From the NCBI GenBank assembly GCA_045803545.1, contig JBJMOW010000005.1, forward strand, positions 672,001 through 736,000: a stretch of 64,000 nucleotides of DNA, read 5' to 3'. Positions within the stretch are counted from its first letter, which is position 1. Each line of letters begins with the position of its first letter. The stretch is from Gemmatimonadaceae bacterium. GTDB lineage: Bacteria; Gemmatimonadota; Gemmatimonadetes; Gemmatimonadales; Gemmatimonadaceae. Of the stretch, positions 1-64,000 are shown one piece after another. The notes beneath the pieces are model-generated. The model made no database searches, was not told the origin of the DNA, and saw only the letters and a program-made list of their open reading frames with translations. The translations under genes and the position numbers were made by a program.

Positions 1-135
1 AATCGGACTCCGGCATCAGCTGCGACCACAGATGGTTTTTTCGAGTGCGGTCGGTCGGCATTTCAGAGGAGCCGGGTTCTCGACGTTCCTGACACTCGGT
101 CTCACTCTGGACCGCGCGCTGCAACCGTAACTGCA

Positions 136-1164
136 ATGATTCGCCGCCGCTGGCTGTTTGGTCGTAGCGTCGCTTGCGTATCTATCGCGCTGTCGGTCGG
201 TTCCTGCGCGACGTCAGGCGGCGGCACAACGCCGGAGTCATTCTACGATCAGACCTATCTGTGGTCTTCCCATAACTGGGCGTTCCGTCAGCGTTTTCCA
301 CGCGTCGACGCTCTGTTCAATGCCTTCGACTACGGTCACGCCAAGTTGTACGAGACGCTCTGGAGAAGTCCAGAAGCCCAACGAGCTGTCCTGGACCAGC
401 ATGAGTTCCAATTCATCACGCGAAATCTGCTGCGCCACCCGCCGAGCGTAGCGCTCGATGAAGCCGCGATCGCCCCGCAGTGGGAGAAGCTGGCTCCCGA
501 ATTAGCAGCGATGTTCGAGTGGGCTCACATGCTCCATCGCCAGATCTACGACGTGTGGGCCGATGACCGCATTCCGGAATCAGCGAAGGATGCGAAAGTG
601 GCCGAGCTCGTTCGGTACTACGAATCACGTCGGTCTCTCGCTTTCAGCACCAAGCCGAAAAACATGAACCTGATGGAAGGCCAGTCTTATTCGCTCTCTT
701 TCCGGAAACGATTCCCGACTTACAACGGGCTCATTTGGTCGTACCATTGGCTGCAGATGACGCTCTATGAGGCACTGCTCGCGTCACACAATCCTGGTGA
801 GCGGCAGCAGAATGTCGATGGGGTAGTCGCCAGATTCTGGGCGCTGATCGACAGCGCTCCGCGAAGTCTGCCGACAGTGATGCCGCAATCGCCAGCGATT
901 GCACCGCGTTTTTCCGATCGCTATCCGGAAGCGGCTATCATCTTCGACAACTTGCACTCACTGCACGATGTCGTGTCCGACATCCTCGTCGACCCGGCGA
1001 TTCCCCGGCGCGACAAGCGGCGTCGCCTCCTGGACGCCGCTGCGGCCTATCGCGATGATGTGTCCTCAGTTGTGACCGTCGGCGACTGGAAAGCGATGGC
1101 CGACGCGATGGGGCTCGCCAATATGGGCGGCCCCGCGCCGATCACGTCCGACGCGCGGCGTTGA
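136..1164 (+). CDS. Hypothetical lipoprotein with four internal His-bearing helical repeats (putative metal-binding)
   Basis: 342-aa ORF; signal peptide ending VGSC; repeated motifs DYGH/HMLH/HWLQ/HSLH; 3' end overlaps the convergent permease by 23 nt. Confidence 0.7.
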   Translation: MIRRRWLFGRSVACVSIALSVGSCATSGGGTTPESFYDQTYLWSSHNWAFRQRFPRVDALFNAFDYGHAKLYETLWRSPEAQRAVLDQHEFQFITRNLLRHPPSVALDEAAIAPQWEKLAPELAAMFEWAHMLHRQIYDVWADDRIPESAKDAKVAELVRYYESRRSLAFSTKPKNMNLMEGQSYSLSFRKRFPTYNGLIWSYHWLQMTLYEALLASHNPGERQQNVDGVVARFWALIDSAPRSLPTVMPQSPAIAPRFSDRYPEAAIIFDNLHSLHDVVSDILVDPAIPRRDKRRRLLDAAAAYRDDVSSVVTVGDWKAMADAMGLANMGGPAPITSDARR

Positions 1165-1975
1165 TTCCGCCGACGATCGCCAATAACAAGCCCGCCGCCA
1201 CCACGATCGCCGCGCCGGTTGGCAAATCCATTTTGTACGACGCCCACAGGCCAGCCACGCTCGCGATCGCCGCAATCGCCCACCCGATGATGAGCCGATT
1301 TCTCCATTCGGCGGAAAGAATTGTCGCGCAAACCGCCGGCACGATCAGGTAAGCAAAAGTGAGCAACACCCCACCGAGCCGAACGAAGCTGACCACTACC
1401 AGCGCGAACGCGGCGTAGAATAGAAAATCCCACAGCCGAACGCTTACTCCTTCGGCGAACGCTCTTTCGGGATCGGAGGAAATGAGCACAAAGCGCTTGT
1501 GAAACGCGCCATAGAACGCGCCGAGCGCCGCGAACACCAGCACTCTCTGCCCGACCTCACCCTTGGTGACGTTGAGGATGTCGCCGGTGAGGAGGTGCTC
1601 AAGCTCCTCCTTACCACCGGCAACGCGGCTGAGCAGAAGAATCACCGCCGCCGCAGCCACGACGAAGGTGATCCCGATGATCGCCTCCTGTGGAACAGCC
1701 TGCCTCGTCCTGCTGCGCGTCCAGCTGAAAAACGCCGCGCCGAGGAAAGTGACGCCAAGTGAGATCCAGAATGTGATTCGATCCTCGAAGTGATATCCCA
1801 TCAGCAGCGCAACGCAGGTTCCGAGCGTTGCGACCTGTGCCAGTGCAAGATCGACGAAGATTACTTCGCGTTTGACGACGTGCAGTCCGAGATAGACGAG
1901 CAGCGGAGGGAACAACAGGGAGGCCACGAGTGGCCACTTCATGACCTCCCACGCCAGCCCGAAATCGCTGCTCAT
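1142..1975 (-). CDS. Metal (Zn/Mn/Fe-type) ABC transporter permease, ZnuB/MntB family
   Basis: Highly hydrophobic; motifs 'FVDLALAQVA', 'LLTGDIL', 'GGVLLTFAYLIVPA', 'DLPTGAAIV'; 4-nt overlap with the SBP gene. Confidence 0.88.
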   Translation of the reverse strand: MSSDFGLAWEVMKWPLVASLLFPPLLVYLGLHVVKREVIFVDLALAQVATLGTCVALLMGYHFEDRITFWISLGVTFLGAAFFSWTRSRTRQAVPQEAIIGITFVVAAAAVILLLSRVAGGKEELEHLLTGDILNVTKGEVGQRVLVFAALGAFYGAFHKRFVLISSDPERAFAEGVSVRLWDFLFYAAFALVVVSFVRLGGVLLTFAYLIVPAVCATILSAEWRNRLIIGWAIAAIASVAGLWASYKMDLPTGAAIVVAAGLLLAIVGGINAARRT

Positions 1976-2898
1976 TTCGCGCCTCCAAGCGCGGCCGCGA
2001 TTGACCGCACGAGGTTATCCATGTTGTCGAAGTAACTGGACGTGTTGCTCGCTGCACCCGGCTGCTGCGGCGCATCGATCACCGTTGCTCCGGTCTGGCG
2101 AGCGACGGTCTCAGCGGTTTTACGGTTCTGGAATGGTTGGACCAGAATGATCTTGGCGTTGTTGCGTTTCATTTCGCCGATTACCTGAGCAAGGTGCGCC
2201 GGAGACGGTGAGATGCCCGGCTTCGGCTCGAGCTCGTCGACAATCGACAATCCGAAACGCTGCGCGAAGTAGACGAAGTCGCGGTGGTACGTAACGATCT
2301 TCGCACCGCGATATGGAGCGAGCTGCTTCTGCCAGTCGGCGAGCTTGGCGTCGATCCGCGAATTGAACCTGGCGAGGTTCGCGTTGTAGGTTCCCGCATT
2401 TTTTGGATCCAGTGCGGCAAAGTGGATCGCGATGTTACGCGCGACGATTTTTGCGGCAGCCGGATCGATCATGAAATGCGGATTGCCGAGCGAGTGAATA
2501 TCGCCTTTCGATCTGTCGAAACTGGTCGGAATCTCGAGGAGTCTGATCCCTTCGGACGCGACAATGCGTCCCGGCGCACCAGCCGCGACCTTTGAGTTGC
2601 GCGAGTTCTCCAGCAGCGGCGGAAGCCAGCCCAGTTCGAGCTCAGCGCCGCCTTCAACCAGTGCATCCGCGCGATTCAGCGTGACGATGAAGCTTGGCTT
2701 CGCGTCGACGAAGTGCGGATCCTCGGTTGGCTTGGCCAATGCGACGACGTTGACGCGATCGCCGCCGATCTCGCGCGCCACTGACGCGAGGTCCGGAGTT
2801 GTTGCGACGACTTTGAGTTGCGCGGTTGCCTGTGCGCTCACGAACGAGATCGCGCCCAGGCTCAGCGCTGCCATTCTATTTATCATTTTCGTTTTCAT
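1972..2898 (-). CDS. Metal ABC transporter substrate-binding protein (ZnuA/TroA cluster A-I)
   Basis: Signal peptide then 'LKVVATTPDLASVAREIGGD', 'EDPHF', 'GNPHF', 'TYH', 'EPKPGISPSPAHL'; start moved to ATG 2898 (MKTK). Confidence 0.9.
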   Translation of the reverse strand: MKTKMINRMAALSLGAISFVSAQATAQLKVVATTPDLASVAREIGGDRVNVVALAKPTEDPHFVDAKPSFIVTLNRADALVEGGAELELGWLPPLLENSRNSKVAAGAPGRIVASEGIRLLEIPTSFDRSKGDIHSLGNPHFMIDPAAAKIVARNIAIHFAALDPKNAGTYNANLARFNSRIDAKLADWQKQLAPYRGAKIVTYHRDFVYFAQRFGLSIVDELEPKPGISPSPAHLAQVIGEMKRNNAKIILVQPFQNRKTAETVARQTGATVIDAPQQPGAASNTSSYFDNMDNLVRSIAAALGGAK

Positions 2899-2911
2899 GT
2901 TGGTTGATGGA

Positions 2912-4258
2912 TTAGAACTTGTGTGCAGCATGGGCGCCGATCAGGAACTGAAGCTGCACCCACAGTGAATGATCGGTGCCAACTGCCTTGCGATTGTCAT
3001 AGTTGTACTGGACGCCGATTCTGGAAAACTCGGTGGGGTACCAGGTGAGGTTCGGAGACCAGCGGGTTTGATCCCCGCGCAAATCCGTTGCGAATGAGCC
3101 GGGGTCGCCGTGCTCGAATTCGCCGCGAAGCCCGGCAACAATGCGCGGTTTGATACCCCACAGCACCTGCGCATATCCGCCGCGATCCTTCAACACTTCA
3201 CTGGGCAGTGTGACAAAGAGCTCGTCTTGCTCCAGGCGTTGCGCCGCATCGTAGCGCCGCCACATCGCCTCGGTTTGCAGCGACAGGAAAGGAAACCCCG
3301 CCTGCGCGTTGGCCGCTTTCCACTTCCAATAGAGATCGGCTCCGTAGATCTGAGTTTTCGCCGCAGGCCCGGAATTATTGGGCCCGAACGCTCCGGATAC
3401 GCCAAGCACCACGGTTTGCGTTTCGGTCAAATCGAACGAGGTATTGATTCTCGGAACGATCAATAAATCCGCGAATCCATTGCTCACCGGTCGATCATCG
3501 ATGACACCTCCATGAATTTCCGATGACTCAGGCGAGCGAAAACTCGACGTGGTCCCACCCGTCGCATTCATGACGGCGACCAGCGCCTCGGTATAAAACG
3601 GTGTCGGCAGCAACCATGACAGACGCACGCCCTGGCTGCGCAATCCGTCCGGTCCGAACATTCGTGTCAGCACCAGCGGCGCATCGATGAACGCCCACGA
3701 GTGCGGATGCTGCGGGTTCTGGCGGCCAAACTCGGCGAAGAACTGCCCGAACTTGAGCTGAAGGTTCCACGGCAATGATGTCGTCAGACCGTAAGCTTCT
3801 TCGAGCTCGATACCACTTTCGCCGGCGGAATCGATCTTGAGAACGATATTGCTGAAGCCTTTGAAGTACGGATCCACGTTCCCGTCGAGCGAAATCTCGG
3901 CGTTGGGAATCGTGAAGCCGTTGACCTTCGGATCGTGATCGCCGCGCTCGATTGCGCCGATGTCATGAGCCGTCGACCAGCCGGCATCCGTCAGGGCGAC
4001 GAAACCGATATTCATGTAGCTACCCGTCGCAACCGGACCCTGCGCGGGCGCAGCAGCCGCGGATGTATCGGCGTTTTGCGCTCCGAGCTCCTTTTCGAGC
4101 TGCTTGACGAGCGCGATAGAATCAGCACGCGCGATGCTATCAGCGCGCGCGATCGAGTCCTGCTTTGATTTTGACGCTGGTATTTGTGCGTTGCTCCGTG
4201 CCGGCAAGCCTACGCAGACCAGAAGCGCGAGCGCGCTGAATGTCTGCCTGATGTACAT
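2912..4258 (-). CDS. Outer-membrane beta-barrel protein of the metal-uptake operon
   Basis: Signal peptide; amphipathic strands; His motifs 'GDHDP', 'NPQHPHSW'; C-terminal 'GAHAAHKF' ending in Phe; SD AAAGGAGG upstream. Confidence 0.75.
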   Translation of the reverse strand: MYIRQTFSALALLVCVGLPARSNAQIPASKSKQDSIARADSIARADSIALVKQLEKELGAQNADTSAAAAPAQGPVATGSYMNIGFVALTDAGWSTAHDIGAIERGDHDPKVNGFTIPNAEISLDGNVDPYFKGFSNIVLKIDSAGESGIELEEAYGLTTSLPWNLQLKFGQFFAEFGRQNPQHPHSWAFIDAPLVLTRMFGPDGLRSQGVRLSWLLPTPFYTEALVAVMNATGGTTSSFRSPESSEIHGGVIDDRPVSNGFADLLIVPRINTSFDLTETQTVVLGVSGAFGPNNSGPAAKTQIYGADLYWKWKAANAQAGFPFLSLQTEAMWRRYDAAQRLEQDELFVTLPSEVLKDRGGYAQVLWGIKPRIVAGLRGEFEHGDPGSFATDLRGDQTRWSPNLTWYPTEFSRIGVQYNYDNRKAVGTDHSLWVQLQFLIGAHAAHKF

Positions 4259-4261
4259 GTT

Positions 4262-4317
4262 CCTCCTTTAAGAAGTGTGAGACTGACGACAGCCAGTTGA
4301 TCAGACTTCTTGGGAGG
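4262..4317 (-). promoter_or_regulatory. SD-sequestering mRNA hairpin between the RAPP leader and the OM-barrel gene
   Basis: mRNA: CCUCC-C-AAGAAGU-CUGAUCA-ACUGGC-UGUC-GUCAGU-CUCAC-ACUUCUU-AAA-GGAGG-AAC-AUG; CCUCC pairs with GGAGG, AAGAAGU with ACUUCUU, ACUGGC with GUCAGU. Confidence 0.7.
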
Positions 4318-4660
4318 GTGGGGCTCGGCAGGAGTTTGGTAGGAGTTGCGGGGCGGAAAGGCGCTCGAGCGCCAAGCGCGCGAGAGCGACGTGCCGAATC
4401 GCGAGAATAGCGAGCGGCGGCGGCGCGTGGCTGAACCCATTCTGCATCGACAGCAGCGCGCAGGACGCGCAAGCTGCGTCGTTGTGTCCGTGGTGCAGAT
4501 TGGTGCCGCTCTCTTCTGTATGGGATACAGCGCTGGTCTCATCGCGCGCCAATGTTAGCGCAGCGCTGACGATTCCCAGCTGGCCGATAACGACGAGGAG
4601 AACCGCGAGCAGGCGCCAACGCCTGTCGGACGATCTGTTGAAGAGGTAACCGCGCATCAT
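4301..4660 (-). CDS. DUF2946/CruR-like leader protein with TM segment, His cluster, CxxC and C-terminal RAPP arrest motif
   Basis: MMRGYLF...WRLLAVLLVVIGQLGIVSAALTLA...HHGHNDAACASC...CRAPPSQEV*; ends 42 nt before the OM-barrel start; start could be 4660 or 4657. Confidence 0.75.
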   Translation of the reverse strand: MMRGYLFNRSSDRRWRLLAVLLVVIGQLGIVSAALTLARDETSAVSHTEESGTNLHHGHNDAACASCALLSMQNGFSHAPPPLAILAIRHVALARLALERLSAPQLLPNSCRAPPSQEV

Positions 4661-4735
4661 TTCTGTAGTTAAAGTACCCGGGACAGGCCAAAAGGGTAGC
4701 ACTTGGATTGTGCGCATGGCATGTTTCCACGTTCC

Positions 4736-7000
4736 ATGAAGCGTGAAGATGCCCTCGACTACCACGCGTCCGGACGACCGGGCAAAATCGCGGTAGTACC
4801 CACTAAGCCTCTCAATAATCAGCGCGATCTCGCCCTCGCCTATTCACCCGGCGTCGCGCTTCCCTGCCTCGAGATCAAGGCCAACCCTGAAGACGCCTAC
4901 AAGTACACCGCCAGAGGAAATCTCGTCGCGGTCGTCACCAACGGCACGGCGGTCCTTGGGTTGGGCAACATCGGCGCCCTCGCGGGCAAGCCGGTGATGG
5001 AAGGCAAAGGCAACCTGTTCAAGCAGTTTGCCGATCTGGATGTCTTCGACCTCGAGGTCGGTTCCGAAAACCCTGACGACGTCATTCGGTTCTGCCAGTT
5101 GCTCGAGCCCACCGTCGGCGGAATCAATCTCGAAGACATTCGCGCGCCTGATTGTTTTTACATCGAGGAAACGCTGCGGAAGACGATGAAGATTCCCGTC
5201 TTCCACGACGATCAGCACGGCACCGCAATCATTTCCGGCGCGGCGCTCCTGAACGCACTTGAGATCGTCGGCAAGAAAATCGAGAAGATCAGAGTCGTTT
5301 TCTCGGGCGCCGGCGCAGCCGCGATCTCGACAGCCGAGCACTACGTCAGGCTCGGTGTTCCGCGTCAAAACATTCTCCTCACCGATCGACAAGGTGTGGT
5401 TTACGCTGGGCGAGCCGGTGAGGTGGATCCATACAAAGCGCGCTTCGCACACGAGACCAAAGCGCGCACCATCGCTGACGCGTTGGTTGGCGCAGACGTC
5501 TTCGTCGGACTCTCGGTCGCGGGCGCGATCACTGGCGAAATGGTCGCCAGGATGGCCAAGAAACCGATCGTGTTCGCGCTCGCCAATCCAGAGCCGGAGA
5601 TTCTCCCTGACCAGGTGAGGGCTGTGCGCAGTGACGCGATTATCGCCACGGGTCGCAGCGATTATTCCAACCAGGTCAACAACGTGCTCGGCTTCCCGTT
5701 CATCTTTCGCGGCGCTATCGACGCGCGGGCGACGCAGGTGAACGAGGAGATGAAGATGGCAGCGACGCGCGCGCTCGCCGCGCTTGCCAAGGAAGACGTA
5801 CCGGAAAGTGTGTCTCGCCTGTACGGGCTGCGCTCGGTGAAATTTGGGCCGGACTACCTGATTCCCTTCCCTTTCGATCCGCGGGTGCTGCTGTGGGTCG
5901 CTCCGGCAGTCGCCTGGGCTGCGGTCGCCAGCGGCGTGGCAAAGGAGATGATCGATCTCGAGAACTATCGCGAGCAGCTCGAGGCAAGGCTCGGCAGGGC
6001 ACGGGGAATCATGCGCGGGATTATCAATCGCGCGTGCGGCGACCCGAAGCGCATTGTTTTCCCCGAAGGCGAAGAACCGAAGATCATGCGCGCCGCGCGG
6101 CAGCTGATCGACGAAGGCATTGCATCGCCAATTTTGCTCGGACAGCGAGCTGTGATCGAGCGACTGGCCACCGACAACCACATCTCGCTGCGTGACATTG
6201 CCATCGTCGATCCTGCGACTTCCGAAAAGCGTGACAAGTACGCGGACTATTTGTGGCAGCGGCGGCAACGCAAAGGATTGAGCCACGGCGAAGCTCACCA
6301 ACTTCTGTTCAACACGAATTATTTCGGCTCGGTGATGGTCGCCTGCGGCGACGCTGACGCCCTGCTCTCAGGCGTCGGTATGCACTATCCGGAGACGATC
6401 CGCCCTGCGCTGCAGGTGATTGGCGCTCATCCCAAGGCGGAGATCGTCAGTGGTCTCTACATGCTCGTCTTCGAAAAGCACGTCATCTTTTGTGGAGATA
6501 CGACGGTCAACATCGATCCGACGGCCGAGCAGTTGGCACAGATAGCGTACTCCGCCGGTCGAATCGTTCGCACTTTTGGCATCGATCCCAAAATCGCGAT
6601 GCTGTCATTCTCCAACTTCGGATCGGTTCGGCATCCCGAAGCGGAAAAAGTCGCAAAAGCTGTCGCGATTCTGAGAAAGCGCGACCCGGCGATGATCGTC
6701 GATGGCGAGATGCAGGCGGATACCGCGATGGACGAGCAGATCCTCCGCACCGGGTATTCGTTCAGCGTGCTGAAGGAACGGGCAAACGTGTTGATTTTCC
6801 CCAATCTCAGCGCCGGGAACATCGCCTACAAGTTGTTGCACCATCTGGGCGGTGCGACGAAAATCGGGCCCATTCTGCTGGGTATGAATCTTCCCGTTCA
6901 CGTCCTGGAGCAAGGGGCCGATGTTCAGGACATCGTGAACATGGCCGCAGTCGCCGTCATCGACGCGCAGCAGCGGATGAGTGAGAGGAATCGTAGTTAA
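4736..7000 (+). CDS. maeB: NADP-dependent malic enzyme with phosphotransacetylase-like C-terminal domain
   Basis: 'LAYSPGVA', 'GKPVMEGK', 'FHDDQHGTA', 'GAGAAA', 'ALANP'; PTA-like 'MLSFSNFGS', 'DGEMQAD'; start set at ATG 4736 ([10 protein letters not shown]). Confidence 0.95.
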
Positions 7001-8622
7001 TGGCCACTGAGATGAAACCGCAGCGGACGTCCGTTCGTCGCGAAAGCAGAATGGATCTTACCCGGCAGGGTTTGACCCCGCACGGGGTGGTCCATTGGAA
7101 TTTGATTGCGCCCGAGCTCTTTCAGGCGGCGGCCCGACGTAATGAAGGCGAATTTGCCGATATGGGGCCGTTCGTCGCCGTCACATCGCCTCACACCGGC
7201 CGCTCGCCAAACGACAAGTTCGTCGTCAAAGAGCCATCATCGGAAGAGGATGTCGACTGGGGAAAGGTGAATCAGCCGATGTCCGTCGACCAGTACAAGA
7301 CCCTTCTGGCCGACGTGCGACAGTATTTGAGCCGGCTCGACGAGCTGTTCGTGGAAGATCTTTACTGTGGCGCTGATCCCGCATACCGGTTGTCAGTGCG
7401 CTACATCTCGCCAAACGCGTGGCACATGGCGTTTGTGCGGAACATGTTCATTCGCCCTGAGCTGAGCGACCTGCCGACGTTCGATCCGAACTTTACCGTG
7501 CTGCACGCGCCTGAGTACCAGGCGGAGCCCGGTCGACATGGAACCAGAAGCAGCACTTTCATCGTTTTGAACATCGCCGAGCGGACGATTCTGATCGGCG
7601 GCACCCGTTACGCGGGTGAGCTCAAGAAGGCGATGTTCACGGTTATGAACTACCTGCTCCCAAAACAGGGTGTGTTTCCGATGCACTGCTCGGCGAACGT
7701 CGGCAAGGAAGGCGACACCGCGCTGTTCTTCGGCTTGTCGGGGACGGGCAAGACAACGTTGTCGGCCGACCCGCATCGCGGCCTGATCGGCGACGACGAA
7801 CACGGCTGGTCCTCTGACGGGATTTTCAATTTCGAGGGTGGCTGTTATGCGAAGGTGATCAACCTGTCGCCAGAGAGCGAACCCGACATTTATCGCACGA
7901 CGCAGATGTTCGGGACCGTGCTTGAAAACGTGGTACTCGATCCGGCGACCAAGAAAGTTCGATTCGCCGATCAGTCGATCACGGAAAACACCCGCGCGTC
8001 ATATCCACTCCACTACATTCGGAATTATGTCGAGGGCGGCCGGGGCGGTCATCCACGTAACGTCATCCTCCTCACTGCAGACGCATTCGGAGTGTTGCCG
8101 CCGATCGCGAAGCTGACTCCTCAGCAGGCGATGTACTTCTTTCTCTCGGGATACACGGCAAAAGTCGCCGGCACCGAGCGCGGGGTGAAGGAGCCGCAGC
8201 CAACTTTCAGCGCGTGCTTCGGCGCGGCCTTTCTCGTTTGGCCGGCGGTTAAATACGCGAAGATGCTCGGCCAGCTGCTCAAGGAGCATCAGTCGAATAC
8301 GTGGCTGATCAACACGGGCTGGACCGGTGGCCCTTACGGAAAGGGCAAGCGAATCAAGCTCAGTTACACTCGGACCATCGCCAAAGCTGCACTAGCCGGC
8401 GAACTGGATCAGGCCAAGACACGACAAGATTCCGTCTTCGGCCTCGCAGTCCCCGTGGAGATTCCCGGAGTGCCGGGAGACGTCTTGAACCCGCGCACAA
8501 CGTGGGCTGATCCGAATGCCTACGACGAGCACGCGAAAAAGTTGGCAATGATGTTCCGCGACAACTTCGCGAAGTTTGGAACCATTGACGCGCCGATCAG
8601 AAACGCTGGGCCAAAAGTCTGA
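7000..8622 (+). CDS. pckA: Phosphoenolpyruvate carboxykinase (ATP)
   Basis: 'TGRSPNDKF', 'YAGELKK', 'FFGLSGTGKTTLS', 'LIGDDEHGW', 'NFEGGCYAK'. Confidence 0.97.
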   Translation: MATEMKPQRTSVRRESRMDLTRQGLTPHGVVHWNLIAPELFQAAARRNEGEFADMGPFVAVTSPHTGRSPNDKFVVKEPSSEEDVDWGKVNQPMSVDQYKTLLADVRQYLSRLDELFVEDLYCGADPAYRLSVRYISPNAWHMAFVRNMFIRPELSDLPTFDPNFTVLHAPEYQAEPGRHGTRSSTFIVLNIAERTILIGGTRYAGELKKAMFTVMNYLLPKQGVFPMHCSANVGKEGDTALFFGLSGTGKTTLSADPHRGLIGDDEHGWSSDGIFNFEGGCYAKVINLSPESEPDIYRTTQMFGTVLENVVLDPATKKVRFADQSITENTRASYPLHYIRNYVEGGRGGHPRNVILLTADAFGVLPPIAKLTPQQAMYFFLSGYTAKVAGTERGVKEPQPTFSACFGAAFLVWPAVKYAKMLGQLLKEHQSNTWLINTGWTGGPYGKGKRIKLSYTRTIAKAALAGELDQAKTRQDSVFGLAVPVEIPGVPGDVLNPRTTWADPNAYDEHAKKLAMMFRDNFAKFGTIDAPIRNAGPKV

Positions 8623-9880
8623 ATCGCATCTGACGACTAGACGGTCGGTCCGCTTCGAGATCCTGCGGGACCCCGTCTGGAATAACATCCGCGTCGATGA
8701 GCTGACTCTGAAGCTCGTCGACACTGACGTCTTTCAGCGTCTTCGCTACGTCCGGCAGCTAGGCTGGACGTATCTGGTCTATCCCGGCGCGACCCATTCA
8801 CGCTTCGAGCACGCGCTTGGAACTCACCACCTGGCGCGCCGCACCCTCGCGCTGCTCTGTGAGTCCGACGAATCGATATCGATCGGCGAGAAGGAGCAGG
8901 CAATTGTGCGATCGGCAGCGCTCCTTCACGATGTCGGTCACTACCCTTTTTCACACGCTCTGGAAGAGATCGGCGCTCTTCATCACGAAGACGTTGCGCG
9001 ATCACTCGTAACCGAGGGGAGCGTTGCCGCGCTGTTGACGAAACATATCGGCGACGATGCGCCCCTTGCGGTATTCGAGCTGATCAGCGGAAGGAGCCCC
9101 AGCGCGTTACAAGGACTCATCTCCGGCTCGTTGGATCTCGACAAGGTCGAGTATCTGAAACGCGACGCGTTCATGTGCGGAGTTCCGTACGGCGAGATCG
9201 ACGTCGATCGCCTGACAAACTCGATGGTTATCGTCGACGATCCGGACACAGGGCGGCGTGCACTTGGTGTGCGGGAGAAAGCCCTTTCTGCACTGGAATC
9301 GCTGTTGTTCGCCAAATACCAGATGTACCGCAACGTGTACTGGCACCACGCCGTGCGGAGCGCGACGGCGATGTACAAACGACTTGTCGAGGATGCGGTT
9401 CAGGATTCGGTGGTCGATGTCCACACCCTTGCCAGATACACCGACGAAGGCTTGATGCACAGACTGGAGAGCGCGCGTCCGACGGTGTTGCTGTCGGCAT
9501 TGAAGGAGCGCCGGTTGTACAAGCGCGCGGCAGAGTGGCCTGCAGCGGAGCTCGATGGTGGGCGGCTGGAGTGGATTGCTACCGATCGGGCTCGAGTAGC
9601 TCGCGCTGAGTCGGCACTCGCTCGCGAGTTCGGACTCGGCGACGGCGAGCTACTGCTGGATTATCCGCAAAAGACCCAAATGCTCGGTCTCGACCTTCCC
9701 GTACTCAGGCGCACTGGAGACGTTGAGCGACTCACCGGCGAGGGATGGAGCGGCACCATCAATCTGCCGTCGCTGTCCGAAGAATTGTACGAGAGTGCGC
9801 GCTGGCTCCGGGTCTTTACCGCCCGACGGACGACGCTGGACAGCGGCCGCGTGCGGGGAGCGCTGGAACGATCGCTCTGA
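8576..9880 (+). CDS. HD-domain phosphohydrolase (dNTP triphosphohydrolase/SAMHD1-like family)
   Basis: 'FQRLRYVRQLG', 'YPGATHSRFEH', 'LLHDVGHYPFSH', 'DLDKVEYLKRD', 'MYRNVYWH'; start codon uncertain. Confidence 0.88.
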   Translation: MEPLTRRSETLGQKSESHLTTRRSVRFEILRDPVWNNIRVDELTLKLVDTDVFQRLRYVRQLGWTYLVYPGATHSRFEHALGTHHLARRTLALLCESDESISIGEKEQAIVRSAALLHDVGHYPFSHALEEIGALHHEDVARSLVTEGSVAALLTKHIGDDAPLAVFELISGRSPSALQGLISGSLDLDKVEYLKRDAFMCGVPYGEIDVDRLTNSMVIVDDPDTGRRALGVREKALSALESLLFAKYQMYRNVYWHHAVRSATAMYKRLVEDAVQDSVVDVHTLARYTDEGLMHRLESARPTVLLSALKERRLYKRAAEWPAAELDGGRLEWIATDRARVARAESALAREFGLGDGELLLDYPQKTQMLGLDLPVLRRTGDVERLTGEGWSGTINLPSLSEELYESARWLRVFTARRTTLDSGRVRGALERSL

Positions 9881-9898
9881 TGGTGCGATATAAAGGGT

Positions 9899-10450
9899 AT
9901 GCCTTCGAAGACACTTTTCGCAGCCTCTCTGCTGCCAGTGTTCGCTTGCGCCTATCCGGTTACTTCAACGGGGTCGGGCGGCGCTGTGCGAGCATCAGTG
10001 GCTACGGCGGCCGAAGCGCACGCTACGGGGTCCGCCTACGGGGCGACTGAAGCACGCATCTTCGATTTGATCAACGCCGAACGACGACACCAGGGGCTCC
10101 GCTCCCTCGTGTTCAACGCGCAGCTGAATCAAATGGCGAGCATTCAGGCGCAGAACATGGCCTACTATCAGAAAATGGCGCACGTGCTGCCGAACGCGAC
10201 GTTGCCCACGCTCGGCGACCGTGCGCACTACGTAGGCTACCCGTTCATGCGTCTCGCCGAGAACGTGGCTTTGGGATATCCGAACGCCGAGACGGTTGTC
10301 GAGGGCTGGATGAACTCGCACGGTCATCGTCAGAACATTCTGGATGCCGGCGTCGTTGAGACAGGAATCGCTATCGCGCGGTCCGCGACCGGCGGGCTAT
10401 ATTTCTGCCAGGTGTTCGGTCGCCAAATGGTAGTCGGCGGGGGACTGTAG
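9899..10450 (+). CDS. CAP (SCP/cysteine-rich secretory) domain lipoprotein
   Basis: 'INAERR', 'AENVALG', 'GWMNSHGHRQNIL', 'YFCQVF'; lipobox-like VFAC. Confidence 0.88.
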   Translation: MPSKTLFAASLLPVFACAYPVTSTGSGGAVRASVATAAEAHATGSAYGATEARIFDLINAERRHQGLRSLVFNAQLNQMASIQAQNMAYYQKMAHVLPNATLPTLGDRAHYVGYPFMRLAENVALGYPNAETVVEGWMNSHGHRQNILDAGVVETGIAIARSATGGLYFCQVFGRQMVVGGGL

Positions 10451-10577
10451 AGCTTAGGAACGGTTGTTTCCAGAGGCTTGTTCACAGTCTAACTTGCTGC
10501 CCCAACGGTACTTATAGCGCTACCGCACAATCGCCCCATGATTGTGACCTACCCGTGCCTGCTACCGTCCTATAGGC

Positions 10578-11282
10578 ATGAGCCGACTCATGTTCTCAAG
10601 CGCCCTGCTGCTCGCCATTTCCGCTCCGGCAATCGCTCAGCAGGCAGGTTTCGCTTCAGCCGACAGCGGTCCCTCACCAGACGCGATCTTCGAGACGAAA
10701 GACGCGGCGATCGTGACCGCCGGACTCCTTCCACTCGCCAAATCTGACCTCCACAAAGGCGAGCGCGAAGTCCGCATCTGGTATTCCGGATTCGGAAACC
10801 CACAGTACCTCGTCATCATTCGCCAGAACGGCGCGAATGTCACCGGACGATTGATGCTTTGGTGGGACCAGTACTACGAAGGTTCAGCAAAGTCCGCGGA
10901 CGCACGCGTCGATAACTTCGTGCGTCACGGCTACGATTGCGGGCAGATCTCCAAGCGCGACTCACAGTTTGGTGAGGATCGCTGGATCAGCTCGATTTGC
11001 CAGGCGAACCTGAAGGGTTCACCAGATTGGAAGGCATTCCTTAGCGAGGTCGAGGCGCACGCGCTGCCGCAGTCGACTGCGGCAACAGCTGACGCTCAGG
11101 ACGACAGCGAGAACTGGGGAATCACCGTTGAGCGCCGCTCCGGAGCGAACTACGGCGTCTCGCATTACAAGACCGCGCTGACTTTCGGAGCCCCCGAGCC
11201 GGGCCGCGGACCGAAGCTGCAGGATATGATTCAGGCCCTGGCCGCATCGGCGCGCAAAGAACCGGTCGTCGCGCAGCACTAG
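10578..11282 (+). CDS. Hypothetical secreted protein
   Basis: 234-aa ORF; Sec signal ending AIA-QQ; followed by a terminator. Confidence 0.7.
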   Translation: MSRLMFSSALLLAISAPAIAQQAGFASADSGPSPDAIFETKDAAIVTAGLLPLAKSDLHKGEREVRIWYSGFGNPQYLVIIRQNGANVTGRLMLWWDQYYEGSAKSADARVDNFVRHGYDCGQISKRDSQFGEDRWISSICQANLKGSPDWKAFLSEVEAHALPQSTAATADAQDDSENWGITVERRSGANYGVSHYKTALTFGAPEPGRGPKLQDMIQALAASARKEPVVAQH

Positions 11283-11292
11283 ACCTCTCGAG

Positions 11293-11323
11293 AAAAGAGG
11301 CCGCCCGTTCGGGCGGCTTTTTT

Positions 11324-11325
<2 letters not shown>
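11293..11325. terminator. Intrinsic terminator, probably bidirectional
   Basis: GCCGCCC-GTTC-GGGCGGC stem followed by T8 and preceded by AAAA; lies between convergent genes. Confidence 0.85.
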
Positions 11326-13501
<2,176 letters not shown>

Positions 13502-13522
13502 CTTTGCAGCTTTGCCTCGCCC

Positions 13523-14716
13523 TTAGCTAGTTGGCGGATTGAACTGAGCGTGCTGGCCCTGCAGCCACGACTTGTGGTAGTTGGGATCTTCGATGTCGAG
13601 TGCCGGCTTCGCGACCTTCAACGGACGGAAGCTATCCATCATTACTGCCAGTTCGTCGGTGTACTTGGCGCCAATGCTTGCTTCGGCCCGCCCCGGATGC
13701 GGGCCATGCGGAATACCATCCGGATGATGCGTGATGCTCCCGAACTCGATTCCCTTGCGGCTCATGAATTCGCTCGACGCGTAGTAAAGCACTTCGTCCG
13801 AGTCGACGTTGCTGTGATTGTACGGAGCAGGCACCGCTTCAGGGTGAAAATCGTAGGGCCGTGGGCAGAACGAGCAGACGACGAATCCATCTCCCTCGAA
13901 AGTCTGATGCACCGGCGGCGGCTGATGCACTCGTCCGACGATCGGCTCGAAATCGTTGATGTTGAACGCCCACGGATAGAAGTAGCCGTCCCAGCCCACG
14001 ACGTCGAGAGGATGATGATCCAGCACGATCTCGTTGATGCCGTCGTACTGCTTCACCAAAATCGGGAAGTCTCCCATCTGATCGATCGGCTCGGTGAAAG
14101 TCGGCAGCCGAATGTCGCGCTCAGAGTATGGCGCGCCTTCCTTGAGCTGTCCGAACTCGTTCCGGTAGCGCTTCGGCCATCTTACGTGTCCGCGACTTTC
14201 GAAGACCACCACCTTGGGTTGCTCGCCACCAAGGTCGAAGCGATATCGATGCAGAATTCCGCGGTGGATGATCAGGTAATCGCCTTCGTGGAACGGAAGC
14301 GTTCCGTATGAGGTCTCGAGAGTGCCCTTTCCCTTGCTGATGTAGACCAGCTCGTCGGCTTGCGCATTCCGGTAGAAGTGCGCGTCGTTCTCGTCCGGCT
14401 CGACGTAGAGCATCGCGATATCCGCGTTGAACAGGAGCGGAATCCGGTCAAGGGTGGCGCTGCCGCCTTTCTTCACGCGCGACGTCAGGAAATGGCGATG
14501 CTTCAGCGTCTGATCCGGGTCGGCCTCGATCCGGCACTCGCGGATCCGTCGCGCCGATTTAACGGTGGTCGGCGGATGGATGTGATACAGCAGTGACGCC
14601 GTGCCGGTGAAACCCTCGTGCCCTACCAATTCCTCAGCGTAGATGCCGCCATCGGGCTTACGAAACGCGATGTGGCGTTTACGCGGAATGCGGCCAAGGG
14701 TGTGATAGATCGGCAT
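13523..14716 (-). CDS. hmgA: Homogentisate 1,2-dioxygenase
   Basis: 'HHPLDVVGWDG', 'HQPPPVHQTF', 'PYNHSNVDSDEVLYY', 'HGPHPG'; adjacent to hppD. Confidence 0.92.
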   Translation of the reverse strand: MPIYHTLGRIPRKRHIAFRKPDGGIYAEELVGHEGFTGTASLLYHIHPPTTVKSARRIRECRIEADPDQTLKHRHFLTSRVKKGGSATLDRIPLLFNADIAMLYVEPDENDAHFYRNAQADELVYISKGKGTLETSYGTLPFHEGDYLIIHRGILHRYRFDLGGEQPKVVVFESRGHVRWPKRYRNEFGQLKEGAPYSERDIRLPTFTEPIDQMGDFPILVKQYDGINEIVLDHHPLDVVGWDGYFYPWAFNINDFEPIVGRVHQPPPVHQTFEGDGFVVCSFCPRPYDFHPEAVPAPYNHSNVDSDEVLYYASSEFMSRKGIEFGSITHHPDGIPHGPHPGRAEASIGAKYTDELAVMMDSFRPLKVAKPALDIEDPNYHKSWLQGQHAQFNPPTS

Positions 14717-14719
14717 CGA

Positions 14720-15844
14720 TCAGAGATTCCCGCGCAGCTCTTGCTCGCGCTCGAGAGCTTCGAACAGCGCTTTGAAATTTCCGGCACCAAAGCTCTTGGC
14801 GCCTTTTCGTTGAATTATTTCGTAAAACAACGTCGGGCGATCCTCCATTGGCTTGGAGAAGATCTGCAACAGATAGCCCTCCTCATCGCGATCTACAAGG
14901 ATGCCGAGCTCACGCAGCATCTTCACATCTTCGTCGATGTGGCCAACGCGCTCTTCGACGGTGTCGTAGTAGGTACCCGGCACGCGCAGGAACTCGACGC
15001 CGTTATCGCGAAGCCTGGTCACGGTGTCGACGATGTTCTCGGTGGCGATTGCGATGTGCTGGCACCCAGGGCCCTGATAGAACTCGAGATACTCATCGAT
15101 CTGGGATTTCTTCTTCCCTTTGGCCGGCTCATTGAGCGGAAACTTGATCCGACCGTTGCCGTTGGCGACGACCTTCGACATCAGCGCCGAGTACTCGGTC
15201 GAGATGGTCTTGTCGTCGAAGGAGATCAGCTGCTTGAATCCAAGGATGTCTGCGTAGTACTTCACCCACTTGTTCATCGCTCCGAGCTCGACGTTGCCGA
15301 CACAATGATCGACGTATTTAAGTCCGACACCGTCGGAGTCGCCGCGACCGGCGAACGGAACGAACCCGGGCATGAACACGCCCCGGTAGTTCTTGCGCTC
15401 GACCAGGCTGTGGATCGTTTCGCCGTAGGTGCGAATTCCCGCAATCACCACTTCGCCGCTTTCGTCGGTGAGCGACTTCGGCTCGTATGCAGGCTGAGCA
15501 CCACGCTCGACCGCCAGCTTGAACGAGGTGCGCGCATCATCGACCCAGAGAGCGATGTCTTTGACGCCGTCGCCGTGTTTGTGGACGTGAGTGGCAATCT
15601 CGCTGTCGGGTCTCAGCGCCGTCGTCAGAATGAATCTGACTTTATCCTGCACTATGACGTAGCTGGCGCGATCCCGCGTGCCCGTCTCAGGCCCCCGGTA
15701 AGCCAGGATTTTGTACCCAAAAACTTGTCTATAGAACTGCGCGGCCTGCTTTGCATTACCGACGTAAAACTCGATGAAATCCGTTCCGTTGATCGGGAAG
15801 GTGTCGGTAACCTGCTCAGGTGCCGTAAGTGTCGCGGTTCCCAT
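14720..15844 (-). CDS. hppD: 4-hydroxyphenylpyruvate dioxygenase
   Basis: 'HGDGVKDIA', 'VDHCVGNV', 'SQIDEYL', 'QHIA', 'YLLQIF', 'FYEIIQRKG', 'FGAGNFKALFE'. Confidence 0.97.
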   Translation of the reverse strand: MGTATLTAPEQVTDTFPINGTDFIEFYVGNAKQAAQFYRQVFGYKILAYRGPETGTRDRASYVIVQDKVRFILTTALRPDSEIATHVHKHGDGVKDIALWVDDARTSFKLAVERGAQPAYEPKSLTDESGEVVIAGIRTYGETIHSLVERKNYRGVFMPGFVPFAGRGDSDGVGLKYVDHCVGNVELGAMNKWVKYYADILGFKQLISFDDKTISTEYSALMSKVVANGNGRIKFPLNEPAKGKKKSQIDEYLEFYQGPGCQHIAIATENIVDTVTRLRDNGVEFLRVPGTYYDTVEERVGHIDEDVKMLRELGILVDRDEEGYLLQIFSKPMEDRPTLFYEIIQRKGAKSFGAGNFKALFEALEREQELRGNL

Positions 15845-15964
15845 GACTTCTCCGGTTCGACGCGATGTTGGTATCGGCTTTTACACTATGCTGACAACTA
15901 CCGTTCCCGAGTGGGGTCGGTGGTCGAGTCTCTAAATTAGCAAATTGAACGCCGGAGGGGGAAC

Positions 15965-16471
15965 TCAAACCAGCTCGAAGACAAGCTCCAACGCACCGCC
16001 CGGCTCGACCGCATCCCACTTCGCGAATAATTCCCCGCGTTTCTGGCGTACCGCGGCCAGGTCATCGTCGGTCAGGACCTTTGGATCCGCGAGCCCCTTC
16101 TCCGTGCAAAATTCAGCGAGCCGCTGATTGACATCATCGGCTCGAGCGAACTCGCCGCTGGCTCGCTCCAGATCGAGGAAGCCGACGATCATCTCGGACA
16201 ACACGGACTCGCCGGGTAAGGGGCCGTGGGGCCACGGCGTGCCGAAATCGGTCAGGTCCCAGCCGCTGGCGACGAGACCGTAAAAACCCCTGCCATGGCC
16301 AAGCACCGTTTCGACCGCGTAATGAGTGAGATCATGCCGCGGAAAGAAAGCCGCCTGCGCGTTCTTCATGCTCTGCCAGGTGGCACTGCCATCGGGGCGC
16401 GTGCAGGAGAGTGAGCTGCGCCCATCGGCGGCCTTCTTGATACGGATTATCAGCGGCTGCGATTCCGACAT
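15965..16471 (-). CDS. Hypothetical protein (HDxxH...E motif)
   Basis: 168-aa ORF co-oriented in the operon; 'RHDLTHYAVE'. Confidence 0.7.
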   Translation of the reverse strand: MSESQPLIIRIKKAADGRSSLSCTRPDGSATWQSMKNAQAAFFPRHDLTHYAVETVLGHGRGFYGLVASGWDLTDFGTPWPHGPLPGESVLSEMIVGFLDLERASGEFARADDVNQRLAEFCTEKGLADPKVLTDDDLAAVRQKRGELFAKWDAVEPGGALELVFELV

Positions 16472-16480
16472 GCTCGCGAT

Positions 16481-17092
16481 CTAATGCAGGGTCTCGCCTT
16501 TCTCCAGCATCTCGAGAAACTTGCGCGAGAGCCTGTCACGGGTTTCCGGCTTTTTCGCAGTCGCCAACCGCCATATGATGGCGTAGCGATTCACGCGACT
16601 CAAAGTTTCGTAGAACGCCTTTGCCTTCGGACGAGCCTCGAGCTCGCGTTCGAACTCGGGTGGCATTATCGCGTTGGCGGGCGAATCATACGCCGATTCC
16701 CAGCGACCATCCTTTTTCGCGCGCTCGATTTCCGCCAGCCCACCCGCTCGCATCCGTCCGCTCTCGATCAGCGCGAGCGCCTTGCCGCGATTGATCACCG
16801 ACCAGAGACTCTTGGGTCTTCTCGGCACAAAGCGATGTAAGTAGGTCTTTTCGCTCTCCGGATGTACCAACGCGTCGATCCACCCAAAGCACAGCGCGCT
16901 GTCCAGCGCTTCCTGATGTGAGACGGACTTGATGCCCGACCCCTTCTTTGCAAAACGGATCCACACGCCTTCAGTTTTGTCCTGGTTCTTTTCGAGCCAG
17001 GCCTCGAAATCCTGTTGAGTCCTGAACGCCCGGATCGGTTTCGGCTCCGTCTTCTTCTTCTTCGCCTTCGCTTTCGTTTTTCTGACGGGCAT
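16481..17092 (-). CDS. YdeI/OmpD-associated family protein
   Basis: 'EALDSALCFGWID', 'PRRPKSLWS', 'AKKDGRWESAY', 'AKKPETR'. Confidence 0.9.
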   Translation of the reverse strand: MPVRKTKAKAKKKKTEPKPIRAFRTQQDFEAWLEKNQDKTEGVWIRFAKKGSGIKSVSHQEALDSALCFGWIDALVHPESEKTYLHRFVPRRPKSLWSVINRGKALALIESGRMRAGGLAEIERAKKDGRWESAYDSPANAIMPPEFERELEARPKAKAFYETLSRVNRYAIIWRLATAKKPETRDRLSRKFLEMLEKGETLH

Positions 17093-17094
17093 GC

Positions 17095-17589
17095 TTACTC
17101 CATATGCATGCCGGCTCGATGATCCGTTCGCTGAAAGGCGAGGAACTCGTGGACGGCCTCTATAGCTGTCGGATTGCTCGTCGCAATTATCACCTCACCG
17201 CCACGCGGGAGATCCTTGGGCGTGTAGGTAATGTCATCGTGCAGCGCGCGCATCTGCTGGGTGCCGGGCACATCTTCCATCGCGTGCACAACACCGGGGA
17301 GTGTGAAATCTCCGGCGGCGAAGGCTTTGGCGATGGTGCGCATGTGCTCGCGGATCACGGCTTCCCCCGCCGAGTCTGCTTCTTTGCGCTGGAGCACGAT
17401 TCGCCCGCCGGTGGGCAGCGGCTCGAAGACGTGCTGCGAGGTGTACTGGTCGACCCCCATCACCGTCGCTCCACGCTGCTGCAGTTTCGCGAACGATGAA
17501 TCCGATGACTGCGCGGTTTTGTTGCGGCCCGAATTGCCTGACGAGCACGCCACAACAGCAATGAGCAGGATGAGTCTTTCTGCCGTCAT
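17095..17589 (-). CDS. Hypothetical lipoprotein with several His/Met residues
   Basis: Lipobox VVAC; 'QQRGATVMGVDQYTSQHVF', 'IREHM', 'VHEFLAFQRTDHRAGMHM'. Confidence 0.72.
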   Translation of the reverse strand: MTAERLILLIAVVACSSGNSGRNKTAQSSDSSFAKLQQRGATVMGVDQYTSQHVFEPLPTGGRIVLQRKEADSAGEAVIREHMRTIAKAFAAGDFTLPGVVHAMEDVPGTQQMRALHDDITYTPKDLPRGGEVIIATSNPTAIEAVHEFLAFQRTDHRAGMHME

Positions 17590-17765
17590 GTTTTCGTTTC
17601 CTTCCCACGCGCTTCGGCGAGCTTCCTGGCTATGCCTCGATAGAACGCAGCGTCGGTGGTTTTTCGCTGCTCGTCCAGACTTATCGCCGCCAGCTCCAGA
17701 GCGTAAAGAATATTTCCGAGGTAGAGCTGAGCGACAGAAGAGACGCTCTCGGTCTCGTCACCCAT
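17586..17765 (-). CDS. Small hypothetical protein (59 aa)
   Basis: MGDETESV...; ATG overlaps the PP2C 3' end and the stop overlaps the next start, consistent with translational coupling. Confidence 0.6.
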   Translation of the reverse strand: MGDETESVSSVAQLYLGNILYALELAAISLDEQRKTTDAAFYRGIARKLAEARGKETKT

Positions 17766-18558
17766 GCGCCGGTGTTGGAGGCGGAGGGACCGGTGTGATG
17801 TCGCGGTCTGTGCCATTCGCCTGCGCGCCGAGCACGCGCACCACGACGGCGGTGATATTGTCGTTTCCGCCGTTGACGTTCGCTTCCTGGATCAGTGCGT
17901 CGACGATGCGCTCAGGCTTCGCGCGGGATAGCAACAGCTGCTGAATCCGTCGGTCGTCGACCATTCCAGTCAGGCCGTCACTCGCCAGCAGAAAAGAATC
18001 ACCGACGCGCGCTTCGCCGTCGAACACGTCGGGGTCGATGTCGTCGGCCATACCAATGCACCGCGTGATGACGTTGCTTTGCGGATGGCGCCTTGCCTGC
18101 TCCGGCGTCAGCAGGCCCGCGTCGACTTGCTCCTGAACCAGCGAGTGGTCCTTGGTGAGCTGGCGCATCTGGCCATCGCGAACGAGATAAATTCGCGAGT
18201 CTCCAACGTGGCCCACGAGATACCGCGTCTCCGACAACAGCAGCGCGGACACCGTGCTTCCCATCCCCAGCTTGTCGCGCTCCGTACGCGTACGCTCGAA
18301 TACAGCGCGGTTGGCGGCGCGCAGCGCGGTGGCAACTCGTTTGTGCGAGTCGCCTGACTGGAGCTCGTTCAGATCGGCCAATTGGTGGCTTACCATCTCC
18401 ACGGCCATCTCGCTGGCAACTTCGCCGGCAGCGTGCCCACCCATTCCGTCCGCGACTATGAATAGACCGCGATATGCGTTGGCCGATGCGTGCAGAGAGT
18501 CTTCATTGCCCTTTCTGATTCGGCCCACATCTGTGCGCGCCGCAACAGCAAGGTGCAC
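17758..18558 (-). CDS. PP2C-type (Stp1/PrpC family) Ser/Thr protein phosphatase
   Basis: 'TDVGRIRKGNED', 'VADGMGGHAAGEVAS', 'HVGDSRIY', 'LLASDGL', 'GGNDNIT'; start set to GTG 18558. Confidence 0.92.
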   Translation of the reverse strand: MHLAVAARTDVGRIRKGNEDSLHASANAYRGLFIVADGMGGHAAGEVASEMAVEMVSHQLADLNELQSGDSHKRVATALRAANRAVFERTRTERDKLGMGSTVSALLLSETRYLVGHVGDSRIYLVRDGQMRQLTKDHSLVQEQVDAGLLTPEQARRHPQSNVITRCIGMADDIDPDVFDGEARVGDSFLLASDGLTGMVDDRRIQQLLLSRAKPERIVDALIQEANVNGGNDNITAVVVRVLGAQANGTDRDITPVPPPPTPAHG

Positions 18559-18657
18559 TAGCAGTTGCTCATTGGAATGAACGATCTGTTGAGTAAATCC
18601 AACCGGAGAAGGACCTTCTTGCCTCAAAGTACGGAAGCGTGAAAAGAGCGGCAAGCG

Positions 18658-20511
18658 TCAGCCCGCCCGTCTGAGCGGCTCTGCGTCGCCTGCCTGCAGT
18701 CGCCAGAGCGTGCTGTAAAGCCCGCCGTGCTCGAGTAGATCACGGTGCGTGCCGCGCTCGACGATCTCTCCGTGGTGAAGAACGAGAATCAGATCGGCGT
18801 TGGCGATGGTGCTGAGACGATGGGCCACTGCAATCGTGGTCCTGCCCGCGACCAGCTCGCTCAATGCGGCTTGAATTTCTGCCTCGATCTCGCTGTCGAC
18901 GGCGCTGGTCGCCTCGTCGAGAATGAGCAGGGGCGCGTTGGCGGCAATTGCGCGGGCGAAGGACAACAGCTGCCGCTCGCCAACGCTGATTGACGCGCCT
19001 CGCTCGGCGAGGACCTGTCGATAGCCCTGAGCGAAGCCGCGAATGATTCGGTCCGCACCAACCCGCTTCGCCGCGGTGGCCACTTCGTCGTCGCTCAGCG
19101 GATTCGAAAGTCGAATATTGGTGGTGACGTCGCCCGCGAACAGGAAAATGTCCTGCTGCACGTAGCCGATCAGCGCGCGCAGCTCGGCGAGCGGCATGTC
19201 TTTGATGTCGACGCCATTGATCGTGATCCGCCCACGTTGCGGATCATAGAATCGCATCAACAGGTTAACGATCGTCGTCTTTCCGGCACCGGTGTGGCCC
19301 ACGAGCGCGATCGTCTCGCCCGGTCGCGCAACGAAACTGACACCCTTGAGAACCCATTCAATGGGCACATTCTCCACCGGTGCTCCGTGCTTCTGTCGGG
19401 CCAGGTGAGCGAGATCATAAGCGAACCAGACGTCCTCGAAACGCACCTCGACGCCGCTGACGCGTTTCAGCACGCCGGTCGTTTGACCTCGATCCGGCAC
19501 GGACGGCACCGTGTCGAGTAGCGTGAAGATCCTTTCCGAGCTCGCCATCGCGGTCTGCAGAATGTTGTACTTCTCCGACAGGTCCTGCAGCGGCTGGAAG
19601 AATCGCCTTACGAGCTGAAGGAAGGCGGCGACGGTTCCGACCGTCAGAAGATTCGCATGGACACGCGACGCGCCCGCAACGATGAGGACCGCCAGCGCAA
19701 TCGAAGTCAGCAGCTCGATCGCGGGAAAGTACAGCGCATACACGGTGATCGACTTGAGTTGCGAGTCCAAATGCTCGCGATTGAGCTCGTCGAAACGGCG
19801 CGCCTCCCTGCCCTCCTGTCCAAAAAGCTGGACGATGCGCATGCCGGTGAGACGCTCCTGCATGAAAGCATTGATGCGAGCGATCCGGACGCGGATGTCG
19901 CGATAAGTCTCTCGTACGCCTTTTCGGAAGAGTCCCGATACCAGAACTACGAACGGAATTACAGCGAACGACCAGAGCGCCATCCGCCAATCCATGATCA
20001 GCATCGCGACGCTGATAGCAACGAGTGTGAACAAGTCGCCGAGGCCGGACACCACGCCCGAGGTGAAAAGCTCGTTGAGAGTCTCGACATCCGACGTCAC
20101 CCGGGTGATGAGTCGCCCCACGGGATTGCGATCGAAGTAAGTCACCGAGAGTCGCTGCAAATGACGGAATATTTCCATTCGCAGATCGCGCATCACTCGC
20201 TGACCGAGCAAGCTTGTCAGCCATGTCTGGCCATACGATGTAAGGAACTCGATAACGAGCGCGCCGAAGAAGAGCGCTGTGCAGATCACGACGGTATGTG
20301 CATCTCGCGCCGGCACTGCGACGTCGATTACACGACGCGTCAGCAATGGACCGACGACCTGGACACCGCCCTCGACGCAAAGGAGAGCAAAAGCGCTGTA
20401 CATCAGTGCGCGATACGGACGCGCATAAACCAACAGACGACGCATCAGTCGTCCGTCGTATGCCTTCCCTAAAACGTCGTCTTCGTGCGCGTGGGTTGCG
20501 GGTAAAGTCAT
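18658..20511 (-). CDS. ABC exporter, fused permease/ATPase (MdlB-like)
   Basis: TM domain plus Walker A 'GHTGAGKT', signature 'ISVGERQ', Walker B 'ILDEATS', 'AHRLST'; start set to ATG 20511. Confidence 0.92.
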   Translation of the reverse strand: MTLPATHAHEDDVLGKAYDGRLMRRLLVYARPYRALMYSAFALLCVEGGVQVVGPLLTRRVIDVAVPARDAHTVVICTALFFGALVIEFLTSYGQTWLTSLLGQRVMRDLRMEIFRHLQRLSVTYFDRNPVGRLITRVTSDVETLNELFTSGVVSGLGDLFTLVAISVAMLIMDWRMALWSFAVIPFVVLVSGLFRKGVRETYRDIRVRIARINAFMQERLTGMRIVQLFGQEGREARRFDELNREHLDSQLKSITVYALYFPAIELLTSIALAVLIVAGASRVHANLLTVGTVAAFLQLVRRFFQPLQDLSEKYNILQTAMASSERIFTLLDTVPSVPDRGQTTGVLKRVSGVEVRFEDVWFAYDLAHLARQKHGAPVENVPIEWVLKGVSFVARPGETIALVGHTGAGKTTIVNLLMRFYDPQRGRITINGVDIKDMPLAELRALIGYVQQDIFLFAGDVTTNIRLSNPLSDDEVATAAKRVGADRIIRGFAQGYRQVLAERGASISVGERQLLSFARAIAANAPLLILDEATSAVDSEIEAEIQAALSELVAGRTTIAVAHRLSTIANADLILVLHHGEIVERGTHRDLLEHGGLYSTLWRLQAGDAEPLRRAG

Positions 20512-20565
20512 TGAGCCGTATCCTAGCCGTGTTGCAAGTGCGACGCTACGCCGCCAAGCCACCCA

Positions 20566-20581
20566 TGGTACGCAGGTTGCA
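20566..20581 (+). promoter_or_regulatory. Sigma-54 (-24/-12) promoter upstream of the GlsB/YeaQ/YmgE gene pair
   Basis: TGGTAC-GCAGG-TTGCA matches TGGYAC-N5-TTGCW. Confidence 0.65.
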
Positions 20582-20642
20582 CCTGCTCGGGGCACCGATG
20601 TTCCATCCTGTCGGCTGAAGAAAACACCACACTGGAGGGAAG

Positions 20643-20915
20643 ATGGGAATTCTCGCATGGATCGTTCTTGGCCTGATCGCCGGCGCGATCGCCAAGGCAA
20701 TCATGCCGGGCAATGATCCCGGCGGTATCGTCGTGACGATGATCATCGGAATCGTGGGCGCGTTCATTGGCGGTTTTCTGGGGAACATGCTCACTGGCGT
20801 TGGACTCAACGGCTTCTCGATTCAAAGCATCATCCTGGCAGTTGTCGGAGCGCTGATTCTCCTCTGGATTTATCGTATGGCCACCAGAGGACGCACGACG
20901 ACTCGCGTTCCGTAA
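20643..20915 (+). CDS. GlsB/YeaQ/YmgE family stress-response membrane protein
   Basis: 'WIVLGLIAGAIAKAIMPG', 'GIVGAFIGG', 'AVVGALILL'; SD GGAGG. Confidence 0.92.
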   Translation: MGILAWIVLGLIAGAIAKAIMPGNDPGGIVVTMIIGIVGAFIGGFLGNMLTGVGLNGFSIQSIILAVVGALILLWIYRMATRGRTTTRVP

Positions 20916-20943
20916 AGCATCAACGTCTTAGCAGGACAAGGGT

Positions 20944-21207
20944 TTGCCGCTCTGGCTTTACTGGATACTGCTCGGCCTCGTTGCCGGAACACTGGCGAAG
21001 TTTCTGGTGCCAGGGCGGGACCCTTCTGGCTGTATCATCACCATTTTGCTTGGTATTGTCGGCGCCTTCATTGGCGGCTGGCTCGGCACTCGGTTTTTCG
21101 GCTGGGGCACGGTGACCGCCGGCGTCCTTGATTTCCGCTCGATTGGCATCGCCACCGTCGGAGCGATCGTTCTCCTCCTGCTGGGCAGACTCGTCCGACG
21201 TCTCTAG
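20944..21207 (+). CDS. GlsB/YeaQ/YmgE family membrane protein (tandem paralog)
   Basis: 'WILLGLVAGTLAKFLVPGRDP', 'GIVGAFIGG'; TTG start. Confidence 0.88.
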   Translation: MPLWLYWILLGLVAGTLAKFLVPGRDPSGCIITILLGIVGAFIGGWLGTRFFGWGTVTAGVLDFRSIGIATVGAIVLLLLGRLVRRL

Positions 21208-21332
21208 CGAGTGAGGCGTTCGGACCAACTACCAGTCCGGAGTGCGGATTAATTGAGGAGCTCGGAAATCCGCCATCCCTCACCTAATCCGAACTCCGCT
21301 GGTCTGGCAGTTTTGTCCGAACGCCTCAATCG
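21208..21332. repeat. Long imperfect inverted repeat (about 50-nt arms)
   Basis: Left arm GAGTGAGGCGTTCGGACCAACTACCAGTCCGGAGTGCGGATTAATTGAGG vs reverse complement of right arm GATTGAGGCGTTCGGACAAAACTGCCAGACCAGCGGAGTTCGGATTAGGTGAGG. Confidence 0.8.
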
Positions 21333-21392
21333 TCCCATACAGCCGAGCTCGGAATTTCGGCCGCTGTTCGGTGCGACGTTTACATTTCACCT

Positions 21393-24290
21393 GTGAAAGA
21401 CAGTCTGATCGTCCGCGGAGCGCGACAGCACAACCTTAAAGGATTCGATGTCGAAATCCCGCGGCGCACGGTGACGGTCGTCACTGGGCCGTCGGGTTCG
21501 GGAAAGTCGTCGCTGGCGTTTGATACGATCTACGCCGAAGGACAACGACGTTACGTAGAGTCGCTGTCATCGTACGCGAGGCAGTTCCTGGAGCGGATGG
21601 AAAAACCCGACGTCGATCTCGTTGAAGGTCTATCACCCGCCGTCGCGATCGAGCAGCAAAACCCGACCAAGACTTCGCGATCGACTGTCGGCACCGCGAC
21701 GGAGATCTACGATTATCTCCGCCTGTTGTGGGCGCGCGTAGGTCACACGTTTTGTCCGAACTGCGGTCGCGAGATCAAGCCTGACACAGTTCAGTCGGTA
21801 ACGGACAGCGTGATGAAGCTGCCCGAAGGCGTGCGGTTCTACCTTACCTTTCCGCTGCGGCTCTCCAACAAAGTCACCCACGACGTAGTCGTTGAGAATC
21901 TGCGCGCGCAGGGTTTTCTCCGCGTCGCTCTCGACAATGTCGTGTTCCATCTCGACGAGCTCGCGCAATCGAAGCGCGATCTCACTCGCGCGAAAGAAGT
22001 GCTGGTCGTTGTCGATCGGCTTTCAGTTTCACCAGAAAGTGCGGGCCGCCTGAGTGATGCGATCGGCACTGCATTCACCGAAGGCGAGGGCGACTGCGTC
22101 GTCCTGCTCACCGACGAGGTCGCATCTCCGATCGATGGGAGTCCGGTTCTAAAGCTTCGGTTTACCGAACGGTTCGAATGTCCGAACGACGGTTCGGTCG
22201 TTCCAGCGCCGACTCCTCAGCTTTTTTCGTTCAATAATCCTCGCGGCGCCTGCTCTCAATGCAACGGGTTCGGCGCGATCCTCGAGTACGACGAGTCGCT
22301 CGTCGTTCCCTACCCGACGCGTTCTCTGCGCGATGGCGCCATCGATCCGTGGACCAAGCCGCGATACGACAACAAGCGGCGCCAGCTCGCGGAGTTCGCC
22401 AAGCGCGAGCGGATTCCAATGGACAAGGCGTGGGAAAACCTCAACTCTCAACACCGCCAGCTGCTGCTCCATTCTCGTACGCGCGGCTACAAGGGAATCT
22501 TCCCCTTCCTGAAGGATCTCGAGGACAAGCGCTACAAGCAGTACATCCGCGTTTTCCTCCGTCAGTATCAAACAGCGCAGGAATGTCCGCGCTGTCATGG
22601 CACCAAGCTCCAGCCGGAAGCGCTCAACGTGCGGGTCGGCGGTCTCAACATCGCCCAGGTCGCTGATATGGCGGTCGACAAGCTTCTCCTCTGGCTCAGC
22701 GATCTCAAGCTCACCGCGTTCGAACGGCAAATCGCTGTGATGATCCTCAAGGAAGCGCGCGATCGGGTCGCATTCCTTTGCGACGTAGGACTCAGCTACC
22801 TATCGATGAATCGCGCCACGCGGACACTCTCCGGCGGTGAAGCGCAGCGTATTGGCCTCGCGAATTCACTCGGGTCGCAGCTTGTCGACACCCTGTATGT
22901 GCTGGACGAGCCTTCCATCGGGTTGCATTCGCGCGACATGGATCGGTTGCTGAAGCTGCTGAAGCGACTGCGCGACTCCGGAAACAGCGTCCTCGTCGTC
23001 GAGCACGATCTCGCTGCGATCGAGATGGCTGACTACATGGTCGAGCTCGGACCGGGCAGCGGCGAAGCCGGTGGCCATATTGTGTTCGCCGGACCGATGT
23101 CGCGCATCGCTGAGAGTCCGCTGACCGGACAGTACGTGACAGGCAGGCGCTCTATCCCGCTTCCGGAAGATCGTCGCCGACTCGGACCGCGCTGGATAAC
23201 TCTGAGCGGCGCGCGCGAGCACAACCTGAAAAACGTCGACGTGCGCATTCCGATCGGCGCGCTCACGGTTGTGACCGGCGTCTCGGGATCCGGAAAGAGT
23301 ACGCTCGTGCACGACGTTCTTTATCGTGCATTGGAGACGCATCTCGTCGGCGAGCACAGCGCCAAGATCCATCTTGGAGAGCGCGTCGGCGAGTACGACA
23401 CCATCACCGGGTTCGATGCGCTCGACGATGTAGTGCTCATCGATCAAAGTCCAATTGGGAAATCACCGCGCTCGAATCCGGTCACGTACGTCAAAGCGTT
23501 CGACGAGGTCCGGAATATTTTCGCCGACACTCCGCTCGCACGGCAGCGGAAGTACAGCGCCGGGACATTCAGCTTCAATGTGAGCGGTGGAAGATGCGAG
23601 GCGTGTGAGGGCGCTGGTGCCCTCGAAGTCGAAATGGTCTTCATGGCCGACGTCTATGTGCCGTGCGAAGACTGCGGCGGAAAGCGCTACAAGCCCGAGG
23701 TGCTCGATGTCAGGGTGCGTGGAAAGAACATCTACGAAGTACTGAACCTGACCGTCGATCAGGCGATTCGATTTTTCCCGCGCGAAGAGAAACTCGGCCA
23801 GGCACTTTGGCAGCTGCAGCAAGTGGGACTCGGCTATTTGCGACTCGGTCAGCCGGCGACGACCCTTTCCGGCGGCGAGGCGCAGCGGATCAAGGTCGCG
23901 CGCGAGCTGACCCAGGCAGGCAAGAAATCAGGCCGCAAGATGTACGTGATGGACGAGCCCACTACGGGTCTGCACCTCGAGGACATCCGCAAGCTGGCGA
24001 AAGTGTTCGACCGCCTGCTCGAGCAGGGTCACACTCTGGTGTTGATCGAGCACAATCTCGATGTGATCAAGCTCGCTGACTGGATTGTCGATCTCGGGCC
24101 GGAAGGCGGTGTCGGAGGAGGCGAGGTCGTCGCGATGGGCCGACCGGAAGACATCGTCAAGGTTGAAGAGTCTCACACCGGACGTTGGCTCGGCCCCCTG
24201 CTGCAGCCGCGCAAGAATTCTCCATCCATATCGCCGCGGGTCGACTTCGATCGCACCGCTGAGGACGCCGCCCGCCAGCTCGCGCTTTAG
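21393..24290 (+). CDS. uvrA: Excinuclease ABC subunit A
   Basis: 'GARQHNLK', two Walker A motifs ([16 protein letters not shown]), two 'LSGGEAQRI', Zn-finger CxxC motifs, 'IEHNLDVIK'. Confidence 0.96.
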
Positions 24291-24293
24291 GCG

Positions 24294-25097
24294 TTAGCGT
24301 TTTTCCTGCGCCATTCGTGCGACCTTCGTTACGAGATCGCGCGGGAAAAACCGATGACTGGCCGCGACCAGCTTGTTCCTGGCGCCGGGGATCGCAACGC
24401 GCTTTCCCTGCATCATCGCCTGATAACCGAACTCGGCAACACTGGCAGCATCTGCCACGCCGAATAGCGTGAACAATCGCGAGTGCCCGACTTTCGCTGT
24501 CGTGGCAAAATCCGTTTTGGTGGGTCCGGGACAGAGCGCGGTGACCGTCACACCGCTTTCTCGCAACTCCTCGGCGAGTGCCTCGGAGAAACTGAGGACA
24601 TACGCCTTGCTCGCGTAGTATACGGACATCAGTGGTCCGGGCTGAAATGCCGCCGTCGAAGCGACATTCAGAATCCTTCCCGATCTGCGTTTGATCATCG
24701 CCGGCAGGAACAGCTTGGTCAGCTGTGTTAGAGCTGCGATGTTGACCTGAATCATCTCCAGCTCGCGCTCGAGATCCGTGTCCACGAATTCGCCGCCAAG
24801 ACCAAAGCCGGCATTGTTGACGAGAATCTCGATCGGGATGTTCTCGTTGCGCAGAAAATCGGAGATCGCCTGGGGCGCTTCCTGACGGCGCAGGTCGGCT
24901 GCGAAGACATGGGCTGTGATCTTGAATTTGCCTTCCAGCTGTCCGGCCGCTGCTTCGAGAGTGTCCCGTTTTCTCGCGACGAGAACGATATCGAAGCCTT
25001 TGCGAGCGAGAACTTTTGCGAGCTCCAGCCCAATTCCGCCCGAGCCGCCGGTGATGAGCGCGGTTCGTCGCGGGGCGCCGTTCGAGTTTGTAGGCAT
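24294..25097 (-). CDS. Short-chain dehydrogenase/reductase (DltE-like)
   Basis: 'TGGSGGIG', 'NNAGFG', 'YYASK'; start set to ATG 25097 because the longer ORF runs antisense through the tRNA. Confidence 0.9.
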   Translation of the reverse strand: MPTNSNGAPRRTALITGGSGGIGLELAKVLARKGFDIVLVARKRDTLEAAAGQLEGKFKITAHVFAADLRRQEAPQAISDFLRNENIPIEILVNNAGFGLGGEFVDTDLERELEMIQVNIAALTQLTKLFLPAMIKRRSGRILNVASTAAFQPGPLMSVYYASKAYVLSFSEALAEELRESGVTVTALCPGPTKTDFATTAKVGHSRLFTLFGVADAASVAEFGYQAMMQGKRVAIPGARNKLVAASHRFFPRDLVTKVARMAQEKR

Positions 25098-25157
25098 GAG
25101 TGTGTAGAATGGATGGAAATACGGGAGAATCAACCCGTGAGCAGCGCGATGCCTCGG

Positions 25158-25186
25158 TTGATTCAACAGTGATACTCGGCTAATTT
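25158..25186 (+). promoter_or_regulatory. Sigma-70-type promoter of tRNA-Asn
   Basis: TTGATT-17 nt-TAATTT, ending 10 nt before the tRNA. Confidence 0.6.
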
Positions 25187-25196
25187 TCGTTGCTAT

Positions 25197-25269
25197 TCCC
25201 GAGTAGCTCAGGTGGTAGAGCAGGTGACTGTTAATCACCGGGTCGGGGGTTCGAGTCCCTCCTCGGGAG
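25197..25269 (+). tRNA. tRNA-Asn (GTT), CCA not encoded
   Basis: Acceptor TCCCGAG/CTCGGGA, D arm GCTC/GAGC, anticodon arm GGTGA-CTGTTAA-TCACC, T arm GGGGG-TTCGAGT-CCCTC, discriminator G. Confidence 0.96.
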
Positions 25270-25296
25270 CTGTCATAAGACCCAAATCGCAAAAAC

Positions 25297-25327
25297 AAGA
25301 ACGGGCACCTCTGGGTGCCCGTTTTTC
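25297..25327. terminator. Bidirectional intrinsic terminator
   Basis: AACGGGCACC-TCTG-GGTGCCCGTT stem with T-run downstream and A-rich tract upstream; between the tRNA and the convergent YceI gene. Confidence 0.85.
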
Positions 25328-25346
25328 GTTTCGAGCCCTCTGAGAG

Positions 25347-26045
25347 CTACTGCCGGACGAGGTTGAAGTCGATTTCCAGTTTGATCGAGTCGGCGACGCT
25401 GAGTAGCACCGGCACCCGCGGCTGATCCATCTGAATGTCCTGGAAGGTGAACGCAGTGGCGGCCGTTCCGGTCAGGCCGCTGTTGTTGAACTCGACGGTG
25501 CCATTCCAGGTCGTTGGACGCGTCACGCCATGAACGGTCAGGTCCCCGAGCAGCTGGACCCGGGCTGAGCCCGATTTCGGCACTGGTGGCTTGATGCCCC
25601 GAACTTCCGTCGGAACGAAGGTGATCGTCGGGTAGTCGTCGGACTCGAGCAATCGTCCGCGCACGTAACCGTCACGGCGATTCTGGTCGCTGACGAAAGT
25701 GCCCGCCTCGAGCGTGAACTTCGATTCGTCGCGAACGACTTTACCGTTGGCGTCGAACGCAATCGTGCCAGTCAGACTCTTGGTCTCGCCGACGGCGTCA
25801 TTTGGAAAGTCGTGGCCCATCAACTGCTCCCTCACGCGATAACGCGCGGCGCTGCCCGACGGAGCAAGCACGAAGCGAATCGCGGCCTTGCTTGGCGAAG
25901 CTTTTACCGATGTGGTGTTCCGGCTGACGGTCGTGTCCCGCGCCCGGGCGAAGGCAATCTCCGACTTGCCGCCGGTGCACGCGGCGACGATAGCCGCCGA
26001 GACAGCAACGATCATCGACGCGCGCCTGATCGATTGGTTGCTCAT
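25347..26045 (-). CDS. YceI family lipoprotein
   Basis: Lipobox VAAC; 'ARYRVREQL', 'SDQNRRD', 'YPTITF', 'GDLTVHGVTRP'; start ATG 26045. Confidence 0.85.
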   Translation of the reverse strand: MSNQSIRRASMIVAVSAAIVAACTGGKSEIAFARARDTTVSRNTTSVKASPSKAAIRFVLAPSGSAARYRVREQLMGHDFPNDAVGETKSLTGTIAFDANGKVVRDESKFTLEAGTFVSDQNRRDGYVRGRLLESDDYPTITFVPTEVRGIKPPVPKSGSARVQLLGDLTVHGVTRPTTWNGTVEFNNSGLTGTAATAFTFQDIQMDQPRVPVLLSVADSIKLEIDFNLVRQ

Positions 26046-26188
26046 GAAGTTCCGTTCCTCGCTGGTCGGTTGAGATGCGACCGACATTCGTTGCCGGCCA
26101 CCCTCAGAGATTACCAGCCAATTACGAAAAACGGATCGCTTTTGTTGTGAGATGCACTGTGCAGTCATGAACTGCGCCACGCTGCCTT

Positions 26189-27064
26189 TCAACGCCGGGC
26201 GCCCAAACCGGCCACCACACCGCGCATGAACGAAAAGGACTGCCGCATGCCGGGCATCGGATTATCGGGGTCGATCTCGTACTCGAGATTTATGTAACCA
26301 GCGTAATCAACAGCGCGGAGCTGTTGGAAGATTTCCGCGATGGGGATCTTTCCTTCCCCGACAACGCACTGGCTCTCAGCGCTTTTGAAATCGCGCAGAT
26401 CCTTGGCGTGCATGTCGTGGACGCGCGAGCGTGCATCAGCGATCGCCTGTACGGGGTCCGTCCCCGCTCGAACCGTGTGGCCGAGGTCGATGCAGAGGCC
26501 CATGCGGGGATCCATTCCTTTGACTGCTTTAAGCACATCGTAAGGCGAAGGAAAATTCTCGTCCTCGGGGCCGTGATTGTGCACCGCGATTTTGATGTCG
26601 TATTCCCGAGCGAACTTCTCGATTCGCGGGAGGACGGCCGGTTTGCAGGTGCAGACAATCGTGGGCATGCCGGCTGCTCTCGCGTAATCGAAATACTTTT
26701 TGACCCCTTCGTCGGTGTCGGTCTCGAAGGTGATGGTGCCGCCGCCAACCAATTGCAGCCCCGCGGCCGCCAGCTCTGATTTGGCGGTGGCAAACTCGGC
26801 GGCCGACGCGTCGTACGGCAAATGCACCGACTTGAAGTTGATGTAGCGCGCTCCCAGCGAGCGCGTCATCTCGATTGCCTGCTCGCGTGAGAAATTGCGG
26901 AGCGAATAGCTCGCGATCCCGAGCTTGAGCGGCTCAGCCTGGATCCTCAGCGCAGCAACTGAGTCAATCAGCATTTGTGCACGGGCTTTAGTTGGACCGG
27001 CCAATACGGTTGCAGCTGTCGCAGTGGTTATGAACTGTCTGCGTGAAATCGGATGCTCCATCAT
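26189..27064 (-). CDS. Tat-exported sugar-phosphate isomerase/epimerase-like TIM barrel (AP endonuclease 2 family)
   Basis: 'SRRQFI' Tat motif; 'ASYSLR', 'AVHNHGP', 'CIDLGH', 'HAKD', 'LEYE'. Confidence 0.85.
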   Translation of the reverse strand: MMEHPISRRQFITTATAATVLAGPTKARAQMLIDSVAALRIQAEPLKLGIASYSLRNFSREQAIEMTRSLGARYINFKSVHLPYDASAAEFATAKSELAAAGLQLVGGGTITFETDTDEGVKKYFDYARAAGMPTIVCTCKPAVLPRIEKFAREYDIKIAVHNHGPEDENFPSPYDVLKAVKGMDPRMGLCIDLGHTVRAGTDPVQAIADARSRVHDMHAKDLRDFKSAESQCVVGEGKIPIAEIFQQLRAVDYAGYINLEYEIDPDNPMPGMRQSFSFMRGVVAGLGARR

Positions 27065-28494
27065 TTGCTCCTCGAGTCCTCGTCGATTCGGTATGCGCGC
27101 TTCGCCAGATCATAGGCGAGTAGGCGCGCCATCTCTCGGGCGTCGGTAATACTGACGGTGTGCTTTGCGACCAAGCCCGCCACATAATTTGCGTCGACGC
27201 GTCGTGATAAATCGTGACGCGCCGGAATCGAGCAGAACGCGCGGGTGTCATCAGTAAAGCCGGCAGTGTTCTCGATACCTGCGGTCCCGGTAGTCTCGCG
27301 CCGAAAGCGCGCCATGCCTTCGATCGAATCGTGGAACCACCATGGCGCGCCGAGTAGCATCGCGGGATAGTGTCCAGCGAGCGGCGCTAGCTCACGACTA
27401 TAGGCGGATTCATCAAGGGTGAACACGATCAGTCTGAAGCGCGGATCATTTCCGTAAGTGTTGAGCAGTTGGCGAAGATTGCGAGTGAACTCCGTCGCAA
27501 CCGGAATGTCGCCACCCCGATCAGGACCGTATCGTTTGTATACCAGTTCATTGTGATTCCGCAACGCGCCGGCGTGCAGCTGCATCACCAGCCCGTCTTC
27601 GGACGACAGGGCCGCCATCTCCATCAGCATGTGCGACTCAAACCGTGACTGGTCGTGCCGGTTCGCCTTCCCTTCCACTGCGCGAGCAAAAATTCGCTCG
27701 ACGTCATTGTCGGGGAGCCGCTCGGAGTGAGGAGTGACAACGCCATGATCTGTCGCTGTCCCGCCGGCATCCTTGAATTCAGCTCGGCGTTTCCTGATGC
27801 CGTTGATGAAGTCACTGTACCTCTCGATCCCGCGGCGGCTCACCTCGGCGAAGCGCTTTAGCACTTTGATCCAATCGGCGGACCCGATCGCAAATAGCGC
27901 GTCCGGACGAAAGGTGGGTACGATCCGCGTACCGAGATTCCCCGCACGCAGTGTTGCGTGCGATTGGAGTGAGTCGGTCGCGCCATCAGTGGTGGCCAGA
28001 AACTCGATATTGAATCGCTTCAACAGCGCCTGCGGGCGGAATTCCGGCGACTGAAGTCGCTCAGCGATCGCATCGTAAATTTCGCCGGCCGAATCCGCGC
28101 TTAGAGGTCTGTCGATACCGAACACGTCGTGCAGCTCATACTCGATCCAGGCGTGCGTTGGCGTCGCCCGGAACATGTGCCAGTGCTCAGCGAAGGTTCG
28201 CCAGATCTTTTTGGGATCGGTCTCCACCGCGGCCGTAGTGTCGTCGAGCCGTCGCACTCCCACTGACTCGAGCGATACGCCACGCGAGTAAAGAAGTCGC
28301 AGGATGTAATGATCCGGCGTGACAAGCAGAGACGCGGGATCGGCGAACGGTTCGTTGGCCGCCAGCATGGCGGCGTCGACGTGTCCGTGCGGCGAAACGA
28401 TCGGCAGCGCGCGCGTACTCTCGTACAGCTCGCGCGCCAAACCTCTGGTTGTTGGATCAGGATCGAAATATCGATCCTCGTGGAATTCGGTCAC
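27061..28494 (-). CDS. uxaC: Glucuronate isomerase
   Basis: 'LPIVSPHGHVD', 'PDHY', 'PTFRPD', 'MQLHAGALRN', 'WWFHDS', 'DDTRAFCSIPARHD'. Confidence 0.93.
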   Translation of the reverse strand: MTEFHEDRYFDPDPTTRGLARELYESTRALPIVSPHGHVDAAMLAANEPFADPASLLVTPDHYILRLLYSRGVSLESVGVRRLDDTTAAVETDPKKIWRTFAEHWHMFRATPTHAWIEYELHDVFGIDRPLSADSAGEIYDAIAERLQSPEFRPQALLKRFNIEFLATTDGATDSLQSHATLRAGNLGTRIVPTFRPDALFAIGSADWIKVLKRFAEVSRRGIERYSDFINGIRKRRAEFKDAGGTATDHGVVTPHSERLPDNDVERIFARAVEGKANRHDQSRFESHMLMEMAALSSEDGLVMQLHAGALRNHNELVYKRYGPDRGGDIPVATEFTRNLRQLLNTYGNDPRFRLIVFTLDESAYSRELAPLAGHYPAMLLGAPWWFHDSIEGMARFRRETTGTAGIENTAGFTDDTRAFCSIPARHDLSRRVDANYVAGLVAKHTVSITDAREMARLLAYDLAKRAYRIDEDSRSK

Positions 28495-29831
28495 ACCACC
28501 GGCTTCCAGCGCGGATCGTAATCACGGGCCCACAGGCGTGACGCTTCGGCGTCGTTGACGATGTGGCCGTTGCGCGGATCAATGGTCAGCTTGCGACCAA
28601 CCTGTTGCGAGATGGTTCCGAGGTGACAGAGCGTGCCGGTCTTGGCGCCATCTTCGATCGGCGCGGAAAGTGGTGTGTCACCTCGCACGGCGTTGGTGAA
28701 GTTCTCAATGTGGAGCGCAGTCAGCCAATCGTCGCCAACGGTGTTGAGTGCGTCACCTTTTGGCGCTGCTTTCACCTCTTTGACGATGTTGTTCTTGAGA
28801 TCGTAGTGGACGTAGCCGTCGCGATCGACGACGACACTGCCATTCGTCCCGAGCACGGTCGTGCCGCGCGAACGCTGATATAGCTCGAGTCCGTTGCAGC
28901 TCTGCCCCTGCCAGACGATGCTCTTGCCACCGTCGAACACGAAGGTGGCTTCCTGGGTATCGGGAAACTGCCAGTCATCGGCGAAATGAAACCGGCCACC
29001 GGTTGAGATCACACTCGTTGGATAGTCGACACCGAGCAGCCATCGCGCGACGTCGATCTCGTGCGTGCCGTTGTTGCAGATTTCGCCAGTGCCCCAGTTG
29101 GTGAACCAGTGCCAGTTGTAGTGGATGACGTTATCACGATACGGCGTGCGTGGCGCTGGTCCCTGCCAGAGCTCGTAATCGAGATTCGCCGGCACCGGCA
29201 CGACTTTGCCGCGGCCAATGCTGTCGCGGGTGTTCGCGTACCAGCCGCGTGCAAGATATGGGGTGCCGATCTGCCCGTCGCGCACGATGTGTAGCGCTTC
29301 GATGAAGTGAGGCCCGGATCGCGCCTGCGTTCCGAGCTGGACCTTGAGTCTCGGATGCTTCCGAGCCGCCGCAACGATCAGCTCGTCTTCGTGCGGATCG
29401 TGACCACTGGGCTTTTCGACATAGACGTGCTTCCCGGCGTCGAGCGCGAGAATAGTTGCTGGCGCGTGCCAGTGGTCCGGCGCGGCGATAATTAGAGCGT
29501 CGACGTTTTTGTCTTCGAGCGCGCGGCGAAAATCGCTTACCAGTTTTGGCGCGGTTCGCTGCAGCGGAGTAGTCTCCGCCGCCGCTTTGGCCAATACGGT
29601 CGAGTCGACATCGATCAGGTACCCGACGGTTGTGTTTGCCCCGCGCGCGAAGCCGTGTGCGTGGACCATCCCGCGTCCGTTCAGGCCCATCACCGCAACT
29701 ACCATCTTCTCGGCGGGTGACCCCTCGAGCGCGAACAACGGGGAGCCCCGCGATGCAGTGAGCGCACTCACTCCGACTGCCGTTGCTTTCTTGATAAATT
29801 CGCGGCGGGCCAGCGGTTCATCCGACTTCAT
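28491..29831 (-). CDS. Tat-exported Gfo/Idh/MocA oxidoreductase
   Basis: 'ARREFIK' Tat motif; 'GLNGRG', 'APDHWHA', 'YVEKP', 'LWQGPAP', 'NNGTHEID'. Confidence 0.9.
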   Translation of the reverse strand: MKSDEPLARREFIKKATAVGVSALTASRGSPLFALEGSPAEKMVVAVMGLNGRGMVHAHGFARGANTTVGYLIDVDSTVLAKAAAETTPLQRTAPKLVSDFRRALEDKNVDALIIAAPDHWHAPATILALDAGKHVYVEKPSGHDPHEDELIVAAARKHPRLKVQLGTQARSGPHFIEALHIVRDGQIGTPYLARGWYANTRDSIGRGKVVPVPANLDYELWQGPAPRTPYRDNVIHYNWHWFTNWGTGEICNNGTHEIDVARWLLGVDYPTSVISTGGRFHFADDWQFPDTQEATFVFDGGKSIVWQGQSCNGLELYQRSRGTTVLGTNGSVVVDRDGYVHYDLKNNIVKEVKAAPKGDALNTVGDDWLTALHIENFTNAVRGDTPLSAPIEDGAKTGTLCHLGTISQQVGRKLTIDPRNGHIVNDAEASRLWARDYDPRWKPVV

Positions 29832-29843
29832 TGCAACTCCTGC

Positions 29844-30659
29844 TTATAGAACGTGGATCTTGATGTTGCGGAAATAAACTTCGTCAACGTGGTCCTGTAG
29901 CACGATGTGGCCAGCGCGCCGCAGCGCGAAATTGGGGATGCTGTGGTACTTGCTCGCGGCAAGCAGCGAATCCATGCGCGGCGTACCGAGGTCGTAGTGG
30001 ACGACCTTCGCCCCGTTTAACCAGTGCTCGCCGTGATTGCCACGAAAGACGATGCGCGATGTGTTCCAGTCGCCCACCGGATTCAGGCGCTTATTAGGAT
30101 TCGGCGGAATCAGATCGTAGAGAGCGCCGGCGCGGTGCGACGGGATCTTGTTGTCTTCGTGGAGATCGTCGTCGAGTACCTGGTACTCGAAGCCAAGCGC
30201 GGCGTGATTTGGCGCCATAGCCATCGATATCTCTTCTGACACGTTGTATTTGACGCCGCTGTTGCCGGCGCGCGATATCTTCCAGTCGAAACTCAGTTCG
30301 AAGTCGCGGAAAGTATCGATCGTCATAAGGTCCCCGCCGGCGGCGGGCTGTCCATCCGGCAGGCGCGGGACGTCGCCGTCGGCGATTTTTCGGATGGCTC
30401 CGTTCTCGATCTTCCAGTGAGCGGTGGGCACCGAGTCGTAGCCGAGCCCACGCCAGCCGGTGAAAGTGGATCCGTCGAAAAGCAGACGCCAGCCGGCCGC
30501 GACTTCGGCGCCGGTGAGAGTGTTGTCTCGCCGTTCCGCATCCATCCCACCCACGCTCATGGAAAGCCCACGATTCGGAGTGGCCGTGCTAGGCGTCCTA
30601 TGTGCGCAAGCGACGGCACCGAGTGCTAAAGCAATAAGGGTGGTCGGGACGGGTCTCAT
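29844..30659 (-). CDS. DUF1080 (3-keto-disaccharide hydrolase family) lipoprotein
   Basis: Lipobox AVAC; 'GWRLLFDG', 'GNSGVKY', 'EYQVLDD', 'EHWLNG', 'GHIVLQDH', 'FRNIKI'; SD AAGGAG before ATG 30659. Confidence 0.9.
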   Translation of the reverse strand: MRPVPTTLIALALGAVACAHRTPSTATPNRGLSMSVGGMDAERRDNTLTGAEVAAGWRLLFDGSTFTGWRGLGYDSVPTAHWKIENGAIRKIADGDVPRLPDGQPAAGGDLMTIDTFRDFELSFDWKISRAGNSGVKYNVSEEISMAMAPNHAALGFEYQVLDDDLHEDNKIPSHRAGALYDLIPPNPNKRLNPVGDWNTSRIVFRGNHGEHWLNGAKVVHYDLGTPRMDSLLAASKYHSIPNFALRRAGHIVLQDHVDEVYFRNIKIHVL

Positions 30660-30670
30660 TTGAACTCCTT

Positions 30671-31936
30671 TCAAAGTCGCGCCGGCTCCAGCCGCGGCGC
30701 CAGCAAATGAATAATCAGCCAGGCACTAACGTAGGCAAGACCGCACACGATGAAAATCGGCGTGTAGTCGCTGCCGTTCGCCTGCAACACGCGTCCCGTA
30801 ATGCGCTGGAATAGAACTCCACCCATCGCTCCACCGAACGCGCCGATGCCGACGACTGAGCCGACCGCAGACTTGGGAAACATGTCGCTGGCCAGCGTAT
30901 AGACATTGGCCGACCACGCCTGATGCGCCGCAAGTGCGACGCCAACTATCAGCACCGCCGTCCACATCGTTGGTGCTCGCGACACCAGCGTCGTCGGCAC
31001 GATCAGCAAAGCCATCGTGAGCATCGCTGTCTTTCGCGCGCGATTCACTGACCACCCTCGCTTGATCAGTGCGCTCGAGAACCAACCGCCGCCGACGGAA
31101 CCGGCGTCCGCGAGTAGATAGACAACGATCAGCGGTGCCGCTACCTGCGCCAGCTTCACGCCGTATTTCGCGTCGAGAAATTTTGGCAACCAGTACAGGT
31201 AAAACCACCATACCGGGTCGGCCATGAATTTTCCGACGATGAACGCCCACGTCTGGCGCCGCGCAAAAAGCTCCGTGAGCGGTGGCCTTTGCACCATCTG
31301 CCCGTCAGTCGGCGGTGCCACGTCGCGATAGAAAGGAATCCATAGTGCGAGCCATAGCAGGCCCAACGCGCCCGTCGCGACGAACGCCCACTGCCAGCCC
31401 CAGGTGAGTGCGATCCACGGCACGAGAAGCGGAGTGAGAATCGCGCCGGTATTGGTTCCCGCGTTGAAGATTCCTGTCGCCAGTGCCCGCTCTCGCTGCG
31501 GGAACCACTCCGCGATCGCCTTGATCGATCCGGGGAAAATCGCCGACTCGCTCGCCCCGAGCAGCGCGCGCGCGAAAGAGAAACCGGCAACTGTACGCGC
31601 GAAGGCGTGACCAATCGCGGCCAGGCTCCACGCGATGACCGCTCCGCTGAGCCCGCGCCGAACGCCTAGCCAATCGACGATCTGCCCCGCCACGAGAAAT
31701 CCGAATCCATAGGCGAAACTGAACCACGAGACGATGTCGCCGTAGTCGCTCTCGCTCCAGTTCAGCGCATGCTGGAGCGTTGGCGCGAGAACGCCAAGAA
31801 CCTGCCGGTCGACGTAGTTGATCGTTGTCGCGACGAAAAGCAGAGCGCAAATCGTCCAGCGATATGACGATGGCCGATCAGCCTCAGGCGATGTAGCCAT
31901 TGGCGCGGCGAGCGGAGTTTCCGCTCTAACTGCCAT
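30671..31936 (-). CDS. exuT: Hexuronate MFS transporter (ExuT-like)
   Basis: 'RWTICALLFVATTINYVDRQ', 'EWFPQRERALATGIFNAG', 'DPVWWFYLYWLP'; start 31936 or 31900. Confidence 0.85.
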   Translation of the reverse strand: MAVRAETPLAAPMATSPEADRPSSYRWTICALLFVATTINYVDRQVLGVLAPTLQHALNWSESDYGDIVSWFSFAYGFGFLVAGQIVDWLGVRRGLSGAVIAWSLAAIGHAFARTVAGFSFARALLGASESAIFPGSIKAIAEWFPQRERALATGIFNAGTNTGAILTPLLVPWIALTWGWQWAFVATGALGLLWLALWIPFYRDVAPPTDGQMVQRPPLTELFARRQTWAFIVGKFMADPVWWFYLYWLPKFLDAKYGVKLAQVAAPLIVVYLLADAGSVGGGWFSSALIKRGWSVNRARKTAMLTMALLIVPTTLVSRAPTMWTAVLIVGVALAAHQAWSANVYTLASDMFPKSAVGSVVGIGAFGGAMGGVLFQRITGRVLQANGSDYTPIFIVCGLAYVSAWLIIHLLAPRLEPARL

Positions 31937-32957
31937 CCGTTCCCTCCCAGAGTCCGTGCAGATACATCGCCCCCAGGGCGCGATCATAAAGGCCGTACCC
32001 AGGCTGTCCGCTCTCACCCCAGATCATGCGACCGTGATCTGAGCGAATCGGACCGTCGAAACCAACGTCGTGCAATGCGTTCATGACCGCCCGCATGTCG
32101 ACATCACCGGAGTCAGACGGGTGCGCAGTCTCCTGAAAGGAATGCAAGCCCGTGCGCTTGATATTTCGCAAATGCACGAAGTGAATGCGCGAGCCGACGC
32201 CGCGAATGATCTGTGCAAGGTCGTTGTTCGGGTCAGCTGCGAGCGATCCCGCGCAGAAGGTCACGCCGTTCGCTTCAGCATCAACGATGTCGGTCACACG
32301 CTCCAGAGCTCGCCCGCTGGTGATGATTCGAGGCAAGCCAAAGATCGACCATGGCGGGTCATCGGGATGCAACGCCATCGCTACGTTGGCTCCGGCCGCT
32401 ACGGGTACGACCCGCTCCAGGAAATACGCGAGGTTGTCCCACAGCTTCTCCGCGTCGACGCCGCGGTATGCCTCGAGCAGCGCGCCGAGCTCACTCGCCG
32501 AGTATCGCGTCGCCCAGCCCGGCAAGTCTGCGGTACCGCGTGAAAGATCGATGCGCGCAATGGCGCTCTCTTCAAAGGCCAGCGCGTTGGATCCGTCGGG
32601 CAACATCCGCGCGAGATCAGTCCTCACCCAATCAAACACTGGCATGAAGTTGTAGCAAAGAACCGGCACACCGGCGCGCCCGATATTGCTGATACTTTCG
32701 CAGTAGTTGTCGATACAACGATCGCGCATTGAGCGGCCGAGTTTGATGTCCTCGTGAACCGGTACGCTTTCGATCACGGTGAGAGACAAGCCAACCCCCT
32801 CCACCTCATCTCGCAGTCGCTCCACGCTCTCGAACCTCCAGACATCACCGACAGGAATCTCGAACAGTGCTCCGACGATCCCGCGCACCGCCGGGATCTG
32901 CCGAATTTTGCTCAGTGAAACGGCGTCCCGAGGTCCGAACCAACGGAAAGTCAGCAC
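31926..32957 (-). CDS. uxuA: Mannonate dehydratase
   Basis: 'TFRWFG', 'IESVPVHEDIKLG', 'CYNFMPVFDW', 'HPDDPPW', 'RSDHGR', 'GYGLYDRALG'. Confidence 0.95.
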   Translation of the reverse strand: MLTFRWFGPRDAVSLSKIRQIPAVRGIVGALFEIPVGDVWRFESVERLRDEVEGVGLSLTVIESVPVHEDIKLGRSMRDRCIDNYCESISNIGRAGVPVLCYNFMPVFDWVRTDLARMLPDGSNALAFEESAIARIDLSRGTADLPGWATRYSASELGALLEAYRGVDAEKLWDNLAYFLERVVPVAAGANVAMALHPDDPPWSIFGLPRIITSGRALERVTDIVDAEANGVTFCAGSLAADPNNDLAQIIRGVGSRIHFVHLRNIKRTGLHSFQETAHPSDSGDVDMRAVMNALHDVGFDGPIRSDHGRMIWGESGQPGYGLYDRALGAMYLHGLWEGTDGS

Positions 32958-32977
32958 GCGCTCGACTTATTCCTGAT

Positions 32978-33991
32978 TCATCGCGCGACGCGGAGACTGC
33001 CACCCTTCAGCAGCTGCTCGACCTCGTCGCGCGTAATGAGGCAGAAGTCGCCGGGAACGCTGTGTTTGAGCGCTGAAGCCGCTGTCGCAAATCGCAGCGA
33101 GTCTTCCCAGTTTCGATCCTGGAGGCGAGCAGCAATGAGGCCGCCGCTGAAGGCGTCCCCCGCGCCAATGCGGTCGACGACTTCGACTTCGTATTTCGGC
33201 GCCCGATACACTTTCCGTTCCGCCACCAGCACAGCGCTCCAGGTGTTGAGGAGCACTCGCGGATTCTCACGCAGAGTGATAGCGGCAGCGCTGAGATTGA
33301 ATCGATCGATCAGCTCTTTCGCGACGCTCGCATATGCGTCCGCGTCGACGTGATCGTAGGTCTCGTGGTTTCGGCCGCCGATACCGAATACGACGCGAGT
33401 GTCTTCCTCGGTTGTTATCAGCACGTCGACGTAGCGCATCAGCGGCTCCTGGACGTTGCGGGCCACATCGGGCTTCCAAAGCTTGCGACGGAAATTCAGA
33501 TCGTAGCTGACCGTCAGTCCGGCCTTCTTCGCAGCCTCCAGCGCTTCCGACGTCACCTTTGCCGCTGACTTGCTGAGCGCCGGTGTGATACCGCTGACGT
33601 GGAACCAGTGCGCGCCTGCAAACGCCGATTTCCAGTCAACACTCCCGGGCTCGATGCTGCTGATCGCCGATCCCGCCCGATCATACAGCACGCTGCTTGG
33701 CCTCGGCGCGGCGCCGAGCTCCGCGAAATACAAACCGGCGCGATCGCCTTTCGACCACTCGATCCGTGTTTCGACGCCCAGCTCACGCGCGCGGTTGGCG
33801 ATCACATGGCCAAGGGGGTTGTCAGGGAGGCGGGAGATCCAAAGAGACGAAGTTCCAAACCTGGCGGCGGCGACCGCGACGTTGAGCTCTCCACCACCGA
33901 CGTAAAGGTCGAGCGTGTGTGCCTGCTCCAGCCGTTGAAAATTGGGCGGAGTCAGGCGGATCATCGCTTCGCCGAGAGTCACCAGGAGCAT
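32978..33991 (-). CDS. kdgK: 2-keto-3-deoxygluconate kinase (PfkB family)
   Basis: 'GGGELNVA', 'VLYDR', 'HVSGITPALS', 'DLNFRRKLW', 'DRIGAGDAF'; hexuronate context. Confidence 0.88.
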   Translation of the reverse strand: MLLVTLGEAMIRLTPPNFQRLEQAHTLDLYVGGGELNVAVAAARFGTSSLWISRLPDNPLGHVIANRARELGVETRIEWSKGDRAGLYFAELGAAPRPSSVLYDRAGSAISSIEPGSVDWKSAFAGAHWFHVSGITPALSKSAAKVTSEALEAAKKAGLTVSYDLNFRRKLWKPDVARNVQEPLMRYVDVLITTEEDTRVVFGIGGRNHETYDHVDADAYASVAKELIDRFNLSAAAITLRENPRVLLNTWSAVLVAERKVYRAPKYEVEVVDRIGAGDAFSGGLIAARLQDRNWEDSLRFATAASALKHSVPGDFCLITRDEVEQLLKGGSLRVAR

Positions 33992-34080
33992 GCGAAATCT
34001 TACGAACTGCGATGGGAAGCCACCAGCGGCTAATCCCCTCGCTTCCGCGCCGTGCTCAAGGCCGTAGAATTCTAGGCGCG

Positions 34081-34857
34081 ATGCCCTTTCCCGCTTTCGA
34101 TCTAACGAATCGTGTCGCCGTCGTAGTGGGTGCGACTTCCGGCATCGGGAAGGCCATCGCGCTCGCGCTCGCGGATGCCGGTGCTGACGTTGTGCCGACG
34201 GGCCGCCGCGCGAACATGGTCGAGTCCGCTGCGCGGGAAGTGGAACAGCGCGGTCGTCGCTCGCACGTCGTCACCAGCGACGTGACATCCACCGACTCGA
34301 TCAACGAGCTCGCGCGTGTCGTCATCGACAAATTCGGCCAGGTGGACATTCTCGTGAACGCAGCGGGAATCACCGTCCGGCGTCCGACCGCCGAAGTAAC
34401 GGACAGTGAGTGGAACGCGATCCTCGACACGAATCTGAATGGAATGATGCGGGCATGCCGGGCGTTCGGGCCCCACATGATCGAGCGACGCTACGGACGC
34501 GTGATCAATATCGGCTCGCTGACATCGGTGGTCGCCCTCCAGGAAGTCGCCGCGTACGGCGCGAGCAAAGCAGCAGTAGCAGCACTCACCAAATCTCTCG
34601 CGGTTGAATGGGCGCCGTACAACATCTGCGTCAATGCAATTCTCCCGGGCGTCTTCCGCACCGCGCTCAACGAAGGCCTGCTCGACGGCACCGATCGCGG
34701 GCGCGAGCTGTTGATGCGCACGCCGATGCGGCGGTTCGGTCAGCCGGACGAATTAGCCGGCGCTGCAGTCTTTCTTGCCTCCGGCGCTGCCAGTTTCGTC
34801 ACCGGCCATCTGCTCGCAGTGGACGGCGGCTTCCTGGCGAGCGGAGTGAATCAGTAG
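34081..34857 (+). CDS. SDR oxidoreductase (gluconate 5-dehydrogenase/KduD/fructuronate reductase-like)
   Basis: 'FDLTNRVAVVVGATSGIG', 'NAAG', 'YGASK', 'RTPMRRFG'; divergent from kdgK; start ATG 34081. Confidence 0.85.
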   Translation: MPFPAFDLTNRVAVVVGATSGIGKAIALALADAGADVVPTGRRANMVESAAREVEQRGRRSHVVTSDVTSTDSINELARVVIDKFGQVDILVNAAGITVRRPTAEVTDSEWNAILDTNLNGMMRACRAFGPHMIERRYGRVINIGSLTSVVALQEVAAYGASKAAVAALTKSLAVEWAPYNICVNAILPGVFRTALNEGLLDGTDRGRELLMRTPMRRFGQPDELAGAAVFLASGAASFVTGHLLAVDGGFLASGVNQ

Positions 34858-34981
34858 CCATCCGGATCGCATTCCCAATGCTGAGCTAAAATTTGTGATC
34901 ACATTCGGCCTCCTGTTTGCAAACAGTGGAGGTGGCCTGAGTCATCGCAAGGCACACCACCCAGATCCCGCAGGAGCGAAA

Positions 34982-35413
34982 ATGAACACAGCCAAAACCA
35001 TCAACGGAATCGCGCTCGCCTCCGTGCTCGCGCTCGGCGCCGCCTGTGCCGGCGTCAAAAAAACTACGACCGACATCAATCCGGCCATGAACCGCGCGCC
35101 GACTTGCGCTCAGGCGATCGCGGTCTACAACAGTCGCATGGATGTCCCCTACGACTACTACGAGCTCGCCTGGATTCAGGCCGAGGGCAACTCGGTGTGG
35201 ACGACCGACAACCAGCTGCAAACGCAGATTCGTAATGGCGCCGCCAAAGTCGGAGCCAATGCGGTGATCGTCAATCCGGTGCAGCAGTCGAAGTCGACCG
35301 TGAAGGTTCTCGGCGAAGCAATCGGCGCTAACTCGGCGACGCAGAAAGCCAGCGCGCTGGCTATCTACATGCCGGGTGATGCCGGGCGCGTCAGATCCAC
35401 CTGCGGCACCTGA
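34982..35413 (+). CDS. Hypothetical lipoprotein
   Basis: SD AGGAG; lipobox GAAC; 'AAKVGANAVI' resembles the YbjQ/dodecin-like small fold. Confidence 0.7.
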   Translation: MNTAKTINGIALASVLALGAACAGVKKTTTDINPAMNRAPTCAQAIAVYNSRMDVPYDYYELAWIQAEGNSVWTTDNQLQTQIRNGAAKVGANAVIVNPVQQSKSTVKVLGEAIGANSATQKASALAIYMPGDAGRVRSTCGT

Positions 35414-35432
35414 CCCTCGTCGCAGCGTAAGC

Positions 35433-35466
35433 AAAAGGGCCGGCGCTCGCCGGCCCTTCGTGTTTC
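35433..35466. terminator. Probable bidirectional terminator
   Basis: AAGGGCCGGCG-CT-CGCCGGCCCTT inverted repeat between convergent genes. Confidence 0.7.
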
Positions 35467-35479
35467 AAGGATCGAGTCG

Positions 35480-36424
35480 TTACCGAAGCTCAGCGTGGCC
35501 ATCGGTGGCCGGAGCTTCGTGCGCCGGCGCCGGTCCGAATCCGCTTTCGCGTGCAAAATTCCTTGCGTATTCGAACGGTGAAGTTGCAGATACGTCGAAA
35601 TCAGCGAACGGGGGCTGCATACCCGAATCAAAACCGCGGGCGAGACCGAGCATCAAACCTGAGAAAGTCTTGTCGAAGGGGTTTTCGGCGGCCTTCCATT
35701 GCGCTTCGAGAATGTCTTCCGGCACCTCGATGATGTTGAACTTCCGACCGAAGGTGTCTTCGAAAATGCGAACCGCGTCACGCTGACTGATCTCCTCCGG
35801 ACCTCCGACAGGAATCACCGCGTTGCTCGCCTTCGGATTGGTTAGCGACTGCACCGCGAACTCGGCGACATCACCGACGGTGACGTAGCGGATCTTGTCC
35901 GTCCCTTTTCCGTAGACCTTGACCGTACCCGCCGCGGGATCACAGAACAGCATCGGGCCCAGCCAGCTCTCGCAGAAATAGCTCGGGTGCAGAATGGTGT
36001 AGTCGAGACCACTTTGCTCGAGATGGTGCTCCGCATCCCGCTTGGCTCGCGTTAACGGGTTGTCCACCATTTTCGCTGTGTCGAACGACACGAACACGAA
36101 CTTGCGGACTCCGGCCTTTCGCGCGGCATCGATCAGCGACTTGTTTCCTTCGGCGTCGGTCGCCTCGAATGAATCTCCGGGCTGCGACGTAAGAATGGTG
36201 GTGACAGTCGAGATCACGGCGTCCACTCCGGCGCATGCAGCGATCAGCGATCGCGGCTCACGGAGATCCCCTTGCACGATTTCCGCGCCGAATCGCTGCA
36301 GGCGCAGCACTTTTTCAGGGGCTGATGTGACGCGCGTAAGCGCGCGCACCTGTTCGCCACGAGCGGTGAGTCGCCGTACGATCTCCGAGCCCAGCACGCC
36401 AGTGGCGCCAGCAACGAGGATCAT
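35480..36424 (-). CDS. NmrA-like/atypical SDR NAD(P)-binding protein
   Basis: 'MILVAGATGVLG', 'GDL', 'LIDAARKAGVRKFVFVS'; SD AAGGAGG before ATG 36424. Confidence 0.88.
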   Translation of the reverse strand: MILVAGATGVLGSEIVRRLTARGEQVRALTRVTSAPEKVLRLQRFGAEIVQGDLREPRSLIAACAGVDAVISTVTTILTSQPGDSFEATDAEGNKSLIDAARKAGVRKFVFVSFDTAKMVDNPLTRAKRDAEHHLEQSGLDYTILHPSYFCESWLGPMLFCDPAAGTVKVYGKGTDKIRYVTVGDVAEFAVQSLTNPKASNAVIPVGGPEEISQRDAVRIFEDTFGRKFNIIEVPEDILEAQWKAAENPFDKTFSGLMLGLARGFDSGMQPPFADFDVSATSPFEYARNFARESGFGPAPAHEAPATDGHAELR

Positions 36425-36535
36425 AGTACCTCCTTCGCAATGATTTGGGCTGCTGCGAAGATGGCTGGTTTGCGGCGATCCGGCAATCAGTGCGATACTT
36501 GCCGAAAACCGCGCCGAATCGCCACCATTACTCCC

Positions 36536-37813
36536 ATGAAGACGACAACGCTTTCTCTCCTTGCTTTCGGCCTTATAACGGGATTTGCGGGCGCTCAGAA
36601 CAGGCTGCCGGCCGGCATGCGTCCCCCGGGATGCAGTTCCGGTTTGCAACTCCCCGAGGGGTTCTGCGCGACCCTTTTCGCCGACAGCGTGCGCGGCGCA
36701 CGTCACATCGTCGTCGCGCCCAACGGGGACGTATTCGTCAATGTCGTCGGAAATGCGTCACCGGGTGTTCTGGTGCTCCGCGACACCGATCGCGATGGTA
36801 AAGCCGATATCAGGCAGACCTGGGGTGGCGAAGGCGGCACCGGAATCGCGCTCGACGAGAGCTACCTATACGCGACGGCGAACAGCTCGATTGTTCGTTA
36901 CCGTCTCGCGCCCGGATCGCTGCGACCGAGTGGCGGGCCTGAGATCATCGTCAGCGGACTGCCAATGTCCGGATCACACCACTCCCACAATTTCGTCGTT
37001 CACAACCATACGCTTTACGTCAACATCGGATCTGCATCAAACGCGTGTCAGCAACAGGATCGTCGCGCGGCATCACGCGGCAACGACCCTTGCACCGAGC
37101 TGAATACGCGCGCCGGAATCTGGGAGTTCGACGCGAATCGCCTCAATCAGCGACCCACCGATGGTCGCCGCTATGCGACGGGCCTGCGCAATTCGGTGGC
37201 CTTCACTCGCAATCCGCTGGACGGAAACCTCTACGCAACCGTACACGGGCGCGATCAGTTGCACGACAGTTGGCCGAATCTCTTCACCGCTGAGAAAAGC
37301 GCTGAGAACCCTGGAGAAGAGCTGGTAAGAGTCGATCGCGGTGGTGATTATGGTTGGCCGTACTGCTTCTACGATGTCGACCGCAAAAGGCTCGTGCAGG
37401 CACCCGAATACGGTGGCGACGGTCAGACGACGGGCCGATGCGACAAAAAAGTGGAGCCGCTGATGGCGTTTCCCGGACACTGGGCACCCAACGGAATGCT
37501 TTTCTACACCGGTACTCAGTTCCCATCGTCGTATCGCGGCGGTGCGTTCATCGCATTTCACGGATCGTGGAACCGCGCTCCGCTGCCACAGGCCGGTTTC
37601 CGCGTCGTCTTTGCGCCGTTCCGCTTCAACCGTCCGCTCGGAACGTTTACGACCTTCGCCGATGGCTTCAATCCCGCCCCAAGTCCCGGACGCGCAACTC
37701 CTGGCACCAGGCGTCCTACCGGTATCGCTCAGTCGCCCGACGGTTCCCTCTACATAACGGACGACACCGGCGGCACGATTTGGAAGATCACGTATCGCGC
37801 GTCATCCCGCTGA
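36536..37813 (+). CDS. PQQ-dependent sugar/sorbosone dehydrogenase family beta-propeller
   Basis: Signal peptide; 'LPEGF', 'ATGLRN', 'HGRDQL', 'YGWPYC', 'HWAPNG', 'AFHGSWNR', 'PDGSLYITDD'. Confidence 0.85.
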   Translation: MKTTTLSLLAFGLITGFAGAQNRLPAGMRPPGCSSGLQLPEGFCATLFADSVRGARHIVVAPNGDVFVNVVGNASPGVLVLRDTDRDGKADIRQTWGGEGGTGIALDESYLYATANSSIVRYRLAPGSLRPSGGPEIIVSGLPMSGSHHSHNFVVHNHTLYVNIGSASNACQQQDRRAASRGNDPCTELNTRAGIWEFDANRLNQRPTDGRRYATGLRNSVAFTRNPLDGNLYATVHGRDQLHDSWPNLFTAEKSAENPGEELVRVDRGGDYGWPYCFYDVDRKRLVQAPEYGGDGQTTGRCDKKVEPLMAFPGHWAPNGMLFYTGTQFPSSYRGGAFIAFHGSWNRAPLPQAGFRVVFAPFRFNRPLGTFTTFADGFNPAPSPGRATPGTRRPTGIAQSPDGSLYITDDTGGTIWKITYRASSR

Positions 37814-37826
37814 GCGGTCTCGCGCT

Positions 37827-39164
37827 GTGCTGAATCCAGTGAAGGCGTTCGCCAACCGTCTGAAGAGACTCCTTGGGAGATCTCGGGCGGAGGCTTCACC
37901 GGCGCCAGAGTCAGCAACCGCTCCCAGCCTCGACAGCGAGCGGCGCCTCAGCTTCATGCTCGAGTCGGTGCCGGTTAACATGTGGTCGACTGATGCACAG
38001 CTTAACATCACGTTTTCGCAGGGAGCGGGACTGCATCTGATCGGTGCGGGCGCCAACGAACAGGTGGGAATGACGCTGTACGAAGTGCTCAAGACGCGGG
38101 ACCCGGGAACGACTCCGCTCGCCGCCCATTTGCGCGCGCTGCAGGGTGAGCTCGTTCGCTACGACATCACCTGGCGCGGCCGCTCGTTCGAGACGCGCGT
38201 CGAACCGCTGCGTGGACCCGATGGCCGCATCACCGGAACGGTCGGCATCGCCATCGATGTCACCGACAGAAAAAGTCTATACGATGCGCTGCACACTCAG
38301 AATGTCTATTTTGCCGCGCTGTTCGAGAGTGCGCCGGAGGCGATTGCGATCCTTGACGAACAGGATCAGATCATTCGGGTGAACGGCCAGTTCACCGCGA
38401 TGTTCGGCTACACCGAGGATGATGCGGTGAGCCGCAACATCAATGACCTCATCGTGCCGCCTCCGCTCGTTGAGGATGCGGAAAACCTTACCGCGCGTGT
38501 TGCAGCGGGAGAGAAACTCACCACTGAAGCGCTACGCCGTCACAAGGACGGTCACACTATCTGGGTTTCGATAGCTGCGACACCGTTTGGAGTCGGTGAC
38601 CAGCCCGGCCGCGTTTACGCGATGTATCACGACATCTCGGCGCTCAAGCGGGCGGAAGACGAGCTCAAGGCGTTGTTGCTCGTCGATGAGCTGACGGGTC
38701 TCCCCAACCGCCGCGCTTTCATCACGCTCTCGGAGCAGGCGCTCAAGCTGGCAGCGCGACTGGAGCGTGATGTGCTGATGATCTTCATCGATGTCGATCA
38801 TTTGAAGTACATCAACGACACCTTCGGACATCTCGCAGGAGATCGTGCGCTGATCGACACCGCTCGTGTTCTGCGCGAGAGCTGTCGCGAAGCGGACATC
38901 ATCGCCCGACTGGGCGGCGATGAGTTCGTTGCCTTGTTGACGGTCAATTCAGACCAGACCGCGGAGATTGTCTGTCAGCGTATCAAGAGCCGTGTTGACC
39001 TGCACAACGCCGAAGCAGATCGCGATTACCAGTTGTCCCTGAGCGTGGGAGCCAAACGGTCGAGAGCGGAGGGAACGATGCTCGCCGATCTTCTGGCGCA
39101 GGCGGACACCGCACTATACGAGCAGAAGCGCGGCCGTAGTCGGCGTCAGGCGCTCTCGCGATAG
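37827..39164 (+). CDS. PAS-PAS-GGDEF diguanylate cyclase
   Basis: Two PAS/PAC regions; 'DELTGLPNRR', 'INDTFGHLAGD', I-site READ, 'RLGGDEF'. Confidence 0.92.
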   Translation: MLNPVKAFANRLKRLLGRSRAEASPAPESATAPSLDSERRLSFMLESVPVNMWSTDAQLNITFSQGAGLHLIGAGANEQVGMTLYEVLKTRDPGTTPLAAHLRALQGELVRYDITWRGRSFETRVEPLRGPDGRITGTVGIAIDVTDRKSLYDALHTQNVYFAALFESAPEAIAILDEQDQIIRVNGQFTAMFGYTEDDAVSRNINDLIVPPPLVEDAENLTARVAAGEKLTTEALRRHKDGHTIWVSIAATPFGVGDQPGRVYAMYHDISALKRAEDELKALLLVDELTGLPNRRAFITLSEQALKLAARLERDVLMIFIDVDHLKYINDTFGHLAGDRALIDTARVLRESCREADIIARLGGDEFVALLTVNSDQTAEIVCQRIKSRVDLHNAEADRDYQLSLSVGAKRSRAEGTMLADLLAQADTALYEQKRGRSRRQALSR

Positions 39165-39490
39165 TATTCGGCGAGACACCAGGTAACCATATCCGCCAGT
39201 AAAACCTGGGTTCGGTCGGAGCTCGAAAACCGAACGCCGATTTCTCGCACCATCCCCTGGGCCGCGCGAACCACGCCCTCCCCCGACTCGCCACCTTCTT
39301 TCATCTCGGCGACGAAGGTGCACACCGCACCCTGCAGTTCTTCCTTGTTGTAGACGCCGGCGGCGAACACGGCCGCCAGCGCCTTCGCAAGATTCATCTC
39401 GGCCTTGCTTTGCGCGTTGCGCGCAATGCGTTTGCTCGTACGCTTGCTGTTCGCCTTGCTCTCCGCGCCCCGCCGCGGTCGACCACTCAT
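39146..39490 (-). CDS. Hypothetical protein
   Basis: 114-aa ORF preceded by TTGACA-17-CACGTT-6 nt-ATG. Confidence 0.6.
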   Translation of the reverse strand: MSGRPRRGAESKANSKRTSKRIARNAQSKAEMNLAKALAAVFAAGVYNKEELQGAVCTFVAEMKEGGESGEGVVRAAQGMVREIGVRFSSSDRTQVLLADMVTWCLAEYYRESA

Positions 39491-39560
39491 GAGTGGAACG
39501 TGTACGGCACCATTTGACGTGTCAAGTGATCTCGGTATGTCGGCTCAGCGCGTCACGACG

Positions 39561-40109
39561 TTACGGCAGTGCACGGACGACTCCGCACGCGATCCTGGCG
39601 CCACTGTTTCCCGAAGGGTTCGTTACCTGATCGTCGGCCGCGGCGTGCACGACGAGCGCGCTCCCATCGGCGTCAAACAGGGTGCGCGTTCCCGGCGTCA
39701 GGCTCACACGGTCGGTCGAGAACGAGACATTTCCAACTCCGCCCGCGGGAATCACGATGTTGGGATTGTCGCCAGCGTGTGGCCCACGCGGATTCTGGAG
39801 ACCGTGCTCCATACCCATCGGGTTATAGTGTCCGCCCGCGGTCGTGAACCCCGGGGCTTCGCACTTGCCCGCGTCATGGAAATGAATGCCGTGAGTACCG
39901 CCCGGAAGTGAGAGGCTCGCGATCTCCACATTCACGACGCCATTGCCGTCCTGCCACAGCTGCGCGGTACCGATGGCAACTCCGCTCGAGTTGTACATCA
40001 CAGCTTCCGCTCGCGCCGCGGCGTTCCGCATGCGCGTCGCTGTCGAGCAGGCAGCGCTGCTCACGATGAAGAGCCCGGCCACCAAAACCAATCCGCTTCG
40101 CACTCTCAT
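39561..40109 (-). CDS. sodC: Cu/Zn superoxide dismutase family lipoprotein
   Basis: 'HGIHFH', 'AGGHYNP', 'HAGD', 'ALVVHA', 'GNSGARIACGV'; lipobox SAAC. Confidence 0.92.
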   Translation of the reverse strand: MRVRSGLVLVAGLFIVSSAACSTATRMRNAAARAEAVMYNSSGVAIGTAQLWQDGNGVVNVEIASLSLPGGTHGIHFHDAGKCEAPGFTTAGGHYNPMGMEHGLQNPRGPHAGDNPNIVIPAGGVGNVSFSTDRVSLTPGTRTLFDADGSALVVHAAADDQVTNPSGNSGARIACGVVRALP

Positions 40110-40157
40110 GGGAGACTCCGGAGTGAAGGTTCAGTCGCGGAGTCCCTGGACACCGCG

Positions 40158-41654
40158 CTAGTTACGAATCTTGAACTTCGTCCAAACGACGATCGTGGTG
40201 CAGTCGCCCTGGCCAGCATGGGTGTACTGAGGCGGCGTACCCGGACCGTTGTAAACCTCAATCCCTACAACTTCGCGGCCATTGACGAATTGATTGACGT
40301 CGCCCGGCATGAGTGACTGCCAGGGAGAGTCATCGACATAATACTGAACACACGGCGGTGCGCCACTCAGGCTCGTCACACCACGCGTGCTCGTAACCTC
40401 TTCTCCTTGCGAACCGTAGCTGACCTGGAGACCCGGTACCGTCCGCAAAATGTCGGTCAGGTAGTTCGGCGCCAGCCGCTCGATCTGCTCCGGTCCGAGA
40501 TAGAAGCCGACACCTGATTTCTGTCGGGTCGTGAACCCGACTTTATCCAGGCTCGCCGCTCGCTTTGCGGTCACTACTACTGGCTCAATCGTCGCCACGA
40601 ACTTGGGCAGCTTGACGGAAACTTGCTTCGGCTCGTGAGAGCTCAGATCAACAGGCACCGTTTCCGCCCCGAAGCCGAGATGACGAGCGAGCAGGACGTG
40701 ACTGCCCGAAGGCAGATTGCGCATCGTGAACTGGCCTTTGTCATTCGTCATTGCGACGATGTTCGTCCCGACCAGCTCGACTCGGCTGCCGGCATTCGAG
40801 GGCGAGCCCTCGAGAATCACGGTGCCACTCACTGCAGCATTTCCTGTCTTGGCGCCCGAATCCACGCGCGACAGAAGCAAGTTGCGCAAGAAGAGCTCGG
40901 TGTCATCGGTGCCGAGCTCGATCGGCACTTCTGCCGTAACCGCGCCACCCATTCGCGCCTGCAGCGTTGCCTTCATGTCATTCGGCAGGCCGCAAATCCG
41001 ATAGTCGCCCTGGGCGTTGGTGCTGTCGCGCAGCAGACGCGGCGTCCGACGAACTCCGACCTCCTTGGAAACCTCGACCTGCGACCAGGCAATCGAGACT
41101 TCAGCTCCCTTCACCGGCAGCATGGACTCGGGATCCGTGACGCGACCGATCACCGCGGATGTTCCTTGTGCGCGTGGACCAAGCGGTGGACACCACGTCT
41201 TGATGATCGTCGTTGACGAAGGCACCGACAGCATCACGAAGCTCGAGCTGTCCGCGCCGACATAGAATTTTTTGGTCGCTAGCGACAGCCCCAGCGAGTC
41301 GAGAACCGGATGAAAGACACCCACTTGATACGTCCCCGGCTTCAGTCCGCCGATCTTGAACCTGCCAACGGAGTCACTGGTCGCGCTTTGTTGCGCGCCT
41401 TCGATTACGACTTCTGCGTGGCGGAGGTAGGTACCGTGCAGGCTGTCGACCAGCAGCCCGGTGATCTCGGCGGTTCCGGTTTTCGTTGGAACTGCGGCAA
41501 CCACGGTGTCCTTGGGCGGCTCCTTCTTGGCGGCCTGTTTTTTCTCGGCCTCCTTGCGACCGAGGATGGTCTGACGCTGCTGGGCGTGCAACGGGACGGC
41601 GCTTACCAGAATCGCCAGTGACAAGAGTGAAACGTGAATCGTGCGAAGCTGCAT
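40158..41654 (-). CDS. Secreted protein with carboxypeptidase-regulatory-like repeats and a C-terminal TonB plug-like domain, no barrel
   Basis: Signal peptide; repeated 'T/S-D/N-x-x-G-x-F/Y' beta-sandwich motifs; 'LTDILRTVPGL', 'GIEVY', 'IVVWTK'; start ATG 41654. Confidence 0.75.
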   Translation of the reverse strand: MQLRTIHVSLLSLAILVSAVPLHAQQRQTILGRKEAEKKQAAKKEPPKDTVVAAVPTKTGTAEITGLLVDSLHGTYLRHAEVVIEGAQQSATSDSVGRFKIGGLKPGTYQVGVFHPVLDSLGLSLATKKFYVGADSSSFVMLSVPSSTTIIKTWCPPLGPRAQGTSAVIGRVTDPESMLPVKGAEVSIAWSQVEVSKEVGVRRTPRLLRDSTNAQGDYRICGLPNDMKATLQARMGGAVTAEVPIELGTDDTELFLRNLLLSRVDSGAKTGNAAVSGTVILEGSPSNAGSRVELVGTNIVAMTNDKGQFTMRNLPSGSHVLLARHLGFGAETVPVDLSSHEPKQVSVKLPKFVATIEPVVVTAKRAASLDKVGFTTRQKSGVGFYLGPEQIERLAPNYLTDILRTVPGLQVSYGSQGEEVTSTRGVTSLSGAPPCVQYYVDDSPWQSLMPGDVNQFVNGREVVGIEVYNGPGTPPQYTHAGQGDCTTIVVWTKFKIRN

Positions 41655-42166
41655 TAGTCTTCCAGCGCTGGCTCGTACGCGGTCTCCGCGTGGGGAGCAA
41701 GATGTGAATGTGTGTTGATCAGACGCGCGCATGTATTCCAGCGCAGAATCGCATCATCGTTACCGCCCGGTCGGATCTCCTCGGCCTTTTCGTACCAACC
41801 CATCGCGTTGCGCAGCGCATCGTACGCCATTCCGCCACTGCCCATGCCGCCGCGATGCAGATAGGCCTGTCCACTGCGCTCCGACGCAATTCCGGTGTAA
41901 TAGAAGCGTTGGTACGGGTCGGTGATCCGCGGCAGAATCTCTTTCACTTCCTTCATGACCGTGGCGTGGCCTTCCGCGAGCTGATCGGTCAGCGCCAGTA
42001 CCAGCATCACCAATACCTGCTGGTTGTTGCCGTCGATTTCCAGAATGTCGCGGCAGATGCTCTCTGCCGCCCACGACTGGTTGATCAGCCTGTAGCGTTC
42101 CGCCTTTTGAACCGCGCGCGGAACTGCCTCCTTCGAGATCGGCTTGAGTCTGATGTGATCCTTCAA
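41654..42166 (-). CDS. Hypothetical TPR-like helical protein coupled to sdhB
   Basis: 'KAERYRLINQ...AESICRDIL', 'YYTGI', 'WYEKAE', 'NDDAILRWNTCAR'; overlaps both neighbours. Confidence 0.72.
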   Translation of the reverse strand: MKDHIRLKPISKEAVPRAVQKAERYRLINQSWAAESICRDILEIDGNNQQVLVMLVLALTDQLAEGHATVMKEVKEILPRITDPYQRFYYTGIASERSGQAYLHRGGMGSGGMAYDALRNAMGWYEKAEEIRPGGNDDAILRWNTCARLINTHSHLAPHAETAYEPALED

Positions 42167-43053
42167 CGCCCGTCCTCGCGCACCGCGTCTCCTTCCTCTC
42201 GCCTACCGCTTCCGGCCTTCCTACCCCGAATCAACCGCACGAGTTTCCCCAGAGGGTCATAGTGCCTGTCCACCACCCTCTCTTTGAGCGGGATGATCGC
42301 GTTGTCCGTGATCGTAATGTGTTCCGGACACACTTTGGTGCAGCACTTGGTGATGTTGCAGTAACCAATGCCATGGTTTTCCTTGAGCTCGTCACGGCGG
42401 TCGAGGATGTCGAGGGGATGCATTTCCAGCTGGGCGGCATGTACAAGCAGCCGTGGCCCGACGAACTGTTCGTGGAGCTGATGATCCCGCAGAACGTGAC
42501 AGACGTTCTGACACAGGAAGCATTCGATGCACTTTCTGAATTCCTGGACCCGGTCTACGTCGTACTGGGTCATCCTCCAGGTGCCATCGGGAGCGTCGGC
42601 CGCGCGAGGCGTGAACTTCCGAATTCGCTTCTTCGCCCGAAAGTTCGAAGAGACATCAGTCACGAGATCCTTCACGGGCGGGAACGCCCTCATCGGCTCG
42701 ATCGTAACCGGCGCTGACAAATCGAGCTCGCTCAGGCGCGTCATGCACATCAGACGCGGAATGCCGTTGACCTCCGCCGAGCACGAGCCGCACTTGCCGG
42801 CTTTGCAGTTCCAGCGCACCGCCAGATCGGTCGCCTGGTCGGCCTGGATCTGATGGACCGCATCCAGGACCACCATGCCCTCGGAGACTTCTGCTGAATA
42901 ATCGGTCAGCTTGCCTTGCGCGCCGCTGCCGCGCCAGACCCTGAACGTCGCGGTACGCGTCTGAGTACCGGCGCTGGTGTTACTGCGTGCCGCGGCGCGC
43001 TGGCCGCTCTCGACGACATTCCGTGCCAGGCGCTCAGTGGCCATGCGGCTCAT
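42163..43053 (-). CDS. sdhB: Succinate dehydrogenase/fumarate reductase iron-sulfur subunit
   Basis: 'NCKAGKCGSC...MC', 'CIECFLCQNVC', 'CNITKCCTKVCP'. Confidence 0.92.
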   Translation of the reverse strand: MSRMATERLARNVVESGQRAAARSNTSAGTQTRTATFRVWRGSGAQGKLTDYSAEVSEGMVVLDAVHQIQADQATDLAVRWNCKAGKCGSCSAEVNGIPRLMCMTRLSELDLSAPVTIEPMRAFPPVKDLVTDVSSNFRAKKRIRKFTPRAADAPDGTWRMTQYDVDRVQEFRKCIECFLCQNVCHVLRDHQLHEQFVGPRLLVHAAQLEMHPLDILDRRDELKENHGIGYCNITKCCTKVCPEHITITDNAIIPLKERVVDRHYDPLGKLVRLIRGRKAGSGRREEGDAVREDGR

Positions 43054-43081
43054 ACCTCCGGGGGAAAACAGCGCCCGCCTG

Positions 43082-44896
43082 TCATTTATTCTCCTCGATG
43101 ATCTTCTTCAGATTATCGGGCATCTCCGGAATCGGCTCGCGTATCACCTGCATCTCGCCGTTCGGGCCACGCTTGATGACGATGTTGAACTTCGCGTAAC
43201 TCGGGTCCTTTTCAGGATAATCGTCGCGGAAGTGACCACCGCGACTTTCTTTTCGCTCCAGCGCCGCGCGAGCAACGATCTCCGACACCGTCAACAGGTT
43301 CTGCAGATCGAGCGCAGTGTGCCACCCTGGATTGTACTCGCGGTTTCCCGTCACCGATACCTTGCTCGATCGGTCGCGCAGCGACTTGAGACGCTCGATG
43401 GCCGTTTTTATCTCGTCTTCACGGCGGACGATGCCGACGAGTTCCTGCATCGTCGACTGCAAATCATGCTCGACCTTGTACGGCCCCTCGCCGTTCGTCG
43501 TGCGGTTGAACGGGTCGAGCGCAGCGCCAACTACCGCGTCGGCCTGCTGAGAATCGACGCGCGTCGCAGCCTGTCGAGCCGCGAATTCCGCTGCGTACTT
43601 CCCCGCGCGCATGCCGAACACCAACAAATCCGATAGCGAGTTTCCTCCCAGGCGGTTTGCGCCGTGCAAACCAGCCCCAACCTCGCCCGCGGCGAATAGG
43701 CCAGGCACAGTCGACATCTGGGTATCGCCGTCAACGCGAACGCCGCCCATCACATAGTGAGTAGTGGGACCGACTTCCATCGGCTCCTTGGTGATGTCGA
43801 TGTCGGCGAGCTGTTTGAATTGGTGATACATGCTGGGCAGCTTCTTCTTGATGTGTTCTTGGGCGTTCGAGAGCTTCGCCCCAATCCACGAGATGTCGAG
43901 AAACACGCCGCCGTGCGGGCTTCCCCTGCCCTCGCGCACTTCTTTGACGATCGCGCGCGCGACGTGATCGCGTGTGAGTAGCTCGGGCGGACGGCGCGCA
44001 TTCTTGTCGCCCTGCGTGTAGCGCCAACCTTCTTCCTCGCTGTCTGCGGTTTGATTGCGGTAGTTCTCGGGAATGTCGTCGAACATGAATCGCTTGCCCT
44101 CACGATTCACGAGGATCCCGCCTTCTCCGCGCACACCTTCCGTGACGAGAATCCCGCGCACGCTTGGCGGCCAAACCATTCCCGTCGGATGGAACTGCAC
44201 GAACTCCATGTCCTGTAGTGCGGCTCCCGCGTTGTAAGCGAGCGCGTGTCCATCACCGGTGTACTCCCAGCTGTTGCTGGTGACGCTGAACGCGCGACCA
44301 ATTCCTCCAGTGGCGAGGATCACCGCTTTCGCCGCGAACAGCTTGAATCTTCCACGCTCGCGGTCATAGCCGATTGCTCCGGCGATCCTGTTGCCGTCCT
44401 TCAGCAGCGACACGATCGTGCATTCCATGTGCACATCGATCGGCTGGTGCACCGCATAGTCCTGCAGAGTGCGAATTATCTCGAGGCCGGTGCGATCGCC
44501 GACGTGCGCCAGCCGCGGATATTTGTGGCCGCCAAAGTTGCGTTGGAGAATTCTGCCGTCTGGAGTGCGATCGAAGACGGCGCCCCAGGCCTCGAGCTCG
44601 TTCACCCGAGCGGGAGCTTCCTTCGCGTGCAGCTCCGCCATGCGCCAGTTATTCAGATACTGACCCCCGCGCATGGTGTCCGCGAAATGAACCCGCCAGT
44701 TGTCTCGATCGTCGACGTTGGCCAATGCTGCGGCCACCCCTCCTTCAGCCATCACCGTGTGCGCCTTTCCCAGAAGTGATTTGCAGATAAGGCCCACCGA
44801 TGCGCCTTCGTGCGCAGCTTCAATCGCAGCCCGCAAACCGGCGCCGCCTGCACCAATCACGAGCACGTCATGCTCGTGACGCTGGAACTCAGCCAC
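43082..44896 (-). CDS. sdhA: Succinate dehydrogenase/fumarate reductase flavoprotein subunit
   Basis: 'IGAGGAG', covalent-FAD motif 'KAHTVMAEGG', 'QFHPTG', 'HYVMGG', 'HGANRLGGNSL', 'ESRGGHFR'. Confidence 0.93.
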   Translation of the reverse strand: MAEFQRHEHDVLVIGAGGAGLRAAIEAAHEGASVGLICKSLLGKAHTVMAEGGVAAALANVDDRDNWRVHFADTMRGGQYLNNWRMAELHAKEAPARVNELEAWGAVFDRTPDGRILQRNFGGHKYPRLAHVGDRTGLEIIRTLQDYAVHQPIDVHMECTIVSLLKDGNRIAGAIGYDRERGRFKLFAAKAVILATGGIGRAFSVTSNSWEYTGDGHALAYNAGAALQDMEFVQFHPTGMVWPPSVRGILVTEGVRGEGGILVNREGKRFMFDDIPENYRNQTADSEEEGWRYTQGDKNARRPPELLTRDHVARAIVKEVREGRGSPHGGVFLDISWIGAKLSNAQEHIKKKLPSMYHQFKQLADIDITKEPMEVGPTTHYVMGGVRVDGDTQMSTVPGLFAAGEVGAGLHGANRLGGNSLSDLLVFGMRAGKYAAEFAARQAATRVDSQQADAVVGAALDPFNRTTNGEGPYKVEHDLQSTMQELVGIVRREDEIKTAIERLKSLRDRSSKVSVTGNREYNPGWHTALDLQNLLTVSEIVARAALERKESRGGHFRDDYPEKDPSYAKFNIVIKRGPNGEMQVIREPIPEMPDNLKKIIEENK

Positions 44897-45703
44897 TTAC
44901 AGGAGTCTCACGTCGTGCCAGACACCCATCGCGCACAGACGAATGAAGACGTCAGAGAACGCGACCCAAAACAGGCTGATCCAGGCCCAGCGCATGTGAC
45001 CGCGGTTGAGGCAGCTGACACAGTCGTAGGATGTCTTGCGGACGGGCGCGCGTGAAAGCTGGTCCAAATAGCCGCCAACGAGATGGCGCAGCGAGTGACA
45101 TCCGAGTGTGTATCCGCCGAGGAATACGACGTTGAGCGTCAGCACGATGGTGCCAATACCGATACCGAAATTCTGGTGTCCGGTGTTGCGATCGAAAAAC
45201 CACATCGCCTTGTACGCGTCGCTGGCGAGAATCACCAGAAAAATCAACGCGGCATAGAGGAAGTAGCGATGGATGTTCTGGACGACCAGCGGGAGATAGC
45301 GTTCGCCGCGATAGCTCTTGCGTGGCTCGCCCACTGCGCAGTTGGGGGGGTCGGCCCAGAAGCTCTTGTAGTACGCTCCCCTATAGTAGTAGCAGGTGAG
45401 ACGAAATCCGGCCGGAAAAGGCAGGATGATCAGTGCGGGTGAAAAGGGGATGAAGTTCGGCAGCCAGCCGGGTCGACCGCCGTGAATCCATGCGTGCGGC
45501 GAATCCGAGAACAGCAGTGGTGAATAGAACGGCGAGAGGTAGTTGCCGAACGCGAAGAACTGGTTCTGGAGCGCTGCCCAGGTGGCATAGACCAGAAACG
45601 CCGTGAGGATGATGAACACCACCAGCGGTTGGACCCACCATGCGTCGCGGCGCATCGTCTGACCGAAGCCGCGACGGGTGAGTTGCACAACATCAGACGC
45701 CAT
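44897..45703 (-). CDS. Sdh membrane anchor, mycobacterial Sdh1 (Rv0249c)-like
   Basis: Multi-TM; 'YLSPFYSP', 'FRLTCYYYRGAYY', 'QNIHRYF', 'GCHSLRHLVGG', 'HMRWAW'; first gene of the sdh operon. Confidence 0.82.
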   Translation of the reverse strand: MASDVVQLTRRGFGQTMRRDAWWVQPLVVFIILTAFLVYATWAALQNQFFAFGNYLSPFYSPLLFSDSPHAWIHGGRPGWLPNFIPFSPALIILPFPAGFRLTCYYYRGAYYKSFWADPPNCAVGEPRKSYRGERYLPLVVQNIHRYFLYAALIFLVILASDAYKAMWFFDRNTGHQNFGIGIGTIVLTLNVVFLGGYTLGCHSLRHLVGGYLDQLSRAPVRKTSYDCVSCLNRGHMRWAWISLFWVAFSDVFIRLCAMGVWHDVRLL

Positions 45704-45804
45704 CTAGCAGCACTCCAGCGCTTTAGCGCGTGCGTGTGAAGTCAACGAGCCGACATCGCAAAGTTAGTTTTGGCTCTGGTGCGCTGGAAGTCTTGCGTCG
45801 AACG

Positions 45805-45843
45805 CAAAGAGCCTCCGATGCAATGCGCATCGGAGGCTCTTTG
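45805..45843 (-). terminator. 17-bp perfect stem downstream of the Spy/CpxP gene
   Basis: CAAAGAGCCTCCGATGC-AATGC-GCATCGGAGGCTCTTTG. Confidence 0.7.
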
Positions 45844-45891
45844 TATGAATCTGGTTGTGTTTCAGACGATCTTGCCGACCAGGCCTTAGCC

Positions 45892-46404
45892 TTAGGTGCC
45901 CTTCTTCACGCCTTTCTCACCCTTCTTCCAGCCCTTTCCTCCCATCGCGCGGCGATCGGCCATTTCCTTCTGCCGAGCGTCGAACTTGGTCTGCTGCTCG
46001 GGCGTCAGGACGTTGCGGATCTCGCTGGTTTCCTGGGTCTGGATCGGCTGAGACAGAGCACGGGCTTGCTGCATGTTGCTGCGGAATGCCGCAGTGTCGC
46101 CCTTCTGACGCGCCGCGCGCGCGGCATCCATCAGAGGCTTCTGCTGTGTGCGAAGGGACTGGAATTGCGTCTTGTACTTCTCGCGGATCGTTTTGATCTG
46201 CGCCTTTTGCGCGGCAGTCAGGTTAAGATCGGCATAAAAATCACGACCGCCGCCTTTGCGACCGCGGAACTCACCAGCGGCGCGAGGGCCGCGGCGATAC
46301 GCGCCACTATCGGGACGGGTCGGAGCTGCTGTTGACTGCGCCGCTGCAACGCCAGCCGCGCCAACCAGCATCAGGGCGCCAAGCGCCAGAGTACGAACAG
46401 ACAT
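45892..46404 (-). CDS. Spy/CpxP family periplasmic chaperone
   Basis: Signal peptide; two LTxxQ motifs ('LNLTAAQKAQ', 'VLTPEQ'); SD GGAGG. Confidence 0.88.
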   Translation of the reverse strand: MSVRTLALGALMLVGAAGVAAAQSTAAPTRPDSGAYRRGPRAAGEFRGRKGGGRDFYADLNLTAAQKAQIKTIREKYKTQFQSLRTQQKPLMDAARAARQKGDTAAFRSNMQQARALSQPIQTQETSEIRNVLTPEQQTKFDARQKEMADRRAMGGKGWKKGEKGVKKGT

Positions 46405-46460
46405 TCAAACCTCCACAACTGTTAAACGGCCGGCCGCGGAGTGCGGTTGGCTCAGCTGTG

Positions 46461-46489
46461 TTAGACGGGGGCCACCGGGCGACGTTAAT
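46461..46489 (-). promoter_or_regulatory. Putative ECF-sigma promoter of the Spy/CpxP gene
   Basis: ATTAAC-16 nt-CGTCTAA (AAC...CGT pattern). Confidence 0.45.
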
Positions 46490-46538
46490 GCGCCAATCCG
46501 TCGAGTTACGGACCGAGGACTCTAGGAGCCAACTACCG

Positions 46539-46700
46539 CGCTATTAGCTGATAGCAGCACGCTGTTAGCTGATGGCTGCCTGCAACGGGGCAGGTCGCGA
46601 CCATCCTGAGGAAAAGCCGGTTGTTATTGCGAATGCGAAGGAGGCCTGTCCCGTCGCTTGCAGCGAATAGCTATCAGCCAGCTGCTATCAGCTAATAGCG
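46539..46700. repeat. 162-nt nested inverted-repeat element (candidate structured RNA or MITE)
   Basis: Perfect 20-bp terminal IR CGCTATTAGCTGATAGCAGC/GCTGCTATCAGCTAATAGCG plus inner stems. Confidence 0.8.
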
Positions 46701-46714
46701 AGGCAGTTCCCCAC

Positions 46715-46741
46715 AAAAAAGGGCCGAGCAAAGCTCGGCCC
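46715..46741 (-). terminator. Intrinsic terminator of the uppS operon
   Basis: GGGCCGAGC-TTT-GCTCGGCCC followed by T6 on the minus strand. Confidence 0.85.
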
Positions 46742-46771
46742 ATACCTTTTCAAAGTCTTAGTCCGCAGTCC

Positions 46772-47539
46772 TCAGCCAGCAGCAGCCTCAGGAACGCGGC
46801 CGTACCTTCTCTCCCTCGAGTTGAACTCGGCCACCGCGCCAGCAAGATCGGCCGACGTAAATTCAGGCCAGCGCCGCTCAGTGAAGTAGAGCTCGGCGTA
46901 AGCGCATTCCCAAAGCATGAAGTCGCTGAGACGCTGCTCGCCGCCAGTTCGAATGAGTAAGTCGACGTCTCGGCATTCACCATCCCAGCGGTCGACGTCG
47001 CACATCGCGCGTGAAAGGGCTTCGCGCGTCACGGCGCCAGTGTCGGCGAGCCGCGCCGCGGCACGAACCAGCGCATCACGCGACGAGTAGTCAACCGCGA
47101 TCCGCAGGTCGAGACGAGTGCCGTGCTTCGTCGCTTCCTCGGCCGCATTGATCGCGCGCAGCAGCTCCGATGGAATCCGATCGCGACGACCGATGATGCG
47201 CATCCGTACATCGTTGGTGACGCAGCGATCGGTCTCGGCCACCAGGTAGCGGCGGAAGAGACGCATCAGCAGCGCAACCTCGCGCGACGGTCGTGCCCAG
47301 TTGTCCGCGGAGAAAGCATACAGAGTGAGCATGCCGATGCCGCAGTCAGGGGCAGCTTCGACGATCTTTCTTACGACGCGCGCGCCGGCAACGTGACCGG
47401 CGGTGCGCGGCCGGCCACGCGATGTTGCCCAGCGACCGTTTCCATCCATGATGATTGCGACATGGATGCCCGACTGCGCCGGGGTCAGATGCGCACGCGC
47501 TTGATTGTGAGAATGTGTATGCTGGTGGGTCTGAGACAC
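46772..47539 (-). CDS. uppS: cis-prenyltransferase (undecaprenyl diphosphate synthase family)
   Basis: '[13 protein letters not shown]', '[12 protein letters not shown]', '[25 protein letters not shown]', 'RERRYG'. Confidence 0.9.
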
Positions 47540-47542
47540 GTT

Positions 47543-47938
47543 CTAGCGCTCCCGCGTGGCGCGGATCAGCGCCTCCATGTGATCGAGATAGCGTTCGAGT
47601 GCACGACGACCAGTGGCAGTGAGCCGATACTCCGTCTTGGGCATCCGGCCCTCAAACGACTTCGTGCAAGTGATGTATTCGGCTTCTTCCAGCTTGCGCG
47701 CGTGCACGCTGAGATTGCCGTCAGTCGTCTTCATCAGTTTTTTGAGATCGCTGAAGCTGAGCGAGTCGTTGACGGCGAGCGCGCTGACGATGCCGAGTCG
47801 CAGGCGTTCATGAATCAGCCGATCGAGCACGTCCGCGCGCGCCGATGCAGGTGCAATCGGCTCGGCTTTTCCGCGCACTGTGCGTAAGTCTCCCATGTTC
47901 GGTCGGCGATCGTCGCGAGCAGTGCCGTGCTTAGCCAC
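47543..47938 (-). CDS. Winged-helix transcriptional regulator (HTH_34/ArsR-MarR-like)
   Basis: 'LDRLIHERLRLGIVSAL', 'TDGNLSVHARKLEEA', 'PKTEYRLT'; GTG start overlaps the upstream gene end. Confidence 0.88.
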   Translation of the reverse strand: MAKHGTARDDRRPNMGDLRTVRGKAEPIAPASARADVLDRLIHERLRLGIVSALAVNDSLSFSDLKKLMKTTDGNLSVHARKLEEAEYITCTKSFEGRMPKTEYRLTATGRRALERYLDHMEALIRATRER

Positions 47939-48548
47939 CGTGTCTCCGCGCGACCGGAATGCCAAAAGCTATGTGCAAGCCGCCGAACGCCGCTGCCATT
48001 ATCCAGTCATTCCATGTCGCCGGAGTGAACAGTGCCAGCATACCAGCGAGCATGAAGCAGATACCCATCACCGGAATGAGTCGCACCGAGAACGCGCCGC
48101 CGGCGACAACCGCAGTTCCATAGAGTAGTAGCCACATTCCCGGGATGGCGGCAACGACCCCAGCGCGGTAGAGCACGATCGTCAGCAGTGCACCGACGAG
48201 CATCGGAGGCGAAAAGCTGAGAAGGAATTTCCGGCCCGGACCGGAGAGTAGCGGCATGTGCGCGCGGCGCGCCTTGCGCCAGATCGCCCATGCACTAACC
48301 ACTGGTGCCAGCACTGCCGCGGCGATCCAGACGTAAATGGAGCGAAGCACCGTGTGCTGCGACGACGCGATCGTCGCGGCGACTGTGGCGATCAGGCCAA
48401 CCGCGACCATTCCCCAGCCGGAAACGGCGGTGAAAGATCCCGCTTTCTCCATCGTGTCGCGAATGAAAGCGAGGTTGTCCATCGCGCGCGCGTGTAGCGC
48501 CGGTGGTTCGGGCGTGGGCGCGCGGTGTAGTGGACGCACTGATGCCAT
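47931..48548 (-). CDS. Hypothetical multi-pass membrane protein
   Basis: 'AMDNLAFIRDTME' then about six hydrophobic segments; 'FGGLHIAFG'. Confidence 0.8.
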   Translation of the reverse strand: MASVRPLHRAPTPEPPALHARAMDNLAFIRDTMEKAGSFTAVSGWGMVAVGLIATVAATIASSQHTVLRSIYVWIAAAVLAPVVSAWAIWRKARRAHMPLLSGPGRKFLLSFSPPMLVGALLTIVLYRAGVVAAIPGMWLLLYGTAVVAGGAFSVRLIPVMGICFMLAGMLALFTPATWNDWIMAAAFGGLHIAFGIPVARRHGG

Positions 48549-48555
48549 GGGCTGG

Positions 48556-48605
48556 AAACTACAGGTTTAATCGATCACTGTCAAGTACTTTACGCTGTAA
48601 AGTAC
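48556..48605 (-). promoter_or_regulatory. Sigma-70 promoter (leaderless) with adjacent palindromic operator
   Basis: TTGACA(48584-48579)-17 nt-TAGTTT(48561-48556)-7 nt-ATG; palindrome GTACTTTAC-N3-GTAAAGTAC at 48585-48605 abuts the -35. Confidence 0.75.
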
Positions 48606-48684
48606 GATGAGGACGCTCGGGGAATTACTACCCCGCGACCGGCCGGCTTCGCTCGCCGACCACTTAGCTACTTCGCCAGTACGG

Positions 48685-49308
48685 TCAGGACAGGGAGATC
48701 GGCCCCGGCAGGGGGTCGCTCGCCGGGAACGTCTGCTCGACCATCTTGTCGAGTCTGCGCTCATCGATGGCGTTGGTCAACAGCTCGACGAGATGCGCGC
48801 AAAACGCCGGTAGATCATCCGGTTTGCGGCTGGTGAGAAGCTTTTGGTCGAGCTGCACCTGCTTGTCGACCCAGGCTCCGCCTGCGTTCCTGATGTCGGT
48901 CTCCAGGCTCGGCCACGAGGTGATCGTTCGGCCGCGTACCGCATCCGCCTCCACCAGTAGCCATGGCCCGTGACAGATGGCAGCTACCGGCTTGTCCAGC
49001 TCCATGAATTCACGCACCAGGCCAACCGCCTTATTATTGGTGCGGAGCTTGTCGGGATTGGCGACACCGCCGGGCAAAACGAGTGCGTCGAAATCGCGCG
49101 CGGTCACGGCGGCAACGTCCAGGTCGACGGGGAAGGTTTGGCCCTTCTCCTCATGATTGACCGACTGGATTTCGCCGGCCTTGTCAGAGACAAGCTTCAC
49201 GTCGGCGCCCGCCTGCTTCAGCGCGTTCCATGGCGCAGTGAACTCCACCTGCTCAACGCCGTCGGTGGCGAGAAATGCAACCCTGCGTCCCACAAGCTGG
49301 CCAGCCAT
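48685..49308 (-). CDS. PfpI/DJ-1 (YhbO-like) type 1 glutamine amidotransferase-domain protein
   Basis: 'DGVEQVE', 'LPGGVANPD', 'AICHGPW', 'TSRKPDDLPAF'; SD AGGAG before ATG 49308. Confidence 0.92.
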   Translation of the reverse strand: MAGQLVGRRVAFLATDGVEQVEFTAPWNALKQAGADVKLVSDKAGEIQSVNHEEKGQTFPVDLDVAAVTARDFDALVLPGGVANPDKLRTNNKAVGLVREFMELDKPVAAICHGPWLLVEADAVRGRTITSWPSLETDIRNAGGAWVDKQVQLDQKLLTSRKPDDLPAFCAHLVELLTNAIDERRLDKMVEQTFPASDPLPGPISLS

Positions 49309-49420
49309 GCGATCTCCTATTTGTGTTCGCGTGATGCCCAATCCTGAAGTCAGAAATTGTGCCAGTCACCGACTAGGGCAAGGCACGTGACCCGAATACT
49401 CTCCGTCACCATATTTCGAT

Positions 49421-50491
49421 GTGCCAATCGTCGATCTGTACGGACACGAAGCTCTCAAGCAGCGCCTCGGCGCCAGTGCACGGGCGCACGCGCTGCCGGC
49501 GAGTTTGCTGTTTCACGGACCCCACGGCGTCGGGAAACAGCGCTTGGCGATTTGGGTCGCCCAGACAATTCTGTGTCGGGAAGCCGATGCTCCGTGTGGC
49601 AAGTGCGCGAGCTGCCGATATGCCTCCGAACTCACTCACCCGGACCTGCACTGGGTTTTTCCGCGACCCCGGCTCAAGGACTCAGACCCGGATCTCGAGC
49701 AGGTGCGGGCCGACTATGCGGAGGCGATCTTCGAGCGTGTCGCCAATTACGGTCTTTATGCACCGCCGTCCGGGTCTGAAGGCATCTACGTAGCAACGAT
49801 TCGATCGCTCGTCCAACGCGCGGTGATGGCACCAGCCGTGGGCTCGCGAAAAGTTTTCATCGTCGGTGACGCGGAGCGCATGGTGCCGCAGGAAGGGTCG
49901 GACATGGCAGCCAACGCCTTCCTAAAGTTGCTGGAGGAACCTCCGGCAGACACCACCATCATCATTACCTCGAGCGAGCCTGGTGCGTTACTGCCGACTA
50001 TTCGCTCGCGGGTCGCCGCTGTACGCGTGCCTCTGGTCACGGAGAAAGCAGTTCGGGCGTTCGTCGACGATCCCCAGGTAAAGAGATCGCTCGACAAGAT
50101 GGGAAAGGCCTCGAGCGGGGAACGTGTGCGATTCGCTGCCGGCGCTCCCGGTCGCTTGTTGGCCGGCGAGGGCAACGCCAAGGCGACGATGAACGCTCGC
50201 CGCATGGTGGAAGCTGCCACCAGCTACCGACACGAGCTGCTGGATTCGGTAGCTATGTCGCAGGGCTCGTTCGGCGCTCGTGGCAATTTCGCTGAAACGC
50301 TGGAAGCACTCGTCGAGTTGTTGGGCGAGCGGGCTCGCGACGCACTGCATCGCAACGATACCCAGGCCGCAGCGGCTGCAAGCCAGGCCGTAACTGCGGT
50401 GCTCGAGGCACAGACTTACACCGAGACCAACGTCAGCCCGCAACTGATCACGTCACGCCTCCTGCGCCGACTGGCATCGACCTTCAAATGA
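49421..50491 (+). CDS. holB: DNA polymerase III subunit delta'
   Basis: 'LLFHGPHGVGK', Zn site 'C...PCGKCASC', 'HPDLH', 'AANAFLKLLEEPP', 'LLPTIRSR'. Confidence 0.9.
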   Translation: MPIVDLYGHEALKQRLGASARAHALPASLLFHGPHGVGKQRLAIWVAQTILCREADAPCGKCASCRYASELTHPDLHWVFPRPRLKDSDPDLEQVRADYAEAIFERVANYGLYAPPSGSEGIYVATIRSLVQRAVMAPAVGSRKVFIVGDAERMVPQEGSDMAANAFLKLLEEPPADTTIIITSSEPGALLPTIRSRVAAVRVPLVTEKAVRAFVDDPQVKRSLDKMGKASSGERVRFAAGAPGRLLAGEGNAKATMNARRMVEAATSYRHELLDSVAMSQGSFGARGNFAETLEALVELLGERARDALHRNDTQAAAAASQAVTAVLEAQTYTETNVSPQLITSRLLRRLASTFK

Positions 50492-50961
50492 GCGATCTCA
50501 CCCATACCGGCGCCGATGGTCGCGCGAGAATGGTCGATGTCGGTGACAAAGAAGAAACTGAGCGCATCGCTCGCGCTGAGGGAACGATCACGATGAGCGA
50601 GGAAGCGTTGTCCGCAATCGAGCTGAACACCCTCGCGAAGGGGGATGCGGTCGCAACCGCGCGTATCGCTGGCATCATGGCGGCCAAAAAAACATCGGAG
50701 CTAATCCCGCTTTGTCACAACGTTCCGCTTACCGATGTAGGCGTCGATGTCGATGTCGAACGGAATCTGCCAGGCATGAGTGTGCGCTCCTGGGCATCTT
50801 CGCGCGGTAAAACCGGCGTGGAAATGGAGGCGCTAACCGCCGCAATGGTGGCTCTGCTTACGCTCTACGACATGGCCAAGTCGCTCGACCGAGGCATGGA
50901 GATTCACGGAGTCCGCCTTACCGCGAAGAGCGGCGGGAAAAGCGGCGACTGGAGTCGCTAG
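50488..50961 (+). CDS. moaC: Cyclic pyranopterin monophosphate synthase
   Basis: 'MVDVGDK', 'AGIMAAKKTSELIPLCH', 'TGVEMEAL', 'YDMAK', 'KSGGKSG'. Confidence 0.95.
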   Translation: MSDLTHTGADGRARMVDVGDKEETERIARAEGTITMSEEALSAIELNTLAKGDAVATARIAGIMAAKKTSELIPLCHNVPLTDVGVDVDVERNLPGMSVRSWASSRGKTGVEMEALTAAMVALLTLYDMAKSLDRGMEIHGVRLTAKSGGKSGDWSR

Positions 50962-50965
50962 CGAG

Positions 50966-51877
50966 TCAGACCGGAGGCAGGGTGAGCAGTCGATCCTCGA
51001 CTCTGGCATTTTCGCGGAACGGCTCCATGTGCACCAGCACACTGACAACGTTGGGCAGTGCCTCGAGGATCGCGTACTTCACGCGCGACGCAATTTCGTG
51101 AGCGTCCTCGAGCGACATCGCTGGATCTGCCTGGGCGTGCAGATCGACGTAGAAGCCCAATCCCGAAGCTCGCAGGTTGAGATTCTCCACGTGACGAACG
51201 CCCGGCACCCCGAGCGCGGCGCGCAATGCCATTTGCTTCACCGTCCGATCCGGGGCTTCGTCCATCAAACCGGAAATCGCGGGACGTAGCGTACGAATTC
51301 CGTTGATTGCCACCAACAGCGCCGCCACTAACGCCGCCCAATCGTCCGCCGCTGGCCAGCGCTGCCACAGCGCAATGCTGATGCCGATGAATGCGGCGAG
51401 CGAACTGACGGCGTCGGCGCGGTGATGCCACGCATCTGCGACTACGACAGTGCTGCCGACTTCCCTTCCAACGCGCGACACCCGCCGATAAAGACCCTCT
51501 TTGAGCAGAATAACCCCCGCTGCGACGAAGAGTGTCCACGGCGATGGCAGGTGGTGGGGCGTGATGATCTCGCGAACTGCCATAATCGAAATGCCGACCG
51601 CAGCGCCGAGAAGCATCAACGAAACTATTGCCGCCGCGAGGGGCTCAGCCTTGCCGTGACCGTAAGGATGATCTTCGTCGGCGGGCTTGGCGGCGATGCT
51701 CAGGCCCATCCAGACGATGATCGATGAGAAAATGTCGGCCGACGACTCCACGGCGTCGGCCACCAGTGCATTGGCATGGCCGACGATCCCCGCGATCAGC
51801 TTCACCAGAACGAGTGCCGCGTTGACCAGCAGGCCGGCCTGTGCCCAGCGAATGCTTCGGCTGGTAGCGCTGATCAC
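50966..51877 (-). CDS. Cation diffusion facilitator (FieF-like)
   Basis: 'ALVADAVESSAD', 'HPYGHGKAE', 'ADAWHHRAD', 'LVHMEP'. Confidence 0.92.
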   Translation of the reverse strand: MISATSRSIRWAQAGLLVNAALVLVKLIAGIVGHANALVADAVESSADIFSSIIVWMGLSIAAKPADEDHPYGHGKAEPLAAAIVSLMLLGAAVGISIMAVREIITPHHLPSPWTLFVAAGVILLKEGLYRRVSRVGREVGSTVVVADAWHHRADAVSSLAAFIGISIALWQRWPAADDWAALVAALLVAINGIRTLRPAISGLMDEAPDRTVKQMALRAALGVPGVRHVENLNLRASGLGFYVDLHAQADPAMSLEDAHEIASRVKYAILEALPNVVSVLVHMEPFRENARVEDRLLTLPPV

Positions 51878-51889
51878 AGCGTTCGCGCT

Positions 51890-52234
51890 TTAAAAGTCGG
51901 CCTTCTCCAGCCGCGTTGCTGCTTCATTGATGCGCGCTGCATACGCCTCCGCATCTTCACCGGGTACGCGTCGCGGGATCACGAAATCCGGATTCTCTGG
52001 CGGATCGGAAGACGGTGTATTGATGAAGAGATCACCGCCGCGAGTTACCACTGAGGCCTCGAATCGGTCGATTGCCGTGATCAGATCGTCGAGCTGCGAA
52101 CCGGTCTCCCTTCCGGTGAGTAGCACTCCTTTCTGTCGAACGCGCCCGCTCAACTCTAGTGCCGCCGAATCGCGCTCTTCGCGGCGATGCGGGTCAAGAT
52201 CTTCCTGCTGCTCCTCAAAGGATTCCTGTGTCAC
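51890..52234 (-). CDS. Hypothetical acidic protein
   Basis: SD GGAGG before GTG 52234 (MTQESFEEQQ...). Confidence 0.65.
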   Translation of the reverse strand: MTQESFEEQQEDLDPHRREERDSAALELSGRVRQKGVLLTGRETGSQLDDLITAIDRFEASVVTRGGDLFINTPSSDPPENPDFVIPRRVPGEDAEAYAARINEAATRLEKADF

Positions 52235-52331
52235 ACTTCCTCCGTCTTGCGGTTCGGGGCATTGAACTGCAAGTCTCGTGATAGCGGCGTGAAAGCTGCG
52301 ACGTTCAAAGAGATTCGTCGAGAGGAAAACA

Positions 52332-52607
52332 ATGTCCCGCGCATTCGTAAAGGAAGGTGCCGAAAGTTGGGGAGATCCGGGCAAGCGATACTCTCTTCCG
52401 CCACGGAACGATCCGTCATACGACGAAGCCGCCGCCGCAGCTTTATTGGAAGCCGCGCGAGCGGGCGACACGGGCAGCGCGGAAAGCGCTACGGGTTACT
52501 ACTGGGGAGAGCGTAAACTTCGACCCTTCGTCGAGAAAATTCTCGTCCGCGCCGAGGAAGATGGAGACGAGAGGTTGGCGCAGCTTGCGAACAGATTTCT
52601 GCGCTGA
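52332..52607 (+). CDS. Small hypothetical protein beginning MSRAFVKE
   Basis: SD GAGG; 91 aa. Confidence 0.65.
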   Translation: MSRAFVKEGAESWGDPGKRYSLPPRNDPSYDEAAAAALLEAARAGDTGSAESATGYYWGERKLRPFVEKILVRAEEDGDERLAQLANRFLR

Positions 52608-52691
52608 TCGGCTCTTTATGACGGACCGCGGTTGGTAACTGACGTAGGCGACACGAGATACTTGCCGACCCTTTATCGCCGAGATACATAG

Positions 52692-55600
52692 ATGCACCAA
52701 CCTCGGAGATCTTTTCAAGTGAGATTTCGCGCGCTTTGCGTCGCGTTCGGCATACCTGCGATACTTACATCCGTTCCCCGCATGCTCTCCGCGCAGCGCG
52801 TACCCCTCGCGCCGCAAAGCACGTTCTTCACCTACGACTCCTCCGCGTTCTCCGCGCTCAAGTGGCGGGAGATCGGTCCGTTTCGTGGTGGCCGCTCCGT
52901 CGCCGTCGCCGGCTCAGCCAAACGCCCAAACGAGTACTATTTCGGTACGACAGGCGGCGGGGTGTTCAAGACCGCCGATGGTGGAATCACTTGGGCGCCC
53001 GTCACGGATAAATATTTTGGCGGCACCGTTGGCGCGATCGGGATCAGTGAATCGAATCCGGACATCGTGTATGTCGGCGCCGGCGAATACCCGATCCGCG
53101 GCAACGTGTCGCACGGCGACGGAGTGTTCAAGTCGACCGACGGTGGCAAGACATGGATGTCGGTTGGATTGGCCGACTCGCGTCAGATCTCGCGCGTGCG
53201 CGTGCATCCAACCAATCCCGACATCGTTTATGTCGGAGCGCAGGGCCACGTGTTCGGGCCGAGCACTGAGCGCGGAGTTTACAAGACCGTCGACGGCGGC
53301 AAGACGTGGCGACGGGTGCTGTATCGCAACGATTCGACCGGAATCACCGACCTGGTTCTGGATCCGAACAATCCGGAGATCATTTACGCCGCGTTCTGGC
53401 AGGCGTGGCGCACGCCGTGGCAGCTCGTCTCGGGCGGCGCCGGCAGCGGCATCTTCAAATCCACGGACGGCGGGGAGCACTGGACAGAGCTCACCCATAA
53501 TCCGGGGCTGCCGGCAGGAGTAATCGGCAACATCGGACTCGCCGTTTCTCCATCGAACTCGAACAAGCTATGGGCAATCGTCGAAGCCGACTCAGGCGGA
53601 GTATTTCGATCCACCGACGGCGGCGCCACATGGACGCGCAGCAACAGCGACCGTCGGCTGCGGCAGCGAGCATGGTACTACACGCGCATTTTCGCCGACC
53701 CAAAGGATGAGAGCTCGATCTACGTCCTGAACACCGGCATGTACCGGTCTACGGATAACGGAAAGACATTCCGTTCCATCCAGGTGCCGCATGGCGACAA
53801 TCACGATCTCTGGATCGCGTCAAATGATCCGCAGCGGATGATCGAGGCGAATGATGGTGGCGCCAACGTCTCATTCAACGGCGGCAAATCGTGGAGCGAA
53901 CAGGACCAGGCCACTGCGCAGTTCTATCACGTCACGACGACAAACCATTTTCCTTATCGAGTCTGCGGCGCACAGCAGGACAATTCGACGCTGTGCGGAC
54001 CCAGCCGGAAGGCCGGCGGCATCGACATCAGCGACTGGTACGATGTAGGTGGCGGTGAGAGCGGCTACATCGCGGTGCGCGCCGACACACCAGATGTGGT
54101 CTTTGCCGGATCGTACGGCGGATTGCTGACACGCAAGGACATCAACACCGGTTTTGAGCGCGACGTCAATCCGTGGCCGAACAATCCGATGGGACACGAC
54201 GCGGCCGACGCAAAGTATCGCTTTCAGTGGACCTTCCCGATCGTGATGTCTCCCCACAATCCGAGTCGGATGTACGTCGGCAGCAGTGTCATTTTTCAGA
54301 CTGACGATGAAGGCCAGACGTTCAAGGCGATCAGTCCCGACCTCACTCGTCACGACCCCCGCACACTCGGCGCATCGGGCGGGCCTATCACGAAGGATCA
54401 GACTTCGGTCGAATATTACGCGACGGTGTTCACTATCGCCGAGTCGCCGCGCACTGCGGGCGTGATTTGGGCAGGATCCGACGACGGGTTGGTGAATGTC
54501 ACGCGAGACGGAGGCAAGACCTGGAAGAACGTGACTCCGGCCGGGCTACCCGAATGGGCCCGCATTTCGATGATCGAGCCGTCACACTTCGCGACCGGCA
54601 CCGCATACCTTGCCGCAAATCGCTATCAGCGCGACGACATGAAGCCTTATTTGTACCGCACCAATGACTACGGGGCGACCTGGACTCCGATAACGAATGG
54701 AATCCCAGTCGCGGAATTCACTCGTGTGCTGCGCGAGGATCCGGAAAGAGCGGGACTGCTATATGCGGGAACCGAGCGCGGTGTGTGGATTTCCTTCAAC
54801 GACGGCGCAAGCTGGCAATCTCTGCGACGGAATCTTCCATTAGTTCCGGTTCATGATCTTGCGGTGAAGGAAGGCGATCTGATCGCGGCCACCCATGGTC
54901 GCTCCTTCTGGATTCTCGACGACCTGTCGGCGTTGCGTCAGTTGCATCCGGAGACGCTTCGCACGACGGCAACGCTGTTCAAGCCACGTCAGGTGTATCG
55001 CGCGAACTTTAACGGTGGCGGTGGCACCGGTGCCGCCGGCGGTCATCCGACGGGCGCCAATCCGGCCAACGGCGCGGTGATCTACTACTGGCTGGCCAAG
55101 CCGCGTCAGGTTGTGACCATGGATTTTCTCGATTCACGGGGCAAAGTGATTCGCACCTTCACCAGCAATCAGGACCCACGACAAGCCGCCGATTCAGTGC
55201 GCGCCGACAGCGTTCGAACCGCTCGCAACGACAGCTTGCGTCGCGCTGGCCTTCCGCCGGACACCGCGGAAAGATCCGAAGCGCGCGGCGAGGAAACGCC
55301 GCCCGACGAGGGTCCGATTCGTCGCCCGCCGCCACCACGGGTGTCCAATAAAGCGGGACTCAACATGTTCGCGTGGAATCTCCGCTATCCGGATGCATCC
55401 GTCTTCGACAACATGATTATGTGGGCTGGCAGTGTGAGCGGACCGGCCGTCTTGCCCGGCGCATACGCAGTGCGATTGAACGTGGGCGGACAGAGCTACA
55501 CTCAGCCGCTCGTTGTGGTCAAGGATCCGCGCACCACCGCGACCGAAGCCGATCTGAAAGAACAATTTGATCTGCTGACTCGTATTCGGGACAAGACCAG

Positions 55601-56066
55601 CGAGGCCAACGACGCAGTGAGGACAATCCGCAACGTCAAGGCGCAGTTCGCCGACCGGTCGCAGAAGATCACGGGCCCGGGTGCTGCCGCATTCAGGCAG
55701 CTGGCAACGGAACTCACGAACAAACTGTCGACGATTGAGAGCGAGATTTACCAGGTGAAAAATCAGTCGAGTCAGGATCCACTCAATTATCCGATCAAAC
55801 TGAACAACAAGATCGCCGCGCTGGCCGGAGTCGTTGGTGGTACTGATGCGAAACCGACGAGCCAGTCGTACACCGTGTTCAACGATCTATCGACTCAGCT
55901 CGATCGTCGCCTCTCGGCAATGCGAGGTGCCCTGTTAATCCTGCCGTCGGTCAACGCGACGCTCAAAGCGGCTGGCTTGGCGCCGATCGTTCCAAGCACC
56001 GAGGAGCTCAAGTCCGCTGGCGTGCCCGGCGCATCGACAGTGCAATTGGAGAACGACGATCAGTAA
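52692..56066 (+). CDS. Secreted BNR/Asp-box repeat (VPS10/sortilin-like) glycosyl-hydrolase-like protein
   Basis: 'WREIGPFRGGRS'; many S/T-x-D-G-G-x-T/S-W Asp-boxes; helical C-terminus; true start may be slightly downstream. Confidence 0.88.
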   Translation: MHQPRRSFQVRFRALCVAFGIPAILTSVPRMLSAQRVPLAPQSTFFTYDSSAFSALKWREIGPFRGGRSVAVAGSAKRPNEYYFGTTGGGVFKTADGGITWAPVTDKYFGGTVGAIGISESNPDIVYVGAGEYPIRGNVSHGDGVFKSTDGGKTWMSVGLADSRQISRVRVHPTNPDIVYVGAQGHVFGPSTERGVYKTVDGGKTWRRVLYRNDSTGITDLVLDPNNPEIIYAAFWQAWRTPWQLVSGGAGSGIFKSTDGGEHWTELTHNPGLPAGVIGNIGLAVSPSNSNKLWAIVEADSGGVFRSTDGGATWTRSNSDRRLRQRAWYYTRIFADPKDESSIYVLNTGMYRSTDNGKTFRSIQVPHGDNHDLWIASNDPQRMIEANDGGANVSFNGGKSWSEQDQATAQFYHVTTTNHFPYRVCGAQQDNSTLCGPSRKAGGIDISDWYDVGGGESGYIAVRADTPDVVFAGSYGGLLTRKDINTGFERDVNPWPNNPMGHDAADAKYRFQWTFPIVMSPHNPSRMYVGSSVIFQTDDEGQTFKAISPDLTRHDPRTLGASGGPITKDQTSVEYYATVFTIAESPRTAGVIWAGSDDGLVNVTRDGGKTWKNVTPAGLPEWARISMIEPSHFATGTAYLAANRYQRDDMKPYLYRTNDYGATWTPITNGIPVAEFTRVLREDPERAGLLYAGTERGVWISFNDGASWQSLRRNLPLVPVHDLAVKEGDLIAATHGRSFWILDDLSALRQLHPETLRTTATLFKPRQVYRANFNGGGGTGAAGGHPTGANPANGAVIYYWLAKPRQVVTMDFLDSRGKVIRTFTSNQDPRQAADSVRADSVRTARNDSLRRAGLPPDTAERSEARGEETPPDEGPIRRPPPPRVSNKAGLNMFAWNLRYPDASVFDNMIMWAGSVSGPAVLPGAYAVRLNVGGQSYTQPLVVVKDPRTTATEADLKEQFDLLTRIRDKTSEANDAVRTIRNVKAQFADRSQKITGPGAAAFRQLATELTNKLSTIESEIYQVKNQSSQDPLNYPIKLNNKIAALAGVVGGTDAKPTSQSYTVFNDLSTQLDRRLSAMRGALLILPSVNATLKAAGLAPIVPSTEELKSAGVPGASTVQLENDDQ

Positions 56067-56742
56067 TCACCACGCACGTCTCGTCTTACTCGCCCTCGCG
56101 ACCGCCGCTGTTGTTACGAGCGGAGCCTGCGGGAACGAGGAGGACGCATCTCGTACGCGGATCCGCGTGCTCGACTCCACCTACACGAACTCGTGGGCAC
56201 CGATGCAGGACACAGGTACCGTGTACCGGATCGAAGTCGTGTCGCCGTTCGGTGCGGACACCGTTCGTGATGTGATTCCGCCGGCGCCCGTCGTTGTCGG
56301 TGACACGCTCGTCCTCGGCCTTGTACAGGTGTCGGAAGATTCGTCGACGCCACAGCGGCAGATTTTCCGACTCAGGCTCGGCAAACACAGTGTCGAGACT
56401 CAGCCGATTCCCGAGGATGTGTGGCCCTCCTACCAGGACGTATTGATCTCACCCGACGGACGATACATCGCGTACGTCGGCGAAGACACGACACCATCAA
56501 ATCCGGGGATGTACGGGATCGTGCGGGAGCTGAAGACGGGCGCGATCGTAGTACGGGGGCCGGGGGGTGGCGGATGTGATTGCGATGAGGACTTCAATCA
56601 CGCGCGCTGGTTTCCACCCGATAGCTTCGAGATCGCAGTTGCCCATAGCAACAGCAGCGGAAACTGGCAGCGACTCTCGGGCAAAGCCTCAGCGAGTCGG
56701 CTTCATGTTGACACTCTTACCGACGAACCCGATTGGCACTGA
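56059..56742 (+). CDS. Hypothetical lipoprotein, probable non-canonical ATC start
   Basis: ORF track starts at GTG 56167, but the frame is open upstream and encodes ISNHHARLVLLALATAAVVTSGAC; GGAGA lies 6 nt before ATC 56059; contains 'ISPDGRYIAY'. Confidence 0.6.
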   Translation: MSNHHARLVLLALATAAVVTSGACGNEEDASRTRIRVLDSTYTNSWAPMQDTGTVYRIEVVSPFGADTVRDVIPPAPVVVGDTLVLGLVQVSEDSSTPQRQIFRLRLGKHSVETQPIPEDVWPSYQDVLISPDGRYIAYVGEDTTPSNPGMYGIVRELKTGAIVVRGPGGGGCDCDEDFNHARWFPPDSFEIAVAHSNSSGNWQRLSGKASASRLHVDTLTDEPDWH

Positions 56743-57248
56743 GCACCGATCCAAAGCGCGGCTTCTTGCGCCACACGCTTGCCACCGTCGCGTACCGGGC
56801 CGCCAAGGTGGAACGCTTTGCACCGCCTGGCTTCGGAGACTTTCAGCTCGGGAAGGCCGCGCGCACACCGGTAGAGATCATCGCTCACATGGCGGATTTA
56901 TTCGACTGGGGACTGCGACTGGCGAAGGGTAACCCGGATTGGGTGCAGTCGAAACCGCAGTCGTGGCGGAAAGAAGTCGCGCGCTTTCACGCGTCATTGC
57001 TCGCACTCGATCAGTACCTTGCGTCCGATACTCCTCTCTCAGTCACCGCGGAGGAATTATTTCAGGGACCGATCTCGGATGCGCTGACCCACATCGGCCA
57101 GGTTGCGGTGCTACGTCGCCAGGCTGGCGCGCCCGTGCGTTCGGAGGTCTACGCGAAAGCCAAGATCGCCGCCGGGCGGGTTGGGGAGGAACAACCCAAG
57201 AATCCGCTGGAGTTCGACAGCCCGCCAGCAGAACCGGCAATAACGTAA
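56733..57248 (+). CDS. DinB-superfamily protein
   Basis: 'RTPVEIIAHMADL', 'DALTHIGQVAVLRRQAG'. Confidence 0.72.
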   Translation: MALSTDPKRGFLRHTLATVAYRAAKVERFAPPGFGDFQLGKAARTPVEIIAHMADLFDWGLRLAKGNPDWVQSKPQSWRKEVARFHASLLALDQYLASDTPLSVTAEELFQGPISDALTHIGQVAVLRRQAGAPVRSEVYAKAKIAAGRVGEEQPKNPLEFDSPPAEPAIT

Positions 57249-57294
57249 TCGCCGCCTGAACGAGCGCGACCGGTGCTAGATTTGCGGCCGCAGG

Positions 57295-57321
57295 TGTAAC
57301 CCGAATGCGCTCTGATTCGTA
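57295..57321 (+). promoter_or_regulatory. Putative ECF-sigma promoter
   Basis: TGTAAC-17 nt-CGTA, 8 nt before ATG 57330. Confidence 0.5.
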
Positions 57322-57329
57322 GGACTCAT

Positions 57330-58016
57330 ATGCAGAATCCACCCGCAGCAGCCGCTACACCACAGACGCCTCAGCCAGCTCCCGCACCGGAGCCAGCAAC
57401 GGAGGTTCAAGGTCCGTTCGCAGTGGTGGCGGGCCCCCAAGGCCCTCAAACGTTCTCGCTCCTTGGACCGAAAACCCAACGTGAAATCGATGTCCTGAAG
57501 GCGCGTCGCTCGGAGCTATCGAATCAACTGGAGTCGGTCGACTCACGGCGCTCGAGTCTAATGAAGCAACTCAGGACGACCGGTGATCCCGTCGCGGTGA
57601 AAGGACTCGAAGCGCGTCTCGCGCTGCTCGATGCGCGCCAGCTACAGCTCGAGTCGGATCTACAGCAAACCGGCCAACTGCTGTCGAGCACGGCCGCAGG
57701 ACAGGTGGCGTCGACTTCAGACGCACCTCGCATGGGAAGCTTCACCACCAATCAAACGATGGCGTTGTCCGTGCTGGGAATCATCTTCATCGGATTCCCG
57801 CTAGCGATCGGAGTAGCCAAGTCGATGTGGCGCCGTTCGATCAAGCCTGGAGTCGCACCACAAGCACTCACCGAGACCGCGCAGCGCTTGGAGCGCCTCG
57901 AATCATCGGTTGACGCCATTGCGATCGAGATCGAGCGAATCTCCGAGGGCCAGCGCTTCGTGACAAAACTGCTGTCGGATTCGCAGGCAGCGCCGGCGCT
58001 TGGCGCAGCGAAATAA
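57330..58016 (+). CDS. Hypothetical coiled-coil, single-TM protein
   Basis: Pro-rich N-terminus, long heptad region, TM 'ALSVLGIIFIGFPLAIGVA', C-terminal 'LERLESSVDAIAIEIERISEGQRFVTKLL'. Confidence 0.75.
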   Translation: MQNPPAAAATPQTPQPAPAPEPATEVQGPFAVVAGPQGPQTFSLLGPKTQREIDVLKARRSELSNQLESVDSRRSSLMKQLRTTGDPVAVKGLEARLALLDARQLQLESDLQQTGQLLSSTAAGQVASTSDAPRMGSFTTNQTMALSVLGIIFIGFPLAIGVAKSMWRRSIKPGVAPQALTETAQRLERLESSVDAIAIEIERISEGQRFVTKLLSDSQAAPALGAAK

Positions 58017-58020
58017 ACGT

Positions 58021-58179
58021 TGCGGATGAGCGCTAATAGGTTGGTCCGAACCGCGAGCTAATGCGAAAATGCGAGCTGGTTGCGAGGATAGGGACTCGCA
58101 CTCGTCTCGCAACTCGCAACTAGCCCGCATCTCGCAACTAGCCCGCAACTCGCACCAATCCGTTAGCCCTCCTCCCGCA
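58021..58179. repeat. Intergenic inverted-repeat element built of CTCGCAA-type units
   Basis: Tandem 18-mers CTCGCAACTAGCCCGCAW (58113-58148), inverted copy at 58069-58086, outer imperfect IR 58021-58045/58154-58179. Confidence 0.8.
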
Positions 58180-58184
58180 GCCCC

Positions 58185-59135
58185 TCAGACGGCTGCGGGT
58201 CCACTGTTCTTAGGGTCCTCTCCACTCAAAGTCTGTTGCCTGAGTGCCGCGGCGCCCATCAATCCACCGAGTCCCATGGACTCGACGGCAGTGCTCGGCA
58301 CCAGCATTAGCGCGCCTTTCTCCTTCAGTCCTTCGTAGAGGATGTTCATCGCGCGCAGGTGAAGCGCGGTTGGATTGTTCTGGTAGGACTTGGCCGCCTC
58401 GTGAAACAAGTTGGCGATCTCCACTTCGGCCTGACCGAGAATGATACGCGCCGATTTCTCGCGAGAAGCCTGCGCCTCGCGGGACATCGCATCCTGCAAT
58501 GACGATGGAATCACGACATCACGCATCTCCACCGATTGCACCGTCACCCCCCACGGATTAGACCGCTGATCGATCAGGCTTTGCAGCTCGGACTCGATCC
58601 GCTCCCTTCCCCGCAACAGCTCGGTGAGTGAGGTACGACCGATGATGTCGCGCAGCCCGGTCTGGGCCGCCCAGCTCACAGCTTGGGAGTAATCCTGGAC
58701 TTCCAGTGCAGCCTTCTCGGAGTCATGCACCATCCAGAAGAGCACGGCGTCGACGTTGACAGGCACAGTATCCGAAGTCAGAGTCTCTTCAGCTGCAAAA
58801 CTCGTCGTCACGACACGCTGGTCGATGTACAGCGAAACCGATTCGATGAACGGCGTAATCCAGAACAGGCCCGGTCCGCGCAATCCAGTGTAGCGACCGA
58901 GCCGCAACACCACTGCCCGCTCCCATTGTTTGGCGATCTTGGGCGATTGTGCGAGCACGACACCGGCGACCGTCCAGATCAAAAGCCAGCCTGGATTCTG
59001 GGCGGCTGCCGTCATCACCAGCCCAATGACAATCGCGACGAGCAGTATGAAAACGGAAACAACGTTGACACGCCCTTGCGACCGTGAAGCCCGCGCGGCG
59101 CGGCGTGCTGCGAGAACTTCGTCCATGCCTGGCAT
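58185..59135 (-). CDS. SPFH/stomatin (slipin) family membrane protein
   Basis: 'QWERAVVLRLG', 'GPGLFWI', 'AAQTGLRDIIG', 'WGVTVQSVEMRDV', 'AMSREAQA'. Confidence 0.92.
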   Translation of the reverse strand: MPGMDEVLAARRAARASRSQGRVNVVSVFILLVAIVIGLVMTAAAQNPGWLLIWTVAGVVLAQSPKIAKQWERAVVLRLGRYTGLRGPGLFWITPFIESVSLYIDQRVVTTSFAAEETLTSDTVPVNVDAVLFWMVHDSEKAALEVQDYSQAVSWAAQTGLRDIIGRTSLTELLRGRERIESELQSLIDQRSNPWGVTVQSVEMRDVVIPSSLQDAMSREAQASREKSARIILGQAEVEIANLFHEAAKSYQNNPTALHLRAMNILYEGLKEKGALMLVPSTAVESMGLGGLMGAAALRQQTLSGEDPKNSGPAAV

Positions 59136-59513
59136 CTATTTTTTCTCCTCGTTTCTGAGCTTGTCGATCAACTCAGGTAAAGTGAATCCCAGCACTGCTG
59201 CATCGCCGATGAATCGGCGAATCAGCTCACGCAGATCACGCTCGCGGTGGGCACGCGCAGCCTGCGGTGTCGGCACTTCGCGAACGAATGTCCCCACTCC
59301 ACGACGCGTTTCCAGAATTCCATCGCGCTCGAGCTGGGCGTAAACTCGGGCAACGGTGTTGGCGTTGACCGCGAGATCCACGGCGAGCTGCCGCACGGTT
59401 GGCAGCTGCATTCCCGGCTGGAGCACGCCCGTCGCGATCGACGCGCGGATCGCGCGATCGAGTTGGGCATAGATCGGAGTTGGACTTCTGGTATCGACGT
59501 CGAATAGAGGCAT
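59136..59513 (-). CDS. GntR family regulator, YtrA subfamily
   Basis: 'PIYAQL', 'LPTVRQLAVDLAVNANTVARVY', 'RRGVGTFV'; short C-terminal domain. Confidence 0.92.
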   Translation of the reverse strand: MPLFDVDTRSPTPIYAQLDRAIRASIATGVLQPGMQLPTVRQLAVDLAVNANTVARVYAQLERDGILETRRGVGTFVREVPTPQAARAHRERDLRELIRRFIGDAAVLGFTLPELIDKLRNEEKK

Positions 59514-59520
59514 TGTCCGC

Positions 59521-59542
59521 TTGTACTATCACATTGGGACAA
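59521..59542 (-). promoter_or_regulatory. Putative YtrA-type operator overlapping the gntR promoter
   Basis: Imperfect palindrome TTGTCCCAATGTGATAGTACAA 7 nt upstream of the ATG; overlaps TTGCGC-17-GATAGT. Confidence 0.6.
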
Positions 59543-59611
59543 TACGCGCGCAAGATCGAAGCAGTTTCAGCCGGGCTGAGCGTGGGTTAAGCCGGTCTAC
59601 GCAGCTCTAAG

Positions 59612-59905
59612 TCACCGATTGTGCGTATACATGAGATCGACCAGCTCGTCGTACATCTGGTCGGCCTCCTGGCCACCGGTCCGAATTGCGCCGGTCGCGC
59701 AATGCTTGAGATGATTCCGCATCAGCTCGCGACTAACTCCGCGCAGCGCTTCCTGCACCGACGAGATCTGGGTGAGAATGTCGGCGCAGTAGCGATCGGC
59801 GTCGACCATTTTCTGAAGACCACGCACCTGCCCTTCGATGCGCCGCAATCTGATCAGATTGCGCGCCTTGATCTCCGCATCGTTTGCTTTCGCTTTCCGT
59901 GGCAT
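59612..59905 (-). CDS. csoR: Copper-sensing repressor, CsoR family
   Basis: 'RLRRIEGQVRGLQKM', 'YCADIL', 'NHLKHC' (C-H-C ligands); downstream of copA. Confidence 0.9.
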   Translation of the reverse strand: MPRKAKANDAEIKARNLIRLRRIEGQVRGLQKMVDADRYCADILTQISSVQEALRGVSRELMRNHLKHCATGAIRTGGQEADQMYDELVDLMYTHNR

Positions 59906-59917
59906 ATCGATCTCCGG

Positions 59918-62137
59918 CTAGGCGAGCCGCACGTGGCGCAACCGCAAACTGTTCATCACAACGCTTATGGAGCTGAGTGCCATTGCTGCGCTGGCGATCA
60001 CCGGATTGAGCAGCGTGCCAACGATTGGATAGAGCACACCGGCAGCGATAGGAATGCCGATCACGTTGTAGAAAAACGCCCAGAACAGGTTCTGCTTCAT
60101 CGTTCTCATCGTTCGGCGCGACAAGGCAATCGCAGTCGGCACTGACATAAGATCGCTGCGCAGGAGCGAGACATCGCTTGCCTCGACAGCGATGTCTGTA
60201 CCCTTCGGCATCGACATGCCGACATCGGATTGCGCGAGCGCGGGTGCGTCGTTGACGCCGTCGCCGACCATCGCCACGACGTGTCCATCGCGCTGCAGAC
60301 TCTTTACGACGTCCACCTTTCCCTCAGGCCGCACCTCGGCGAACACGCTGGTGATCCCAACGGCGTCCGCCGCTGATTCGGCGGGGGCGCGACGATCACC
60401 AGTTACGAGTACGGTCGCAATACCGAGCTGCTCTAAGCGATGGATGGCCGCGCGCGAGGATGGCCGGACGACGTCGGCGACGATGATCCTGCCGAGCACC
60501 TGCCGGTCGGCGACGACGAAGAGCTCGCTTTCCCCCGCGAGTACTTCTGCTGGGGTAGCCGCGTCGAGACCCAGCTCGCGAATCAACGCCGCGTTGCCGA
60601 CTGCGATACTCTTACCGCGGACAATCCCGGTAACGCCGCTGCCGGTGAGAGAGCGAAAACCATCAACCCGCGGCGAGACGATTCCCTTCTCGCCGGCGGC
60701 CTTCACGATCGCGCTCGCCAGTGGATGCTCCGAATGATTCTCCAGCGCCGCGGCGAGCTCGAGTACTTCGCGCTCCCCGACATTCGGCGCTGGAACGATA
60801 CGCGTGACGCGGGGCCGCCCTTCGGTGATCGTGCCCGTCTTGTCGAAGACAACGGTGTCGACGTCTCCCGCGCGCTCCAGGATTTCGCCGCCCTTGATGA
60901 GGAGCCCGAGCTCGGCGCCACGCCCGGAGGCAACCATCACCGCTGTTGGCACAGCGAGCCCCATGGCGCATGGGCAGGCGATAATGAGCACTGACACCGC
61001 CGCCACGATCGCATGAGGCAGCGCTGTAACGCCCGCTGCCACCACCCAAACAACGAAGGTGACGATCGCAATCATAAGCACCGTCGGTACGAAAACAGCG
61101 CTGACTCGATCAGCCAGTTTCTGAACCGGGGCGCGAGACAGCTGCGCGTCGCGCATCAGTTTCGCAATGCGCGCGAGTACGCTGATCGAGCCGACGCTCG
61201 TCGCCACATAGCGGAAAGAGCCCGTTGCGTTCACGGTTCCGCCGACAACGGCATCACCCGACGCCTTCTCTACGGGGAGCGGTTCGCCCGTAAGCATCGA
61301 CTCATCGACCTCGCTCGCGCCATCTACGATTTTCCCATCGACCGGCAGTCGCTCGCCTGGTCGAACGAGAACAACGTCGCCCGCGTTTACCTGCGCCACC
61401 GGAATGTCGACCCAGTCACCGGAGCGCTCGACACGAGCCGTGTTGGGGAGAAGTGTCGCTAGACGCCGCAATGCGGCGGTGGTTCTGTCGCGAGCCCGCG
61501 CTTCGATTGCCCTACCCGCCAGCACCAGACCGATAATGAAGATCACGGCCTCGTAGTAGACCTCTGGGGCGATCCCGTTGCGCGACAGCATGGCTGGTGC
61601 AACCGTCGCGACGGCGGAATAGAGAAATGCCGCCCCCGTGCCAAGCGTGACGAGCACGTTCATGTCCGCGGACCGATGGCGGATTGTTTTCCATGCGGCG
61701 CGGTAGATGTCGCGGCCGGCCCACCCAACGATCACTGCGGTAAGCCCCAGCAGCCCGAAGTTCACCGCGGCCGAACCCGTGGCTGTCATCGAGAATGCCA
61801 TCGCGACGAGTCCGGCGATCACGCTAACTAGCGCTTTTGCGGTAAGCGCCCGGGCATGCTCGCTCGCTGCGTGGTCAACATCGTCGCCCAGGTTGTGATC
61901 CGCAGCTGGCAGGGATGCGTCGTATCCAGTCGCGCGCACGGCGTCGATCAATCGCTGCGGTGTGACGGTCTCCGCGTCATAGACGACTGCAGCACTATTA
62001 GTGACGAGATTGACGGTCGCGTCGCTTACGCCTGGCTCTGCCTGCAGCGCGCGCCGTACCCGCGCCTGGCAAGCGGCACAGGTCATCCCCGTTACCGGAA
62101 AAGAGATTCGTTGTTCGGGTGTAGCGGTCGTACTCAT
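59918..62137 (-). CDS. copA: Cu(I)-translocating P1B-1 ATPase
   Basis: HMA 'GMTCAAC', 'TGEP', 'CPC', 'DKTGT', 'SEHP', 'GDGVND', 'YN', 'MALSS'. Confidence 0.93.
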
Positions 62138-62160
62138 CCAGCCTCCATCAACGAATCAAT

Positions 62161-62177
62161 ATACCCCCCTCCCCTAT
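62161..62177 (-). promoter_or_regulatory. Putative CsoR/RcnR-type operator
   Basis: ATA-GGGGAGGGGGG-TAT (G-tract flanked by ATA/TAT) directly after TTGAC, upstream of copA. Confidence 0.65.
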
Positions 62178-62185
62178 GTCAAGTT

Positions 62186-62854
62186 TCAGCGGATGACCTT
62201 ATCGAACCGCAGCGGATTCGAAACGTCATAAGTGAAGTGCCACCATTCCTGGTCGTAGTTGGTGAAACCGCGGCGCTCCATTGCCGCGTTCAGTCGCTGG
62301 CGATTGGCCGCTGCTGTTCCGGTGGCGTTGGCAGTGTGTGCCGCCGCCGAGAAGGTGTCGAAGGGAGTTCCCATCTCGAGCTCTCGCCCAGTGGCGAGGT
62401 CGATCAACGTCAGGTCGATGGCGAGGCCGAGGTTGTGTCGCGAGCGACTGGCGATGTAGCCGTCACGCAGCAGATCCTCCCGATTGACGCGCTTGGTCCA
62501 ATCCACCATCGCGAGGGTCGCGCGTACCGGGCGATAGGAATCAAAGATCTTCAGCCCCAATCCCTGACCGCGCAAATCGCTTTCGACTCGCGCGAGCGCC
62601 GCGGCCGCCTCGCGTCGGAAAAAGGCGCGGTTGGCTAGATACCCTGGCAAAGGGGCGCCCGTGAAGTTGTTGGTCGTCGCATATCGCAACTCGACAACGA
62701 TTGTCGAATCGAGTTTGCGCACGTCGGTGAGCAGGGTGTCCGCGACAGCGTCCGGCGCAATCGCCGTTTCAGTGGTGTTGATTGGCGGCGCACTCTGCCG
62801 GCGCGCGCACGCGAGCCCCACAGTCAGCACCACAAGACGAAGTATGGTCCTCAT
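62186..62854 (-). CDS. D-alanyl-D-alanine dipeptidase (VanX/DdpX, peptidase M15D), lipoprotein
   Basis: Lipobox GLAC; 'LRYATTNNFTG', 'FDSYRP', 'SRHNLGLAIDLT', 'MGTPFD', 'EWWHF'; start ATG 62854. Confidence 0.9.
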   Translation of the reverse strand: MRTILRLVVLTVGLACARRQSAPPINTTETAIAPDAVADTLLTDVRKLDSTIVVELRYATTNNFTGAPLPGYLANRAFFRREAAAALARVESDLRGQGLGLKIFDSYRPVRATLAMVDWTKRVNREDLLRDGYIASRSRHNLGLAIDLTLIDLATGRELEMGTPFDTFSAAAHTANATGTAAANRQRLNAAMERRGFTNYDQEWWHFTYDVSNPLRFDKVIR

Positions 62855-62885
62855 GCAACAAGAATAAGCAGGATACATTTTGCGC

Positions 62886-64000
62886 ATGACAGGTGGTGAC
62901 GCCATTACGCGTGGATCGGTGGGCGCAAACGCCCCGCGCGGCCATCGCGCCGCGGTCTTCGCCAGCTTCCTCGGCTGGACTCTCGACGCGTTCGATTTCT
63001 TCCTCGTCGTTTTCGCGCTGACGGCAATCGCCAAAGAGTTTGGCAAATCCGATGCGCAGCTGGCGCTGACAATCACCATCACACTCGCCTTCCGACCTGT
63101 TGGCGCTTTCATCTTTGGTTTGATGGCGGATCGGTATGGGCGGAAGCTGCCGCTAATGATCGATCTCGTGTTCTTCTCGATCGTGGAGGTGTTGTCCGGC
63201 CTCGCGCCCAACTACACCGTCTTTCTGATTTTGCGGGCACTGTTCGGCATCGGCATGGGCGGCGAGTGGGGGGTAGGCGCCTCCCTCGCAATGGAGAAAG
63301 CGCCTAAGGAGAGCCGCGGCGTTTTATCCGGCCTGCTCCAGGAAGGCTACGCCACAGGATATCTCCTCGCCGCCGTTTGCTACTTCTTCGTGTTTCCACG
63401 GTGGGGCTGGCGACCGATGTTCTTTATCGGTGGTCTTCCTGCGCTGCTCGCGATCTTCGTCCGCATGCGGGTGCACGAGTCTGAGGTGTGGGAGAAGACG
63501 CGCCACAAGGACTGGAGTAGTCTCGGCAGGGGAATCGCTTCACACTGGAAACTCTTTCTCTACCTGACGCTGCTGATGGCGGGGATGAACTTCGTCTCAC
63601 ACGGGACGCAGGACATGTACCCGACGTTTTTGCAGCGTGACTGGGGGTTCTCTCCGCAGAAACGCGCGGCGCTGACCGCGTTCTCGATGATTGGAGCGAT
63701 AATCGGCGGCATTAGCTTCGGCTATCTCTCCGATCGCATTGGTCGGCGGCGGTCGATCGTCCTCGCGCTCGTACTCGCGATCGTCGTGATTCCACTGTGG
63801 GCGTTCTCTCCAGCGCTCGTCGGGCTCGTTATCGGCGCGTTCCTGATGCAGTTCATGGTACAGGGCGCCTGGGGAGTGATCCCTGCGCACATCACCGAGC
63901 TCTCGCCCGACAACGTGCGTGGATTCCTGCCGGGCTTCGCGTATCAGTGCGGCGTGCTGATCGCCAGCTCGGTGGCGTACCTCGAAGCAGTGCTTGCAAC
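62886..64000 (+). CDS. MFS transporter, sialate:H+/carboxylate (NanT/Jen1-like) family, truncated by the window end
   Basis: Not in the ORF track (no stop in window); reads MTGGDAIT...ASFLGWTLDAFDFF...RPVGAFIFGLMADRYGRK...GIGMGGEWG...SHGTQDMYPTF. Confidence 0.88.
   Translation, partial: MTGGDAITRGSVGANAPRGHRAAVFASFLGWTLDAFDFFLVVFALTAIAKEFGKSDAQLALTITITLAFRPVGAFIFGLMADRYGRKLPLMIDLVFFSIVEVLSGLAPNYTVFLILRALFGIGMGGEWGVGASLAMEKAPKESRGVLSGLLQEGYATGYLLAAVCYFFVFPRWGWRPMFFIGGLPALLAIFVRMRVHESEVWEKTRHKDWSSLGRGIASHWKLFLYLTLLMAGMNFVSHGTQDMYPTFLQRDWGFSPQKRAALTAFSMIGAIIGGISFGYLSDRIGRRRSIVLALVLAIVVIPLWAFSPALVGLVIGAFLMQFMVQGAWGVIPAHITELSPDNVRGFLPGFAYQCGVLIASSVAYLEAVLA

Follow-up and report, generated by a model that had tools for sequence, protein, structure and literature searches.

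Known arrest-peptide leaders and the locus compared with them

Nascent-chain metal sensors are a recent discovery, and only two have been studied, CruR and CutF, which both read copper and respond to it in opposite directions. CruR (Bp2923) of Bordetella pertussis, the prototype of the Pfam family DUF2946, is described as a leader with an N-terminal export segment, a CxxC motif and a RAPP motif near the C-terminus, encoded by the first gene of a metal-transport operon (PMC9426467). Its arrest has been reported together with a toeprint (PMC12992588), and it is the only studied RAPP-type DUF2946 leader, with metal releasing the arrest (PMC9426467). CutF, encoded upstream of cutO in Rhodobacter capsulatus, is likewise described as small and exported; about 45 residues separate its Cys motif from a proline stall motif at the C-terminus (10.1101/2022.11.11.516240 = PMC9973294; 10.1101/2025.02.05.636593). 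A stem-loop shields the Shine-Dalgarno (SD) sequence of the gene that follows and is melted when the ribosome stalls (10.1101/2022.11.11.516240). The same report names OEP/RND efflux genes as the commonest neighbors of the CutF class. ApdA/ApdP and SecM/MifM also expose a downstream ribosome-binding site by arrest, but are described as monitoring Sec/YidC and controlling localization factors (PMC10951233).

Here we analyze a leader from a 64,000-nt stretch of Gemmatimonadaceae DNA (the window) that shares features with each of these systems. As in CruR, an N-terminal export segment, a CxxC motif and a near-C-terminal RAPP are found in the product of the first gene of a metal-transport operon, and the distance between CxxC and RAPP is 44 residues, compared with 45 in CruR and a family spacing of 45, give or take 1–2 (PMC9426467). 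The two loci differ in mechanism and cargo: CruR is described as acting through Rho-dependent termination over a 162-nt spacer upstream of a TonB-dependent receptor for copper (PMC9426467), whereas the window locus has a predicted SD-sequestering hairpin upstream of a porin/ZnuA/ABC-3 operon. The shielded SD resembles that of CutF–cutO. However, CutF is described with a CxxxC motif, a proline-rich PPP-type end involving EF-P and a multicopper oxidase as cargo, while the window leader, from Gemmatimonadota, combines CxxC with a His cluster and RAPP, forms its anti-SD arm from the final Pro codon plus the next four, and has a spacer of only 42 nt. In contrast to ApdA/ApdP and SecM/MifM, it carries a metal-type module and precedes metal transport genes.

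Judged by title or abstract, none of the papers listed in our literature searches describes a RAPP leader before a ZnuA-type operon or CutF-type stalling with zinc. The main text of the CutF paper (PMC9973294) does not mention ZnuA, zinc or ABC, and that of the EMBO J 2025 survey contains no porin, zinc, efflux, Gemmatimonad, substrate-binding or stem-loop. The leader class itself is already published; here it stands before a porin/ZnuA-type cargo and, in relatives, also before efflux cargo.

The leader and its conserved parts

The features discussed below all lie on the minus strand of the window:

4698–4670, minus strand: two conserved promoter-like boxes, TACCCT (4698–4693) and TACTTTA (4676–4670)
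4660–4301, minus strand: leader ORF of 119 aa, with ATG at 4660 and TGA at 4303–4301
4612–4547, minus strand: codons of the hydrophobic segment, residues 17–38, read by eye from the translation
4522–4460, minus strand: codons of the His/Glu/Cys module, H47 to C67 (HTEESGTNLHHGHNDAACASC), a presumed metal site
4345–4316, minus strand: codons of the arrest segment LLPNSCRAPP, residues 106–115
4317–4262, minus strand: predicted SD-sequestering hairpin, with the codons of the last Pro and SQEV as its 5' arm
4266–4256, minus strand: SD GGAGG (4266–4262) and AUG (4258–4256) of the porin-like gene, read from the sequence
4258–2912, minus strand: porin-like outer-membrane protein, 448 aa, the first gene behind the hairpin
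2931–1972, minus strand: ZnuA-family periplasmic metal-binding protein, 319 aa (PF01297, E 5e-58)
1975–1142, minus strand: ABC-3 family permease, 277 aa (PF00950, E 9e-34), the last operon gene

The leader ORF, its hydrophobic segment, the His cluster with CxxC (HHGHNDAACASC, residues 56–67) and the C-terminal RAPP at 4327–4316 are located as originally predicted. RAPP occupies residues 112–115 and is followed by SQEV and the stop, a distance of four codons. The CxxC motif reads C64-A-S-C67, and both cysteines are invariant in 58 of 58 sequences. By inspection, five arginines within residues 3–16 precede the hydrophobic segment, an arrangement that points to a membrane anchor of N-in orientation or to a signal peptide.

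A search for homologs returned 178 leaders. Among the 58 that were aligned, G26, Q27, E41, S43, H47, E49, G52, H56, G58, H59, A62, C64, C67, R112, P114 and P115 are invariant. The mean majority fraction is 0.77 in the hydrophobic segment, 0.85 in the His/Glu/Cys module and 0.91 in the arrest segment, and falls to 0.46 in the linker after the module. From this sequence pattern we infer that the module spanning H47–C67 binds metal. Only the sequence of the linker changes, not its length: CxxC and RAPP stand 43–45 residues apart in every one of the 111 distinct leaders, and in 92 the distance is exactly 44. Of the 131 usable loci, 128 have RAPP, one has RGPP and two have RPPP; the residues after RAPP number three in 106 of these 128 loci, four in 21 and two in one. 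By analogy with the ApdA/ApdP structures (PMC10951233) and the toeprint reported for CruR (PMC12992588), the arrested ribosome is expected to hold the Pro114 codon (4321–4319) at its P site and the Pro115 codon (4318–4316) at its A site.

The original prediction had compared the leader with the DUF2946 uORF CruR. CxxC, RAPP, the 44-residue spacing and the export segment agree with a leader of the CruR/CutF type, whereas the Pfam score does not reach the family threshold: DUF2946 (PF11162) matches residues 41–115 on profile positions 41–117 of 117 with E 0.007 and 17.5 bits, under a gathering cut-off of 23.7. Among the aligned relatives, 33 of 58 match at E ≤ 0.01, the best at 1.9e-5. Its sequence places the leader in a diverged, borderline branch of the published DUF2946/CruR/CutF class. 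It also falls within the published CutF-like filters (10.1101/2022.11.11.516240), with 119 aa, PP at residues 114–115, a hydrophobic N-terminal segment and a 42-nt spacer. ApdA/ApdP peptides sit ahead of a protein-localization gene, whereas the window leader is followed by the porin-like gene, with the genes for the ZnuA-family protein and the ABC-3 permease behind it.

Predicted hairpin at the porin start site

The fold of the leader–porin junction bears out the hairpin arms that had been proposed, with the SD in the 3' arm. CCUCC (4317–4313) pairs with GGAGG (4266–4262) and AAGAAGU (4311–4305) with ACUUCUU (4276–4270), while an inner hairpin (4297–4282; ACUGGC 4297–4292 with GUCAGU 4287–4282) lies just 3' of the UGA at 4303–4301. 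The minimum free energy (MFE) is −33 kcal/mol over 101 nt (z = −4.40), and none of 200 shuffles folds as well; for an 83-nt cut, z is −2.93 and two of 200 shuffles are equally good. The porin SD has a mean unpaired probability of 0.00 in free mRNA. Its GGAGG ends 3 nt before the ATG at 4258, a short SD–AUG spacer, and the leader stop lies 42 nt from this AUG. Opening 4268–4253 costs 9.4 kcal/mol in free mRNA, 5.8 kcal/mol when 4333–4306 is masked by an arrested ribosome and 4.6 kcal/mol when 4318–4291 is masked by a ribosome at the stop. Masking the arrest footprint lowers the cost by only about 3.6 kcal/mol because, in the model, a small alternative hairpin forms. No Rfam family matches 4000–4900 at E ≤ 1.

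Conservation of the hairpin across relatives

We asked whether the arms covary across relatives, as the hairpin proposal implied, and found that topology is kept while column-wise covariation is weak. Of 14 representatives drawn from four arm-sequence classes, 13 are predicted to fold into this topology, with single-hairpin z-scores between −0.46 and −4.42, and the SD region pairs with the codons from P114 to the stop in the MFE structure of 88 of 88 distinct Gemmatimonadaceae relatives. This pairing persists although the peptide after RAPP differs (SQEV, AREV, REA, GIF and others). When the alignment is fitted to the model, a procedure that favors the structure, 90.7% of the cells pair, compared with 36–57% for slid partners, and 15 cells are changed on both sides, a number reached in none of 500 shuffles. 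In a plain MAFFT alignment, by contrast, both-side changes occur in only 9 cells, in 6 pairs, and 20 of 500 shuffles do equally well; RNAalifold finds no consensus structure in the MAFFT alignment of 88 segments. Given this null result and the weak column-wise covariation, we relied on single-sequence folds, the model-fitted alignment and duplex energies across classes. For the 5' arms of class I, the duplex energy is −19.7 kcal/mol with 3' arms of their own class and −12.2 kcal/mol with those of class III, while class IV arms do not prefer their own class. Within the 15 sequences of the window's clade the stems are nearly invariant, one position, judged by eye, being A-U in three, G-C in five and A·C in seven. 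Most hairpin stems are merely conserved in sequence, and CCN proline codons inherently complement a G-rich SD.

Promoter-like boxes and transcription

The two boxes upstream of the leader are 22 nt apart, start to start, and the second begins 16 nt upstream of the leader ATG, which has no SD. We take the TACCCT/TACTTTA pair, on sequence grounds, as a putative promoter; the leader mRNA would then have little or no 5' UTR. Both boxes occur at exactly 22 nt in 42 of 53 loci labeled OMP_direct, 17 of 28 labeled OMP_remnant, 15 of 24 labeled OEP and none of the 10 loci of group B, a second and distant leader lineage. A scan of 4100–5000 with the sigma-70 consensus found no promoter. No terminator was found on the leader strand of the same interval, which rules out attenuation via an intrinsic terminator. 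In two soil RNA libraries, short contigs span 4486–4652 and 4486–4646, inside the leader, a weak hint of transcription that DNA carry-over may explain; these libraries hold only four short contigs on 2900–4800, so that uncovered parts are uninformative, and contigs give no transcript ends or levels. We know of no Zur-type operator motif for Gemmatimonadota.

The porin-like gene and the ZnuA/ABC-3 genes

The leader had been proposed to control a ZnuA/ZnuB-type importer. Genes of the PF01297 and PF00950 families are indeed in the operon, but its first gene is porin-like and an ATPase gene is absent. The porin-like protein has a signal peptide, an N-terminal helix, a beta-barrel, a C-terminal Phe and many invariant His residues. 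It matches no Pfam or NCBIfam entry, Porin_O_P of the OprP/OprO-like porins included; among its more than 4272 homologs, one carries PF07396 and one PF07642. Foldseek with its AlphaFold model (pLDDT 70.5) returned OprP (2o4v; E 6.5e-10, TM 0.56/0.60) as the best match, and also OprO and DcaP.

The ZnuA-type protein belongs, by alignment, to the three-His type. Its nearest solved relative is Synechocystis ZnuA (2ov1/1pq4), with which the DPH, NPH and YH motifs align. Its top NCBIfam match is AztC, and the equivalogs AztC, MntC and ZnuA all score far below their cut-offs. The permease is the sole ABC-3 match in the genome and is followed by a convergent gene. The window operon has no ATPase gene, and in all 8 related loci examined none follows the permease either. 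In the genome, which is 93% complete, the strongest match to a metal-type ATPase is BtuD/FecE-like and lies within an operon of its own, a BtuCD-like locus; we rejected it as a partner.

Efflux operons behind the same leader

Among 131 related loci, about 28 have OEP–CzcB–CzcA-type efflux operons headed by the same boxes, leader and hairpin, and all ten non-porin cargos tested are OEP. One of these loci, L051, continues behind the leader with a CzcB-type adaptor and a pump of the CusA/CzcA family (889 bits, cut-off 701), and the neighboring genes, pckA–maeB, are those of the window, which places both loci at the same chromosomal site. Seven genomes of the genus show the leader followed by OEP and adaptor, with the RND pump inside the fetched stretch in three of them and partially in one. 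A regular expression for the heavy-metal RND signature in transmembrane helix 4 matched neither L051 nor L041.

Efflux-type and porin-type leaders are interleaved in the leader tree, which is a quick tree. A single metagenome bin holds both a porin locus (L038) and an OEP locus (L049), with near-identical sensor and arrest segments, and group B also heads both cargos. A single leader family, with a single putative promoter and a single hairpin, is shared by uptake-type and efflux cargos. The window's own leader clade (15 rows) is found only with the porin operon. In 31 loci the start codon in the hairpin opens only a short relic ORF, so that the hairpin is not everywhere the direct gate of the porin.

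Proposed mechanism and direction of the response

We tentatively favor reading the locus as a CruR/CutF-class switch, in which a nascent peptide gates translation and metal prolongs the arrest and thereby turns the operon on. The footprint of the arrested ribosome, reaching to about 4306, would cover the entire 5' arm and free the SD, allowing translation of the porin gene; the ZnuA-type and ABC-3 genes would be translated next, perhaps by translational coupling at the ORF overlaps. The duration of the arrest would be set by the metal state of the His/Glu/Cys module, which during arrest would lie near the tunnel exit or the SecY vestibule. Metal binding would prolong the arrest, as in CutF, so that periplasmic metal would switch the operon on; the sensed metal is probably Zn or another divalent or thiophilic metal. 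We lean towards this CutF-like direction because, in relatives, CusA/CzcA-type efflux operons are headed by the same cassette.

The same switch could run in the direction of CruR: arrest would be the default and open the SD when metal is scarce, and metal would fold the His/Cys module and pull the chain, letting the hairpin re-form and shutting uptake off. This was the direction of the original prediction, which was based only on the importer-like cargo. That cargo (a porin, a three-His ZnuA-family protein and an ABC-3 permease) does speak for it and against our lean, as does CruR, which has RAPP, CxxC and matching spacing and whose arrest copper is reported to relieve (PMC9426467); moreover, the response could have changed in the window's clade, which is only porin-type. 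Spacing, however, cannot discriminate, since CutF is also described with 45 residues (10.1101/2022.11.11.516240). The efflux operons weigh more heavily, as turning on at metal scarcity makes no sense for them and leaves this direction unsupported: they stand behind the same leader, hairpin and boxes and are interleaved in the tree, the distant group B lineage likewise fronts both cargos, and in the bin that has near-identical leaders for both, metal would senselessly turn efflux off. Release by metal is doubtful for the window leader, and we consider the CruR-like direction rather unlikely.

It is improbable that the hairpin simply couples the operon to leader translation, such that any ribosome finishing the leader melts it, RAPP merely lengthens the open time, output follows leader translation or transcription and not metal, and the His/Cys module has some other role. 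The folding model would allow it, as a ribosome at the stop codon, only 42 nt upstream of the porin AUG, reduces the cost of opening the SD no less than an arrested ribosome does (4.6 versus 5.8 kcal/mol). On the other hand, six His/Glu/Cys positions are invariant and a ruler of 43–45 residues is kept over a variable linker in 111 of 111 leaders, which speaks for a sensing role that is linked to the arrest site, and the Cys motif is reported to be required for metal control in both CruR (PMC9426467) and CutF (10.1101/2022.11.11.516240).

That the 119-aa protein works chiefly as a periplasmic or membrane metallochaperone or a metal-sensing transporter partner (CzcI/CopL-like), with the hairpin only tuning stoichiometry or mRNA stability, would suit the export segment and the conserved metal-type motif, and CutF-like proteins that lack the proline motif, among them CzcI, have been discussed as regulators (10.1101/2022.11.11.516240), but it is very improbable given that 128 of 131 loci retain RAPP, in every case 2–4 residues from the end, that the extended LLPNSCRAPP is conserved and that the linker changes in sequence but not in length.

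A possible portable sensor cassette and its implications

Beyond our preferred metal-on switch, we see it as possible, with less confidence, that the boxes, the leader, the anti-SD hairpin and the first signal-peptide codons of the cargo form a portable sensor cassette. Recombination would have placed it repeatedly before a heavy-metal efflux pump or before porin–ZnuA–ZnuB, in two leader lineages, with its direction either kept, so that periplasmic metal turns uptake on, or flippable with very few changes.

If the direction is kept, a zinc-type uptake system would be switched on by periplasmic metal, which would amount to substrate-gated uptake or to importing one metal as a rescue when another causes stress. 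To our knowledge, no such metal-on logic has been described for Znu-type systems. Alternatively, very few changes could flip the direction of a nascent-chain metal sensor. The leader family represents a natural experiment, in which near-identical leaders and hairpins control efflux and uptake-type systems, sometimes within one organism, and comparison of the porin-type with the efflux-type loci should reveal which metal the leaders read and what decides the direction in which they respond. The family would also carry nascent-chain metal sensing into Gemmatimonadota and broaden it to include Znu-type transport and an outer-membrane porin.

The leader and its predicted SD-sequestering hairpin

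The leader was found on the minus strand at 4660–4301, as anticipated by the original prediction of an ORF of about 119 aa with a hydrophobic segment, a His cluster plus CxxC and a C-terminal RAPP. Its N terminus is Arg-rich, the hydrophobic stretch comprises residues 17–38, and a His/Glu/Cys cluster (H47–C67) contains HHGHNDAACASC (residues 56–67). RAPP occupies residues 112–115 (codons 4327–4316) and is followed by SQEV and the stop codon. The suggested search against Pfam DUF2946 did return a match, but a weak one: it scored 17.5 bits, where the cut-off is 23.7. Folding of 4340–4240 reproduced the proposed hairpin stem for stem.

Elements of the leader–hairpin region (stems from the predicted fold of 4340–4240)
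4660 (ATG) to 4303–4301 (TGA), minus strand: leader ORF, 119 aa, by translation
4317–4313 with 4266–4262, minus strand: outer stem, CCUCC with GGAGG
4311–4305 with 4276–4270, minus strand: stem, AAGAAGU with ACUUCUU
Within these stems, minus strand: inner hairpin, ACUGGC/GUCAGU
4258, minus strand: start of the porin ORF, with GGAGG ahead at 4266–4262

The predicted structure has an energy of −33 kcal/mol (z = −4.40; none of 200 shuffles was as stable), and the SD is predicted to be fully paired when 186 nt are folded, with a mean unpaired probability of 0.00. The hairpin region had no Rfam family match, and no terminator-like site was found on the leader strand (4100–5000). Two soil RNA libraries have short contigs within the leader (4486–4652 and 4486–4646), and two others have contigs within the porin gene; because DNA carry-over is possible, they give only a weak hint of transcription.

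The position of RAPP stalling is reported from structures of ApdA/ApdP (PMC10951233) and from a CruR toeprint (PMC12992588). By this precedent, the P site of the arrested ribosome would lie at 4321–4319. A ribosome footprint extends about 15 nt downstream, and that of a RAPP-arrested ribosome would span the entire 5' arm (4317–4305). The modelled cost of opening 4268–4253 falls from 9.4 to 5.8 kcal/mol with 4333–4306 masked, and to 4.6 kcal/mol with a ribosome at the leader stop codon. Given these lower costs, ribosomes in passage would open the SD briefly, while an arrested ribosome would hold it open, the logic of SecM, MifM and CutF.

A conserved leader family

A protein search yielded 178 leader homologues. 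Across 58 aligned leaders, G26, Q27, E41, S43, H47, E49, G52, H56, G58, H59, A62, C64, C67, R112, P114 and P115 are invariant, and 33 of the 58 match DUF2946 at E ≤ 0.01. Among 142 gathered loci, 134 contained a leader and 131 were usable; the arrest motif is RAPP in 128 of these, RPPP in two and RGPP in one. Three residues follow RAPP in 106 of the 128 loci, four in 21 and two in one, and nine follow the lone RGPP. All 111 distinct leaders keep a CxxC–RAPP spacing of 43–45 residues across a poorly conserved linker (0.46, versus 0.85 for the sensor and 0.91 for the arrest segment). Such ruler-like spacing is described as a hallmark of CruR (45, give or take 1–2; PMC9426467) and is also reported for CutF, again at 45 (PMC9973294). 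A single leader copy was found in 29 of 36 genus-level relatives. The RPPP loci (L068 and L069) are metagenome loci of the window's clade in which the rest of the leader is conserved.

A second, distant lineage (group B; L012–L026, L153–L157) shares about 30–47% identity and has RAPP at a spacing of 44–45, with a spacer of 68–133 nt that lacks the SD hairpin. Its leaders, which might act through Rho as CruR is reported to do, likewise precede a porin operon or operons for an outer-membrane efflux protein (OEP), an adaptor and an RND pump.

The leader class itself is already published, as CruR (PMC9426467), as CutF (PMC9973294, 10.1101/2025.02.05.636593) and in a 2025 survey of RAPP/RGPP leaders; for 5,334 CutF-like proteins, OEP is given as the commonest neighbour (PMC9973294). 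ZnuA, zinc, ABC, Gemmatimonad and RAPP go unmentioned in the main text of the CutF paper; such contexts may be listed in its supplementary files or in the CruR paper's Table S1. In our literature search, no paper described a Znu-type operon headed by a RAPP leader. The present analysis adds a single cassette linking uptake-type with efflux-type loci.

Conservation of the hairpin

We compared 88 distinct segments from loci of the main lineage (group A). In every one of the 88 minimum-free-energy folds, the 11-base segment from −14 to −4 has four or more bases paired with the Pro114-to-stop codons. Fourteen representatives of four arm-sequence classes (I–IV) were folded with shuffles; 13 share a common topology (z from −0.46 to −4.42), which is absent from L141. 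The classes differ on both sides of the stem, with CCUCC-CAAGAAGU facing ACUUCUU-GGAGG in one, CCCAGAGAA facing UUCUCUGGG in another and CCCGGAAUUUU facing AAAAUUCUUCGGGG in a third. Differences between classes extend to the inner stem, including UGA versus UAA stop codons. In cross-class duplex energies, cognate arms were preferred in classes I–III but not in class IV.

In the suggested covariation check, column counts on the plain alignment were weak and RNAalifold gave no consensus structure for the aligned group-A segments. In the model-fitted alignment, which is biased by that fitting, 90.7% of cells are paired against 36–57% for slid partners, and both-side changes occur in 15 cells, equalled by 0 of 500 shuffles. 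Amino acids after RAPP vary freely while pairing is retained, which points to selection on the RNA of the hairpin.

The operon behind the hairpin

The predicted ZnuA/ZnuB-type cargo is present as ZnuA-family and ABC-3 genes, but the gene directly behind the hairpin is porin-like. Its product had no Pfam or NCBIfam match; it is modelled as a β-barrel with an N-terminal helix (pLDDT 70.5), closest in model comparison to the porins OprP/OprO and DcaP (TM 0.5–0.6). This protein (2912–4258, minus strand) has numerous invariant His, the invariant His motifs GDHDP, QHPH, IHG and HAAHKF, and an N-terminal repeat ADSIARADSIARADSIA; a similar RADSIS stretch lies behind OEP signal peptides in related loci.

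The second gene encodes a ZnuA-family binding protein whose three His motifs align with Synechocystis ZnuA, three His being the mark of zinc-type sites, and the last an ABC-3 permease, the only one in the genome. No ATPase gene was found in the operon in the window or in any of eight related loci checked; the genome's best metal-type ATPase match sits in a BtuCD-like locus. In five of the eight (L033, L039, L044, L052, L056), the next same-strand gene after the permease encodes 464 aa (466 in L033), with an N terminus MgtE-like by eye. Divergently upstream of the leader (4703–8622, plus strand) lie genes for PEP carboxykinase and for an NADP-malic enzyme that carries a phosphotransacetylase-like domain. 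This pair also flanks two efflux-type loci, L041 and L051, where lgt intervenes before the leader.

Two cargos behind one cassette

Cargo classes of the 131 usable loci, by the gene behind the hairpin
OMP_direct, 58 loci: porin gene immediately behind the hairpin; includes the window
OMP_remnant, 31 loci: short relic ORF, then a porin that has its own start
OEP, 28 loci: outer-membrane efflux protein (PF02321 in all 10 tested; the remaining 18 assigned by similar N termini)
B_OMP, 11 loci: group B leader, long spacer, porin
Unknown, 3 loci: follower unclear

Behind the OEP of L051 come genes for a CzcB-type adaptor and a pump of the CusA/CzcA family (889 bits). Since this locus shares its neighbours pckA and maeB with the window, the cargo was swapped at one chromosomal place. 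Leader–OEP operons occur in seven of eight stretches examined from the genus, the eighth (G005) ending at the leader. An adaptor follows in six of the seven, the L152 contig stopping inside the OEP, and RND pump sequence is present in four, three of them with the whole pump and L153 with part of it. One bin holds both a porin locus (L038) and an efflux locus (L049) with almost identical sensor and arrest segments. That bin is named Thermoanaerobaculia, all other matches being Gemmatimonadota; it may be mixed, which makes the same-organism argument slightly weaker. In a quick tree, efflux-type and porin-type leaders are interleaved, with at least five changes; the window's own clade (15 rows) is porin-type throughout.

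Relic ORFs start like the efflux protein's signal peptide and look like recombination fossils of cargo exchange. The 31 OMP_remnant loci (L006, L009, L010, L011, L087, L111, L128 and others) retain hairpin, SD and ATG before a relic of just 5–125 codons, the relic SD or ATG having decayed in some; the porin has its own A-rich ribosome site, 113–231 nt past the leader stop. In group B, the first gene begins MRGRFIL... in porin and efflux genes alike, which places the apparent recombination joint within its signal-peptide codons.

Two boxes common to both cargo types, TACC[CT]T and TAC[CT]TTA, end shortly ahead of the leader ATG (window 4698–4670, minus strand; same place in L002–L142). In 75 loci the distance between them is exactly 22 nt; all 10 group-B loci examined lack them. 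The second starts 14–16 nt upstream of the ATG of the leader, which has no Shine-Dalgarno sequence. This arrangement suggests either a regulator site or a promoter whose mRNA would be almost leaderless.

Direction of the response

A switch built from leader arrest and an SD hairpin is likely, whichever way it responds. The original prediction had metal shutting import off, which fits poorly with the same cassette driving efflux operons: metal turning off an efflux pump would be illogical. It is therefore simplest to read the cassette as ON with metal bound, as reported for CutF (PMC9973294), and we favour this tentatively. The opposite, metal-OFF direction, in which CruR is reported to behave (PMC9426467), is less probable but may hold for the window's clade. 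If the cassette is instead metal-ON, periplasmic metal would induce the porin/ZnuA/ABC-3 operon, which, speculatively, could mean substrate-gated uptake, or rescue import of one metal under stress from another.
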